Below the pieces are notes generated by a model. The model was given only the letters and a program-made list of their open reading frames with translations, had not been told where the DNA came from and did not search any database. Below are positions 1 through 64,000 of a stretch of 64,000 nucleotides of DNA, one piece after another (position 1 is the first letter of the stretch; the number at the start of each line of letters is the position of its first letter). The translations under genes were made by a program, and so were the position numbers. This stretch comes from Carcharhinus amblyrhynchos (taxonomy: Eukaryota), in NCBI GenBank assembly GCA_965287045.1, contig OZ336878.1:69874001-69938000 (forward strand), written 5' to 3'.

Positions 1-2185
1 TTAGGTTCACAAACAAGCTTGGTTAAAGGAGAGGCTTTCAGAAAAGGCTCAAAGGAGGAAGAAGAAGTGCAGAGAAGGAATTCAAGAACATAGGGCAACA
101 CTACCAGGCATCATTCAGGACACTTTACACCTCTCTGAACATTTTGGCCTTTAATTCCTTCTGGACTGTCATGGAGATTATATGCAGTGTCAGCCAATTA
201 ATTGTCCAGATAAATCAGTGATTAATTGTTGAGCAAGGCCAGGGCTTTTGTATTTTTGTTATCCTGAATAATTGCTTAATTTTGTTCTGTTGAATTACTC
301 GCAGTGACACTTATTGCCTCAAGAGATTATCTTTGGGCCTACAACAGAAATGGTATATATAGAAATTGCAGCATGGGTAAAAGAGAACTCCAAATTTAGT
401 TTTTATATTGCCTGTTCTGTGCGAGTGCAATAGAAACACACAAGGTGGCATTGGTCTTAAATTTGGATGTCTCCTTGTAAAGTAAGCATTTTCAGGGTGG
501 TGTCAAAGATAAGTGAGGAATTTATAGTTCCTTAGCCTGCTCTTTCAGTTTATCTGTTATGTCATCTTGACTTCTGGATTCTTTTCATTAATCATCCTCC
601 TTAATGTTCCCATCTTGATAGCAGCTTAAGTGTCGCTTATGTGCATTAGTCTGTCTTGCAAAGCACTAAATGTTGTGCATGAATTTTTTTTCTTCATGCC
701 GAAGGATTTCACTAAGTTAGAGATGCCTCTTGTGAACTTTCATAATTTTCCTACGTAGGGGCTAACAATATGGGATGTCATCTGTACAAATGTTCAGGAA
801 CACAAAAAGTCATATTTGAACATTAATGCTAAGTGGGGTGTAAAGTAGCTTTTTCATGTCTACTTCTGGTTTTTGCTAGAAGGGATTAATTCAGTCAGAA
901 AATATTGGTCAAGTCAATTGGCATCTTTATTTCTCAGCCAACGTCTTTAATACATTAGCCCCTATTTTGTTGTCAAAATAACAGCAAGACTAGTGGCAAA
1001 CGACAGGTGCACATTAAACAGGGATAACTAACAGTTGCTGTCCCAGTTGCTCTGCTGCCTACCATTAGTCTCCGAACAGCAATACCCCACTCCATCGTTC
1101 CCTTTAAATGGATGGAATGTTTGAAGTTGCTATATTTGCCTGATAAATGTGATCTAAGTAGACCTCCAATTCACTTTAGATGACACGATTCAGTATTAGT
1201 TACTGCTAAATAACCTCCCTGATTTGAATATGAACTATTACAAGTCTGGAGTCCCAATCCTCCCCTTTTAATTTTTGGAGCTTTTTGATTCAATTTTAAA
1301 CTTTTGTCTTTTCTCTGCAATCTTTCTTTCCCTCTCTCTTTCTTGTTTTACACCTGATTGTCATTGAATTAATCTCCTCAGTGTTGATGCTTTAATATTG
1401 CAATCCTTTAATTTGGTTAATTACCTGCTTGGTTCACTCAGATCTCAGATACTGTGTATCCCCTGTGCTGTTGTCTCACTTTCAATAACTTGCCAAACAA
1501 AAATATAAGTGGACATGGGAAAACCTAACTAAAGGAAGACACTATTTGATAACTATGGCCCAATATTTGGCTGTAGAACCTTACTGTGGCTGTCATGTTT
1601 CCTGCAGTACAATAGTGTCTACAGTTCAAAACTACGTCATTGGCTGCAGCCTGTTTGGAATTGCCTCAGGTAGTCAGAGGCACTATATAAGCTTTTCTTT
1701 CTTTGGCAAGTGCTAAGCATTGATGGCATGAGGAAGGTGCTTGTGCATGAATACTGGAAGTATTCAGGAATAGTCTAACTGCAGACTGTTGTAGCATTTG
1801 GCATGGCAATGCAGCCGATGTAACTGAAAGATGATTATTGGTGATTATTGAATATTCCAGATGGATAGAGTAAATAGGAAAGTAGGTGATGTATTTTTAT
1901 GTTGGGCTGTGGATAGGAAGTAAGAAGGGAAAAATACCTAGTAAAATAAATAAGGATTTTTTTAACACGGAATTAACTCACCTACAGACCACCAGCTGAG
2001 AATAAAGGGAGGAAAATTTGACAATGTGTATGGGTCACCAAAAACTAGTGCACAGGTACAAGTAATTGCAAAGGCTACATTTGCCATTTTCTCAAGGAAG
2101 CAGAGGGGAAATTGTACATAACCATTGTCAGACCCCATCTGGAGTACAACATTTTGATTTTGGGATCTAAATCTTTAAAGTTAAA

Positions 2186-2590
2186 AACGTACATTTATAT
2201 TGCACTTTTCCTAATGCCAGGCGACCTCATTTCAGACAAAGTACTTCTGAAGTCTTATCACAATTTTAATATTAAGAAATGCAGCAGCCAGTTTGCATAC
2301 ACACAGTCCCACAAACAGCATTATGATGATGACCATTTAATCTGCTTTTGTGAACAGTGGTTCAGGATCCATATTGAGTAGGCCAGTGGGGAGTTTCCCC
2401 TGCCCCTCTTCCGAGAGTATTTTCGATCATTTGTGTCCAGCTGAGATGAGTGTGGGTTTAATGTCTGAAAAACTACATCCCTGACAGGATAGCTTTTCTT
2501 CTGTACTGTAGTTGAAGCTAGCTTATGTGCTCAAATTTCAAGACTGACTTGAATCTGAGTCTGGTGAGAATGCCACCACTGAGCTAAGGC
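2186..2590 (-). mobile_element. Deu-domain SINE, decayed
   Basis: Reverse-complement similarity to 9150-9500; similar decayed copies at ~49095-49430 and ~55413-55800. Confidence 0.6.
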
Positions 2591-2601
2591 TTGTTGTGCC
2601 A

Positions 2602-2950
2602 TCAAACCAGTCCCCCATCCATTGACTCTGCTGCCTCGGCAAAGCAGCCAGTGTAATTAAGGACCTCACGCACCCCGGACATTCTCTCTTCCACCACCTT
2701 CCTTTGGGAAAATCTCAAAAGCCTGAGATCAAGTATCAACTGATTAAAGAACAGCTTTTCCTTGCTGCTGTCAGATTTTTGAATGTACTTAACCTGCATT
2801 AAGTTGATCATCCTCTACACCCTATGACTGTAGCACTACATTCTGCACTTCTTCATTTCCTTCTCTACGAACGTATGTTTTGTCTGTATGGTGCGCAAGA
2901 AACAATTTTCACTATGTTAGTACGTGTGACAATAAAAAAGTCAAATCGAA
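2602..2950 (+). mobile_element. Rex1/Babar-like LINE 3' end
   Basis: Encodes decayed CLGKAASVIKDLTHPGHSLFHHLPLG...LKNSFS; 3' end gtgtgacaataaa. Confidence 0.75.
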
Positions 2951-3989
2951 TGAGTTGAAGTGCAGGTTCAATAAACATACCAGAACTTGAACCGTTAAAT
3001 TACAAAGGCAGGTTTCGTAAACCTGGTCTGTATTCCCTTGAGTTTAAGTGGATGCGGAATGACTTGATCAGACACGTGAAGGGATTCAGTAGGGTATTTA
3101 CCTCGCTATTTTTTTCTGGAGGGGGAGTCCAGAACAACAGATAAACTTAAAATTAGAGTTGGGCCATTTACGAGTAAAAATATGAAGCATTGGAGTGGAA
3201 ATCTTAACTCTCTAAGAAACTGGATGCTGAGGAAATTGAAATTTTGAAGGTAGATATTTTCAATAGCTAAACATTTAAAGTTGCATGCAGTTGAGGTACA
3301 GAACTGCCATGATCTAAATGGTTGATCTGGTTCACGAGGGTAAACAGCCTACTCGTTCCTGTTGCGTTTCTGAAATGGAATGGACTACTTCGCAAAAGAT
3401 GAAGCCAAATGTTAAATTTAATGTGAATTGGGATTCAATACTGGAGACAGCTGACATCCAGATGCTCTGTTTTGAAAAGTCAAACTGTAAAGACAGATGC
3501 AAAATATTTAAACAGGTTAATTTCTAAGCAAATACAAGGAAATGTGAAATTAGAAATGAAGATGAGCTTGTTTCACTACTTTGAGTAGCAGAGGATGATG
3601 TCTGGTGCAGGCTCCTGCACCAGGATCCCAATTTACGTTAGGAAGCCAGACGAGACCCCAACAATTTTTCTATTTTGGCATAAGTGTGTGGAAAGCGTGC
3701 TTCACTTCAGGGTTGATTAAGCTGACAAAATGGGGATCTTTTATAGTAAAACAAACTTTTTATTAACATTTTAAATATAACATAATTGAAGCAGCTTAAC
3801 TATTAACATTGAACAATGCTTTAAAATGAAAGGAAGCAATTTTACTTTCTATTCTGACTGTTTCAGTTCCAAACAAGCAACATTCTTCTTAGAGACTTGA
3901 ATGCTGCTTCAAATACAGTTAGCAATCATGAATGTACTTGCTGTAAATTGTTAAGTCTTGAAGTCCTGGAGCTGAGAAAAATCTCATAG

Positions 3990-4340
3990 AATTTGATAGG
4001 TTTCTAACAGGGCTAGGGTATATGTAAGTAGGATGTTCCCGATGGTGGGGGTATTTAGAACCAGGGGTCACAGTCTGAGGATACATAGTGAACTGTTTAG
4101 AAGAGATGAGGAAAACTTTCTTTACCTAGAGTGTGTTCAACCTATAGAAGTTGCTACCAGAGGAAATTATTTTTATGCTTCTAAGGAGTTGATATTGCAC
4201 TTGGGGCAAAGGGGTACAGAGAGCTTGAGGGGGGGAAGGCAGGATCGAGCTACTGAGTTGATGATCAGCCAGTAACCTAATGAATAATAGATTAGGCTCA
4301 AAGGGCAGAATTGCCTCCTGCTTCTATCATCTGTTTCTGT
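3990..4340 (+). mobile_element. Old CR1 3' fragment
   Basis: MFPMVG..RTRGHSLRI motif and tail gatgatcagcc...gctcaaagggcagaattgcctcctgcttct. Confidence 0.7.
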
Positions 4341-7300
4341 GAATATTTCTTGAAATGTTCTCAAAGCTGCAACATGTCCCACTGACGGAGTCTAAGGAGA
4401 TTTCAGAGTTTTACAAGAGGCTTGAAATAGCTCAAAACAACAAACCACTGGGGATGAACAGTATCTCCTGAATTTAGCGAAGCTAGGAATGAAAACTGGG
4501 AAGATGTGCAGTTGCCATAAATGAGTTTGAGTTGGTGTTTAAGGAAGTACCATCTCAGATGGATGGTGGAAAACCATGGGATATGTTAATGTCTTCAAAA
4601 TTCCTTCAATACCGACAGCTGCTGAGGGCAAACGACTGGAAAAGTAGGGATCTTCAATTATGAAGCTGTTGATTGAAGGCATTGTGCAAGATGGCTGGTA
4701 AGTTGGTTTTAGTTTAAGATGCCGAAATACTAGAAGGTGAGCATAATTTAAAACAAGTGAAAAATAAATTGAGGGCAGATGGAATGAAGAAATTATCTAA
4801 AAGCACATCCAAACTCAAAATGGTTTGGCAAGTAGGGCAGTTTGGCCATGATCTTATTGAATGGCAGAGCAGACTCGAGGCTTACCTCTAATTTGTATGT
4901 TCGTGTATGTAGATAAAATCTTTGAAATCATTTGGCATTCCATTTGATGACAGAATTTTGGGTCCTTTATTGTCTGGATTGATGAACAAAAATGTAGAGA
5001 ATCAAGTCCCTTGTTTGTATTTGCAGGTTTTTTTACATTTGTACAACTGTTTTAGGTTATGATATTCAATATCCTTGCTCCACAAATATTTTGACTTCTG
5101 TATAAAGCTGAATCCTCTTTAATATGTTAATGGAATCTGGTGATTAACTTCAATTTTCAACTTAAGCAGCCTTAAACTGTTCATGAATTATTAGTCATAA
5201 TACTATTCAATTTTACTTTAAACTAAAATGCCAGTTTCTTGGTTTTCTTCCTTTCAGTTTCTGTCTGTGTTCAATGATATGGGTCCATCCTTAAGCTTGC
5301 CTTGAAGCACAAGCTGTCTTTTTTGTTTTCTTTTAACCTAAGCTAGCCTGTCTAAAATGAGCAGAAAATGCAGATCGGGTTGCTTTAATGGGGAGAATGG
5401 AAAAATTACCGTTTTTAGGTGAAACATTAACTTTCTCAGCAAATGCTAGTTAACCTGTTCAGTGTTTGTGTTTTATTTTGTCTTCAGATTTCCAGATGTT
5501 TTTGCTTCTAGTCTGTTTATGTATAATTGCTGGTATTTTTAACTGGCAATGTCTATATCTGAATATCAAAACGCTTCAAACAGGTAAATTGTGTTTATTT
5601 TACATTTCCATCAAAATTTGACACCTCTTTTAATCCTGATTCAGGCCTTCAATATCCCCATGTTGGAGTTCCCACGAGGACCCGTAGTATAGGTCATTCC
5701 TTAATATTTCCTCAAATGGTCTTCCAAGCTTTGAAAGCTCAAAAATAATTCTAAATACAGAAGAGATTGTATTTGGCCTTGGCGACTGACTCCAGGTTTA
5801 CAGTTTACAAACCACAGAAATTCCTGGCCTAAGAATTCCAAAGGTCAACTAATTCCATAACCCCTCTATGATGTGGGGCATTTAAGTGATTAATTACAGT
5901 TAATTGTTATGGTGCTGTACAATATAAATATCAGTTTCAAATCAATAATAGGTTTGATGCTATGCTTTTGCAATAAAAATTTCAAAATGATATTTTTGTT
6001 GAGTGCCATCGCTCAGTCTTTCACTCATTTGTGAATCTGATTTGACTTGAATTCTAGGGAAAAAGTCGTTGAAATTTCTCCAAAGAAAATTGAGGTGCGG
6101 TTAAGATTACGGCACTCCAAAAGTTGATGCTAGTTTGTAGCATGTATTTTATGTTCAGAATTTTCTTGTAGCAGATTTTAATTGAATTCTCGGCCAGTGG
6201 GCTCATTTAAAAATGTTTAAACGCTACTGTGCTGGAATGTTTAAGTATGCAAGCAAACTGCCAACGGCATCCATTTATGTTTTGTACTAAATCTAGTTTT
6301 GTCTAAAAGGTAAATAAATTTTATGGTTTGGGTAAATATTAAGAAAATACTATCTTGCACTTGGACAACATTCAAAGCAACTGATCATCTTGCCTCTAGC
6401 TGCTTAAAACCTCTTATTTCCCATTCTGTGGTTTTTATTAATGGAAACATAATGAACAAATGTAAATCTGCTTGCATTTATTCACAAAATTATACCACAT
6501 TGTTGGAAGTCTGAGATGACGGCGGGGTTCTGCAATCTTGTTTGAATAATGGTACCAATAATCTGCTATTTCAAATGGTGCAATTGAACGATTTGAGAAA
6601 GAAGCAGAGTTCATGGACAGAAGAAAATTGGGTCAATTAAAGTCAGTTTGGATAGATAAAGGGAAAGAAATATAAGAATGGGGGGCGGGGGGGGAAGAAA
6701 AGACAAGAAAATTTAAAATATCTCATTGCAATTTACCACTTGCTGGAGTGAACCTCCAGAGTTTTAATTGTTCCACTGTTGGATCTCCAAGGACGGGAGC
6801 AACATAAATATCCCCATTTAAGTGTCCTTGTATTGTGCAGTACAAGCTCTAAGTTTCTAAGATGGGTTTAATTCATATTTAAGGTGCATATCCAGCAATT
6901 TCTTAACTCTCAGGAATGTATAAGTAATACAAATTCCCTTGCAATTTATGGCACATCAGCTGCTTGTCACAAATTGTAAGGAAGAAAGTCTACTGCTTTA
7001 CAACCATTGAATTGCATTTTTTTCTTGACATGCATTCATTTGCAAATTGAGCTCTACTTCTAGTGAATTTTGGGTTATTTTAAATCACCGTGAATGATGA
7101 TGTAAGAATTAATGCAGACTTTCAGATAGCAGTACTTGCCTAGAACTTACAGCTCTACCAGTTTTCTGCTTCATGTAAGTCTCTTCCTAGCCTTATTGCA
7201 TCTATTTCTATTCTTTCTATTCCTTCCCCACTTCATTTTCCTAACTTTCCCTTTAAAGTCATCTGTGCTATTCAGCAATCTTGTATTTCCTCTTTACTTT

Positions 7301-7976
7301 TGGTTTGATTTTAGTAGTTTGAAAATTTGTGGTTCTGTTTAAAACTGACTGTGTTCAAGCATTTAATGAAGATACAGGGAAATCAGAATATTACTCACTG
7401 TAGAACATGACCTGGAGGGAGCAGGGTTGCTTTTAATCTTTCATGTAGATTTATCAGTAAGCCTGAACCCCCTTCATTTTTTTTTGTATTTAATAAGCAT
7501 TATGCTGCCATGTATAGCAACCATCCATCCAGGTTTCTGTGCAGAAGTTCAACTTGATACACAAGACTGGAGTAAGTAATCCAATCCTATTTAAGAAATT
7601 AATAAATGTCATACCTGTAAATTGAACAAATGTACCACTGAAAATCTTAGTGTAGCTTTCATGTAATTTGTGCATTGCTGCTGAAATTTGTTTGCATCTT
7701 CCTTGGTGAGCATGATGGAAATAGGAGGATAACATTTTCTTTCATTGAGTACATATAATTCCTGGAACACCCCCTGCTTCTGTATTATACAGGGCTGCCT
7801 TTTATTCAAAATAAAATCTGTGTGAGTTAAAGGCAAACTTTTATTCTAGTTCTTGATATGACTTGAGCACACTGATTCTTCCACTCCCAAGGATGCAGTT
7901 TCCCTCTGTTAAAGGAAGCAACCGGGAAGCAAGTTTTAGATAAGAGTTATCCAGCAGCGCATACTCTTTGCATGCT

Positions 7977-8655
7977 TTTATTTGTTCATTCAAGGGATGT
8001 GGGCTTCACTGGCTAGGTTGGCATTTATTGCCCATCCCTAATTACCACTGAGAAGATAGTGGTAAGCTACTTTCTTGAACTGTTGCAATCCAGAGGTGTA
8101 AATATACCCACAGTGCTGTTAGGGAGGGAGTTCCAGGATTTTGACCCAGCAATGTTGAAGGAATGACAATATACATTTAAGTCAGTAGTGAGTGGCATGT
8201 CTCCAAGTGTTTGCTGTCCTTTGTCCTTTGAGATCGTGGTGGCCAGGGGCCTAGAAAGTGCTATCTGAGGAGCTTTGGTGAGTTCAGGCAGTGCATATTG
8301 TACATAGTACATGCTGCTACTACTGTGTTTTGGTGGTGGAGCTAGCGAATGGCACCCAATCATAAACATTCAAATAGGTTGCTTTGTCCTGGACGGTGTT
8401 GTGTTTTTGGAGCTGCACTTATCCAGGTATGTGGAGAGTATTCCATTACACCCCTGAGTTGTATCCTATAGTAGTGGGTAGGCTTTAGGGAGTCAGGAGG
8501 TGATTTATTCACCACAGGATTCCTAGCCTCTGACCTGCTCTCGTAGCTACAGTATTAATATGGCTACTCCAGTTAAGTTTCTGGTTAATGGTACCCTCAG
8601 GATGTTGATTGTGTGGTCTTAGCAATGATAAAGCTATTGAATGTCAAGGGGTGAG
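7977..8655 (-). mobile_element. LINE 3' fragment (same family as 29405-32350)
   Basis: Shared segments gcatttattgcccatcccta, gggagttccaggattttgacccagc, cctagcctctgacctgctc. Confidence 0.85.
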
Positions 8656-9149
8656 TTTCTGCTAGTTTATCTCAACTAGGAATGGTATTGAATATGTGCA
8701 GTATTTCAAACAGCTCCTCATTCAAATTATCTTTAAATACTAATAATTTTAGTGCACATGTTGACGCTGGCCTTTGGGGCTTTGTATAACCAGAGCAAAA
8801 TTAGCTTAAAAGATCTTGACTTTAAACTGGACAGCTCTGAATCATTTATTTGCATACACCCTGCTGAAAACTTTACATTTTTGTGGCAGTAGGTGGTAAC
8901 TGGAATGCAGTAAATATGATACACTTGTTGTTTGTACTTGAATAATAACTATACAAACTTCTTGCACTAACATTTTTTTCAGTCATCATTCAAGATGTGT
9001 ATTTTAATTTCTTTATATAATTTTCCTGTAATGCATGCCACTCCCAGCCTGAAGGCAGGAAGGAGCCCACACACCCATATCTGTCTTTGAAACAGCTTGG
9101 ATCTGAGAGCCAGAGAGCATCCATGTGTTCCTCACGCATTATGGCAATA

Positions 9150-9500
9150 TCAGCAATGGTTCAACTGAGCATTCTCCTTTTGAGTCACAAGGGTCTGGGT
9201 TCAAGTGCCACTCCAGTATAGAAATCGAAGGCTGATACTCCAGTGCAGCACTTGAGGGAGTGCTACAGTATTGAAGGAGCCGTCCTTTGGATAAGACACT
9301 AAACATATCTTGGGTGGATTTAAAAGATCCCATGGAAATTTATCAAAGGGCAGGGGAAATGTCCCCACTGTCCTAACCAATGTCACAACAGATTATCTGG
9401 ATGTTATGCTTTTTGAGAGATTTTGCTATGCTCAATATTTCATTGACAGTAAAGCACTTTGAGACATCTAGTTCTGCAAAGCTATATAAATGCGATTTTT
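9150..9500 (+). mobile_element. Deu-domain SINE (SacSINE1/AmnSINE-like)
   Basis: B box gggttcaagtgccactccag, core ccagtgcagcacttgagggagtgct, aaagatcccatgg, tail aaagcactttgagacat...gctatataaatgc. Confidence 0.75.
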
Positions 9501-11475
9501 GCTTTACTGGCATGGTGTCCGAAAATGGCTTGTTCTGTGCCAACCATGTTATTTTAGTGTTGCTTAAGTCTTTTTCAGTTGCTTGCATCCGTTGGATTAT
9601 ATGTCATATGATTAGTTGTCATTGGCGGTCTGTATAACGTTCTTCACCATGGAAGTAATGAATTCACGTTTACAATACTATGCAATGAGCCAATCCTTTG
9701 TTATTGATAACAGCCATTGTCCACCAGCAATGAGCAATAAAAACTTCACTTCCTTTATTTGAAATTTCTCTTGTCAGATCTTCATGACAAAAAAGAGTCA
9801 TTCAATCTGTTAAGATGTAGAATGGGAGACAGCAGCAGAAATAAAACCGTATCTAGTTCCTCATGAATTCTTCCCCCCGCACTCCCACCCCCACACCAGT
9901 AAAGGTGGCAACATGTGATTGATTGAGCTTAGTTTCTTACGGAACTAACATTTGCCTAGTAAATGCCGAATCAACAATTCTTCATATCAAAGAACAGCTG
10001 AATGTCTTTAGGATATTTTGTCCATGTGACCTTAGCAGTTAAGCTTGGTGTTATCCTGGTTAGGTGTCCACAAAGGTCCTCAGAGGTTAAAGTAGAAGAT
10101 ATAGGTATAGGGGACTATGCAACTAGGGATTGGATCCTGGTGTGTGGTGCAGTTACTAAATCCCCAGCTGTTCTGTTGACTTTTCTGTGTCCTGCTTCTG
10201 ATGTAGCATTTTCCTTAAATTGTTTCTAACTTTGAATAAATTACAGTTTAATTAGATACCATACATAGAATTATTTCGTTTGGTTTCAACCTTTCTAATA
10301 TCACTTATCACATTTGTCAAAAAGGGTATTGAATGTGGATTTGGAATCAGAGCAGCAAATAAACATAAACCTGGGTCCTGAATATTTAAATGCAGTTAGC
10401 TATACTGGGTTGCCTTGTTTTCAATTTAGTATTTCTTGTGGTTGCACGGCTTTTAATTGTAAGTTTGGTTTGGTAGATTTTGAATTAATCATCCGAACGG
10501 CTTGGAGCAATTCTGGTCACCTGAGCTATGAATGAGCTACACAAAAGGTACCATTCAGAAAGCTTATTTAGCTAACTACTTCTTAATTTTGATTTTTTTT
10601 GTCTTGTTCTATTCCATGTTAACAAAATCCATTCTGTAAAACTGTCTGAAATGGTTACCACAGACTTGGGTAATGAGCAGCAATGTCATATGTCAGTAAT
10701 GATTTGCCAGAGTAGTGATGAGTAATTTTAACACACCACCATCTCCATCTCACTAAACATAAACTTGCAGATGGCTTTGAGTTTATAAAGACACTGAGGG
10801 ATATCTTCTAAGTTTAACTTTGTTTTGGCAAAAATCCTCAACCGACGTCCTATGTTTTAAATTGGTTTTTATCAACTTATAGTTTAAAAATGAATTTACT
10901 GAGAGAATTTGTGTAAATTGCAGCTTTAACTAGGATTTAAAACGAGCCACCTAGCAATCAGGCACCAAAATGGTTAGTAACGGAGTGCAAATGTACCTAC
11001 GGTGTCATTGACCAAAATGGCCACGTATAATGTGAATACATTTTGGTAGAATAGCTCCCTGTGCACTTTGATAGCAAGAATGCTACCTTCCTCAATTTGT
11101 GGTGGTTTCAACTATGAAGGTATCGTGCAGCAAAAAAGAGACCAAATCATCTCGCTACCCCTCCTTCACCACCCGCCCCAAAAATTTTTGAACCTGCCAA
11201 ACTATTAATTTGGTGACTTTACTTTGCCAATGGGAAATAATTTCTTCTTTGACCCCTGAAGACATTAGACCTGCAATGAACAATAAGGTGGTGTATACGT
11301 TTTTAAGATTCATCCGTGAAGCCTGGGTGTTGCTGGCTAGGCCAGCATTGATTTCCCCATCTCTAATTGCCTGTGAAGGTGGTGGTGAGTTGCCTCCTTA
11401 AACCATTGAATTCCATCCGTTGTTGTAGGATTTTGACCCATTAACAGTGAAGGAATTGTGGTATTGTTCCAAAAA

Positions 11476-11712
11476 CGGTGGCACAATGCTTATCACTCCT
11501 GGATTCAATTCCCAGCTTGGGTCACTGTGTGGAGTTTGCAAGTTCACTCTGTGTCTGCATGGGTTTCCTCTCTCATTCTGGAAGGTGTGCTGGTTAGGTA
11601 CATTGGCCAGAATAGCTGTTGGAATGTGGCGACTAGGGGATTTTCACAGTAAATTCATTGCAATGTTAATGTAAGCTTTATTTGTGACTAATAATTAAAC
11701 TTTATAAACTTT
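11476..11712 (+). mobile_element. HE1-related SINE with alternative 3' tail
   Basis: HE1-like head and core followed by gtggcgactaggggattttcacagta...tgtgactaataattaaacttt. Confidence 0.8.
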
Positions 11713-12120
11713 TAAAGTCAAGGATGGTAAGTGGCTTGGAGGGGAACTTCCCAGTTGCCGTGTTCCCATGTGTATGCTGATCTGATCCTTTTAGTTATAG
11801 CCATTGTGGCTTAAGAAGGTGCTATCTAAGGAGGCTTGATGTGTTCCTGCATTGCATCTTGTGGGTGGTGTACACTACTGCCACTTGTGTGTCAGTTGGA
11901 GGAAATAAAGGTTTGGGGATGGGGTGACAATCAAGTGGGCCACTTTGGCCACATGGCGTCAAGCTACTTGTGTTGTTGGAGTTACACTGTCCAGATGAGT
12001 GGAGAGCAATCCATCGCATGCCAGATTTGTGGCTTTTGCATGGTGAACAGACTTCAGGGCATCTAGAGGTGAGTTACAGGAATCCTAGCCTCTGACCTGC
12101 TCAGGTAGCCAATGTTTATA

Positions 12121-12455
12121 TGGTGGCATAGTGGTCAGTACTGCTGCCTCACAGCACCTGCTTCCCAGCTTCAATTGTGGCTTCAGGTGCTTGTATGGAG
12201 TTTGCTCATTCTTCCCATGTCTGCATTAGCTTTCCCCAGGTGCTCTGGTTTCCTCCACAATCCAAAAATGTGTAGCTTGGGTGGATTGGCCATGCTAAAT
12301 TGCTGCTTAGTGTCCCAAGATGTGTAGGTTAGATGGATCAACCATGGCAAATGTGCAAGGTTACAAGGATAGGGCAGGGAGAGGGCCTGGGTAGAGAGCC
12401 AATGCAGACTCAATGGGCCAAAAGGCCTTTTCTGCACTGTAGTGATTCTGTGATT
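12121..12455 (+). mobile_element. HE1-type SINE
   Basis: Same head, core and tail as 22079. Confidence 0.85.
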
Positions 12456-13032
12456 TGATGGCTCATCGAGTTCAGTTTCTGGTCAATGGTAGTCCCCAGA
12501 ATTTTGATATTGGAGGCAGCATTCACTTTTATTACCTACTAGTAGATTGACACTTGTAACAAGTCAGGTGATTTGATGTCCTAAAATAATAGGAGCATTG
12601 TACCATGTAATTCACAAATCTCTTCTGCAGCTCTGTTTAGAGTTTCCTGTGGTTTGTGAGAGAAATATGCAAATTGGCGTGTGCCTTTAAAATTGTTATT
12701 TCTGGTTAGTGGAGAAGGAGTATTTTAGTATGTGTTTTTATATAATACATTTGCAGCCAAATGGCTTCTGTGACTGTAGTGATGCTTATTTTGGACTGGC
12801 TGCCAAAAGACATGACTTAGTAAGCGTACTGGCTATAATAAAAACAAATGTTGAAAATAATCTGTATTAGCTACCTGTTGCTTCCCACTGGCAGGGTAGC
12901 AATGACTATTCTTATAGTAAATGGTACCGTTTTCAATTTTTGAAGGGAAACAACCTTGAAAAAATATCTCGCTGCCGGAAAGAATGCACAATTAGGAAAT
13001 AAGAATCCAAAATGCAGTGCTTTTCAGTGTTA

Positions 13033-13658
13033 CCTCCACTATCAACAATCTGGGATTACCATTGTCATGGCTAGTCCAGTTCAGTTTCTGGTCAATGTTT
13101 TGGCTACAAGAGCAGGTCAGAGACTAGGATTCCTGTGGTGAGTAAGTAGCCTCCTGACTCCTCAAAACCTGTCCAAAAATCTACAAGCCACAAGTTGAGT
13201 GCAATGGAGTACTCTCCACTTACCAGAAAAAAGGAGCCTGCTTGATTGCTACCCCTTGCACAAACTTTCAATTTCTCCACCACTGATGAACAATGGCAGC
13301 CAAGTGTACCATTCATGATTCATTGCAAGAACTCACCAAGGTTCTTTAGATGGCACCTTCCAAACCCACGATTACTACTATTTAGACAGGAACAGATACC
13401 TGATAACACCACCACCACCTAGAGGATCCCCCTCCAAGTCACTCACCACCCTGACTTGCAAATATATTGTTATTCATTAACTCTTGCTGGTCAAAATCTT
13501 GCAACTCCCTCCTTAATAGCACTGAGTGTACTTATACCTTAAGGACTGCAGGGCTTCAAGACGCAGCTCACCGTCACTGTCTCAAGGGTAATTAGGGATG
13601 GGCAATAAATGCTGTCTAGCCAGTGACGTCCACATCCTGTACGTGAATTAACAAAAAA
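13033..13658 (+). mobile_element. LINE 3' fragment, sense orientation, with short A tail
   Basis: Reverse complement of the 8.0-kb family; ends gggcaataaatgctg...gaattaacaaaaaaa. Confidence 0.82.
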
Positions 13659-15707
13659 ATTTTGAGATAGAAACTTGGGTGCAGAACATACAACATCAGA
13701 AACTAGAATATGAAATGAAGTTTATGATGTGACCTTTTAAGTAGCTGATCAAACTCTACATTTTGTGCATCTGGCAATATTCTACAGTAGTATTTAAGCC
13801 ATTAAGCTGGACTGAAATAACTTCAAACTAATTTGAGTCCATCACTTACTTTGTACTCTTGTATTAGTTTGTTCAGCGACCTCCTCTTGATGCTCCTGTT
13901 TGTCCAAGCAAAATGGAAATAGTGCACAAAAATGTTTTTGTTTTGCCAATGATTTGTTTCCTAAAGGAACATGCAATACTAAGTTTTTTGCATGATAACT
14001 TTAGCCTGCAGGAGTTGATGAGTTTCCTGCTACAATTGTGGTAGGATGTTTATTTTAAATCTTTGGTACCATTTACCATGTCCTAAGGCCTCCTATCAAT
14101 TTTGTGTTGGATAATTTGTGTTTTGTCCACCATATCAGCTAGAATGTGCATTGTGGCCACGCCTAAGCATGATATTAAATGTATGGAATAAATTTGGGCT
14201 GAAATTTTGTGGCACAAGGTCCATAGTGAGCCCATGGCAAAATAGAAGGAATCTTGACAGATCAGCCATGATCTTATTGAATGGCGGGGCAGGCTCGAAG
14301 GGCTAGATGCCCTACTCCTGCTCCTATTTCTTATGTTCTTATGTTCTTAATCATCATTGAATACATTTTGTTAACTAACTTGCTCATAGGAAGCTGAAAG
14401 GGCATGCTACTCAAATCTTCCTGTTTTACAGGAGCCTCATGAGTCTAATAGCTGCACAGGATATTATGTTTGACAGTTGCCCTTTAGGCTACTGTTAAAA
14501 CTCCATTTGTGCTGCAGTGGTGTGCTTCAAAAACACTAAAGGCATATTATCTACTCTTCTAGGGTCCTTTTTCATTTTTTTGAATAAAGACATTAGAATT
14601 GAATCCCTGCACACTATATATATCCCATTAATTCATTGCCTAAAGACCCTCCTGGATGCTAAATAATATATGGTTAACAGAATGTCAATTAGCTGTTGTA
14701 GCCTGTTAACTGAATGTGTGAAGTTTGCTATGTGGAGTCTCTGTGAATGTAGTCAAGTTGTTAATAGATTTCATAGAACTGGCTATGTCAAAAGTGACAG
14801 GCATTCAATTGTGGTGACTGCCTTTTATAGAGAAAAGAAATTGCACTAAAATGCACTTGATATATTTTGTGCCCGTTGTGTTCCCACTTGCTGATGTACC
14901 ATTGACTTGCCCAACGTACTCATTTTAATACCTTCCTGGAAGTAAGATAGATGAGTGTTTAATCAGTGTTTAAAAACTCACTGTATTCAAACTTGTATGG
15001 TTTGAAGTTACCAAAAATGTCCTTCAGTTTGTGATTTTTTGCAACATTTAATCTTAAAGCATTTAGTGTGCATTAGTTTTTCAGAAGTTCTGTATATTGG
15101 ACAAGCTTGGTTAATGAAAATGTTTACGACTAGGCTGACTTAACACTTTGCTAAGTTTCTTCATTTACTCATTGTATTTATTGCATCAGTCTTATGTGGG
15201 ATACTTTTTCTTTAGAGTTATCCAAATAAAAAAAAAATTTTCAATGCAGGCAATCTTCCAAGGAAATGAAGTCTATGCTATTCATTTCTGTGGGTTTTCC
15301 TAATTATAAGCAAAAACATTATGCCACTTTCTGCTAAGTTTACTTCCAGGTGACGACAGCCTCTGTGGAATCATATTGTAGAATGATGAAAATTCCTTGT
15401 AGCAACCCAATTTTATTTTAAATTTGGTTTGATGCACTTTGTAATGCCATATAATCTTTATTAAGATCACATACATGACCCAAGGGCATGTTGCTCATTA
15501 TGCAAATTTCAATATATGGATGGATTGGGTTTTAGCCACTGAATGCCTGAATAAAAACTGTTCAGCAAAGGCTGCTTCACTTGGTATTGAGCAAAACTCC
15601 AGTATTGGAAATTTTGGATAGTTTTTGAAGTGCAATTAAACTTGAGGCTTGAATGGTTTGTAGGAGCACTGAAATGCTATGATGGCTGTTCTTCAGTTTA
15701 TTAAGAT

Positions 15708-15996
15708 TTTAAAGTTTATTTATTAGTGTCATACATAGGCTTACATTAACATTGCAATGAAGTTACTGTGAAAATCCCCTAGTTGTCACATTGCTCTGGT
15801 GCACTGAGGGAGAATTTAGCATGGCCGGTGCACTTAATCAGCACATCTTTTGGACTGTGGGAGGAAACCAGAGGAAACCCCGCAGACACGGAGAGACCGT
15901 GCAGCCTCCGCACAGACAGTGATCCAAGCTGGAAATCGAACCTGGGTGCTTGGTGCTGTGAGGCTGCAGTGCTAATCTCTGCGCCACCATGCCACC
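15708..15996 (-). mobile_element. HE1-related SINE with alternative 3' tail
   Basis: Reverse-complement relative of 11476-11712. Confidence 0.82.
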
Positions 15997-18829
15997 CAAT
16001 TTTATAACAGCAAATCTTATGGGTGTTTGGGACATTAGAGTAAGGTAATATTTGGCCCATGTAGACCATTAATTACATATTATGGCCTCTTTTCCCCCTT
16101 CATTTTAAGGATCACTGTTTATTTCCTGTACCACACTGAAAAAATTATTTGATTCTGTTATTAGAGCCTTATTAGCTATAATTCTCGTGTTTTTATGTAT
16201 CAATTTATGCACTGGAAGGCAACAGTTAGTTTAAAATGCTACAGTTAGTGTTGGAAATGGTTGCAGTCAACATTCATTTTTTAAATTCTCTTAGCTAGGC
16301 ATAAGATTCTTCCCTTTCAAGTTCATTGGCCTGGATTTTAGTCAGCAGAGAATGAACAGTACTTGATATTTCTCCTTGCAGCTGCCCACAGACTTTATGT
16401 AGTCTTTTGCATTACAACCTACAATATTATCAGGAGGCTGATAGAGCATTATGTACTTCACAGGGTATCTGAAAACTGAACAAGGCAAGTAACAACATGC
16501 CTCCCGATTTGAAGAATCCTTACCTAGACACGCAGTTGTAAGCTAAGAAGTATAAGTTTGACTTTTTTATTCAATATTAAATTGAATTGTGCAGAAAGCA
16601 AACAAGAGGCAAGAAAAGAAGATTGCAAGATGAGAGACAGAGTTTTAATTGTGGGGAAATAAGTGACGTCTCCAAAAAGAATTGAGCTCTGAAGGAATGA
16701 GAACTGAACCCATTGCCACTCTTCTTAAAATACTTGATATTTTTTAAAGCAATATTTTTAAAGATATTACATTCTAAAATGTTGCCTAGTTGCACTAATT
16801 GGTTGAAGGCAGATTTTCCATTTGGTAATGTACGAATAAGTTTGAGAAACTTGGCAGTGGCGGAAGAATTCTCTAAACTAGTGCAGTGTTGAAATGGTAA
16901 CTCAAAGTATGAAATATGACTTGAGTTGTGCCCATCATCTGTTGTTATTTGTGGAGTAAAGTTCATTTTACTAAAACCTTGATTGAGGTTACAGTATTGC
17001 ACTTTCAATTTGTTAGTATGTTACTTGCCATATTGGTCTGTGTTCCTGCAGCAATAATCAGGAATTGCAAAATACAGTGGGTTTGCAAGGTGCTGTTGAA
17101 TTAAACTTGGTAAATTGGTATAGTATCTGCCATAAATAGTAATACTATAGCCACAGTGCACCTGATGCTCTGAGTTAATATTGAGTCTAACATCAGGGTC
17201 CCTTTAGAGAGTGAGACACATCTTGCATTGTGGCCATGGTCCCTGCCCAACAAAGCAGTATTTCATCATCTTACTGACTTGTCATGTGAAATGGTTTTCA
17301 AGAGTCCAGAATTGAGCCTGCCTTATTGTACCCAGTTTCAATTCCAGTTGTAGCTGTTGTGTTGATGTGGCTCGTCTGGTTAGAATCCTATGATATTTGA
17401 AAAGCAGCACTTAGTCATTGCCCCCCTTGCCAACCTAAGCCTGAATGTTTATCTAGATACTTTGTAGGTTGCCAAGGACTAATTTATCATTGGAATTGTT
17501 GATGAACATTGAACCCTTGGAATAATTAGCAAATACTTTGTTAATCAGGAGTTTAAACAGATGGGGATTGTTTTCCAAAACTGCAGTGCCCTGCAGTTAT
17601 CATTGGTCATCATAACGTTTTTCAATGATGAAAGCATGGCTTCAGTCACCCAAGAGCTTTCACCTTTGCTCCATTGATATGTTTCCCCTACGGCTGTAAT
17701 ATTTGGTCATTTGTTGCCTTGAACTCTTCTTGGATGACAGGAGCCATATAATTAGAACTGGGTATAATGTATTTATGTAAGCAGTGATCCTGTATCTTTA
17801 TGTAGGACCGCAGTGCTGTCAACTAAGGAATGTGTCCGTACTATTATGAAACCTGCATTGAAATCAAGAGGCCCTGTAAGTTTCTGCCACAAGCTCCCTT
17901 TCCTGTGAGGGGCAGCAAAGACGAATTCGTATTGGTTTTGTAAATAAGGAGCAAAGTAAATGAGGACTATGTATTGTCAAATAAATTAGCTTTCTGACTT
18001 TTGCTGGTTAAGAAGGTTTGATAAAACTCTTAAAAAGTTACCATGTTTAAGCTGAACAAAAATCAAAACCAAAAAAAGACATTGGGAGCTTAGATTTTCA
18101 AATGGGAAGTGTGCACTGGCAAATTGTTTGTAACGTACGTGGATGTTATGTAGCAGTGTGCTCAATCAATTTAAACTTATAACTTTTCTTTCACAACTTT
18201 TCTTCCCGCACCTCCCCCTACCAAACATGTTGTTCTACATGCATCAGCATCTGTCTTACTATCATAGCTAGCAACAATAATTGCATGTTGCAGCCCTGAA
18301 CAGTTTTTCTAAAATATTGAAGTATTGGATAATTTTTGCCTATTGTAAAAGAATCACATTGTTCAGTGTGTTGTACAGGGCAAGTTCAGGATATCTAACA
18401 TCTGCAAATTCCAGGCTATTATCCACATTCTTCAAGGTGAATTGCACGCAATTATATTTGTCAGTTATTGGACCTAGTACAAGATCTCAACTCTCTCAAA
18501 GCTTTTGATCAAAAGTTGCCAGTGTTTTGACTACACTGCAGTAACGACTATCACTACTGCCATTCGAGTTGCAAGTCCCTAGTTGCTTTTGAAGGTGGTG
18601 GTGGCAGCCTTCCTGAATACAACTGAGTGGCATGTTGGGTTATGTTGGAGGACACTTGACAGTCAAAAATATGCCCGTAGGTCTGGAGTTGCATATGGGC
18701 CTTACCTGGTAAAGATGGCAGATTTCCTTCTCCAAAGGACATTAGCATTTAATTAGATGGGTTTTTAATAGTTTGGTTTCATAGAAATTGTTACTAAGGC
18801 TAACTTTTAATTCCCTATCTGTTTGTTTT

Positions 18830-19225
18830 TATTCATTTGTGGGACATGGGCGTTGCTGGCTGGCCAACACTTATTGCCCTCCCCAGTTGCCTGGGGCAAG
18901 TTGAAAGTCATGGAGCCGCATGTTGGCCAGACCAGGTAAGGATGGCAGATTTCCTTCCCTAAAGGACATTGTCAGGAAAACCCATCTGATTCACCAATCA
19001 ATAGTGGTTTTGTGGTCATCAGTAGATAATTAATTCCAGTTTTTTTTTATTGAATTCAATTTCCACCATCCCTGTGGCAGGATTTGAATCTATTATCTAT
19101 TATCAAATAAATTGGTTGGACTAAAACCTGGTGTTGTCAGACTTTTTACTGCAGGATTTGAACCCCAGAACATTAGCTGAGTTTCTGGCTTAATATTTTA
19201 GTGCCACTAAGCTGTTGCCTCCCCA
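18830..19225 (-). mobile_element. tRNA-derived SINE sharing its 3' end with the antisense LINE family (older copy at ~18555-18780)
   Basis: Tail ggacatgggcgttgctggctggccaacacttattgccc as in the LINE copies; body ggtaaggatggcagatttccttccctaaaggacatt; minus-strand B-box-like ggttcaaatcc. Confidence 0.7.
19089..19150 (+). mobile_element. PLE terminus micro-insertion
   Basis: Nearly identical to 58810-58859; flanked by 12-bp duplication gcaggatttgaa (19077-19088 and 19151-19162). Confidence 0.8.
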
Positions 19226-19354
19226 ACAAATTTATTTAAAGCAATTTATTTAAAATTTCCAGCTGTTGTAATAGGATTTGAATTCATGTTTTCAGATTAT
19301 GAAATATGGCAGAAGCTGTTATGTTAATATCCAACCTCTTCCTTTTTCTTACAA

Positions 19355-19487
19355 AAGCAAAAAATACTGCAGATGCTGAAAATCTTAAATAAAATCAGAG
19401 TTCTGGATAATCTCAGCAACTCTGGCAGAATCTGTGAAGAGAATCAGTTAATGTTTGAGTCCATGTGACTCTTGTACAGAACTGAAG
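19355..19487 (-). mobile_element. Old PLE-type 3' terminus of a second family
   Basis: aaaatactgcagatgctg...ctcagca...cagaac is a reverse-complement relative of 50468-50600. Confidence 0.5.
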
Positions 19488-22078
19488 AGGGATAAAAATG
19501 TAATGAAAAATATTCTTCCATCTATATGTTGTAATGAAACAGGGAATGAAAGTTTTTTGTTTACTTTCCAGGAAATTATATACAAATAATCACTGCAATT
19601 TTTAGTGATTTAAATGTTTTGAGTTTGTAACTTAAATGAAACTGATGCAAAAACATTAGAAACTGTATAAACTGGTACAGTTTATTGGTAACTACAACCT
19701 ACATATGAATAAAGCTGAATCATTCAATCAGATCCAAGTTAATCTGTAAGTTGGAACAGACTTGAGGGACTCATTGGCCTGTTGTTTCTTTGCAATGATG
19801 CCTCTATCTTTCTTTGAATTCCAGCAGTGCTCTAATGTTTTGAAAAATAATTTGAGTTTATATTATACTTGTCAATTAGGGTGGTTAATTTTTTTTGAAG
19901 CCTTTTTGATCAATTGCACTGTAATGCTAAAGTGATGTTGGTGTGTTCCTTTGTTTAATTGAGAAAGCAAGATGTCAACTAAACTCCGTAGTGCAAGCAC
20001 AGCCAAAGTTGGAAAAATAGAGAACTTTTATCCTCTGCAGCTGGCTTTGCCCACTGACTAGCCAGTGATGGTATAGAGCTATCATTTGTTTCTTCCCTCC
20101 AGTCCACGAAAATGAGTGTGTTTCCAACTTTCTCAATGCCATCTGGATGGAAGTACAGCATTTACCATGCAACAAACCAAGAACTTCTTTCTGTTCCTGT
20201 GTGGTTTAGTTCAGTGCTGTGCAATACATTTGCTCACTGAACCAATAAGTGAGGAATGCATAAATCTACCTTTCACATTGGTGGAATCTTGCTGCTGCCT
20301 ATTTAAGCAGGGAAGGAATTTGTTTCCCTTTAGCATGGTTGGCAGCATTTAAATAACCTGAATCCTGAATACACAATCAGAACCCTAAACCAGGAGCAGT
20401 AGGAAAGCACAAAGTAATGGGTTTTAATCTATGGGACTCACAAGAAGCTTTATTTGTTTCTTGGGGGCAATGCATGTCTTTTTGTAAAATATAGCGAAAA
20501 CTATATTAAAGCCCGACTTGTTAATTTTTTGTTTATCTTCATTGAAGTATAAGCTTAGTTACTCTGCTCATGGAAGATTTTACAAAATAAAATATTTTTA
20601 TTAAACAAGGAAATAAGCATGTTGCGCCTTTTTAAAAAAGTATTTAGTTTGCATTTACCAATGGAAGGCTTTTGCAGTTGTTTTTCTTTGCTTTAGTATG
20701 TATTTGGCCTCAAATTTTGCTGATAATCTTTGGCTGGAATGTATTTGCAGCAGGATCTTTCTACTGCACTATGCAGACTGCAAATGGACTTTAGATGTGG
20801 GAAAATTGTGTTTTCTTTTAATCTGAGGTTTAATGTTTGCCAAATTGTATTCCTCATTTAAATTACTAAAACTAATAAGCATTTTTATGACAAGAACTTG
20901 CTGTATGTGTTGTGCAAATATTTTGTGGTTTTCGATGCTCAAGTATGTTGGGTTGTGCAACTGGCATTATACCCCGTTGTGCTGAATGAATGCAGAAATT
21001 GCTGTTCTGATTTGCAGTCCTGTTAAATATGTATGTATATATTCATGTCTTATATCGTAATCATTTAACTAGTTCGTTGAATTTTCAGCTTCAAAATTGT
21101 GCCTTTGTCAGCTGCTATGAATAAAACATTTAACATAATCTTGAAGTATTTAAGTGGTCTGGCTCTTAGTGCAGCAGTACTAAAAAATATTAATGTTGTA
21201 GAATCTACTGTATTATGAGCTTGTGACTGTTATAACAAGTATGTAATTGTATAATACTAAAAATCGCAGTACTTTTAGTGATTGAATCCTGTCATTTACA
21301 GAAGATTTGATCTTGTATTTGTTACTTTAGATCTAAAACCAAGTTAACCAGATTATGATTTTGTTAATGGGGAAGGTAGTACAGTGCAGGCAATCAGTTC
21401 AATTTTTGTGTATGAGTGAGTTTTTTTTAAAAGGCTTTAAGACTTCAAAAAGTTACTTTACCAGTTGTAAATCTGGTCACATTTTTATTAGTATAAAGTT
21501 ACTGGCTGCTTTCATCCCTATATTCATGTTTATCAGAAATAATTGAAAATCATCCATAAAGTTAGTTAGTGATGGTTTCAATGAGATGTATGCTGCTTGA
21601 AACTTGAAATACCCAAATTATGAAACAATATAACACAATTATTTTAGTCTGCATTTTTTTGTTCGCATCTTGCCGCTGACTCCATTTTGCAGGCTATGGA
21701 CGAGTGTAGTGACTGATACATTTATGCTTGCTCCTTATCATTCTGGCTCTTGACTTCGATAAAATGAAGAAACAATAGATTCTGAAAATGTAAAAAGCAT
21801 TTCAAGTAAAAGATGCTGTTGAAGATGCACAAACTTAAATTGAAACTTAAAAAAATGGCCTTAAAGGTTCAGATGATTTCCCTTGTGAACCTAAGGCAGT
21901 CCAAAACAATTGAAGCTCGATTGAAATTGTTGTATTGAATCAGCTTCAAATCCTGTGAAAGCTGTTGGGTCTCAGCAATTCTTATTGCATAATGTAGTCC
22001 ATCTCTTGTTATTTTTCTCCGAGGAGTGGGAAGCCACAGTTTCTTGATTTTGCTTTGTTAGCATATTTTCATTAAGGT

Positions 22079-22419
22079 AGGCACGGTAGCACAGTGGTTA
22101 GCACTGCTGCTTCACAGCTCCAGGGACCTGGGTTCAATTCCTGGCTCGGGTCACTGTCTGTATGGAATTTGCACATTCTCCTTGTGTCTGTGTGGGTTTC
22201 CTCCAGGTGCACCGGTTTCCTCCCACAGTCCAAAGATGTGCGGATTAGATTGATTGGCCATGCTAAAATCGCCCCTTAGTGTACTTAGGTGCTTAAGTTA
22301 GAGGGACTAGCAGATAAAATATGTAGGGATATGGGAGTAGGGCCTGGGGCGGATTGTGGTCAGTGCATGCTTGATGGGCCGAAGGGCTTCTTTCTGCACT
22401 GTAAGGTTCTATGATTCTA
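22079..22419 (+). mobile_element. HE1/V-SINE-type tRNA-derived SINE, full length
   Basis: A box cacagtggttagca, B box ggttcaattcc, core gtgggtttcctccaggtgcaccggtttcctccc, CR1-like tail ttctgcactgta..ctatgattcta. Confidence 0.9.
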
Positions 22420-23768
22420 GATGGAAGCATTTCTGCAGTGTTAATCTATTACTGCATCATGCTTTTCTCTGTTCAATGTTCCAAATGTTGTGCTTTCTGT
22501 ATCCGTTATATCTGGTGACTGCATTTGAACAAGATGGTGTAAAGATGCACATTGTCTGTGCTTGGAAAGAAATCCATCTGTATTTGGATCTGCTGATTTT
22601 AAATATCCTAAAATAAACTTTCTGATATTTAGGAATTTAGAAAACACTCGAGTCAGCTTCAAAGCTGCCATGGGCTTTGTGTGTTAATCCTTATTTAACC
22701 TACAATGTCTCTGCTGACTGTCTGGAAACTTTCATTCTATTGTTACTATATAATTAAAGCATTATTCAAAATTGCAGAATAGTTTATTCCCCAATTTGCT
22801 TTACTGAAGAATCTACCACTGTCCGTGTTTGTTAGCATACAACCCAGATAATAAGATGTTGAACTTTGGAAGCTATCCCAGGTTTTAAAGAAACTGTCCA
22901 TTTTGCCCCCCTCTAACTCTACATAGTTTCACATTCAAATGACAATCTTAAACCTTTGTTGCATTAATATTTTAAAAATATAATTTTGCAGTATAGTAAA
23001 CCATTAGTTGGCTTCAATCAACAGAATGAGCTGATAAAGTGGAAGTGGGCATTTCTGTTTTGAAATTTTAATACTTTGGTGAAATAGGAGGATCCTTTTG
23101 CAACTAGGAGACAAATGGCTTTTATTAAATGGGGTCTGGAATACTGTGCATAGTTTTGTTCTCAATGGCACAGTCCACTCCAAAGAGTAGTGGAAGCTCT
23201 TGGTGCTCAGTGCTGGGATTTATGGGCTCCAGGAGAAATGGGGATCGGCTGGGAAAGTGAATCTGAGTTAAAACATCAGTCATTATCTTTTTGAATGTCT
23301 GGCTGCCTTCAGTGACTGTATAGCCTACTACTACTACTACTTGTGCTCGAACTGAAGAGTTGTTTCAAGTAGCAGTAGTTAGCTTGGCCTTAAGATGTGA
23401 AATATATTTACAGGCTATTTTGGATTTTTTGTGGGAATGCATGTCTAAACTTGGTCTACTTTAGTTGCATTTTTCATAGTTTCCTAATACTGCATAAGTT
23501 TGAAGTGCAGCAAGGCATAAAACCCACACTTTGTTACTCTGCATGCTATTAATATGCTACAATATGACCAGTCAGGACTGTTTACTTGTATAAAATATGA
23601 ATTATCTTTATCCAAGAACAGTCAGTTCCAAGATCTAACCATATTGAATGAAAAGTTGATTTGTTCAGTAAATGTCTGGTTTTTTGCTATGCTTGTCACC
23701 TGCTTCTTTATAAATGTTCATTTTGTAGTCTTACCACAAGTGTAAATATTTATTTTTTCCTTTTACAG

Positions 23769-23859
23769 GTGCCCTCATTGGCACGTAGGTTGTACCGGGC
23801 AGCAGGAAAGTTCCTTGACACTAACAAATTTTGCACAAGATGAGCACTTTGAAGAAAAG
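23769..23859 (+). CDS. SUCO: SUCO coding exon (~exon 2)
   Basis: ttttacag acceptor, aag|gttaga donor; 1+90 nt encoding (W)CPHWHVGCTGQQESSLTLTNFAQDEHFEEK, resembling vertebrate SUCO WLPSWRVCC...QKK. Confidence 0.8.
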
Positions 23860-24185
23860 GTTAGAAATTGTGTTTAAAATTACATTTTTAATAGGCTTGT
23901 AATTGCATAGTGGCTTGTAAGAGCATTAGAATGCTTTCACACATGGATGTTTCTTTGAAAGAAAATACACCCAAGATCAGTACTTTTGATGTCTATAAAT
24001 GTTTTTCTGTTAAAAATGTAGTTTTAAAAGTTGTATTTGGGTGGAGTGAATCATCATTGCAGAGTCTTGATTTTTCATAGGTGTAAATTACGTAATTTAT
24101 ATTAAATATCATGCAAACTACAGTTTGCTTAGATTTATGTAACTGCACTGAACCACATTTATGTTTACTATCTATGCTAATCTAG

Positions 24186-24287
24186 GCTACGCAGGATGTG
24201 ACGGGTGAATCAGGAGATGTGGAGCCTTCAGATGTCAGTGGTCATGTAGATGTGTTACCAGAAGTCTGTACAAAAGCAAGCCATCAG
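24186..24287 (+). CDS. SUCO: SUCO coding exon (~exon 3)
   Basis: ctag acceptor, cag|gtatgt donor; 102 nt, phase 0-0, ATQDVTGESGDVEPSDVSGHVDVLPEVCTKASHQ; an in-frame alternative AG ends at 24194. Confidence 0.7.
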
Positions 24288-25756
24288 GTATGTTATGACC
24301 AGGAGAGGTGGAAGTAAGGGGTAGTAATAAAGGCGTCCTTCATCTGTCTCTCTTTGACCTAAACTGGGTCTTTGTTTAAGAGGTTATACTTGTCAATTCA
24401 GTGAGTGCTTAATAGTTAAATGCTGTTGTAAAATTTTAGGGTTTTGAAGTATAAAACCCTTCTAACATATCTTCAGTTTCAAATTCCTAGCACTAAGATC
24501 TTCTATGTGTGACCTAACGAGGGACTAGTTTTTATGAATCCAGCAGAATTTATGAAGCAACATTTGATGTATACTTAACAAAAAACAATGACGGCAAGAT
24601 GGATGTTTCTTATTTCTCAAGCTCATAAGTTTCCTTGAGCACTGCCAGCATAGGTGATGACTTTCTATTCTGTTTCTCCAGTGATGTTGAACTATGTTTA
24701 GAAGAATCATACCCAGAAGCCATGGCAAAACTATGCCAACAAATCCAATTTTCCAAATATTTCACTATTCCAGAATCCCTTATTTAGAAATAGTCCAAAT
24801 TCATTCATCTCTTTAGTTCAGGATGCAGGTCATCTAGAGTCATATACATGAAAGGCAACTGTCCTTCCCTGGTCCTTTGGTCCCCACAGTTTAAATTTTA
24901 ATAATACACTTTAGATAAAGAGCAGTTACAAATTGCATCTTCAACATATTTTAACCTAAGCCCACATATCTTAAAGCTATTAAGAACAAGAGTCAATAGC
25001 ATTTCCCTCTATAATGTCAAACAGAAAGAAATGGTGCCCTTTAATGCAGGTGCTAATCCATTAAATTAATACATGGATTTTGTTTAACAATAGTGTCATC
25101 ATTTTAGCTATTTCTTCCAAGCTCATAAAACGACTCTTAATTATCCAAAATACGCTGAGACAACGTGCAACTGCGTATGTCAAGGCTCTTGGGCAACTTA
25201 AAATCATAGCCATTTAAGTGTAGTTTCTCACAAATAACTGCCATCATGTAGTTTCCCAACTAGCAGAAATTTAAACAGAACTACTAAAATGTGGTTTAAA
25301 ATAAAATTCATATGTTGCTTCAAGCCAACAGTAAGTAAACCCTAAAAAGTAGAAGTAACATCAAAATTGTCAGGCATGTTTTCTTCAGTGTAATGAAGTA
25401 AGAAGATGCTTTTATTACAGTAAAAGCAGAACTAAGTAAAATATAAAAATACATCTGCCTCCTGTTTCACCACATACAGAAATGCAGATTACAGAGTAGG
25501 GAAGGATAAATTTTGCCAAATTACAGTTCATAAAGATAAACAAAGTTCACAGTTTGCAGCTTGTAGCTGTAGTTTGGCTACAGCTACAGCCCAAAGGCTG
25601 AGCCTCTTTGAAGGTGTAGCTGGTATTTTCCCTTCTGGCAACGCTGCTGGGGAATTGATATCTATCTTTAAAATCTGTATAGAGTAGCAATAAAGACCAA
25701 TTAACTTCAGTCAAAAGGGCTCAGTCTTCAAAGAGCAAGAAGCTATCAATCGGTAA

Positions 25757-26060
25757 GATGGCACCATGGTTAGCAATGGCTGCCTCAACGCCAGAGACCC
25801 AAGTTCAATTCCGGCCTTGAGTGACTGGAGTTTGCAAGATCTTCCCATGTGGGTTTCCTCTGGGTGCTCAGGTTTCCTCCACAGTGTAAAGATATACAGA
25901 TTAGGTGGATCAGCCATGTCAGTTGCCTCTTAGTGTCCAGAAAAGTAGATTAAGGGGGTAAGTGAGGAAAATACATGGGGATATAGGGATAGGGCCTGGT
26001 TCAGAGTCACTGCAGACTTGATGGGCTGAATGGTTTCCTTCTGCACTGTAGTACTCTATT
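25757..26060 (+). mobile_element. HE1-type SINE
   Basis: Same head, core and tail as 22079. Confidence 0.85.
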
Positions 26061-28594
26061 CACTTGTCTGATGCTGATGTTCTGCCCCAAGCACGTGCTT
26101 CAAATGCATAAAAAGCTTAGTTGGTCATGTGACTTTTCACCTGCTAGTATTTTTAAAAAAATTCTAATCACTCTGCAGATGAACTAATCAAGTTAATTTA
26201 GGAAAAATGCCAAGTGTTTTCCCAAACACACAACTTTCAAATGGTTCATTTCCCATTGTTGAACATTGTGAATGACCTTTGTAGATACTCTTAAGACAAA
26301 ATCCCTGGGGAAACCATTATTTGTAACAAAATTCATAGATTATTTGTTTTTGTAGTGGTGTAATTGGATTTGGCCAGCTTATAGATTTGAATTTCATCTG
26401 TCTTGAAGAAAACTTTGCTTTTTTATAAAGTCCAATATTTGGCTAAACAAATCTTCATAATGGGGATGATTTTAGTCAATTATGATTTTCTACTGTAAAA
26501 TGAATAATAGTCTGGATTTATTAGCCTTATATGTTCATTGTGAATTAAATACTATTTTTAAATTTGCAATTCAATAGCTCTAAAAGCAAAAATTAACTTG
26601 GGGCATTCATAAATTTTTGTATCCTACCTTGGTATCATTTGAACACATCTGTTAGTTCCTAGCATGCAGTCTGTGTGACAGGAATAATCATGCCACCAGC
26701 CATATGAAATATCTGCAGAAGCCAACTTTGTCCTGTTGCTTGAAGGATATCATGAGAAGCGGGGACAGAATGAAAACAGTTGGTGAATTTGATACAGTTC
26801 TAGAGTGGAACACCCTGTAAAAAGCAAATGCGTTGTATTCTGAACATTCTGACCAGAGGAAAGTAAATGATATCCAATTAAATTCCTACTGAAATATTTA
26901 TAGGGAGACCAGATAACAGATTGTTTTCATAATGTTATGAAAATATTTTGCCAGTGAAATATTAAATGGCAAGAATGACTGTTGCTACTTTCAGAGTGGA
27001 GAAAATATGTCCATTCACCACATTCCTTTGACAATGAATGATCTGTAATGAACAACCCTTCTAAGGGTAAGATCAAACAATTGAGCCCAGCATAATGTCA
27101 GCTTATGTTCCTCAGTAATAGTCTTGAGTTTAAAAGCAAGTTTACTGTGCAACTTTTTAATTTCATACCAATTTTATGAAACACTCTTCTGTGTCATGAC
27201 AAATTTTACACTTCTGAAGGCACTCTTGTTTTGTATTCCATAACCATCCTTGGCTTATTCGGTCATGTACAAAAGTTCATTATTTACACATGAGCCACAG
27301 CAGCTAGTGGGAGGCGGTTTGGCAGCTGTCGGGAATCTTGGTTGGCACAAACCTGGTTGTCATCAGCAACAGCTCATTTGAGAAGTTTGAGAGTTCAGTG
27401 CATTGGGGAGCCTGTATTAATAACTTAGTAATTTAAGAAAATGTTGGATGTAATTTTGCAACTGCAGATACCATGACTGAACTGCAGGTTAATGGATTGC
27501 ATGATACATTTACAGTCTGTCCTTTAGTCTCTGACCTAAGTTGAAACCAACCACAGTGTGCAATCTAATTTCATACCTCTACAGGGAAATAAAATGGAGG
27601 TTGTTGTAAGGTAAGATTGACCATAATTTAGTGCACAACACACTTTCAGTAAGGTCATAGGGATGGTTGGTGTGTGAAATTTAAAAAAAACTTGCATGAT
27701 GGCAGTAAAGGGAGCTTTTATTTTGCACCTGGCTGTACTGTACCTGAGCATGGATTAAGAGCCACTAGGGCTGCAGACAAAAGATAACAGATCAGCTCCT
27801 TTATAAGAGAAAATGTTCACCCAAAAATAACACTTTTAGAAAATGCCCTCTAAGCAGTTATATGGTACAAAAGATGTGTAAAAATATTGGTTGCAGCAGG
27901 CAGAGGGAATTAGGTGGGGAATCCAAAGGTTTTGTTTTGAGTTGATTCTCAAACATGGAGAGAGAAGTAGAATGATGTAGGGAAAACCCATTGTTTAAAG
28001 CTATGATGGTCACAGGCTTTTCTACCAGTGATGGAATGCAGGATTGGAGAAATGATCTGAAGGCTGAAATCTGAAGATCAATGGGTTTTAAAGCTAGAAA
28101 TGGTGAATACTTGAGTCTTACTGCAGAGTTGAGGACTGCGATAAGAATTTTAAATTGTAGTTTTGGAGCATAAAGCCAGTACAGCTATTGAGAAATGTTC
28201 TGGTGGTTTATCACATGGGACAAGGCACAGGTAACTTGAGTAAGCTTCCTTATGTTTCTATTTCAATAATCTGAAACCTGTAAAATAAAACTTTGCACTG
28301 CATGAAAGTCATTGCCACTGTCGAGAAAAGTTGGTCCATTTGAGAATTTGCCATCAGTATCCTAACTGCACCAAGCTCCATTCACCTGTTTTGACCTACA
28401 TTGGCTTTGTTAATTACAGCCTTTTAACAAAACTGTCCATCCTTGCTTTCCAATCTTTGCATTGCATTAATTTTAGTTTGATTATGCTTCTGTGAAATCC
28501 CTTTTTACTATGTTAACATAAATGAAATTACTATGGCAAAATAGGGGTTTAAGTGCATTTCTGTAAACGTATGTTATATTGTATCTAAAATATA

Positions 28595-29379
28595 GGGCCC
28601 AATTTTACCATCAGGTTGTGCCCATTTTCAGGCGCGAAAAGTTGATAAAGTTGGGTGTGAGGCAAATAGTGTGGTCTGCGACTGCCTCCCTGCCCATTCC
28701 CCCTTTACCAGGCACCTAAAATGGCTGCGATTGGGGGTGTGATAGCAATTTAAATGCATTTGCATGCATTTAAATTGATTTAATGGGCTGGACACCCCCC
28801 TCTTTACCACTGCGTTCACCTGTCCAGATTTGGTGCAAAACAGACATGGTTTGCAAAAGTTTGATTTGGGTGCTCCAGCTTCTGAGGAGGTGAGTTCAGA
28901 GCTTCCGACGGCTGACTCAAATTGGTCTTGGGCGGGGGTTGAGGGGAGGCAGGTCAGATTGCTGTCTGGTGGGGAGGGGATGGGGTCAGATGACTCCGGT
29001 GGGGGAAGGGGGGTCCGCTGCCACCCTGCGTGCGATCGGGGCAGGGAAAGGAGGACAGGGCCAGGTCGGTCTGGATAGCCGGGTGGGGGGGAGATAAAGG
29101 GGAACAGTTATGTTGTGGGGGTGGGACAATGTTTGTGGGGCTGGGAGGAGGCATCATCAGGCCTGGAAGCAATGTGGCGGGGAGCGTTTTTCTATTTTTT
29201 TTAACTGCGCATGTGCACTTGAAGATTCTGATTGGAGCAGCAGTGTTTCGGCCATGATTTGGAATCAGATTTTTTTTCAGTGTGTATGGGGGTACCAGAG
29301 AACAGGTCTAAAAGTCGCATGTGAAACACTCCCAGATTCAGCAGTTAGAATTAAAAATTAGAATGGTAAAATCAAGCCC
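28595..29379. mobile_element. Non-autonomous DNA transposon (PIF/Harbinger-like MITE)
   Basis: TIRs gggcccaattttaccat / atggtaaaatcaagccc (14 of 17 match); 3-bp ATA on both sides; GC-rich non-coding interior. Confidence 0.72.
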
Positions 29380-29404
29380 ATAGAATCAGATCAGATAAGA
29401 GCAT

Positions 29405-32350
29405 TTTTAATTAATTTGTTGGACGTGTGTGTCCCTGGCTGGCCAACATTTATTGCGTATCCCTTGTTTCCCTCTACGGTGGTGGTGAGCTGCTGCCTTG
29501 AAACCCTGTAGTCCACGTGCTGTGGGTTGACCCACAATGCCACTGGGGAGGGAATTCCAGGATTTTGACCCAGACGCTGCGAAGGATTGGCGATATATTT
29601 CCACATCTCTGGGGAAATCTGTGGGAAGGCATAGGAACTTCTGGTAGGTGGGACACTTTCAAAAGTCTGTTCACCAGGGTTCTGGGTAAGCACATTCCTC
29701 TTAGACTGAATGACAAAGCTGCCAGAAGCAGGGAACCCTGGATGACTCGGAATATTGAGGCCTTGGTCAAGAAAAAGAAAGAGGCACGGTGCCATTGACA
29801 CCTGGGATCAAGTGAATCCCTTGAAGAGTATGAGGGTTTAGAAGTAGAGTTGAGATCAATCAGGAGGGCAAAAAGGGGACATTGTTTTGGCAGCTAAGGC
29901 AAAGGAGAATCCAAGGGCTTCTACAAATACATGAAGGGCAAAAGAGAAACAAAGGAGAGAGTAGGGCCTCTTAAGGATCAACAAGGTCATCTATGTGCCG
30001 ATCCACAAGGGATGGGTGAGATCCTAAATGAATATTTTTCATCAGTATTTACTGTTGAGAAAAGCATGGACGTTAGGGAACTTGGGAAAATAAATAGTGA
30101 TGTCTTGGAGTGTACATATTATAGAGAAAGAAGTGTTGGAAGATTAAGGCGCATCAAGTTAGATAAATCCCCAGGACCTGATGAGGTGTATCCCAGAACA
30201 TTGTGGGAGGATAGGGAGGAAATTGTGGTCCCCGAGCAGAGACATTTGAATCATTGATAATCATGGGTGAGGTGCCTGAAGATTGGAGAGTGGCAAATGT
30301 TGTGCTTTTGTCTAAAAAGGGCTGCAGGTAAAAGCCTGGGAACTACAGGCCAGTGAGCCTCCCATCTCTGGTGGGTAAGTCGTTGGAAGGTATTTTGAAG
30401 ACAGAATCTACAGGCATTTAGAGACGCGAGGACTGATTAAGCACAGTCAGTATGGCATTGTGAATGGAAAATCATGTCTGTCAAGTTTTGATTGAGTTTT
30501 TTGAAGGGGTAACCAAGAAGGTAGATGAGGGCAGTGCAGTTGATGTTGTTTATACAGATTTTAGCAAGGCCTTTGACAAGGTACCACATGGTAGATTGTT
30601 GCATAAGGTTAAATCTCAAGGGATCCAGGACGAGGTATTGAGTGGATACAAAATTGTCTTCATGACAGAAGCCAGAGGGTGTTTGTGGAGGGTGTTTTTT
30701 TCCAACTGGAGGCCTGTGACCAGCAGTGTGCCTTGGATGAGTGCTGGATCCACTGTTGTTTGTCATGTATATTAGTGATTTGGATGAGAATATAGGAAGC
30801 ATGTTTATAAGTTTGCAGATTACACCAAAATTGGTGGCGTAATGGATGGTGAAGAAAGTTATCTCGGATTGCAACCGGATCTTGATCAGCTGGGTCAGTG
30901 GCCTGGGGAATGGCAGATGGAATTTAATTTAGATAAATGCGAGGTGATGCATTTTTAGATTGAACAAGGGCAGGACTTACTCAGTTAACGGTAGGACATT
31001 AGGGAGAGTTATAGAACAGAGATCTAGGAGTACATGTTCATAGCTTCTTGAAAGTGGAGTCACAAGTGGACAGAGTGGTGAAGAAGGCATTCAGCATGCT
31101 TGGTTTCTTTGGTCAGGACGTTGAATTCAGGAATTGGGATGTCTTGTTGAAGTTGTTCAAGACATTGGTAAGGCTACACTTGGAATACTGTGTACAGTTC
31201 TGGTCACCCTGTATAGAAAGGCTATTATTAAACTAGAAAGAGTGCGGAAGAGATTTACTAGGATGCTACCGGGACTTGATGATTTGAGTTATAAGGAGAA
31301 GCTGGATAGACTGGGACTTTTTTCTCTGGAGTGTAGAAGGCTGAGAGGTGAACTTATAGAGGTCTATAAAATAATGAGGGGCACAGATCAGCTAGATAGT
31401 CAATATCTTTCCCAAAGGTAGGGGAGTCTAAAACTGGAGAGCGTAGGTTTAAGGTGAGGGAAGAGATACAAAAGTGTCCAGAGCGGCACTTGTTTCACAG
31501 AGGCTGGTGAGTGCCTGGAACAAACTGCCAGAGGTCATAGTAGAGGCAGGTACAATTTTGTATTTGCAAAAGCATTTAGACAGTTACATGGATAAGATGG
31601 GTATAAAAGGATATGGGCCAAATGCAAGTAATTGGGATTAACTTAAGGGTTTTAAAAAAAAGGGTGGCATGGATAAGTTGGTCTGAAGGACCTGTTTCCA
31701 TGCTGTAAACCTCTCACTCTATGACCCTGTCAGGATGGTGAGTGGCTTGGAGGGAAAGCTGCAGGTGGTGGTGTTCCCAAGTATTTGCTGCCCTCATCCT
31801 TCTAGATGGAAGTGATATGGGTTTGGAAGGTGATCCCTAAGGATCTTTGGTGAATTTCTGCAGTGCATTTTGTAGATAGTACACACTGTTGCTGCTGAGT
31901 GTTGATGGCGGAGGGAGTGGATGTGGTGGTGATCAAGCAGGCTGCTTTGTCCTGGGTGATGTCAAGCTTCTTGAGGTGCACCCATCCAGACAAGTGGGAA
32001 GCATTCTGCCACACTCCTGATTTGTGCCTTGTAGGTGGTGGACAGGCTTTGGGGAGTTGGGAGGTGAGTTACACACTGCAATATTCTTAGCCTCTGACCT
32101 GCTCTTGTAGCACTGTTTGTGGCAAGTCCAGTGGAGTTTCTGGTCAATGGTAACCCCAATGACAGTTGGAGATGCAGTGATGGTAACACCATTGAATATC
32201 AAGGGGCAATGGTCTTACTGTTGATGGTCATTGATGGTAGTGTGAATGCTACTTGCCACTTGTCACCCAAGCTTGGATATTATCCATATCTTGTTGCATT
32301 TGAACATGAACTGCTTCAGTATCTAAGGAGTTGCAAATAGTGCTGAACGT
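29405..32350 (-). mobile_element. Antisense LINE 3' portion (CR1/L2 group), split by the CR1 insertion
   Basis: 29405-29602 continues at 31729; minus frame GQRLRILQCVTHL.TPQSLSTTYKAQIRSV; same family as the copies at 8.0, 11.3, 13.0, 57.1 and 62.8 kb. Confidence 0.85.
29603..31724 (+). mobile_element. 5'-truncated CR1-clade LINE (RT domain, decayed)
   Basis: DKSPGPDEVYPR, NYRPVSL, VDVVYTDFSKAFDKVPHGRLL, KFADYTK, LVRLHLEYCVQFWSP, LERVRKRFTRMLPG; 3' tail ending ctctatga; many frameshifts. Confidence 0.95.
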
Positions 32351-32838
32351 GACGGTGCATTGCTGTCAAGTTGTTGGTGGAGAAAGAATAGCAGAAATAT
32401 TAATGTTCTAAGAGAAAATATTTCAAAATGGAAACTTCAGATTGCATGTCTTCAAATAATGCTCTGCTTTTACAAATGTTATATTTAAAATGTCAGGTGA
32501 ACTGCTTTATTTTGCAAGATTTGCAGTATAATTGCCATAGTAGACGATGCATTTTCAAGCCAGCAGAAGTTTATTATAGCTTGTGTTCTGAATACCACTT
32601 GGATTTCACTGAAATTGTGTGCAGAGTTACATGACTTTTCAATGTGCATTTCCTCTAATCTTCCATCTTTTCAAGCATGGCATCCTGTTAAGAGGGAATG
32701 AAACAATCAGTCTGATTGAACCTTTCTGAACAAGAGACAGGGAGTCCAAACCAGGGAGCATGAAGCAGGAAATATAAATTCCATGTAAATGAACAGAAAG
32801 CAAAATATGGACAAAGAAATAAAGAAGAGGGTGATAAG

Positions 32839-33615
32839 ATGCTGCCATGGCTTTTCTATTCCAGAGCCTGGGCCTTGTGCTCAGGAATCACCACCCCAGG
32901 CCCTTATCAGAATTATATTAAGGTTCTCACTGTTGGATTAAAGACATATGAGTGTCCTCCCTGTTACGATGTGATCATTCCAGAGAAGCCAAAGTTGAAA
33001 TTTTTTAATATAAAGTCCCCAACTATAAGAAGCCCAGGCGCTGGGAGAAATCTGCAGACCAGCAACATGGGCTACTGCATTCACCAAGGTACCGTATGGC
33101 ATTGTAGCTTTTGAAGGTGGTTGTCTTCACTGGGGTCACTTTGAATTGATGCGCCTCACCATTAACTGACAGATGGACCCCAAAACCATATTTGCTTGCT
33201 GGTGTGTAAATTCTCCATTTAAACCCATCACATGCAAAGGATTAGGCCAGAGATTGGGTGGTGGCAAAGGAGCCATTGATCACTGTCACTCCGGTTAAGT
33301 ATGGCCGGATTATAATGGAATTTGGAGGAAAGTGTGCATTTGAGGAGGTGGAGCTGTTTCTATCATAAGTTGCCAAGAAACTGCGATTTCCTGTGAAGGC
33401 AATCAGCAAGAAACAGTTGGAGGAGCTGATGAAGGAAGATGAGCAGAAGGCCAAAAACAATCAATCCCTGGACATTTTGAAAGAATTGCAGCCATGAACG
33501 TGATGGGAATTCGCAAAGTGTTGAGCCCATTTGACTTAAAATTTCAGGGCAAATTCTTCGGAAAATCACACGTTCCTAATAGAGTGTGAAGAGTAAAAAA
33601 GTTTGGCAAAAAAAA
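32839..33615 (+). pseudogene. MRPL16: Processed pseudogene of mitochondrial ribosomal protein L16
   Basis: Intronless, disrupted frames reading [106 protein letters not shown] (stop at 33587-33589), then AGTAAA and an A8 tail. Confidence 0.93.
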
Positions 33616-34102
33616 GGCTGATGGAAGAGGCAAATTTCCAACACCAAATTTCATTTGAACAATAAGATTCTACACCTATAAAACTTTTTTCTAAGTCAGG
33701 AAGATTATTTAGTAATTTTTTGCTTGTTATGCTGTTTTAGAAGCTGTTTATCGTCCACTTTTTAGTGGAGAACTGATGGGTGGGTACATACTGTTGCAGT
33801 TGCTGATTCAACCAGACTGAAGCCACCTACCCTGTGGAGTAGCAGAGTATCTTTGACAGCATTTAACAGCTCGTGAATAGAAATTGCTGTGCAATTTGCA
33901 CTCCCCTCTCACCATAGCAAAAGTGCTGTGTTTGTTGTTATTAATGTAAAGCCTGAAACATATCAGAATTTTAAGGTCAATGCTGTTACAAAATGGCAAC
34001 TATGCAGTAAATTCACTGAAATGTATCATGTATACATCATCCACTTGGGGTCCTAACTAATCACTTAAATAATATTTGACCTTTACACTTCCTTTTATAC
34101 AG

Positions 34103-34245
34103 CATGTGAATTCTGAACAATCTGACTTTCCTGAATCTGGACTGGAACCTTCTGTAGGACTGGAGGAGCTTCCTCGTATAGCTGCTAGTACTGCTAATAC
34201 TTCCAGTTCGACTACCTCAGAGAACTCCTCATTCTTGCAAGATAG
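34103..34245 (+). CDS. SUCO: SUCO coding exon (~exon 4), GC donor
   Basis: ccttttatacag acceptor; HVNSEQSDFPES...NTSSSTTSENSSFLQD (cf. ENISSSSTSE); ag|gcaagt donor gives the phase 2 needed by the next exon. Confidence 0.78.
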
Positions 34246-34341
34246 GCAAGTATCCCACTCTAAATGTATTGTATGTTTATTAATAATGCAGGGCAAATTG
34301 CACTGGAACCATCTTGTTTAGAACTAAATCATAGATTTGAA

Positions 34342-34503
34342 TCATAAAATCCCTATAGTGCAGAAAGAGGCCATTCGGCGCATTGAATCTGCACTGACCA
34401 CAATCCCACCCAGGCCCTATTCCCATAACCCCACATATTTACCCTGCTAATCTCCTGACACTAAGGCCAATTTATCATGGCCAATCAACCAACATCTTTG
34501 ACT
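34342..34503 (-). mobile_element. HE1-type SINE, 3' half
   Basis: atagtgcagaaagaggccattcgg...ggccaatcaacc. Confidence 0.8.
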
Positions 34504-35394
34504 TTAAACTGCTAGGTATAGATATAACATTAGATACTATAAGAAGTGTTTAAATGTGATCACAATTCAACTCATTTTTTGAGAGTTAGATGACCAGAGA
34601 TTTGGAAATATAAATTTTTAAAATAAAAACCAACAACTGCGTTTTTTTTTTTGTTTTTATATAATGGTATTTGCATTTGATTTTAATCAAATTAATTTTT
34701 AATCAGTGATCTGACGACTTTCATTTGATCAATTTCCTTTTAAAATGTGAATAGCCAACATAATGTGAAGTTTCCTCTTAAATGTCTTTAAGAATTGTCA
34801 TGTGATCAAAGGTCAAATTGTCGACATTTCTTTGCAAAGTACAGACACACCAGTATGATGTAACGATTTAAGGCTATGAGAAGCAATCAGAATGAAAGCA
34901 AAAACCTGTACCCCTAAGATGGAGGTTATTTAAAAGATATTTTGGGCCCATGGTGGCATTCTGTAAAGAAAGCCATGCATTTGTATCCAAAATTAATTAA
35001 ACTGGAGGAGGTTAATGAAGACAGCTTATCTGTGAGAACTGAGAGATGAATGGTAAAGATCTGGGTTCGTGCCTTTATAATGTTATGGTGAAGTTCGGTT
35101 TACAATTGGGTTGGCTTTAAAATTTGCATGGTGGAATATATAAGGACTTGATTTTTCATCTGTTGAATTGTAAAGGGAGTATGAAAGCTACCATGAACTT
35201 TCACAACTTCCAACCGCATGTTAAATATTATTGACTCTGAAGTGGAGGCAACAGTAAAATATGAAAGATTTCTGTATTTGGTAAATTGTGTTCAAAGAAG
35301 GCAGTGGAATCTGAAATGATATTTAAGGAAAGGCATTGAGTTGATTTGAGGGGAAATGTGCGAGGAGAAGGAATGAAAGGTGTGAATTCGAAGC

Positions 35395-35778
35395 AGTCAA
35401 GCCAGAAAAGTCTTTGTTTTCAGAGTGGCAATTTGTTTCTGAGCCTTTCATTTAGATTTCCCCAAATATTGGACCGGTTGTATTGGATAACTTTGTCTTG
35501 GATAATGGGGAGTTGCCAAGAGGATTTGTTGATTTGTGTGTTTTGGCCAAGATGTTTTGTTTTTGGTGTTTGTTCTGATCTGTGTAACTTTAATCTCCAT
35601 GTGTGTAAATTTTTGTTGTGAATAAATCTTTTAAAACCCTGAAGGTGTGGTTGTGGTTCTGGGTTTATTTTCCTCCTTGCGTTCAAAGTATGCAAAAAGA
35701 ACATTTATGATCAAAAAGACAAATTTCTCTTTGGGATCTGGATTGCTTAGCAAATAATATCTGCTATGGTCATAGCAA
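35395..35778. mobile_element. Possible LTR remnant
   Basis: aataaa signal and an LTR-like terminus ...ggtcatagca; recognised by resemblance only, no paired copy in the window. Confidence 0.3.
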
Positions 35779-35954
35779 CCCTTCAATTTTAAAAACTTGA
35801 ATTTGGTTTCAATTGACAATAGCATTTAGCTTTGTATATGCATGGATTTTTTTTGTTTTAGGTTTCCAACTTAGAACAGTCAGGGCAGGTTGAAGGAAAG
35901 TTGTTTTTTGAGTGAAACAATGTGTTAAATAGTATCATTATTTCTTTCCCTTAG

Positions 35955-36086
35955 TGCAATAGAAAATTCCAGTGATGATATTCCTGTATTAAACTATGAG
36001 CAGTCAAAAGCTGACTGTGATGCTGGAGGGAAAAGTGAGGCTATTCCTCAAAGCAAGCCCTCCTCCTATGTTAGCCTACCTGAAGG
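35955..36086 (+). CDS. SUCO: SUCO coding exon (~exon 5)
   Basis: tttcccttag acceptor, gg|gtgagt donor; AIENSSDDIPVLNYEQSKADCDAGG...PSSYVSLPE (cf. EQSETDCDVG...PSFVSPP). Confidence 0.88.
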
Positions 36087-36277
36087 GTGAGTATCGAATG
36101 AGCCTCTACTTTCTCTGCTGTGCTGGATCTGCAGTGTCTCATTGCTTTCATGTTCTGCTTGCTTCTCATCATTATTATTATAAGCACCAAGCTCAGTATT
36201 ATAAAAGAAAACATAATTTAGCTAGAGTATTTTTTGGCATGCAGTATGGTGCATTTAGAGGTTTTTTAAACTTTTAG

Positions 36278-36458
36278 TCCTTCACAGAAACCTAGTGATG
36301 GTAGGGAAATTTCTTCGAATGGCAAAGAAAGCACACCTGAATCTGACCTTTCCAAAATTCCAAAGACAATCTTGCCTGAAGCTGATGAACAGAAGCTAGC
36401 AATAGAGGAGAAAATGTCTAATGCATCACAGGAATTGTTGAATGAAGAACTGGCAAAA
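36278..36458 (+). CDS. SUCO: SUCO coding exon (~exon 6)
   Basis: cttttag acceptor, aaa|gtaagt donor; 1+180 nt open frame PSQKPSDGREISSNGKE...LLNEELAK, phases fit neighbours. Confidence 0.82.
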
Positions 36459-38347
36459 GTAAGTATGAATGCCGTCTGACACTTTTTGGTAATGTTTGTC
36501 CATTTTGCATCTTCGGGATAGCCCAGTGCTCCTTGCAAAGAGCACTTGAAGCATTGGGCTGTCCCAAAGACTGCAAAATGGACAAACATTACCAAAATAC
36601 TATTGTCTATTAATTGAAAATACTGTTGTCTATGTTTGCAGTGGATGTGACATGTTAAGTACCCTTGTTTGTGTCTCCTTTTGTTTTATAAACCTAATGT
36701 AGAGCATCTGCGAAGTACTTGACATTTAATGCCAGCTTTCTTTCAGAAAGAAAGATGTACCCAGCACTCTCTGAAATCACTTCAGGGCAGTCCATTTATA
36801 CTGCTGCACTGGAGAAGTAAGCAGAACAGTCTATGCTGGCAATTAATCCTAATTTAACAGTAAAATCAATTACCAATATTAAATAAATGAAGACTGAGTG
36901 AAATTGGGTTCCCAATTAAAATATTTAATTGAAGAGAATTGCTATCTTTTCAGATATCTTTTCTCTTGGAGAGAGTCTGTAAGATTGTCAAGCTTGGGTA
37001 ATCTGAGCATACAATAGGGAAAAAATATGATTCAAGTTTTCATCTTCTAAGAAACAAAGAAATGAGAGTAGAGTTTCTGCTTGAGTGCTGTCAGTGAATC
37101 CATTGTGAATACAGTCTAAAATCCCTACCCTTTCCAGAAGTGTTCACCTCAGGTCCAATGTTTCCACCCAATTTTTTGCATATCACTGAATACAAAACCT
37201 GCTGGGAGCCAGTGAAAATGGGCAACATTTATTAAATATCTTTCAAGAAACAAAATTGCTTTAACAATATTCCCTGACATTTTTGGGACGGGTAACTTTG
37301 GTTATACAGCTGACGATAGATTTAGTACACACAGATAAGCACTTAGAATTATTTGCAGGTGTCATTTATTTTAAATTACCAAAAAATCTCCTGAACACAT
37401 TTTCTAGTCAAGTTGAGGTACAGTAGTGAGTTACTTTATCAATTCAAAATCATTTGAAACCTTCCTGTTTAGCCCTTATGCCCAAACAATCCAGATTTTG
37501 AAGCTTTCTTCAATCTCTGCCAGCAAGTGCAATTAGAAACTCCCAGTCATGGTGATTTGCCTTGGACGAGTAGCACATTTAGTTGGTGAGGCCTGCTTCT
37601 GTCCACGGCTGTCAAAGCTAGTACATAATTTTGTGAAAACTTGAGTTGCTCTCAACTGAGTTGTTGCTTAAAATTCCTCCATTGTTGGCACTGAGTACAC
37701 TAATGTCAGAGGAGTTATACAAAATAAAAATAATAGAATCGGTCAGAATCTTGAGCGCGTGGTGCTTTTGTTATCTTTAGGACTTAACGTTCTGATTTTT
37801 TTTTCCAAGTCCAACTTCCTAAATAGATGGGAGTGAATGACTGTAGGGAAATGATCCGATTCAGAAGCTCATTTGACAAGGAGTAATACTGTAATACTAG
37901 CTGTTTGCCACTTCAACTTTTTTCCCTTAATTGCTGTCTTCAGTTGTTACTGCATCATGCCATATTCAAGTTAGATTTTTAATCAACAAGGAGCTTTGGG
38001 GTTGAATAGGAAAGAGGAGTTAAGCTGCAATTTGATGAGCCATGATCTTATTGAATGTTGGGGAGAGTTTTGTTTCTCCAATTTAGGAATTTTTGGCTCA
38101 ACATTACAAAATGCTGCTCTGACTCGTGAGATTAAGATATTGAGACTGGAGTAAATAACTGACCATTGAATTAATGTATGCAACCTCATCAAAGTGTGCG
38201 AAAATACTAAATGTATTTTATCCTTCCTGGTCAATCACGTTTAACATTCTTGACTTTGCAACTGTATATCATTTATCATCAATGCCAAGTATTAACAGTA
38301 TTTAAATTCAAGCCTGTATGAACTAAATTTTTATTTGATCTGTGTAG

Positions 38348-38471
38348 GATACTGAAGTTTCAAGAGCAGTAGATACTGGTGACTCCTCCGTGATTCCATC
38401 CAAGGATTCAGGAGACATTCCCTCATTTGATGAATGGAAAAAGAAAGTTATGGAGGAAGAAAAGGAGAAAA
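38348..38471 (+). CDS. SUCO: SUCO coding exon (~exon 7)
   Basis: [41 protein letters not shown] contains the SUCO motif [14 protein letters not shown]; tgtag / a|gtaagc. Confidence 0.95.
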
Positions 38472-38957
38472 GTAAGCATTGGTGACGTGCTGGTCATTAA
38501 GAAATTTGTTTTTGAGATTGCCTGAAGAAATACTGTATAAAAGTATACGATCAGTAGAGACTCTGCAGTCTCATAGCTTAATCACTCACTCAGATATCTG
38601 ATTCTGTTAACTTTTTTTCCATAATATGCACTTTAGTGCCTCACAATGCAGTTGATCCTAAATTTCCAGCAATCTGTGTAAAGTAGTTATTGCACTTCTC
38701 TTACTCCCTTCTCTGGCTTGTGTCACAGTTTCCCATGTGGAAAAGTCTTGATTTTGCAGATCCTAGAAAGTTTAAAGGTGATGAACCATTTTGGATTATT
38801 ATTCTGCACTTTGGTATTTTAATGGTAGTTTTTTTGTCACTGGGATTCCTTTTCAGTTATGGAAATGAAAGGATCACTGGAATGTGGATGGAAAATGAGA
38901 ACTTGGGGTTAGGACTAATAGGAACAGTTTTTGGTAATGCAAATGACTTTCTTTCAG

Positions 38958-39079
38958 GCCAATCGTTGCATACTTCTAATGGTGTACTCCATTCTGCTAA
39001 AAAGCTCCAGAAAAACTTCAATAACTATGCCTCTGTAGAGTGTGGAGCCAAAATTCTGGCTGCAAATCCGGAAGCAAAG
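38958..39079 (+). CDS. SUCO: SUCO coding exon (~exon 8), start of SUN domain
   Basis: [40 protein letters not shown]; tttcag / aag|gtatta. Confidence 0.96.
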
Positions 39080-39383
39080 GTATTATGTTTCACTTCAATA
39101 GCTAGTGCATTTTTATTAAAATGATGAACATGCTTGTTGTAGTTACATTGTATCCTATTGTTTCATTTGTTGTGATACGTTAGTGTTTCTGATTCTGTGT
39201 TCAATGCTAAAAGTGCAGACCTTCCTGCATGACACTGTTGAGTAGCATAATTTTTAACGCAAAAGACTGGCAAAGTATTTACTGGATGAAAGAGACTTGA
39301 GAGGGTAACCAAAACCTGCTTGAGATCTCTGAAGGGGAGAGAAATGGAGAACTTTTTAGGAGGATCGCTGCTGCTAAAGGTGC

Positions 39384-39586
39384 CAGTGAGAAGTCTGTCA
39401 ACGCCAGGTTAAAGACCAACTGCTTTATTTGGTATCACAAGCTTTTGGAGTGCTGCTCCTTCGTGACTCTTCTGATGAAGGAACAGCGCTGTGAAAGCTT
39501 GCGATACCAAATAAATCTTTTGGACTTAACCTGATGTTGAGTGACTTGATGTGCCCACCCCAGTCCAACGCTGGCATCTCCACATC
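39384..39586. mobile_element. Miniature inverted pair of PLE termini with hammerhead core
   Basis: Diverged ~80-bp inverted arms; CTGATGA (39472) and GAAA (39493); tail gtgcccaccccagtccaacgctggcatctccacat; flanking direct repeat aaaggtgccagtg (39376 and 39587). Confidence 0.82.
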
Positions 39587-40217
39587 AAAGGTGCCAGTGT
39601 GGAGTGAAGACTGGGGGTTGTGTGCTCAAATTGCTGGGAACAGAATTTGAAGGGAATATGGGTCTGGAGGAAAGTGCAGGAGTGGGATGAAGAGGAGGTA
39701 AAACTTAAAAATATGAAGTTTTTGAGCTCAGAACAGCAAGCCAGTGTAGTTCAGTGAGGGCTACGGTGAAAGTAAAGCAGGACTCAGTTTTGGCTAATTT
39801 GGAATTAGTGAAGGAAGGGAGACTAGCAAGTTGATTTGCAGTTTGTGACAGCAAGTTTTGCACAACTATCAGGATAAAGCTAATGACAATAACTGTTTGA
39901 GGTACATGATATAGCAATTTTAGGGGGCAAATCTGAGTTAAATGTGAATATTTGGTTTATCTGGATTGTATCATCAACATAACCAAAACAGCAATTTGCT
40001 ATCTGTCTTGACAATGACTTGGAGTTGCACCTTGAACTTTGAATGCCACAAAGTTGCTGCATTCACGCAACAGATAAATGAAATTCACCATGGATATTTC
40101 AAGTGATTTAAGTACCTTTTTTTAATGATTAATTTCTGCTAAACTGCCTGTAGCAATTAAGTTATGGCATTGCTCATTTATTCCTTCAGGTTTTGAATGT
40201 TTCAGATGTTCATATAT

Positions 40218-40519
40218 CATAGAAACCTTTCAGTGCAGAAACAGACCCTTCGGCCCATCGAGTCTGCACCGACCACAATCCCACCCAGGCCCTATCCCCA
40301 TATTCTACACATTTTACCCGCTAATCCCTCTAACCTACACATCCCAGGACACTAAGGGGCAATTTTAGCATGACCAATCAACCTAACCCGCACATCTTTG
40401 GACAGTGGGAGGAAACTGGAGCACTCGGAGGAAACCCACGCAGACACGAGGAGAATGTGCAAACTCCACACAGACAGTGACCCGAGCTGGGAATTGAACC
40501 CAGGTCCCTGGAGCTGTGA
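40218..40519 (-). mobile_element. HE1-type SINE
   Basis: Reverse complement of the 22079 family. Confidence 0.88.
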
Positions 40520-41410
40520 TCCTCCACCTCAGGCAGGCTTACTTCCTGCCCTGGTGACCTGCACTTACACTCACTAAAGTAGACTTCAACTCCTTTAATT
40601 CACCCTTTTTTCATAAACATTCCAGTGTTTATTATTATTTGTGAAGGAAATAATGATTGTCCTGTTTGGAGTCTCAATCTGGTGTAAGTTGCATTTGAAT
40701 ATGATGGTTCACTTATTTGATTGAGATATAGTACTAATTATTCCATTTTCAAGTTATTGAATGGATGTTCCTAATTTTGACTGAGCGGCATCCACATCAT
40801 ATTGTCGGTATTCTGTAACATTATTGTTTTGTGTCCCGTGACAACTGGATAGCACAGTGGCTCATCACACAATTATGACCTTTTTTGACATTTTTCGAAA
40901 TGTTAGGTGAATGGGTAATAGGTGAAATGGGTTTGGATTAGTGTTGACCCAATTTACTATCAATATTTGGTCTCCCTACTTTGAGTGGGGCAATGACATT
41001 TCGGAAATAAAAATAACTTTGTATAAAATTCCCTTTCAAGGTTGGGAGTTAAGTTGTGGATTGAGGCGAGTGGAACTTGCTGTACAATATAGCGAGTACA
41101 TTGGGATGCTTTACTACATTTAAAGGCTGCTTTATAAATGCAAGCTGTTGTAGCTGTTCTGGAAATGCTCATTCTTGCTGAGCACTAAAATTATTCAGTT
41201 CCCTAATGTTGCCTCCTGATCGTAAACATTCATTAGTTGTAAGGGATGGGTGAGGTTCAAAACTTCAAACTTTTGCATTCTCTCAGTGCTTTTATCATTT
41301 TTATGAAAATATCACTTTAACAATATGTCAAAAGCAAGCATTTGTACTTGGTTATCTATCAGTATAAAAATGTTAAGAGCTTATGGTTGCATTAAAATAT
41401 TGCCTTGCAG

Positions 41411-41478
41411 AGCAATTCAGCAATTCTAATGGAAAATATGGACCTGTACATGTTAAACCCATGCAGCGCCAAAATTTG
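41411..41478 (+). CDS. SUCO: SUCO coding exon (~exon 9), SUN domain
   Basis: SNSAILMENMDLYMLNPCSAKI(W); ttgcag / tg|gtaagt. Confidence 0.96.
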
Positions 41479-41679
41479 GTAAGTTACAACTCTTGACATT
41501 GCTTCATGTAAAGACTGTGTATGAAAAGGCCATGAGCTTCCAAACTAAATAATGCAGGTGTATACTTAATGTATTGCTCTGTTTTTCACATTGGTCATAC
41601 AGATGAACAAAAAAGATCCTAAAGATTGGCTTAGTTTAAGGTTTTTAATTGCATCTGAATATGACATTCTTCTCCACAG

Positions 41680-41787
41680 GTTTGTAATAGAGTTATGTGA
41701 ACCAATCCAAGTCAGACAACTTGACATTGCAAACTTTGAGTTATTTTCCTCTACACCAAAGGACTTTCTAGTTTCTATAAGTGACAG
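41680..41787 (+). CDS. SUCO: SUCO coding exon (~exon 10), SUN domain
   Basis: [35 protein letters not shown](R); ccacag / ag|gtatgt. Confidence 0.97.
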
Positions 41788-42080
41788 GTATGTTATATTT
41801 TAAGCTGGAAATAATGTGGTAAAGGTATGTAAGCTACATAATAATCAGTGCAACACAGCTGTTGGTGATCAAGATGGTATATATCAGTTTAACTGCTGGA
41901 TTAGTAAAATTCAACATGTGTCCATTATATACCAGCATATAACATTCAACTGATCTGTTAATGCCCACTTTACCCCTTCACAGAAATTGAAGTTTACTGT
42001 TACTTTTTTACATATAGCTGTGGTTAATACTTAATGGTTTTTGTACTTCAATTTGTTTTTGTGTCTATGTTCACGTGCAG

Positions 42081-42186
42081 GTATCCCACCAATAAATGGG
42101 TTAAACTAGGGAAATTCCACGCCCTGGATGAGAGAACTGTGCAAAGCTTTCCTTTAGATGAGCAAATGTATGCCAAGTATGTCAAG
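42081..42186 (+). CDS. SUCO: SUCO coding exon (~exon 11), SUN domain
   Basis: [35 protein letters not shown]; tgcag / aag|gtaaga. Confidence 0.97.
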
Positions 42187-43756
42187 GTAAGAACTACAAA
42201 TGTCAAAATGGAGGGGAAAATGTGAATAGGAAGTCTGCTCTGGCTTCAGTAATTATAATGTTTGGTAGTAAATACTTTGTTTCATGAACTTCTGACAGTA
42301 TTGTGACCTGCATTATCTGCCAGATCTGCAAATGGTGTACGCGTTGTTAAGTTTTGCAGTAATGTGTACTCAATGTATGACCCTGAGTGTTGCATGTAAA
42401 TATTTGACTTTGGTTTATTCACTGCTATATATGCAACAAGACTTGTGCACCCAGTGGGACCCCAGTACAAGCATACTTGTGACTGGCTTTTGACTAAGAC
42501 AGGCTTAAAAAGAAGAATCTTGATGGCATTTATGTTTCTCCACGTTCCCAACTATGTTAAAGACAAGTCACAGTTCTGAAAATAGCCAATGAAGATTGAT
42601 TTAAGGTTGTATACTGAATCTACCAAGCATAATGCATAGAAGATTATACACAAAACATTTTCACTGGAGGCTGTTGAAGCTAAAATTTCTAATGTTCAAT
42701 GACCTATTTAAAAGTGCACTTTGAACTGCAGTCATACCACCAGAGGGCGCTCAACAGCAACACATCACCTTAAAAGCATTTACGTTTTCAGACAGCAATT
42801 CTATATCAATCAAAACAACAGCAGTTTTCCCCAAGATAGCAAACAATTGTTTTCAAAGCTACCCACAAAACTTCAAATTTTACTTAGACCAATCAGTAGG
42901 TAATATGATTCATGGCTGGATTGAAGATTCTTGTCTTGTGATTTTCTTCTTTTGATAAGACATAGAATATTTTGTAATTGCTCTACTGTGATTGCATTTT
43001 GATGGCAGCAATCACGAATCAACTCTAATTTTTTTATAGTGCCAGCTTTTGAGCACTTATGATGGCCTTTGCTTAACTAAAAGACATCCTTTTTATAAGA
43101 TTAGATGAGTACTTTGCTTGCTTTATTTTTCACCTCTGTGAAATGGGGCACTCCAGTATCTCTCACTGATTTCCTTGTCAACTCAGCAAGACTCCCTCGG
43201 TGAAAGTACAGGAGGGTGGAGTGTTAGTTGATTTGGATTTGTAGTCTGCTGGACTGGAGTCTCTGTTGCGGATGTATTGGCTAAAGAACTATTTTCCAGC
43301 ACAAAGACCTCTTTTATAACTGAAAGCTAATACTTTCAAGCACTATGCTGTCGCTTGAGAAATGGCTGGAGATCTTTTTGAAATTACTGAAACATAGTGC
43401 TGATTTAATATCGATTGGAAATTTGTATAATGCAGCGTATACAAGGCTTAAGATTTCTGTAAAGCCTTAAAATCAGTAAAATTAAGGTTTCACAAATATT
43501 CTATACTACTGTTTCTGAAGTTTTCAGTAATTTCACTGATTTTAGCTTTCTAGATTTCTAAGTATCTGGATAGAGATTTTTCTGCTTGTCTTGATATTTC
43601 TTTCAGTCCATCTTTAGAGCACAATATTTAAAGGAAACCATGGGGTGGGAGGGGGGATTTGAGAATAATCGTACTTTTTGAGCTTGTAGCATGTAGTAAT
43701 CTATCTTGACTGTTACTACTCTTACTGACATCTTTTATCCCTTTCTCTTGCTTCAG

Positions 43757-43777
43757 ATGTTCATCAAATACATAAAG
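43757..43777 (+). CDS. SUCO: SUCO 21-nt microexon (MFIKYIK)
   Basis: Polypyrimidine tract ...ctcttgcttcag, atgttcatcaaatacataaag, gttagc donor; same peptide as the MFIKYIK segment of mammalian SUCO. Confidence 0.93.
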
Positions 43778-45642
43778 GTTAGCATTATTAGAAGTTAAAC
43801 ACCGGATTGGGAAATTCCTTTTCGGAGGCACTGCAAGCATGCATGAAATCCAGTATTGCATGCCTTTTATTAAGTAATGTGCATTGGCAAAACAAGCTTG
43901 CTTGAATAAATGTCTCTTTATAGCAGCACTAGTGCAAGTGGGGAATTTTATATTTTTACTTTTGTCACTGTCTTAATACCCTCAAATCACTTCTTGAAGT
44001 TTGGTGAAAATCTGTGTCCAATAAATCTAATATTTCAATGAATTAGTTAAGTTCCCGGTCAGGTTAAAACCTGCCAGTTACCACTAACATTCCCCATGTG
44101 GTGACTGAAGCTTTAGCACAGAGCATTGTGCGCTGAATGTGTGGAATACTGATTTGTGTTTAAACAACAAATATATTTCAGTGATGTTTCCAGCATTGTC
44201 ATGATGTGGAAGTTAATTTATTTCTATGGAAGTTTTTATGGATTCCATTGAAACCCATGTTCCCATTTCCAAACAATAATGATTTATGACTTTGCATACA
44301 ATTCATATTTAAAAAAAACCAAGTGAACTGAGAATAGTCACTAGTTTCATTGTCAGGCAGCTGCTGCCCATCTCGATCACCTGACCTAAATTGCTGGTCT
44401 TGCGTTAAAAATGAGTGACAATGAGTAGTTTAACCTCTACGTTGGCAATTTATCGTCAGTAAGAAGTTGAATTGCCATACAGCTGGTTCAATTTTAAGCT
44501 TTTTATAAAAAATGTAAAATTTATTCTTTTGTTCATTGTTTTCTTTTAAAAATTTTTTTGAAAAATCAATCTTATTAACTTGAGCTTTAAATACCATATC
44601 TATTTAAATACTGGAGCATTATTTCAGCACATACTGGATTTTCATCAAACTTGACTGTTAGGGTCATCAGCTTTTAAATTCCTTTTAAAAAGAAAACACT
44701 CTGTAAACCAGTAATATACTTGGTTATTCTTTACTAATATTCATGAAGGTCATTGGCAACCATATAACTTTGTTTCTATACTCTTGCCGAATACCATTTT
44801 AGTACATTTCTTTTTGAAAGGAAGCACGTGAACATGTTTCCCAAACTGAATTTGTAAATTGAACGTGTTTAGGTACGAGCCATTTGATAAGTGAATTCAT
44901 CAGGCTGCATTCCCTTAAAAAGGAGTGTATGAAATCTTGTAATTTCTGAAATACCATGTTTAAAAAAAATCATGCAAAGCTATGAATTGTTTACAATTAT
45001 GATCTGATTTCCAATGTATACAATCTTCAGTGATTTGTAATTAGTTGGAAGTCATTTTTGTGCTGTAAATAAATCCTAGATTTATAATCACATTGAATAA
45101 ATCTTCATGGCTCATTTAAATCCAAGTCTTACAGCTTCCAATGAATTGATTTTGCTTTCTTTTGAATGTTTTTGCTTTTGTTGCATTTCTGTGTACTGAA
45201 GGCTTGAGATTGATGGCCTGTGGGTCTTTGTGCCCCATAGATTAATTTCTAAATTTTCCTGTATAAGGAATTGTTGATCTCCTTGTTGTTTGACTTCATA
45301 GGTGAATATGTGAAGAAATTTTGCTGTCCTTTTTGAATAAGAGCATGCAGTGTAATCAAATTACGTTACCGGGACGTGCTTTTTCATTATTATACAAGAG
45401 AATCCCTTTACACAGTGTTACTATGTTGCAAGTTGTAAGACTGATTTATTAATTATTTCCTGCATTTTGTTTTTCGTAAGTTGCACTTGAAATGTAACAT
45501 GCTAACACTTTCCTATTTTGCAATGTCACTCCATAGAATTTCTGTTCTTGTTGTTTTCTTTCTGAATAATTTCACCCACGTTTTACTCCTAACTCAATTA
45601 ATTTGTTGACATATGTTAATTCAACATTTGCCTTTTTCATAG

Positions 45643-45698
45643 GTAGAATTAGTATCGCACTTTGGTTCAGAACATTTTTGTCCCCTTAGCCTCATAAG
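45643..45698 (+). CDS. SUCO: SUCO coding exon (~exon 13), SUN domain
   Basis: VELVSHFGSEHFCPLSLI(R); tttcatag / ag|gtaaga. Confidence 0.97.
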
Positions 45699-45939
45699 GT
45701 AAGACTTTAGTAGAAATTCACTGACTGCATGAACCAGTGTTAATGTCAGACAATAAAGGCCATTTTTCCAATCAGTGCTTTCCACCCCAGAGATCACACC
45801 CTGGAATCTTAACTGCGTAGAAACTATGTTAGCATCTAATTTCACTTTTACTGGCTGTAACTAAACAGAAGGCAGGCACCTGCATTAGTTCAGAACCATA
45901 AAGCTTGAATAAAATGCAGTATATTTGTTGGTCTAGTAT

Positions 45940-46465
45940 TGTGTACACAATACAGTTCTGGCCACCACATTATAGGAAAGTCATAATTGCTCCAAAGGGA
46001 GTGCAGAGAAGATTTACTAGAATGTTGCCAGGGGAGGAAAATCATAGCTATGAGGAGAGATTGGAGAGGTTGGGGTTGTTTTCCTTTTGAACGGAGAAGA
46101 CTGGGGGGGGGGGGGGGGGTGACATGATTAAGGCATGCAGAATTGAGGGGCAGAGCGAAAGTAGACAGGGTTCCCTTGGCAGAGAGTCCAAAAACCAGGA
46201 GTCATAGCATAAACGGAAGAAGGATTCAAGAAAAGTTTTGTGCAGAGGGTGGTAGATGTCTGGAATTCATTGCCTGAGTTGGTAGTCAGGGCAGAAACAC
46301 TCAATGTGTTTTAAAAACAATCAGCATCTTAAGTGCTGTAAGTTGCAGGCCTATTGCCCATGTGCAGGAAGGTGGGATGAGAAAGGGCATGTGGGTGTCT
46401 TTGGATTCACATGGATAGGATGGGCTGAATGGTCCACTTTATGCTTTTTTTATTTCTATGGGTCT
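45940..46465 (+). mobile_element. CR1 LINE 3' fragment with a G17 run
   Basis: QFWPPHYRK...GVQRRFTRMLPG...SYEERLERLGLFS; tail gggctgaatgg...ttctatg. Confidence 0.85.
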
Positions 46466-47041
46466 ATTAGCTTGGTAACTCTTGCTTGAAAAAAAAATCT
46501 AGTTACAATCCATAGAATTTAGTTTGTAGCAAAAGCATAAACAAAGCATGTTCCGGACAAGAATGCTAGACGTATTGAGATTTAATAAACTTTTTGTCTT
46601 GGAGCATGTCCGAGCTGCTTTCTCAAAATAATTGACAGTTTCATACAAGACTAAGTGACAGCTATGAAAATCCAAGAAAGTGAAGCTGAATTTATTTGCA
46701 ATAGGGTTCACTGCTTGTTGTTTAATGCATATTATTGAAACCTAATCTAGATGTCAAGATTAAGGTAGAAGCGTTTGATGGGTGTAAAATTGACATTTAC
46801 CCTTGAGAATCATAGAGTACAAGATCTAAAGGTTTGGAAGAGAAACAAATTAAAGCTGTGGCAATGGACAAATTTACTTAAGTTTTACTTGCTCACTTGT
46901 AAAGGGAATGAGAGGGAGAAAACCATACCACCTGGTAGTTCCACATGACTGATCAGTATCTTAAAAGAGGAAAGGGTGGCTGATTAGTTGGTGTTTTCCA
47001 TTCCTTTTTTACAATAGAAGTAATGACACAATTTTGTGCAG

Positions 47042-47133
47042 GGTGTTTGGTACCAGCATGGTGGAAGAATATGAAGAAATTGCTGAATCGCAGTACAATG
47101 CAGAGCGTCTGGAATACCTTGATGAAGATTATG
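47042..47133 (+). CDS. SUCO: SUCO coding exon (~exon 14)
   Basis: [30 protein letters not shown]; tgtgcag / g|gtatga. Confidence 0.97.
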
Positions 47134-50100
47134 GTATGAGATTTTATATGGTTTTTCTTATCTCCGTGATGACTTGATTAGTTACTTGAGTAAGATGGTA
47201 TTGAAGGAAAGCAGTTTGCAGGCTGAAATCACATTGTGTAGCCTTTTGTGTCCTCTCTATAATGTGAAAAAAATCCCATTGCTGTGAATTGCTTTCCCTA
47301 CTGGTCTGGTTAAAGACCGCTAAAACTTCCATCACTCCAGTTTGCCTGTCACATCTGAGCATTACATAAGCTTGAGTAGACTGGTCAGTGGCAGTACTGT
47401 ATTGGGAATTTGTAAGTTAAGTGTGCATGAAATAATTCAAGCCTCACACTGAAGTAGAACAAGTGGCTATAACTGCCACTATTTAATGTTTATGTACTTC
47501 AGGTTGACAAATAGTTTAGCCATATGTTCAATTTCACATGGAGGTATTTCATGCTAAGCAGCTATCTCTTCAATATGGAAAATCTTCACTTTGAATAGGC
47601 ATGCGTTGTATTGCGTAGAACACGTACAGCACAGAAATGGTTCATGTGGCGCAATAGTTTATGCTACTGCATTTACTCATCAAGCATCTCCCCATTCTAG
47701 CCAACTTGTCTCAACTTTTCAGTTTCTATCATTTTTCTCAACTGCATTTCTAGTTTTGAAAGCATCTAAGGATGGGTGAATTCTTATCATATGTTGCTTT
47801 ATATATGGCTCAGTAAAATGGCTTTCAGTTTTGATGTCTTTCTAATTAGATTTCATTCAATGTTTGATGTAAGCAGAAATGATTTGGGTATTTCCTGGTT
47901 AATTTGTGCAGTTTCTATTTCTATCAGCTTCTACTTAACAGTTTATTTCTCAAGATTTAATACTTCATTAAAATCTTTAAGTCCATCAAAAGAGATTGTC
48001 ACCGCCTAAAGAAGCGTGCTGAAATTATTGAAAGTTGAACTCTTTAGGAATGGGGTGAGACGTTCAAGGAGAAAAAACTTTATGGAAAGTGATGTTAGGC
48101 AGCAACAGAGCATACCCATTGTAATTAAAATAAGAATTCCTGATTTCCATTGTTATCTTGCTATTTTCATTTAGAATTTCTTCATCCACTTCCTTCTGCC
48201 CCTCCATTAACCAAGATTTTCCATCTTGTGGTTAATGGGAAGACAGAAGATATCTGCTTGTTTGGAGAGAGTGAATTTGTCATTCATTTTATTTTTGGTT
48301 ACACTTTGGCCACAAAGATATAAATATCAGATTCCTTTCCCAGCCTCAAGTAGAAGTTATGTACATTAGGTAATGAAAAATGGACAGCAAAATCTTGATG
48401 CTGAGTATGCCAGAGAAACAGCATGCTGTCAGAAAGAATTGGTGCAGTGCAGTTTGTTCTCAAATCCGAATTCTCCATTTCAGTGGTGGAGGGAAGTGCC
48501 AGGGGAGCCTGCCTGCTTATCATACCACCATACGATAGGCGTCCAACTGGAACTGGAATGAGGTTTTTTTTGCTGTATTTAGTCGATTGGAGAGTACCAA
48601 TTCACTCAGATTTTATAATTTGTTGGTTGTGCGCTGTGGGAGAAAATGAACGCAATTCCTTCTATTTAAAACATAGAAGCAAACAGCAAAATATTTCCAT
48701 ATCTATTTATATTTGATTACTCACCTAATGTGAGATGTGGCTAAAATGTTTTGGTGTCCACCCCCCGCTGATGTTTCTTGACGACAGGTTTCACCTATTG
48801 ATTGACCTTTCCCTCGTTCCTCCTTCATCCACATTTTCTAATTTAAGAAGTTCCATTGTCTACTTCAGTGTAGCCCTCTAAAATTAAAATAGGTTTCTTG
48901 CCACTAATATATGTAGGCTGCAATGGGCATGGCTATATTAAATCTTAAAATGTAAAATTTAATACCCATGTTAAATTAACATTCACTCAATGCAAGCCTG
49001 ACAGAGTAGGTCAATCCTACAGTTAACATTTGGCATCAAGCAGCTTGATGATTAATTTCAGCCAAGTTAGAAAAATGTCATTTCAAGAAAGTATACATTT
49101 TCATTTGTATGTTTTTGTAACTTCAAGACACTCCAAAGCACTTAAGTCACTGTTGTAATGTAGTGAAACATAGCAACTGACCTGCATGCAATAAAGACCC
49201 ACAAACTAGTGATAAGGTAATGGTTAGGTTTTGGTTCAGGGTTAAATATTGTCCCGAGTCCTTTTACATTTCTAATAGGATCTTCTGCGTTCATCAGAAA
49301 GCGACTGAAGTTAATTTCAGGTCTCGTTTGAAAGACAGTACCTGCAAACAGTACAGAACTGGTGAGAGAAATGCATTGAAGTGATGGCCAAGGTTTTCGT
49401 ATGGTCTCTGAGGTGACTCGGAATTTAGTGTTACCGATGACTCAACTTAATGAAGTTATGTGGCATTAAATTTTATTCTACAGTTTCTCAGAGCGGTAGC
49501 ATGTAGGTTTGGCAGTCCCAAGCACCTTAAATTGTGAAGTCTTGGTCACTGAGTTGACAGTTCTATAGTCAAAAGAATTGTTTATAATAGCAAAGGAAAA
49601 AAATGTATGTTTACGGAAAGTATTATGTGCCAGAATTAGTGCTGATTTTCTTTAAGCACGTGATGAGCTTATTGGACAGATGGGTATGGAACGTGAATTT
49701 TCTTTGCCTTTTTGTTACAGTTAAGGTGTGATATATTGTACCTTTTTTCAAATGAATTCCTATATATAAAGTTTTAGTGATAAATAGTCCTTGATGCAGT
49801 TTTTTTCCCTTTTGCACCCACTCCTGTAACATTTCCTAAACACTGTTTTGTATAGTGAGGCCAGCAGTATGTGAGGCATTGTTGCCTTGCTCAGTCAAGA
49901 CACAGTTTAAAACTTAACTTAGATTAACAATCCAGGTACAGAGCAATTGGGGAAAGAGTTTTGGGTGGAAATGTACATCACAAATAAAGATACTGACTCA
50001 ACAAAGCAGTCTTTCAAAAATAAAATGTAATATGTTCTGCATAACATTTTTCTGCTTGAGTTCTTGATTACAGTCGATGTATTGATTAGTTCTCTGTTGG

Positions 50101-50467
50101 AGACTAAGCTAAATATCAATTGTGATTTAAACAGTGGACTTAACAATTTCGGACAGATACTTTTGAGATTGTATGAAGGCTGCTCTTTAAGCAGTTAAAA
50201 TTTGGTGCCAATGCTTCTTTATCCTTAAAGCGAAGACTTCCATGTACACTCTTAAATATTGAATGATGGATTAAAACTCAAATTGGAGAAATGCTAACAT
50301 TGAGAAAGGTGCAAACAGTTTTTTGGAACTGGATCTAGTCTATTAGCTTTAAGTTTCAGTTCTTACAAAAGTTGTAGAGACAGGCATTACCTTTATACCC
50401 ACTAACTATAATAAGGATGTATTAATTAAAACTAGAACTCAGTGTCACCAAATGTAAATGTGACAAG

Positions 50468-50600
50468 TTCTGATGAACAGTCATTGACCTGGAATGTTAA
50501 CCATTTCTCTCGCTGCAGGTGCTACGTAACCTGTTGAGTATTTACAACATTTTCTGTTTATTTCACTTTTACCAGCATCTGCAGTATTTTTACTTTTGTT
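50468..50600 (+). mobile_element. Old PLE-type 3' terminus of a second family
   Basis: ttctgatgaa...gtcattgacc...gttaac...cagcatctgcagtatttt; a reverse-complement relative lies at 19355-19487. Confidence 0.55.
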
Positions 50601-51130
50601 TGACAGAGTAGGCCTTGGGCTGCTTTTGTCCATTTTAGATGACAACCATGCAGAGCACGTTACTTTAAAAGGCTAATGATCCACACTCTGCCTGGGAAAT
50701 TGGAGAAAAGTGTGGATGAAGTCATGTGCTTTGCAAGTCACTACTAAAGCGATTTTGATAAAATAAGGAAATTAGCTTCTTGGAACAGTATCTTGATCTT
50801 GATTTCTAAAAGAATTAAACAACCACAGCTTGTTTTTGTTTTCTGTTTGTGCTTGGATTTTGGCAGTATGTGGTTGCGCTGTTTGCAGAGATTCAGAATT
50901 GAGTCTGGGCTCATGAAAAACAAAACTATCATAAGCATTTGTTTCTGAAAATGCAGAATGGCTTTACATTTGTAGTGCATTATTTCTACTGTATGGAGAC
51001 TTTAATCAAAAATCTTGAAGCAATTTTGACAGCTGCTTTCTTCAATTTTAGCAGCTTATGCACTCAATGCTATCTAATGTTTGCATGTAGTTGTTGTGAA
51101 AATGTTTGTATTGTCATTGCTATCAAACAG

Positions 51131-51196
51131 ATTACCCACTGGATTATGGTACTCGAGAAGAAAAATCCTCAAAAAATCTTCTGGGTTCAGCCACAA
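51131..51196 (+). CDS. SUCO: SUCO coding exon (~exon 15)
   Basis: (D)YPLDYGTREEKSSKNLLGSAT; aacag / a|gtgagt. Confidence 0.95.
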
Positions 51197-52280
51197 GTGA
51201 GTTTTTAATTTTTAATTCCCCATTTTGATGGGGTGAATTTCAAAAATTTTGACTGCAAATATATTGCTTTGTGTTCAGGCCTTGAAAATACTCTATTCCC
51301 TTGTACCTCCATCCAACCAGAAATTTGTACTCACTTCTTCCTAGATTATCACTTCAGTCTTCCATGCTGATGTATGTTTGTTTACTGCATTTTATGATTG
51401 GAAGCAGAGTGATGATTTAATTCCTGTTTCCCATTCCCAAACTTTGTAATTTTTCAGATGTGTGGGGAAAGATTTGCATCTTTTTATAGAGAATAAAGAG
51501 GGAGACCAGCTTCATCTGATTTATCCATTCCAGACAACTGGGCTTCTCAACTGGTTCAAAATGTGTGGTCTGTTTTTGTATAATGGATTTAAGTGGGAAA
51601 TGTCCAAGTGTTCTCAGGAGTAATATTGGGTCAGTAGCAGTGGGGGGGAAAATTGTAGTGCCTAAGGTCAGTAATTTTTGAGATCACCCTTGAGTAGACA
51701 GTCATAAAGTGCAGTACTATTCCTTATTCTAAGATCAGAAATCAAATTATTAGCATTAAAACACAAGCTATTGATTTCAAACATTTAAGTATATTGTCCT
51801 TGCAACAAGAGAGATTTAGTTTCCAGAGCTGTTGGTGTGTTTGTCACATCAAACTTAACTACTAACCAGTTATTGGATGACTGTAAATACTCTGCAAAAT
51901 CGTCAAACTGTTCCTTTTGAATGTTGGAGCTATTTAAATGTCTAATTAATGACACTTCTGCAGGAGCTGAAGTATTGCTTTAATGGTGCAGTATTGCCAT
52001 TTGGATTTTAATCAAATTTGACAGTATTTGTATGAAAAATGTGTTGAAGAAACTATATTTGAGCACTGAAAGGAGAATGTATCTGTACTTGACGTAGCAA
52101 TCTCTACAAGTTTTGTTTTAATTTTAGCCAATTTATGAATCCAGAGTGCAAAATCGTTTTCATGCTTCATGTATGTTACCACAACATTGGTCAAAGGTGC
52201 ATTAAAAATCTATCTGACATCATAATATTGTCTTTAAATAAGCTAGAGCCTTACTAGGTATCTTATTTTTAAAAGTACAT

Positions 52281-52600
52281 CATAGAATTCTTACAGTGCA
52301 GAAGGAGACTATTCGGCCCATCAAGTCTGCACTGACTCTCTGGAAGAGCATTCCACCCAGGCCCTAATACCTGTAACCACACATATTTACCACCTTCATT
52401 CCCCTAACCTATACATCTTGGGACACTAAGGGATAATTTAGCATGGCCAATCAACCTAACCTGCACGTCTTTGGAGTGCGAGCAGAAACTAGGGCACCCG
52501 GTTGAAACCCATGGCGACACGGAGAATGTGTAGTCACCCAAGGACAGAGTTGAACCTGGGTCCCTTGTGCTGTGAGGCAACAGTGTCAACCACTGTGACA
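52281..52600 (-). mobile_element. HE1-type SINE
   Basis: Reverse complement of the 22079 family. Confidence 0.85.
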
Positions 52601-54736
52601 CTCTGTGCTTAAATTCACGTGACCATAGAATTTGTCTCCACATTACAAATTTGATCAGATGCTGGTAAACACCTGAATGAAACCACTAATATATTTAGGT
52701 ATTATTAGTTTCTTAATCCATTGAATTTCATACATATAGCTTTGAAATATCAATAATATCACATCAATCAAACTACATTTACATTTTTGCTGGAAGCAGT
52801 TTTTCGGCTCAGCAGGATTATCCAGTGAGTGGCTGAAAAATAGCAACCACAAGTTGCTTTTTGTCAGATCAGGTTTTGTAGAGTTAGCTGATGCCAGCTG
52901 GGACCCTGGTGAGGATGTTGGAATTGGCCCTAGCACCTCTGCTTTAGAAATGGAAATTAGCTGTTATTTTTACAGTTTGTCACTGCCCCTTTCAAAAGTG
53001 TGGATCAGATGAAGGGAGTATATGATTTGTCTTTGCTCACTGGTCACACCACATTGGTGCTTTCTGGTTCTAAACTTGGGCAAGGTAAACAGCATGACCA
53101 ACACTTGGTTTGTTGTCTGTTATCTTTGTTATCTGTCTTTGTTATCTGTTGCTTAACAGCACTGCTGGCATTGCAGTTCAACTTAATGCTCCAGTGTGAA
53201 GTACAAAGGTCTCAACTTCCATTTCCTTGAAGTCAGTTGTTTAGCTTTCTCTTGTTGTTGAAATCTCCTTATAGTTTTGTCAATGTTGCATGGTTTGCAG
53301 CTAAAATGGAAGCATTTTGTTTGAACAATCATGAAAGCTAATGAATGATGGCAGTTGCACCAATGTGATAGTGATGAGACCTGACAGAGTTAATCAGTAG
53401 AAGTGCTGCACCATGTGCTAATGCCCTATGGTATTGTGGTCAGGGCCTGTGCAACAGCATTACAAATATGAAAATGGTCATTGTGTGACTCATTCCCAAG
53501 AGAAATCAAGGCTTTTATTATGTGGAATATGTGCATTCAGACTGGTGCGCATTTCACAATTTCCATGGTTTCTGTAAAATTTGGATATTTTGGATATTTA
53601 TCGGATATGAACACTCCTAAAGCACCAACACTCGCAAACTTTAGCCAAACCCAAGTAGCTTGGTTTTATTTCTGGATATTTATTTCTCAAGTTGCTGCCT
53701 ATTTTCAGATTCTGAATGCAAACTTGACCTTCCAGAATATTTTTGCTTAAAACTGATGTCAAAAATGTCTTCATCGCTATTCAGGAATAGCTTGCATATG
53801 GAAAAAAGTCCCTGAGAAGAATTGTATTAAAGCATGCTTGTATTTCCACAGAAGTTAAACAATTGCGTTTGATAAAACTGTGGCACTTGCATGTTTTCCC
53901 CCTGCTCCAGGCACTTTGATTTGAATGCTTCCCTCACTTTGCTGTGAACACATTTTATGACAAGACCTTGTGCAAAAATGGACAGAGATAAAATAGCATT
54001 GTTTCTCATTTAAAGCTGATAGATTGTGTGCTATAAGATGTTTAACTGGTAGGTTTGGAACAATTTATTTCAGATTTGTTAATGGGCTACTTCTGTTTTT
54101 AAAGTAATTCCTCAATTGTGTTAAGTTACTGATGTACTATTGGCAATGATATACTTGTGAACATAGTGTGTGTACATATATATATATTAACAGTTACTTT
54201 TGGAGAAGACAGAGATAAAGGTGAGTTTATTTCAGAAATTAATGCCCTTCACTTTAGTCTTGTTTTATGATATTGATTGTCATTATCTGGTCATTTATTT
54301 GACGTTTGATACCATCTTTGGAGCACTGTAAAACTACTAGTTAAAAGCTTCTTTCAGATGCTTTGAAATTGCTTGAAAGTGAGGTGTGAAATACTTTATT
54401 AGAACTAATTTCAAGGTTAAATCTAAACATGAATGTTTGTTTTTTGGAATTTGCTTTTCCAGTTCACTTTGTTTAGAAAATCAAACTCAAATCTTTAATT
54501 ATGTACCTTGAATATGTTGGTTTATTATAAACTTATACCAAAGGTATATTGCTTTCAAGTTATAAATACTGCGAATGACCCATTCTCAGTGCCCTCTGGT
54601 CATCCACTTGTATGTTCCACATAAACATTTCTTCTACTTTATATGAAATTTGATCCTAAAGACTCAAATTTTAGCAAACCTCTGGGTGAACCTTTCCCAA
54701 ACAGGCCTCCTTTCAAATATTACTTTTTCCATATAG

Positions 54737-54817
54737 ATGCTATTCTCAATATGGTGAACATAGCTGCCAACATGCTTGGGGCCAAGAATGAAGCTGAGGA
54801 AATGTCTCAAATGGAAG
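54737..54817 (+). CDS. SUCO: SUCO coding exon (~exon 16)
   Basis: (N)AILNMVNIAANMLGAKNEAEEMSQME; catatag / g|gtaccc. Confidence 0.93.
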
Positions 54818-55930
54818 GTACCCTAGCTTTTCAATTGCATGTATATTTTCAAGAGCGTTTTGTTTTAATTGTAAAATGCTGATATGTCTTGCACGTTGCA
54901 AAAGTTTGAATGTCAGCACTTCATGTGATTACATTTGAGGCATTTATTTTCTTGGTTTTTTTGGAATTGAAAATATAATGGTGGAAGTCAAAATGAATAT
55001 CTTTTTGGATTGATCATTGGCTGTTCTTAAGAAGTGAAAAGGTCTCCCATAGCAAGTCATCTATTGAAGTATAGTTTGCGTGGGCAGATTTCATCTGGTT
55101 CTATTCCTTTTTTCGAATAAAATTGTACTATTAATTTGTGACTGTTTCATCACTGTTTTGCTTCTACTTTGTAAAAATGCGAAGTAGTGGACAAAATGCC
55201 AACAACTTGAACATAAATCTGACACACAAGCATTCGCATCCTTTTCTAGCTAATGATGAATGGAAACTCCTGAGACCAACAAGATTCGGTTTGTTCTTTC
55301 TAACTGTTCCACTAAAATTTTAGTTTTGAAATAATACTTCATTGACACTGGCTGGATTACAATCACATTGTGATGCACCCTATTGGGTATCAAAGGGATC
55401 TAAAGAAATTGCAAACTTGTACTTGTATGGTTGTTTTTAATGTTTCTGTTCCCCAGAATGATTTATACCCAATGGATTACTTTTTGAAATACAGCTACTG
55501 TGGGGAGATGCAGTAGTGATTGGTGCACATCAACCTCTAGAAACAATGAAGGAGCATACCACTAAACTGTGTTGTTGCTGTAAAGATTAATCTTAGATAA
55601 GACACCTTTTCTTCAAATTGTGATTTTAAAAACACGTCCACCTGAATGAACAGACAGGATTTCGGTTTAATCACTTGTCTAGAGTCTTATACACTATTGC
55701 TTTACCTCTGTACTGCATTGAACTGTTCGCTTGGATTACATATTCCAGTTCAAGAACATGTAATGCTCAATCTCTCCTCCTAATTTGCTGCCACTGAACC
55801 AAACTGATTTTTCTTGTCCAAACCTGACGTTGCACCAAACCTTGGAAGACTAATGCTTTGCCTAAGTTATTGCATTGCAAAATAATTTTCTGCATTTTAA
55901 AAGCAATATTGGAATGCTTATATTTTTCAG

Positions 55931-56021
55931 TCAATGGAAGTATTAAATCTGAGAATGAAACTGCAAAATTGGACATTCCTGATCCTATGGTGGGCCCTAG
56001 TCCGACCTCTTCACTGCCAGA
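55931..56021 (+). CDS. SUCO: SUCO coding exon (~exon 17)
   Basis: (V)NGSIKSENETAKLDIPDPMVGPSPTSSLP(E); tttttcag / ga|gtgagt; phase 1-2 fits neighbours. Confidence 0.85.
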
Positions 56022-56779
56022 GTGAGTAGTTATAAGCATTTTAAACACTTAGTGCACCAAAGTAGAACATAGTTAAATTTAATTCTTGAGGTTTGTTTTT
56101 ATTGCCTCAAGTATTTAGTTGACATATAGCTTTTTAAATAGGGATTGGATGTGATCAAGTAAGTGACCATACACTTTGAACAAATTTTGTTTTAAAGATC
56201 TGAGGTGGATGGAAGTTAAATAACAGCTTAAATTGTAGCACTAATTATACTGGGTTCAACAACTTGAATGTCATGCCACCCAAACACTGTGCTCATTAAT
56301 CATAAGGAAAGTTAGTAGCCACTTTTTCAAATAGAAGCTTAATTTGTGCAGTTTAGTAAACAGACGAGTAACAGTGAACAATGGGGCTCTTGAGAGCGTA
56401 TGAAAAGAGTAATTTTGGCAGTTTTTACCTGTGGCATAAATTCCAGTGATGGGAGAGGCGGACGTAAATGAGAGAAACAAAAACCAAGATTGCTTGAAGA
56501 AAGATTGAATATTCTTGGGTATCATATAATTTTTTTTGAATTAGCTTAGATCAAATTTTGTCAGAGCAGTGTACCCTTGTCATTTATAACCTGCTTTTTT
56601 ATTCCTTATCCTGATGCTGGTTTTTCTAATGATTTAACTTAAATCTTCCACAGCTCCTTATTTACCCCCCTGCGAATGTGCAGAAAACACTTTAATGCTA
56701 TTGCTGAAGACGACCCGATTGTGAAGTGAAATGTAGTTCATTTATGGGATATGGGTTTTGCTGGTTAGGCCAGCATTTC

Positions 56780-57088
56780 ATACAATCATTGTGCAGGAGG
56801 AGGCCATTCAGCCCATTGAGTCTGCACCAACTCTGAGCATCATGCCCAGGCCCACCCTTGTGTCCTATCCCATTATAATGGCTAATCCATTCAGCCCACG
56901 CACACTTGGACACTGAGGGGCAACTTAGCATGGCCAATCCCCCAAATCCTCACATCTTTAGACTGTGGGAAGAAACCCACATAGACGTGAGAATAATGTT
57001 CAAACTCCACACAAACAATCATCCAAGGACAGAGTTGAACCCAGGTCCTTGGTGCTGTAAGGCAGCAATGCTTGCCACTGTGCTGCCC
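56780..57088 (-). mobile_element. HE1-type SINE nested in a LINE 3' end
   Basis: Reverse complement of the 22079 family; LINE sequence on both sides. Confidence 0.85.
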
Positions 57089-57645
57089 ATCCCTGATTGC
57101 CCGTAAGAAGATGGTGGTAAGCCTTCTTGAACTTTTGAATCCCTGTAGTGTAGGTATGCCCACAGTGCTGTTAGGGGGATTCCAAGATATTGACTTGGCG
57201 ACAGTGAAGGAATGGTAATATATTTCCAGTCTGGATGGTGAGTGGCTTGGAGGACAACCAAGTACTGATGTTCCCATATGCCTGCTGCATTATCCTTCTA
57301 GGGTTTTGAAGGTGCTGCCTATGGAGCCTTGGTGAGTTCCTGCAGTCAATCTTGCAGATGGTGATACATGTTGCTACCACTGTTTTGTCAGTGGTGGTGT
57401 GAGTGAATATTTCTGGATGGGTAGCAATCAAATGGACTGATTTGATTTGAATGATGTCCAGCTTAAGTGTTGTTGAAGCTGCACTCATAAGCAAGTGAAC
57501 AGTATTCCATCACACTCCTGACTTGTGCCTTGTAGATGGTGGCAGACTTTGGAGAGTCAGGAGGTGAGTTAATCACTGCAAGACTCCCAGCCTCTGATGT
57601 GCTCTGGTAGCCACAGCATTTAGTAGGCTAGTCCAGTTCCATTTC
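57085..57645 (-). mobile_element. LINE 3' fragment (3' tip at ~56745-56780, separated by a SINE)
   Basis: Same family motifs (acagtgaaggaatgg, ttccatcacactcctgacttgtgccttgtagatgg). Confidence 0.8.
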
Positions 57646-57836
57646 CTCTGCACTATTAATATGGCAGCAAATGTTCTTGTTTTTAATTTAAGTAAGCAGA
57701 GCTCTTATTTTAGCAGTAGACTGCATTAAAAGCCAATAGCATGGTGAGTTAGTATATTCTTACACTGAGATGGAAATTACAGCTCTACTGACCAAAGAAT
57801 TGAATATTAGAGGCATTGTTTGACTGTCTTTATAGG

Positions 57837-58894
57837 CAGTAAAAAGTCTGACAACACCAGGTTTTAGTCCAACCGATTTATTTGATAGTAAACGCACAAG
57901 CTTTTGAGGTTTCCCTCTTTGTCAGGTGAATGGAGAGTTCTGGCCTCAGACAGAGCATATAAAGCACAGACAGTTTAGAGATTACTGATTAGAAAGCGAA
58001 TCTTTACACCTAACCTGCTGTTCAAGTCCTAAAGTGGCTGACAATGTGAGTGGAAGGAGCACTGATCACAGGTTAAAGAGATGTGTAGTGTCTCCAGACA
58101 GCCCAGTGAGTGAGGTTTTGCAAACCCAGGCAAGTCACGGGGGTTACAGATAGCGTGACATGAACCCAAGATCCCTGTTGAGACCGTCCTCGTGTGTGCG
58201 GAACTTGGCTATCAGTCTCTGCGCTGTCGTGTGTCGTGAAGGCCGCCTTGGAGAACGCTTACCCGAAGGTCAGAGGCTGAATGCCCGTGACCACTGAAGT
58301 GTTTGCCAACAGGAAGGGAACAGTCTTGCCTGGAGATTGTCGAGCAATCATGCTCGACAATCTCCAGGCAAGACTGTTCCCTTCCTGTTGGCAAACACTT
58401 CAGTGGTCACGGGCATTCAGCCTCTGACCTTCGGGTAAGCGTTCTCCAAGGCGGCCTTCACGACACACGACAGCGCAGAGACTGATAGCCAAGTTCCGCA
58501 CACACGAGGACGGTCTCAACAGGGATCTTGGGTTCATGTCACGCTATCTGTAACCCCCGTGACTTGCCTGGGTTTGCAAAACCTCACTCACTGGGCTGTC
58601 TGGAGACACTACACATCTCTTTAACCAGTGATCAGTGCTCCTTCCACTCACATTGTCAGCCACTTTAGGACTTGAACAGCAGGTTAGGTGTAAAGATTCG
58701 CTTTCTAATCAGTAATCTCTAAACTGTCTGTGCTTTATATGCTCTGTCTGAGGCCAGAACTCTCCATTCACCTGACAAAGAGGGAAACCTCAAAAGCTTG
58801 TGCGTTTACTATCAAATAAATCGGTTGGACTAAAACCTGGTGTTGTCAGACTTTTTACTGTGTTTACCCCAGTCCAACGCCGGCACATCCACAT
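57837..58894. mobile_element. Penelope-like element, 5'-truncated head-to-head palindromic insertion
   Basis: Arms 57837-58346 and 58351-58860 are reverse complements; they encode a GIY-YIG-type C-terminus (STISRQDCSLPVGKHFSGHGHSASDLRVSVLQGG / LIAKFRTHEDGLNRDLGFMSRYL*); 34-nt tail on one side; TSD tgtctt(t)atagg. Confidence 0.88.
58769..58802 (+). ncRNA. Degenerate minimal hammerhead ribozyme motif in PLE terminus (mirror copy 57895-57928 on - strand)
   Basis: cac-CTGACAA-a-gagg-gaaa-cctc-AAAA-gct-t-gtg; layout matches CUGANGA/stem II/GAAA/stem I with two G>A core changes. Confidence 0.65.
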
Positions 58895-59118
58895 GTCTTA
58901 TAGGCCCCAGGGATGGGCAAGTGTGGCAAATGTAAATTTTGCACTGTATGGTGGGCACCCTACTGAGGTTTGAGCCATTTTGTTAGTATTGTATTGACTC
59001 TGCACATGGATCTCTCAACACCGGATTATCCTGAACTGTTAGATGCCAAAAAATATTGTTCGTTGCAACAGTTAATGAATTATCTGAAACTTAATTGATG
59101 CTCTGTCTTTGTCTTTAG

Positions 59119-60390
59119 GCCAGACTTGGTTGTTGATCGTTCCATAACTGGGGAAGATGGTAAACCAGAGCAAGAGTCTTCTGATCCAAGTACTCACAAA
59201 GAGAACCTCATTGTGCAGCTGGTACAAGATGAGGATGAGGAATTAGTGAATCGGCAGTCCACTGTCACTCTTCTAAAACCTGAAGATGATGACGATGATT
59301 ATATTAGAGGCAGTTGGTTTGAAACTGAAACACAGACGTACTGCAGTGAGCTGCCTGGTATTTCTTGTATTTCTAATTTCCAAGAGTATATTTATAAATC
59401 CTGCTTCCTCATTGTGGCCCTCCGAAGGCAGCGCAGCCAAACACTCCTAGTTAATGAAAAAGTTCAACCAGTTCCTGACATCCACCACCTTTTAACTGGG
59501 CAGAAGGAAACTGTTTTGATCAATGAGACAAAGGAAGTGATTGAGGATGAATTGGACAGCCTGTCTGCTGATAAAGTGACGAAAGTTAGCAGTGAAAGTC
59601 AGTCTAGTACTGATTTGCCTGATAGTTTAACCAATCAGACTGACACTATTGAATTGGAGCCCAGCCATCCTCCACCTGCTTCCCATTCTCCTGAAGTCAG
59701 TACATCTGATACAAAATATGATGTGAAATGTACTGCCGTTCTTCACAGTTCTGATGATATTGTCACTGACACACTGTCTGACCAGATTCATCTTCGACCA
59801 GAGCTTACTGTACCCATTCTGGAACAAAGTACAGAAACTAAATTGGACACCCCACAGAAGGAAATAACTGAAGCTCCAGAGGAGACTTTGCTAATATTAG
59901 AAACTGAAGCTGCTAACGAGACCAGCTTGGGTGTTTTACCAAATGGGTCTATGAACGAAAACCAAGAAACTGCTCAAATACCAATCACGCCGACAGTGCC
60001 CATACAGCCAGCTGATAGTATAGATGAGCATCTAGCAACTGAGATTCAGAATGAAACTACTGGTGGGAAAAGGACCTTGGTAGAAACGGAAGTAGCTTTG
60101 CTGCCTTCAGGTTCAGATATTTCTGTCTCATCAGCAGCAGAGACAAAAGATGAAGATCAAGCTGCAGAAGACATCCTCCTGCCTGTTCCATCCTCAAATG
60201 GGCTAAATAGAACAGTTACTGATTTCTATGCAGAATTGCACAATGTTACTGATCTGGGATATACTAATGGGAATCAAGTACATGGATCCAATCAAAAGGA
60301 GTCTGTATTTATGCGGCTCAACAACCGTATCAAGGCATTAGAAATGAACATGTCCCTGAGTAGCCGGTATCTAGAAGAACTGAGCCAACG
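59119..60390 (+). CDS. SUCO: SUCO large coding exon (~exon 18, 1272 nt)
   Basis: Matches the 425-aa ORF; IVQLVQ, STVTLL, WFETETQ.YCSEL, DFYAEL and HGSNQKESVFMRLNNRIKALEMNMSLSSRYLEELSQR; tctttag / cg|gtgtgt. Confidence 0.97.
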
Positions 60391-60542
60391 GTGTGTACAA
60401 TAGCCTGGAGTGGTTTCTGCACCTTTTTAAACATTTGCTTGAGACACAAAAATGTGTTTTAATCATTAAGCAACGTATATTTTAATGTTTTGTAGAGAAA
60501 AAATGTCACTGAAACCTGTACTTTTGTGGTGTTGCTGGTGAG

Positions 60543-60817
60543 TCATAAAATTCTTACAGTCCAGAAGGAGGCCATTCAGCCTATCCAACCTGCACCAACA
60601 ACAATCCCACCCAGACCCGATCCCTTAACCCCATCTATTTATACATGATACTAAGGGGCAATTTAGTATGGCCATTCAACTTAACCCGCTCATGTTTGCA
60701 GCGTGGGAGGAAACTTATGCAGATATGTGAAGAATGTACAAACTTCATACGGACAGTGTCCCAAGGCTGGAATTGCTGTGAGGCAGCAGTGCTAGCCATT
60801 GTGCCACCATGCTGCCC
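60543..60817 (-). mobile_element. HE1-type SINE
   Basis: Reverse complement of the 22079 family. Confidence 0.82.
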
Positions 60818-61599
60818 AATTAGTTATCCCTGGTCAGTTAGCAAGACGTTGCATCATTATTACATTTTTGGTTTGGCCCAGTCCGCCAAGAGATAACTGG
60901 GCAGAAACAATATTGTGCCTCATCTAGACCATTTTTAATTTAATGGTGCTTGATTTGTTTTGCAATATATGGGTTAGATACTTTGTGGAGATTTTAACTT
61001 CCCCACATTTGGCCATTTTGACATTACTGTCAAATTGTTTCTTCTAATGACTAACTAGATCAGAGGCCACAGATGTAACTCAGGAAAGTCTGTTTCTGGA
61101 CACTTGGTGGCAATGCACTTTCTGTGAATCAGTAACAAAGGGTTCATCTTATGATTAGTCTTTCAGCTGGATATCACAGCATGTAGGTTGGTGTTTTTCA
61201 AAGTGGAGGTCACAATCTTTGGGTGATTCCCCAAAATAATCCCCAAAGATCACCTGACCTTTATTTGCATTTTTTTTCTCTGGGTAAATTCTCACTGCCA
61301 TACAGTGCATGACCACATGAGGCAAGAATAAGCAGGTCAGTGTGCCCGTATGTGCACTTGGTGCAAAGTGTCCTGTAAATCTGTGCACTTGGTGCCAATT
61401 TTTGTTCCCTTTCTAGTAAGCCAGATGTCGACATAAATCTTTTTCTTGTGTCAAAGGGCCAGAGATATCAACAGCCCATAAACTGGCCAGAATCTTGCAT
61501 CTGAATCTGCTAAAGAGGGCACCAGCTGCTCTGTCACATCTGTGACAGACGGAGCACAACTAATGTTAGCTATGATCAGAGTGCCTGAGCCTGAGCAGC

Positions 61600-61705
61600 T
61601 TGTAAAGAAAAAAGCTCGTCAGGAGCAATGCAGTATAAAGATGAGTTTTTTGAGCTATGGTTTTGTCAATTGTGCCAATGCAAAGCCCTTGTGTGTTATA
61701 TGTAT
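61600..61705 (+). mobile_element. hAT (Charlie/Buster-like) transposase N-terminal relic
   Basis: QYKDEF(frameshift)LSYGFVNCANAKPLCVIC resembles the RxY...YGF...PxCVIC start of Buster/ZBED5-type transposases. Confidence 0.5.
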
Positions 61706-61889
61706 ATAAGAATTCTTGCTAGGTTGTGACTTTTGAGACTCTCAAACAGATTTCCTTGTTCAACTTTGGGGACTGTCAACAGTCATTTCACTGTGCAGTT
61801 GAGGCTCTGATTTATTTTCTATTAATGATGCTCTTCTAATATATAAGAACTTTGATCATTGGTTTGCTTTTGTTGACAAAACTCTGCAG

Positions 61890-62600
61890 AAGAACACAAG
61901 AAATAGAAGCTGAAATAGACCATTTGGCTCCTCAAACTTGCTGTGCTAAAGTTCATGGCTGATCTAATTGTGACCATAATCTACTTCCTTGCCTTACTGC
62001 CACATAACGTTCAACCTACTTGTTGAAAATCTGTCTTGTGCAGGGCAAGTGCTAATTTATGTGGACTGAATAGCTTGTGGGAGGAGAGATACCTTAGTCT
62101 CTCACAGTCACCCTCTCATAGAAACAAAGAAGATTGGAGTAGGAGGAGGCCATTTGGCCCTTCGAGCCTGCTCTGCCGTTCGTCATGATCATGGCTGATT
62201 GTCCAACTCAATAGCCTAATCCTGCTTTTTAGAACGTAGAAAAATTACAGCACAAACAGGCCCTTCGGCCCACAAGTTGCGCCGATGATATCCCTACCTA
62301 CTAGGCTTACCTATAACCCTCAGTTCTATTAAATTCCATGTACTCATCCAGAAGTCTCTTTTAAGACCCTATCAAATTTGCCTCCACCACCACCACCGTC
62401 GGCAGCTGATTCCACTCACCCACTACCCTCTGAGTGAAAAACTTACCCCTGATATCTCCTCTGTACTTACTCCCCAGCACCTTTAAACTGGTGTCCTCTT
62501 GTAGCAACCATTCCAGCCCTAGGGAAAAAACCTCTGAGAATCCACCCGATCTATATCTGTCAACATCTTATACACTTCTATCAGGTCACCTCTCATCCTT
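61890..62600 (-). mobile_element. Cluster of antisense CR1 3' ends
   Basis: Three tail starts (aagaacacaagaaatag, catagaaacaaagaagattgg, tagaacgtagaaaaattacagcac) with ggcccttcg motifs. Confidence 0.7.
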
Positions 62601-62745
62601 CGTCAATACCAACAGTTTTTTGAATACATTCATCCCAAGTGCTGTATCTAGCCGCCTTTTGAACACATTTAATCCCCCAACTTGCACATCCTGGGCACTA
62701 AGGGACACTTCAATATGGTCAATCCATCTCACCTGCACATCTTTG

Positions 62746-63225
62746 AATGTAAAGGGGCAGTACTTGGATTCCCTCCTATTGGAGATGGTCATTGCCTGCT
62801 ACTTGTGTAGCGCAAATGTTATTTACCACTTATCAACCCAAGCCTGGATATTGTTCAGACCGTGGTAAATTTCAATGTGGGCTGTGTCAGTACATGAGTC
62901 GCAAATGGTGCTCAACACTGCGCAGTCATTAGTGAACATCCGTACTTCTAACCTTTATGATGGAGAGAAGGTCGATGACGAGGCAGTTGAAGATGGTTGA
63001 GGTGAAAGACAGGATCTTGAACTCCTGCAGTGATGTTGTAGAACTGAGATGATTGATTTCCAATAACAGCACCATCTTCCATTTGTTAAGTATCGCAACT
63101 GGCAAAGAATTTTGCCCCTGATTCCCATTGAGTCCAGTTTTGCTGGACCTTGATGCCCATACTTGGTCAAATGCTGCCTTGATGTCAAGGGCAGTGTAGC
63201 TATTTTGTTCATGTTTAAACCAAGA
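62746..63225 (-). mobile_element. LINE RT fragment
   Basis: tggagatggtcattgcctg...ggtcaaatgctgccttgatgtcaagggcagt (minus strand reads ALDIKAAFDQVW). Confidence 0.75.
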
Positions 63226-64000
63226 CTTTAGTGAAATCCAATGTGAGCAAGCATGGGCTGTTTTATTGTTGCAAGAGATGTAAATGAAACTGAGAACTTT
63301 GGAATTGTCAGCCAGTGCCTTGTCCCTGACCTAATTTAGGGAATGTCATTTGCGGAAGTATATGGAAATGATTGGATTATGGCTGCTGTCTTGGATTCTC
63401 AAAGTGATGTGTCAGGCTGTGCTGATTTTCTTTGAAACTGATCATTTTTCTAAATACATAAACTCAGAGGAATGTATGCTAAATTTAGAAGGTTAATTGA
63501 GGTGCTTAATATAATAATTCAATGGGGTCAATAGAAACACTCTTCTGGTAGGGAAAGCTAAAATAAGCAGACATCTTAAAACTTGAGCTAACCCAATTTT
63601 GGTGAAATTTGGAAGCAGTTTTTCATAAGGGGTAGAAGAAATCTCGAGCAGTCTCTCCCTGAAAGGCAATCAATTGTGGGTGTATTGAAGCTTTCAAGAC
63701 TCAGATTGATAGTTTTGTTAGTTTGGGTTATCCAGGGATATGGCGCAAACACTATTAAATGGAATTGAGCTACAGGGAGAGGTTCTGAATGGTGGACCAG
63801 CGCACAAGCTCACCTTGCTTTGTTCCCATGTTGGGCATGAATCCAATCTCTCAGTGATTTTCCACTTGCCCTCCATTAGCCAGTTTTACTAAGGCTTATT
63901 GTTGCTATATATACTCAAAGGCTGCCTTTGTATACAAGGCAGATGCTCATCCTCCTTTGACATTTAGTCCTTGACTTCATGTTTATCTGGTAGTGTGGTT

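Follow-up and report, generated by a model that had tools for sequence, protein, structure and literature searches.

The intron that precedes the largest coding exon of SUCO in Carcharhinus amblyrhynchos contains a kilobase-long, almost perfect palindrome, which raises the question of what this structure is, how its two arms came to lie head to head, and whether it matters for the host gene. Within the window (i.e., the whole 64-kb stretch of DNA analyzed), the left arm (57837-58346, minus strand) and the right arm (58351-58860, plus strand), 510 bp each, are reverse complements with exactly one mismatch (A/A, 58070/58627), and they meet at a 4-nt spacer, ATCA (58347-58350), which constitutes a head-to-head junction. 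The alignment of the arms reproduced to the base the arm coordinates, the spacer and the single mismatch given in the initial annotation. Pairing ends at once beyond the arm limits, and this pair is the longest among the 38 inverted pairs found in the window; when only exact palindrome arms with a spacer of at most 20 nt are counted, the locus reaches 276 bp (up to the mismatch) and the runner-up in the window only 14 bp. A chance palindrome was rejected as a reading of 57837-58860.

The right arm alone is followed by a 34-nt tail (58861-58894, plus strand), as had been claimed, and the final base of this tail doubles as the first base of the right copy of a target site duplication (TSD). The left TSD copy (57825-57837, plus strand, 13 nt) shares its last base with the first base of the arm, and the right copy (58894-58905, plus strand) has 12 nt; 12 of 13 positions are matched, with one gap within a run of T. 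The duplication is therefore present, but it is one base longer than was proposed earlier. Equally good scores were obtained by 11 of 20,000 random anchored pairs (the locus itself is possibly among them). When the search box was loosened and only the exact 8-nt core was considered, 89 of 3000 random loci performed as well; since such a core is common by chance, the TSD call rests on the gapped, boundary-anchored match. Outside the TSD, the flanks show no mirror symmetry (local score of 9 over 300 nt). The tail pattern had no exact match in prokaryotic genome contigs and none in plasmids or phages, and a protein query translated by reading through from the arm end into the tail gave four candidates, none at E ≤ 10.

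The identity of the arms was indicated by protein comparisons. All 15 protein candidates matched the 44-aa translation of the right arm (74-93% identity), 10 having shark names at NCBI, and tblastn placed the last ~70 residues of the relatives on both arms, in two frames. The coding part corresponds to the C-terminal ~69 codons of the endonuclease with the stop codon (58351-58553, plus strand; mirrored in the left arm), and is interrupted by a frameshift near 58479. Among seven relatives scanned against Pfam, RVT_1 was found in P0012 (above the cut-off) and P0014 (below the cut-off), and GIY-YIG in P0007 and P0014, weakly and under the curated cut-off. A reverse transcriptase (RT) upstream of the endonuclease in one ORF was seen in relatives only, being absent from the truncated copy at 57837-58860. 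The same scan, applied to the peptides of both arms and to the SUCO exon, revealed no relevant family and no GIY-YIG; in the arm fragments, GIY-YIG is missing because they are truncated downstream of this motif. Hence, the GIY-YIG match expected from profile searches was recovered faintly in the relatives and failed in the arm fragments themselves. A Glyco_hydro_3 match in this query set (E 0.035) was dismissed as chance.

On these sequence grounds, the arms are assigned to the 3′ end of a shark EN+ Penelope-like element (PLE), i.e., its GIY-YIG endonuclease end with the pseudo-LTR, and both the protein matches and the arm geometry uphold the earlier reading of an inverted pair of 5′-truncated PLE copies. 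The features of EN+ PLEs found here comprise the endonuclease end, the inverted 5′-truncated adjacent copy, a tail of the 30-40-bp class and the TSD. A MITE or another DNA transposon was rejected (PLE coding sequence is present and the tail is asymmetric), as was a tandem non-LTR retrozyme (the unit is inverted rather than tandem and carries PLE coding sequence); an intact coding element was likewise rejected as the identity of the insertion.

A CX2-5CxxC linker before the Cys-bearing endonuclease core was present in all seven relatives inspected singly and in 102 of 150 wider relatives, and the two His of the CCHH motif fall within the arm. According to the available part of PMC8557442, this linker is a mark of the Neptune and Nematis clades and is absent from Penelope and Poseidon. 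Neptune was preferred over Nematis because vertebrate PLEs are classed as Neptune or Poseidon (bioRxiv 10.64898/2026.07.22.740005, available in part). By these motifs, the clade is probably Neptune.

Within the pseudo-LTR of the right arm, a minimal type I hammerhead-like motif was recognized (58769-58802, plus strand), with a short helix I, a helix II with G10.1-C11.1 and a bulged A before it, and palindromic positions 15.2-16.2, as in the minimal hammerheads of metazoan PLEs (PMC4209133). Its counterpart in the left arm lies at 57895-57928 on the minus strand (core at 57925; bounds mirrored from the right arm). Unlike the published motifs, both arms have A at the core positions G8 and G12, and the hammerhead is predicted to be inactive; moreover, the two motifs are ~850 bp apart, while the paired opposite-strand motifs of Schistosoma are ~100-700 bp apart (PMC4209133). 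A relaxed hammerhead descriptor gave four matches on both strands of the window, two of which are these arms, and Rfam at the gathering score gave no match over the whole window, hammerhead included. None of the four pieces taken from the tail and hammerhead regions folded clearly better than shuffles (z of 0.12, −1.80, −0.06 and −0.07, the first being that of the tail at 58861-58894).

Two further insertions of the family were found in the window. A second palindrome (39376-39599, plus strand) belongs to a related, more divergent subfamily; its arms match at 59 of 75 positions around a 14-nt spacer and it is flanked by an exact 13-bp TSD. Its tail is also one-sided, on the right arm only, and homologous to that of the SUCO intron copy (26 of 34 aligned positions are the same), and its right arm retains both G8 and G12. 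A solo 3′-end fragment (19077-19162, plus strand) of the same subfamily as the SUCO intron arms is identical to the arm end at 52 of 54 nt and has an exact 12-bp TSD; it stops, without a tail, at the tail-less boundary, the proximal element end at which the left arm of the large palindrome also ends. As the solo fragment ends tail-less with its own TSD and a one-sided tail recurs in the second palindrome, both element ends are regarded as true start sites, and the presence of two more insertions in the window indicates that the architecture is a property of the family. The initial annotation had the structure of the large palindrome right but overlooked the hammerhead motif, the defects common to both arms and these two family members. 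As side observations, the solo fragment appears to be inserted into another repeat, and the center of the second palindrome sits at the hammerhead 5′ core; 16 arm differences in 75 positions beside an exact 13-bp TSD would be ~5% likely under equal ageing (simple arithmetic), which is a weak hint that its arms derive from different RNA templates.

The defects common to both arms are central to the question of origin. The frameshift near 58479 was found in each arm in the tblastn placement of relatives, and comparison with the protein relatives suggests a short deletion of about 13 nt. Three substitutions are also common to both arms and absent from the aligned relatives (0/14, 0/15 and 0/10), and they may be species-specific subfamily states. 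These changes, together with the replacement of G8 and G12 by A, coexist with only one difference in 510 positions between the arms. Independent decay of both arms from an intact template was rejected, as the changes are identical in each; in a rough rate test using amino acids only, such decay would give ~20 differences (P = 3e-8), with a lower bound of ~4 (P = 0.08). The shared defects imply either a recent event in which a defective RNA served as template in trans or a later homogenization of the inserted arms. Recent copying in trans, performed twice, is favored because of the high CpG content (observed/expected of 0.54 in the arms and 0.79 in their coding part, against 0.23 in the window) and because the second palindrome was not homogenized, whereas the indel between the TSD copies mildly favors later homogenization. 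The frameshift cannot belong to an autonomous template.

Taken together, we regard it as moderately probable that a Neptune-type PLE was genuinely inserted here, fairly recently and in a single event, from a defective RNA moved in trans. Inverted, 5′-truncated copies with a one-sided tail of 30-40 bp are typical of PLEs, and the mobilization of non-autonomous PLE sequences in trans is described, in the available parts of PMC8557442 and PMC3846280. For the Poseidon element PAc of the lizard Anolis carolinensis, in vitro work showed two start sites of reverse transcription, one on either side of the tail, as well as cutting and extension of both DNA strands (with a dimer predicted) and a dispensable pseudo-LTR hammerhead (PMC11167929). 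By analogy, the endonuclease of an intact element would nick both strands 12-13 nt apart, as expected from PLE biochemistry, and, with one and the same defective PLE RNA as template, reverse transcription would be primed from each nick; only one arm would be tailed because the two primings would use start sites 34 nt apart. Both cDNAs would stop at the same point, their 3′ ends would be joined via the 4-nt spacer, and the strands would be filled in. Because the frameshift and the altered hammerhead core would have pre-existed, the template would have moved in trans and the insertion would be unable to encode a working protein. Two-nick priming as the cause of inverted insertions is an extrapolation from Poseidon, which is a different clade, and inverted insertions were not reconstituted in that paper. 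A point against a recent origin is the 1-nt indel between the TSD copies, which is slightly likelier for an older insertion.

Such an older insertion is the starting point of another history, possible but considerably less probable, in which the arms were kept alike by hairpin- or cruciform-templated repair (quasi-palindrome correction or arm-to-arm conversion), so that the frameshift and the CpG-type changes, having first appeared in a single arm, were transferred to its partner. Beyond the TSD indel, it would account for loss-of-function changes in both arms against a single difference, and on inspection of the sequence the two hammerhead changes resemble genomic CpG decay. The arms, however, are still CpG-rich, and the smaller palindrome of the window stayed unhomogenized. 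An old structure-forming palindrome is, moreover, more likely to gain a central deletion. The instability of long palindromes with short spacers is reviewed in PMC7999016, the available part of which also indicates that a 4-nt spacer and long identical arms favor hairpin formation; for bacteria and yeast, homogenization of inverted repeats by template switching is described, and for apes, short-range template switching, in sources available in part. On the other side, mobilization in trans, as cited above, has itself been described for PLEs. A broader and still more tentative proposal is that near-spacerless shark PLE palindromes undergo concerted evolution, with arm-to-arm repair copying mutations across the center. 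If true, concerted evolution would preserve kilobase-long, near-perfect dsRNA templates within introns of ordinary genes well beyond the death of the element, a small autosomal counterpart of Y-palindrome conversion, seeded by the integration chemistry of a retrotransposon.

Fold-back synthesis, in which a single cDNA primed at the tail end folded back and copied itself, the second arm being cut or stopped at the tail boundary, appears unlikely. It explains the same truncation point, the loop-sized spacer and the shared defects without an extra assumption, and self-priming has been proposed for palindromic PLE junctions (PMC3846280, available in part); but in each of the two palindromes the copy would have had to terminate precisely at the tail boundary, and the solo fragment shows that the tail-less boundary is an independent start site, as in vitro (PMC11167929). 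Least credible of all is a fold-back artefact of the assembly or library, or polishing that made less similar arms look identical. The near-perfect identity and tiny spacer would fit it, and PLE inverted structures trouble assemblers (PMC8557442, available in part), yet the flanks are unique and unmirrored, the unit is tailed on one side only and enclosed by a TSD, and the order and phase of the SUCO exons are preserved across it. One difference between the arms also persists, and the window contains another palindrome built in the same way, the arms of which have diverged.

Turning to the host gene, 16 plus-strand matches to SUCO exons, spanning 23740-60391, were colinear, and a weak additional match on the minus strand was disregarded. 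The element lies in a phase 2 intron of 3097 nt (56022-59118, plus strand), followed by an exon (59119-60391, plus strand; its end is the end of the alignment) that corresponds to residues 540-963 of Mustelus asterias SUCO and is 92% identical to it, and 86% to that of Scyliorhinus, values that suggest a carcharhiniform shark. As this exon spans 424 residues, only 313 residues come after it, and the mapped upstream exons are all short, it is considered the largest SUCO coding exon. The right arm ends 258 nt before the exon start, which bears out the placement some 260 nt upstream of the acceptor proposed initially, and the palindrome takes up a third of the intron.

The predicted fold of 57837-58860 is one ~510-bp duplex (−1069 kcal/mol) with 265 adenosines, which supports, at the level of a model, the suggestion of a dsRNA hairpin of this size in SUCO pre-mRNA. 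Precedents of long intramolecular duplexes derived from transposons, resembling the one predicted here, are the hyper-editing of lizard Penelope and frog Harbinger arising from self-folding repeats (PMC5625713, available in part) and the siRNA arising from Penelope inverted repeats in Drosophila (PMC3681739, available in part). By such class precedent, the hairpin is a plausible ADAR or Dicer substrate.

Two signals in sense to SUCO are embedded in the right arm, namely a 5′ splice-site-like sequence (58432-58440, plus strand; exon end at 58434) and, in the pseudo-LTR, an AATAAA hexamer resembling a poly(A) signal (58815-58820, plus strand). Three of the 15 protein matches (P0013-P0015, all Mustelus gene models) exit the PLE frame at the donor-like site, and these gene models suggest that it may be usable in unpaired PLE copies; in the SUCO pre-mRNA, the duplex would bury its own cryptic donor and AATAAA and leave with the intron. 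That the hairpin is kept for SUCO regulation, be it inclusion of the large exon or functional edited RNA or siRNAs, seems very unlikely: these signals, the short distance to the acceptor, the share of the intron occupied and the very stable predicted duplex speak for it, but both splice sites lie outside the hairpin, the exon junction around the intron translates as in Mustelus, and in a family as common as this one (three insertions in 64 kb) an intronic insertion is expected by chance. Most likely, the palindrome is no regulatory element but tolerated junk, the transcript of which is a likely ADAR substrate.

The inverted-pair architecture is the published norm for PLEs, and the SUCO intron case is a real EN+ PLE insertion. 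As in the Neptune-clade EN+ PLEs of PMC8557442 (available in part), there are the endonuclease end, the CX2-5CxxC linker of the relatives and the inverted 5′-truncated copy with a 30-40-bp one-sided tail; unlike them, the locus has only ~69 codons and the pseudo-LTR, arms of equal length, a 4-nt spacer and shared inactivating changes. The Pen2a/Pen2 elements of Adineta vaga (PMC3846280, available in part) similarly show inverted pseudo-LTRs, palindromic head-to-head junctions, an optional 31-bp tail, TSDs and mobilization in trans. However, their TSDs have 8-10 bp, against 12-13 bp here, and they often have an ORF between the repeats and short junction palindromes, whereas here the whole 1-kb insert is palindromic. 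In the literature searched, the coverage of which was incomplete and did not extend to supplements, no paper on shark PLE palindromes was found.

The single locus is an ordinary PLE insertion, and its value is that of a clean record of how PLEs make inverted insertions. The three insertions in the window present both element ends, 12-13-bp TSDs and the one-sided tail, in agreement with the two RT start sites seen in vitro. The shared defects set up a sharp genome-wide contrast between recent trans-mobilization of dead copies and homogenization of arms after insertion. Should palindromes of this kind be as frequent as the window hints, a large share of the long endogenous dsRNA of sharks could come from them.

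Several minor observations were also made. The PLE endonuclease end lies inside the Mustelus asterias host gene models P0009, P0015, P0013 and P0014 (FAM210B isoform X1, USP8 isoform X2), which possibly reflects recurrent exonization or an annotation artefact. The left TSD copy scores as acceptor-like (intron end at 57835) and the target site resembles the true SUCO acceptor (59108-59119), probably by coincidence. Broken RT-like coding remnants at ~29900-31200, matched by P0237 and P0281, resemble what we take to be a decayed LINE. Finally, two inverted dispersed repeats, 22112-22326/40305-40519 (88%, 215 nt) and 11623-11676/15739-15792 (94%, 54 nt), are probably SINE or LINE copies and could possibly form further long-range dsRNA.

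Follow-up and report, generated by a model that had tools for sequence, protein, structure and literature searches.

Architecture of the insertion

In the window (the whole 64,000-nucleotide stretch of Carcharhinus amblyrhynchos DNA analysed here), an insertion built as a tight palindrome sits in an intron of a SUN-domain gene, presumably SUCO-like, before a long exon (Table 1). Sad1_UNC matches were found in the frames at 41570-41800 and 42028-42222 (two of the 48 frames scanned, from 81 listed), and a Pfam search of the two ORF pieces and the long exon gave nothing meaningful. The region 34341-62750 holds many SINE-like repeat copies and LINE-like fragments (for example at 56775-57090 and 57100-57650); the SINE-like repeat, as we take it, resembles shark HE1-type SINEs.

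Checked base by base, 509 of the 510 positions in the two arms flanking the spacer are complementary, and an inverted repeat of 510 bp as near-perfect as this is not a product of chance. The sole mismatch pairs 58070 with 58627: the right arm has A, and the left arm keeps the family base, T, which makes up at least 99.4% of family depth. The original prediction had described the arms as identical in their lesions; the ribozyme changes and the frame break are indeed mirrored, but this one difference had been missed, and the element reaches 57837 and 58894, beyond the predicted span of 57895..58802. The spacer has no match to family sequence upstream (a loose end occurs before 58352 in the run contigs). 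The central 80 nt fold perfectly as a DNA hairpin closed by a 4-nt loop, and none of 200 shuffles folds as well. Thirteen Rfam matches, each to a microRNA-precursor model and under the gathering score, fall on the hairpin centre; we rejected them as a by-product of the palindrome. The insertion is bounded by a target duplication of 12-13 bp, the two copies of which (TGTCTTTATAGGC and TGTCTTATAGGC) are one T apart, confirming the predicted indel; it sits in a T run, and the left copy was read from the window sequence only. If transcribed within the intron, 57837-58860 would form a 510-bp double-stranded RNA from either strand, 225 nt before the next exon, and such RNA is a likely substrate for editing or for small-RNA production.

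Table 1. Coordinates of the insertion and its surroundings in the window
Feature	Position	Strand	Remarks
Left target-site duplication copy TGTCTTTATAGGC	57825..57837	+	From sequence alone, not run data; last C common to arm
Left arm: inverted 5'-truncated Penelope-like copy without 3' tail	57837..58346	-	
Left-arm hammerhead motif	57893..57930	-	Same two core changes (57920, 57905)
Spacer ATCA, 4 nt	58347..58350	.	6 nt if the A/T pair 58346/58351 is junction filler
Right arm: ORF end of element (to 58553) and 3' repeat region	58351..58860	+	
Site of 13-nt, frame-shifting deletion relative to family	58480..58481	+	Between short GCAGA repeats; mirror at 58216-58217
Arm-specific difference, the only one found	58627..58627	+	A in right arm
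Minimal type I hammerhead motif	58767..58804	+	Core 58772-58778; stem II GAGG-GAAA-CCTC; palindromic AAGCTT
One-sided 34-nt tail, outside palindrome	58861..58894	+	625-714 loose ends behind 58894 in X4, X1
Right target-site duplication copy TGTCTTATAGGC	58894..58905	+	Identical letters in S1 and S2 contigs
Next host exon, open frame, SUN-domain gene	59120..60391	+	

An ordinary Penelope-like insertion

With its two 5'-truncated copies, one-sided tail and target duplication, the insertion has the usual head-to-head form of Penelope-like retroelements. Among the matches listed, a 44-aa piece of the ORF matches the C-terminal parts of all 15 proteins at 74-93% identity, the best named matches come from sharks, and one of the 15 (P0012) carries RVT_1 (E 5e-9). 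Just upstream of the matched piece the listed relatives have VVYLIRC...WYIG, which we take to be GIY-YIG; Pfam gave no GIY-YIG match. Published marks of Penelope-like elements are an inverted 5'-truncated copy, a one-sided tail of 30-40 bp and a short target duplication (PMC8557442, PMC3846280), and all are present here: the adjacent inverted copy, a mark of the endonuclease-bearing members, a 34-nt tail at one end only, and the 12-13-bp duplication. The same head-to-head layout and short duplication, along with a one-sided tail, a hammerhead in the repeat end and an ORF end linked to reverse transcriptase in relatives, are described for Pen2a_Av of Adineta vaga (PMC3846280), in a general scheme (PMC8557442) and for Poseidon of Anolis (PMC11167929), from which the shark insertion differs in that only the last ~550 nt of the element survive, the reverse transcriptase not among them, and in its symmetric junction with a 4-nt loop. 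The Anolis enzyme is described as cutting and extending both strands, and as initiating at two sites, one at either end of the tail (PMC11167929). Given these published marks and this biochemistry, the architecture is ordinary and the arms can be identical from birth.

Of 15 joints listed for other copies in the family (58475-58859), 7 connect opposite strands at unequal truncation points (37-335 nt apart); judged from these contigs, head-to-head insertions appear to be common in the family and often asymmetric. All seven are asymmetric, unlike the joint studied here, and symmetric ones cannot show in such contigs. Pieces of the element ORF are also contained in three Mustelus asterias gene models (P0002, P0009 and P0015, a PYRIN protein, FAM210B and USP8), through either exonisation or annotation error. 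A 20-nt family motif occurred at no viral, four genome and four metagenome loci and was set aside as chance, as BLAST gave only 20-27-nt matches in seven of the eight and listed none for the other (L007).

Comparison with the family

Contigs of four of 24 listed public runs, two of the four labelled as other organisms, were compared with 58347-59300 at 85% likeness; the summed arm depth was ~1e5 times the flank depth, an order of magnitude only and not a copy number. In the 37 arm rows listed, with 19 further rows unlisted, nine sites carry a different letter at a share of at least 80% in each of the four runs (58393, 58505, 58543, 58594, 58609, 58627, 58702, 58777 and 58792); C>T at 58351, possibly junction filler, was left out of the counts. 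Eight of the nine are common to both arms, and here the family majority has the other letter at 80-99.98% of depth in every run; 58627 belongs to the right arm only. At the ribozyme bases 58777 and 58792 the majority is G (80-92% of depth). The frame from 58351 ends in QRRD* (stop 58483-58485) and continues as LIAKF...MSRYL* in another frame, just where a break had been predicted (~58483); because loose ends at 58475-58480 in all four runs carry 13 extra letters at 58480, the break is a deletion between short repeats. With G at both ribozyme bases and the 13 additional letters in the family majority, the lesions are derived; a consensus carrying these bases and this frame, which would have refuted the original interpretation, was not found. 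All the lesions originally listed are present, but six further shared changes relative to the family majority had been overlooked. The copy's GKHF, its QRRD end and its E>K change occur in none of the 15 related proteins, a set in which gene callers favour intact frames. Four of the shared changes are towards G/C, three towards A/T and one is neutral, too few to read as GC bias.

How rare the copy's alleles are bears on the idea that a ribozyme-dead master founded a widespread non-autonomous subfamily, which we consider very improbable. Its support lies in the 8-13% of X1 depth that is non-G at each of three CpG sites and in the shared alleles at 58505, 58543 and 58609, which hold 1-6% of family depth; those shares, however, match recurrent CpG decay. 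The non-majority share in the four runs is only 0.14-0.43% at 58594 (G in the copy) and 0.02-0.09% at 58702 (T), no commoner than the right-arm-only allele at 58627 (0.18-0.54%), and the longer form at the deletion occurs in the loose ends of all four runs. The widespread version of the dead template originally suggested is therefore disfavoured, leaving that of a one-off decayed template as a possibility. Many copies sharing the diagnostic lesions were not seen in the contigs of the four runs, which drop rare variants, so that a handful of copies, or tens with rare alleles, could hide, and a small source subfamily among them. The near-private alleles show no excess in S1 and S2 over the other two runs. 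Sampled-word shares were 0.89-0.94 for S1 and 0.84 for S2, with only 7.7% of the words covering the arm's rare alleles, too few to tell whether S2 carries them.

The hammerhead motif

The core reads CTGACAA, with A at 58777, and AAAA (58792-58795), with A at 58792, each A following a C and each mirrored in the left arm, just as predicted; we take these positions to be G8 and G12 of the hammerhead core, giving G8>A and G12>A. The motif has the features of a minimal hammerhead, namely the core, a 4-bp stem II and a palindromic loop III, with G as the family majority at both core sites, and the cut would fall after 58799. It fits the minimal hammerheads of Penelope-like elements, of the type described in PMC4209133. 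Rfam gave no hammerhead match at E up to 5, and RNA folding of 58740-58860 recovered stem II with a stability no greater than that of shuffles (z 0.03). At 58803 the copy has C where A holds 70-81% of family depth, a change that would add a mismatch in stem I.

The original emphasis on these lesions as inactivating is not supported, since each of the two bases is a CpG hot spot and RNA with a dead ribozyme is reported still to insert in vitro (PMC11167929). Multiplying the two non-G shares gives a chance of both core changes together of 0.9-2.4% of family depth across the four runs; two CpG changes in the ribozyme core are ordinary CpG decay and call for no special explanation. Selection for ribozyme loss was likewise rejected, both bases being such hot spots.

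Age of the insertion

The changes at 58393, 58777 and 58792 are all CG>CA, and the non-G shares at these sites in X1 are 8%, 10% and 13%; three CpG sites that the copy has kept are decayed in 17-19% of X1 depth, a figure that leans high because rows below 10% are unlisted. The copy has lost 3 of 32 CpG bases (9%, CI 2-25%), against 8-19% for the family at the six listed CpG sites in X1. It looks family-average in CpG decay, and hence of average age, which we count in favour of ageing in place. Because allele shares are alike in all four runs, two of them from other labelled organisms, most of the family is old.

The flanks carry further information. In both S1 and S2 a contig begins within the tail, at 58866, and extends across the right junction; S1 has no differences from 58866-59300, and S2 differs from the window at 58993, 59023 and 59061 in 214 intron bases, two of these differences being shared by run X19 (organism G). 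Three such differences are high for one shark species, and the two samples could come from different populations or species; S1 may also be the window's own source, leaving S2 alone as independent. With exposure counted, the arms would receive no more than one event with a probability of 0.08 for the intron only and 0.22 for the whole flank; with the target-duplication indel included, the probability of at most one of five events in the arms is 0.03 for the intron only and 0.13 with the exon part. This flank test gives a weak hint that the insertion aged in place, and the presence of the right junction on two haplotypes favours ageing in place with arm-to-arm copying.

Probable arm-to-arm copying

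The arms differ from each other at one site, and both differ from the family majority at eight sites and by a 13-nt deletion. A palindrome under concerted evolution must have arms that resemble each other more than they do outside relatives, but such resemblance is not sufficient to show it. Had 5-9 changes arisen in place without copying, the probability of at most one difference would be 5e-4 to 3e-7, and independent ageing without copying is excluded at P 5e-4 or less. We therefore hypothesize that an ordinary head-to-head Penelope-like insertion has aged in place while its arms were kept identical by mutual copying, a reading that we hold to be probable. Arm-to-arm conversion, one of the two options originally proposed, is thus favoured on one arm difference against eight shared substitutions and a deletion, with the reservation that the arms may be born identical and that a one-off decayed template is possible.

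From published biochemistry, the element's enzyme would nick both target strands 12-13 bp apart, and reverse transcription would be primed at two start sites, the tail end on the right and an internal site on the left, or else one cDNA would fold back; either route would leave the arms alike at birth. Later changes (three CpG decays, two near-private transversions and the deletion) would each arise in a single arm. With a loop of just 4 nt, a strand could fold into a hairpin or cruciform that pairs arm with arm, and mismatch repair or a template switch during replication could then copy each change to the other arm or erase it, 58627 being presumably the newest change, still unequal between the arms. 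Short spacers are reported to favour arm homogenisation in yeast (PMC8604942). At a mutation rate of 7e-10 per site per generation, borrowed from the epaulette shark (PMC10587355), the balance would require ~1000 copying events per mutation per site, or ~7e-7 per site per generation, and the conversion rate quoted for human Y palindromes (2.2e-4) is far above this.

Several observations weigh against this reading. The three shared alleles at 58505, 58543 and 58609 may be inherited subfamily marks, leaving five substitutions and the deletion; source lineages of the family carry CpG-decayed states, which are the majority at 58404, 58419 and 58749; and tight palindromes in mouse transgenes are reported mostly to gain asymmetric central deletions (PMC8701086), of which the shark palindrome has none.

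A different and less probable history is the recent mobilisation in trans of one decayed genomic copy, or of a very small subfamily, whose RNA, already bearing the deletion and a dead ribozyme, furnished both arms, with no later copying; one mutation would have occurred since, an age of ~0.1% divergence (CI 0.002-0.55%). Inverted 5'-truncated copies with palindromic junctions are a normal product, read as self-priming, and in rotifers repeat ends suffice for mobilisation in trans (PMC3846280), while in vitro insertion is not lowered by ribozyme mutations, and the enzyme can extend both strands (PMC11167929). There is also room for a source, as non-majority depth in X1 at 58594 and 58702 amounts to ~41 and ~63 single-copy depths, and an older palindrome in the window bears no sign of copying. 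Such a history would nevertheless require recent activity of a mostly old-looking family and a template that was itself average in decay and frame-broken; in addition, the junction lies on two haplotypes three SNPs apart, the target-duplication copies differ, the E>K change or QRRD end is found in none of the 15 related proteins (for which gene callers favour intact frames), and the window holds no source copy.

We give very little credence to a third account, in which assembly or polishing merged two somewhat different arms into one sequence. Such structures are known to trouble assemblies (PMC8557442), and among the contigs listed none spans the arms or the centre. Against this, the one-sided tail, the target duplication and the unique flanks are all undamaged, one difference between the arms persists, and the S1 contig agrees with 58866-59300 throughout; polishing with reads from so huge a family would, moreover, be expected to push the arms towards majority alleles rather than to double rare ones.

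Comparison with known systems and implications

Both the element and the process are known. Y palindromes are very large and have long spacers, and the shark case is an intronic 1-kb palindrome. The primate Y palindromes are alike in that arm divergence lies far below outside divergence (0.02-0.03% against 1.44% there; 0.2% arm to arm against ~1-2% from outside relatives in the shark), but that comparison used orthologous arms in two species (PMC3403216). In yeast, template switching likewise makes arms identical across a short spacer and copies multi-base changes symmetrically; the yeast arms are ~7-16 bp (PMC8604942), whereas those of the shark are 510 bp and retroelement-born, with copying deduced rather than traced on a tree. 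The Penelope-like literature leaves arm identity after ageing undiscussed in the portions available (PMC3846280, PMC8557442, PMC11167929), and a literature search, with most subscription journals and supplements outside its coverage, found no paper on arm homogenisation in Penelope-born palindromes.

If arm-to-arm copying is real, this tight palindrome of 1 kb has survived ~17-25 million generations with its centre intact (6-9 changes across 510 bp, taking the rate of 7e-10 per generation from another shark), and thousands of such insertions could measure the rate, tract length and base bias of vertebrate hairpin repair. If recent mobilisation is the true history, copies that are decayed and have a dead ribozyme are mobilised in vivo, in agreement with what was found in vitro; a single locus does not by itself decide between the two. 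We propose only tentatively that shark genomes hold many near-spacerless, retroelement-born palindromes that last for millions of generations and evolve in concert as their arms overwrite each other. Under such concerted evolution, arm length and loop symmetry would govern homogenisation, ages of these insertions taken from arm-to-arm divergence would mislead, introns would retain perfect double-stranded RNA hairpins, and a family of order 1e5 copies would serve as a natural assay, across the whole genome, of how palindromes are repaired in a vertebrate germ line.

A second palindrome in the window

A second, older head-to-head Penelope-like palindrome, of a related but different subfamily, occupies 39376-39599. 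It too has a one-sided tail, and its 13-bp target duplication (AAAGGTGCCAGTG) is perfect, with 5 bases common to the left arm end. The arms, short at ~80 bp, surround an asymmetric centre and are 22% apart: over 77 aligned positions there are 17 mismatches and 2 gaps. The same ribozyme CpG has become CAAAA in one arm and TGAAA in the other, by independent decay on opposite strands. Because these arms differ so strongly, homogenisation is not general. This palindrome may never have folded well, or its arms may come from two templates; the perfect duplication beside such different arms may point to two templates at birth. At 19077-19162, a 55-nt 3' fragment of the same subfamily (52/54 identical) ends at the tail-less site, with a 12-bp duplication (GCAGGATTTGAA) on its flanks and a short TATTATC repeat at its 5' junction.
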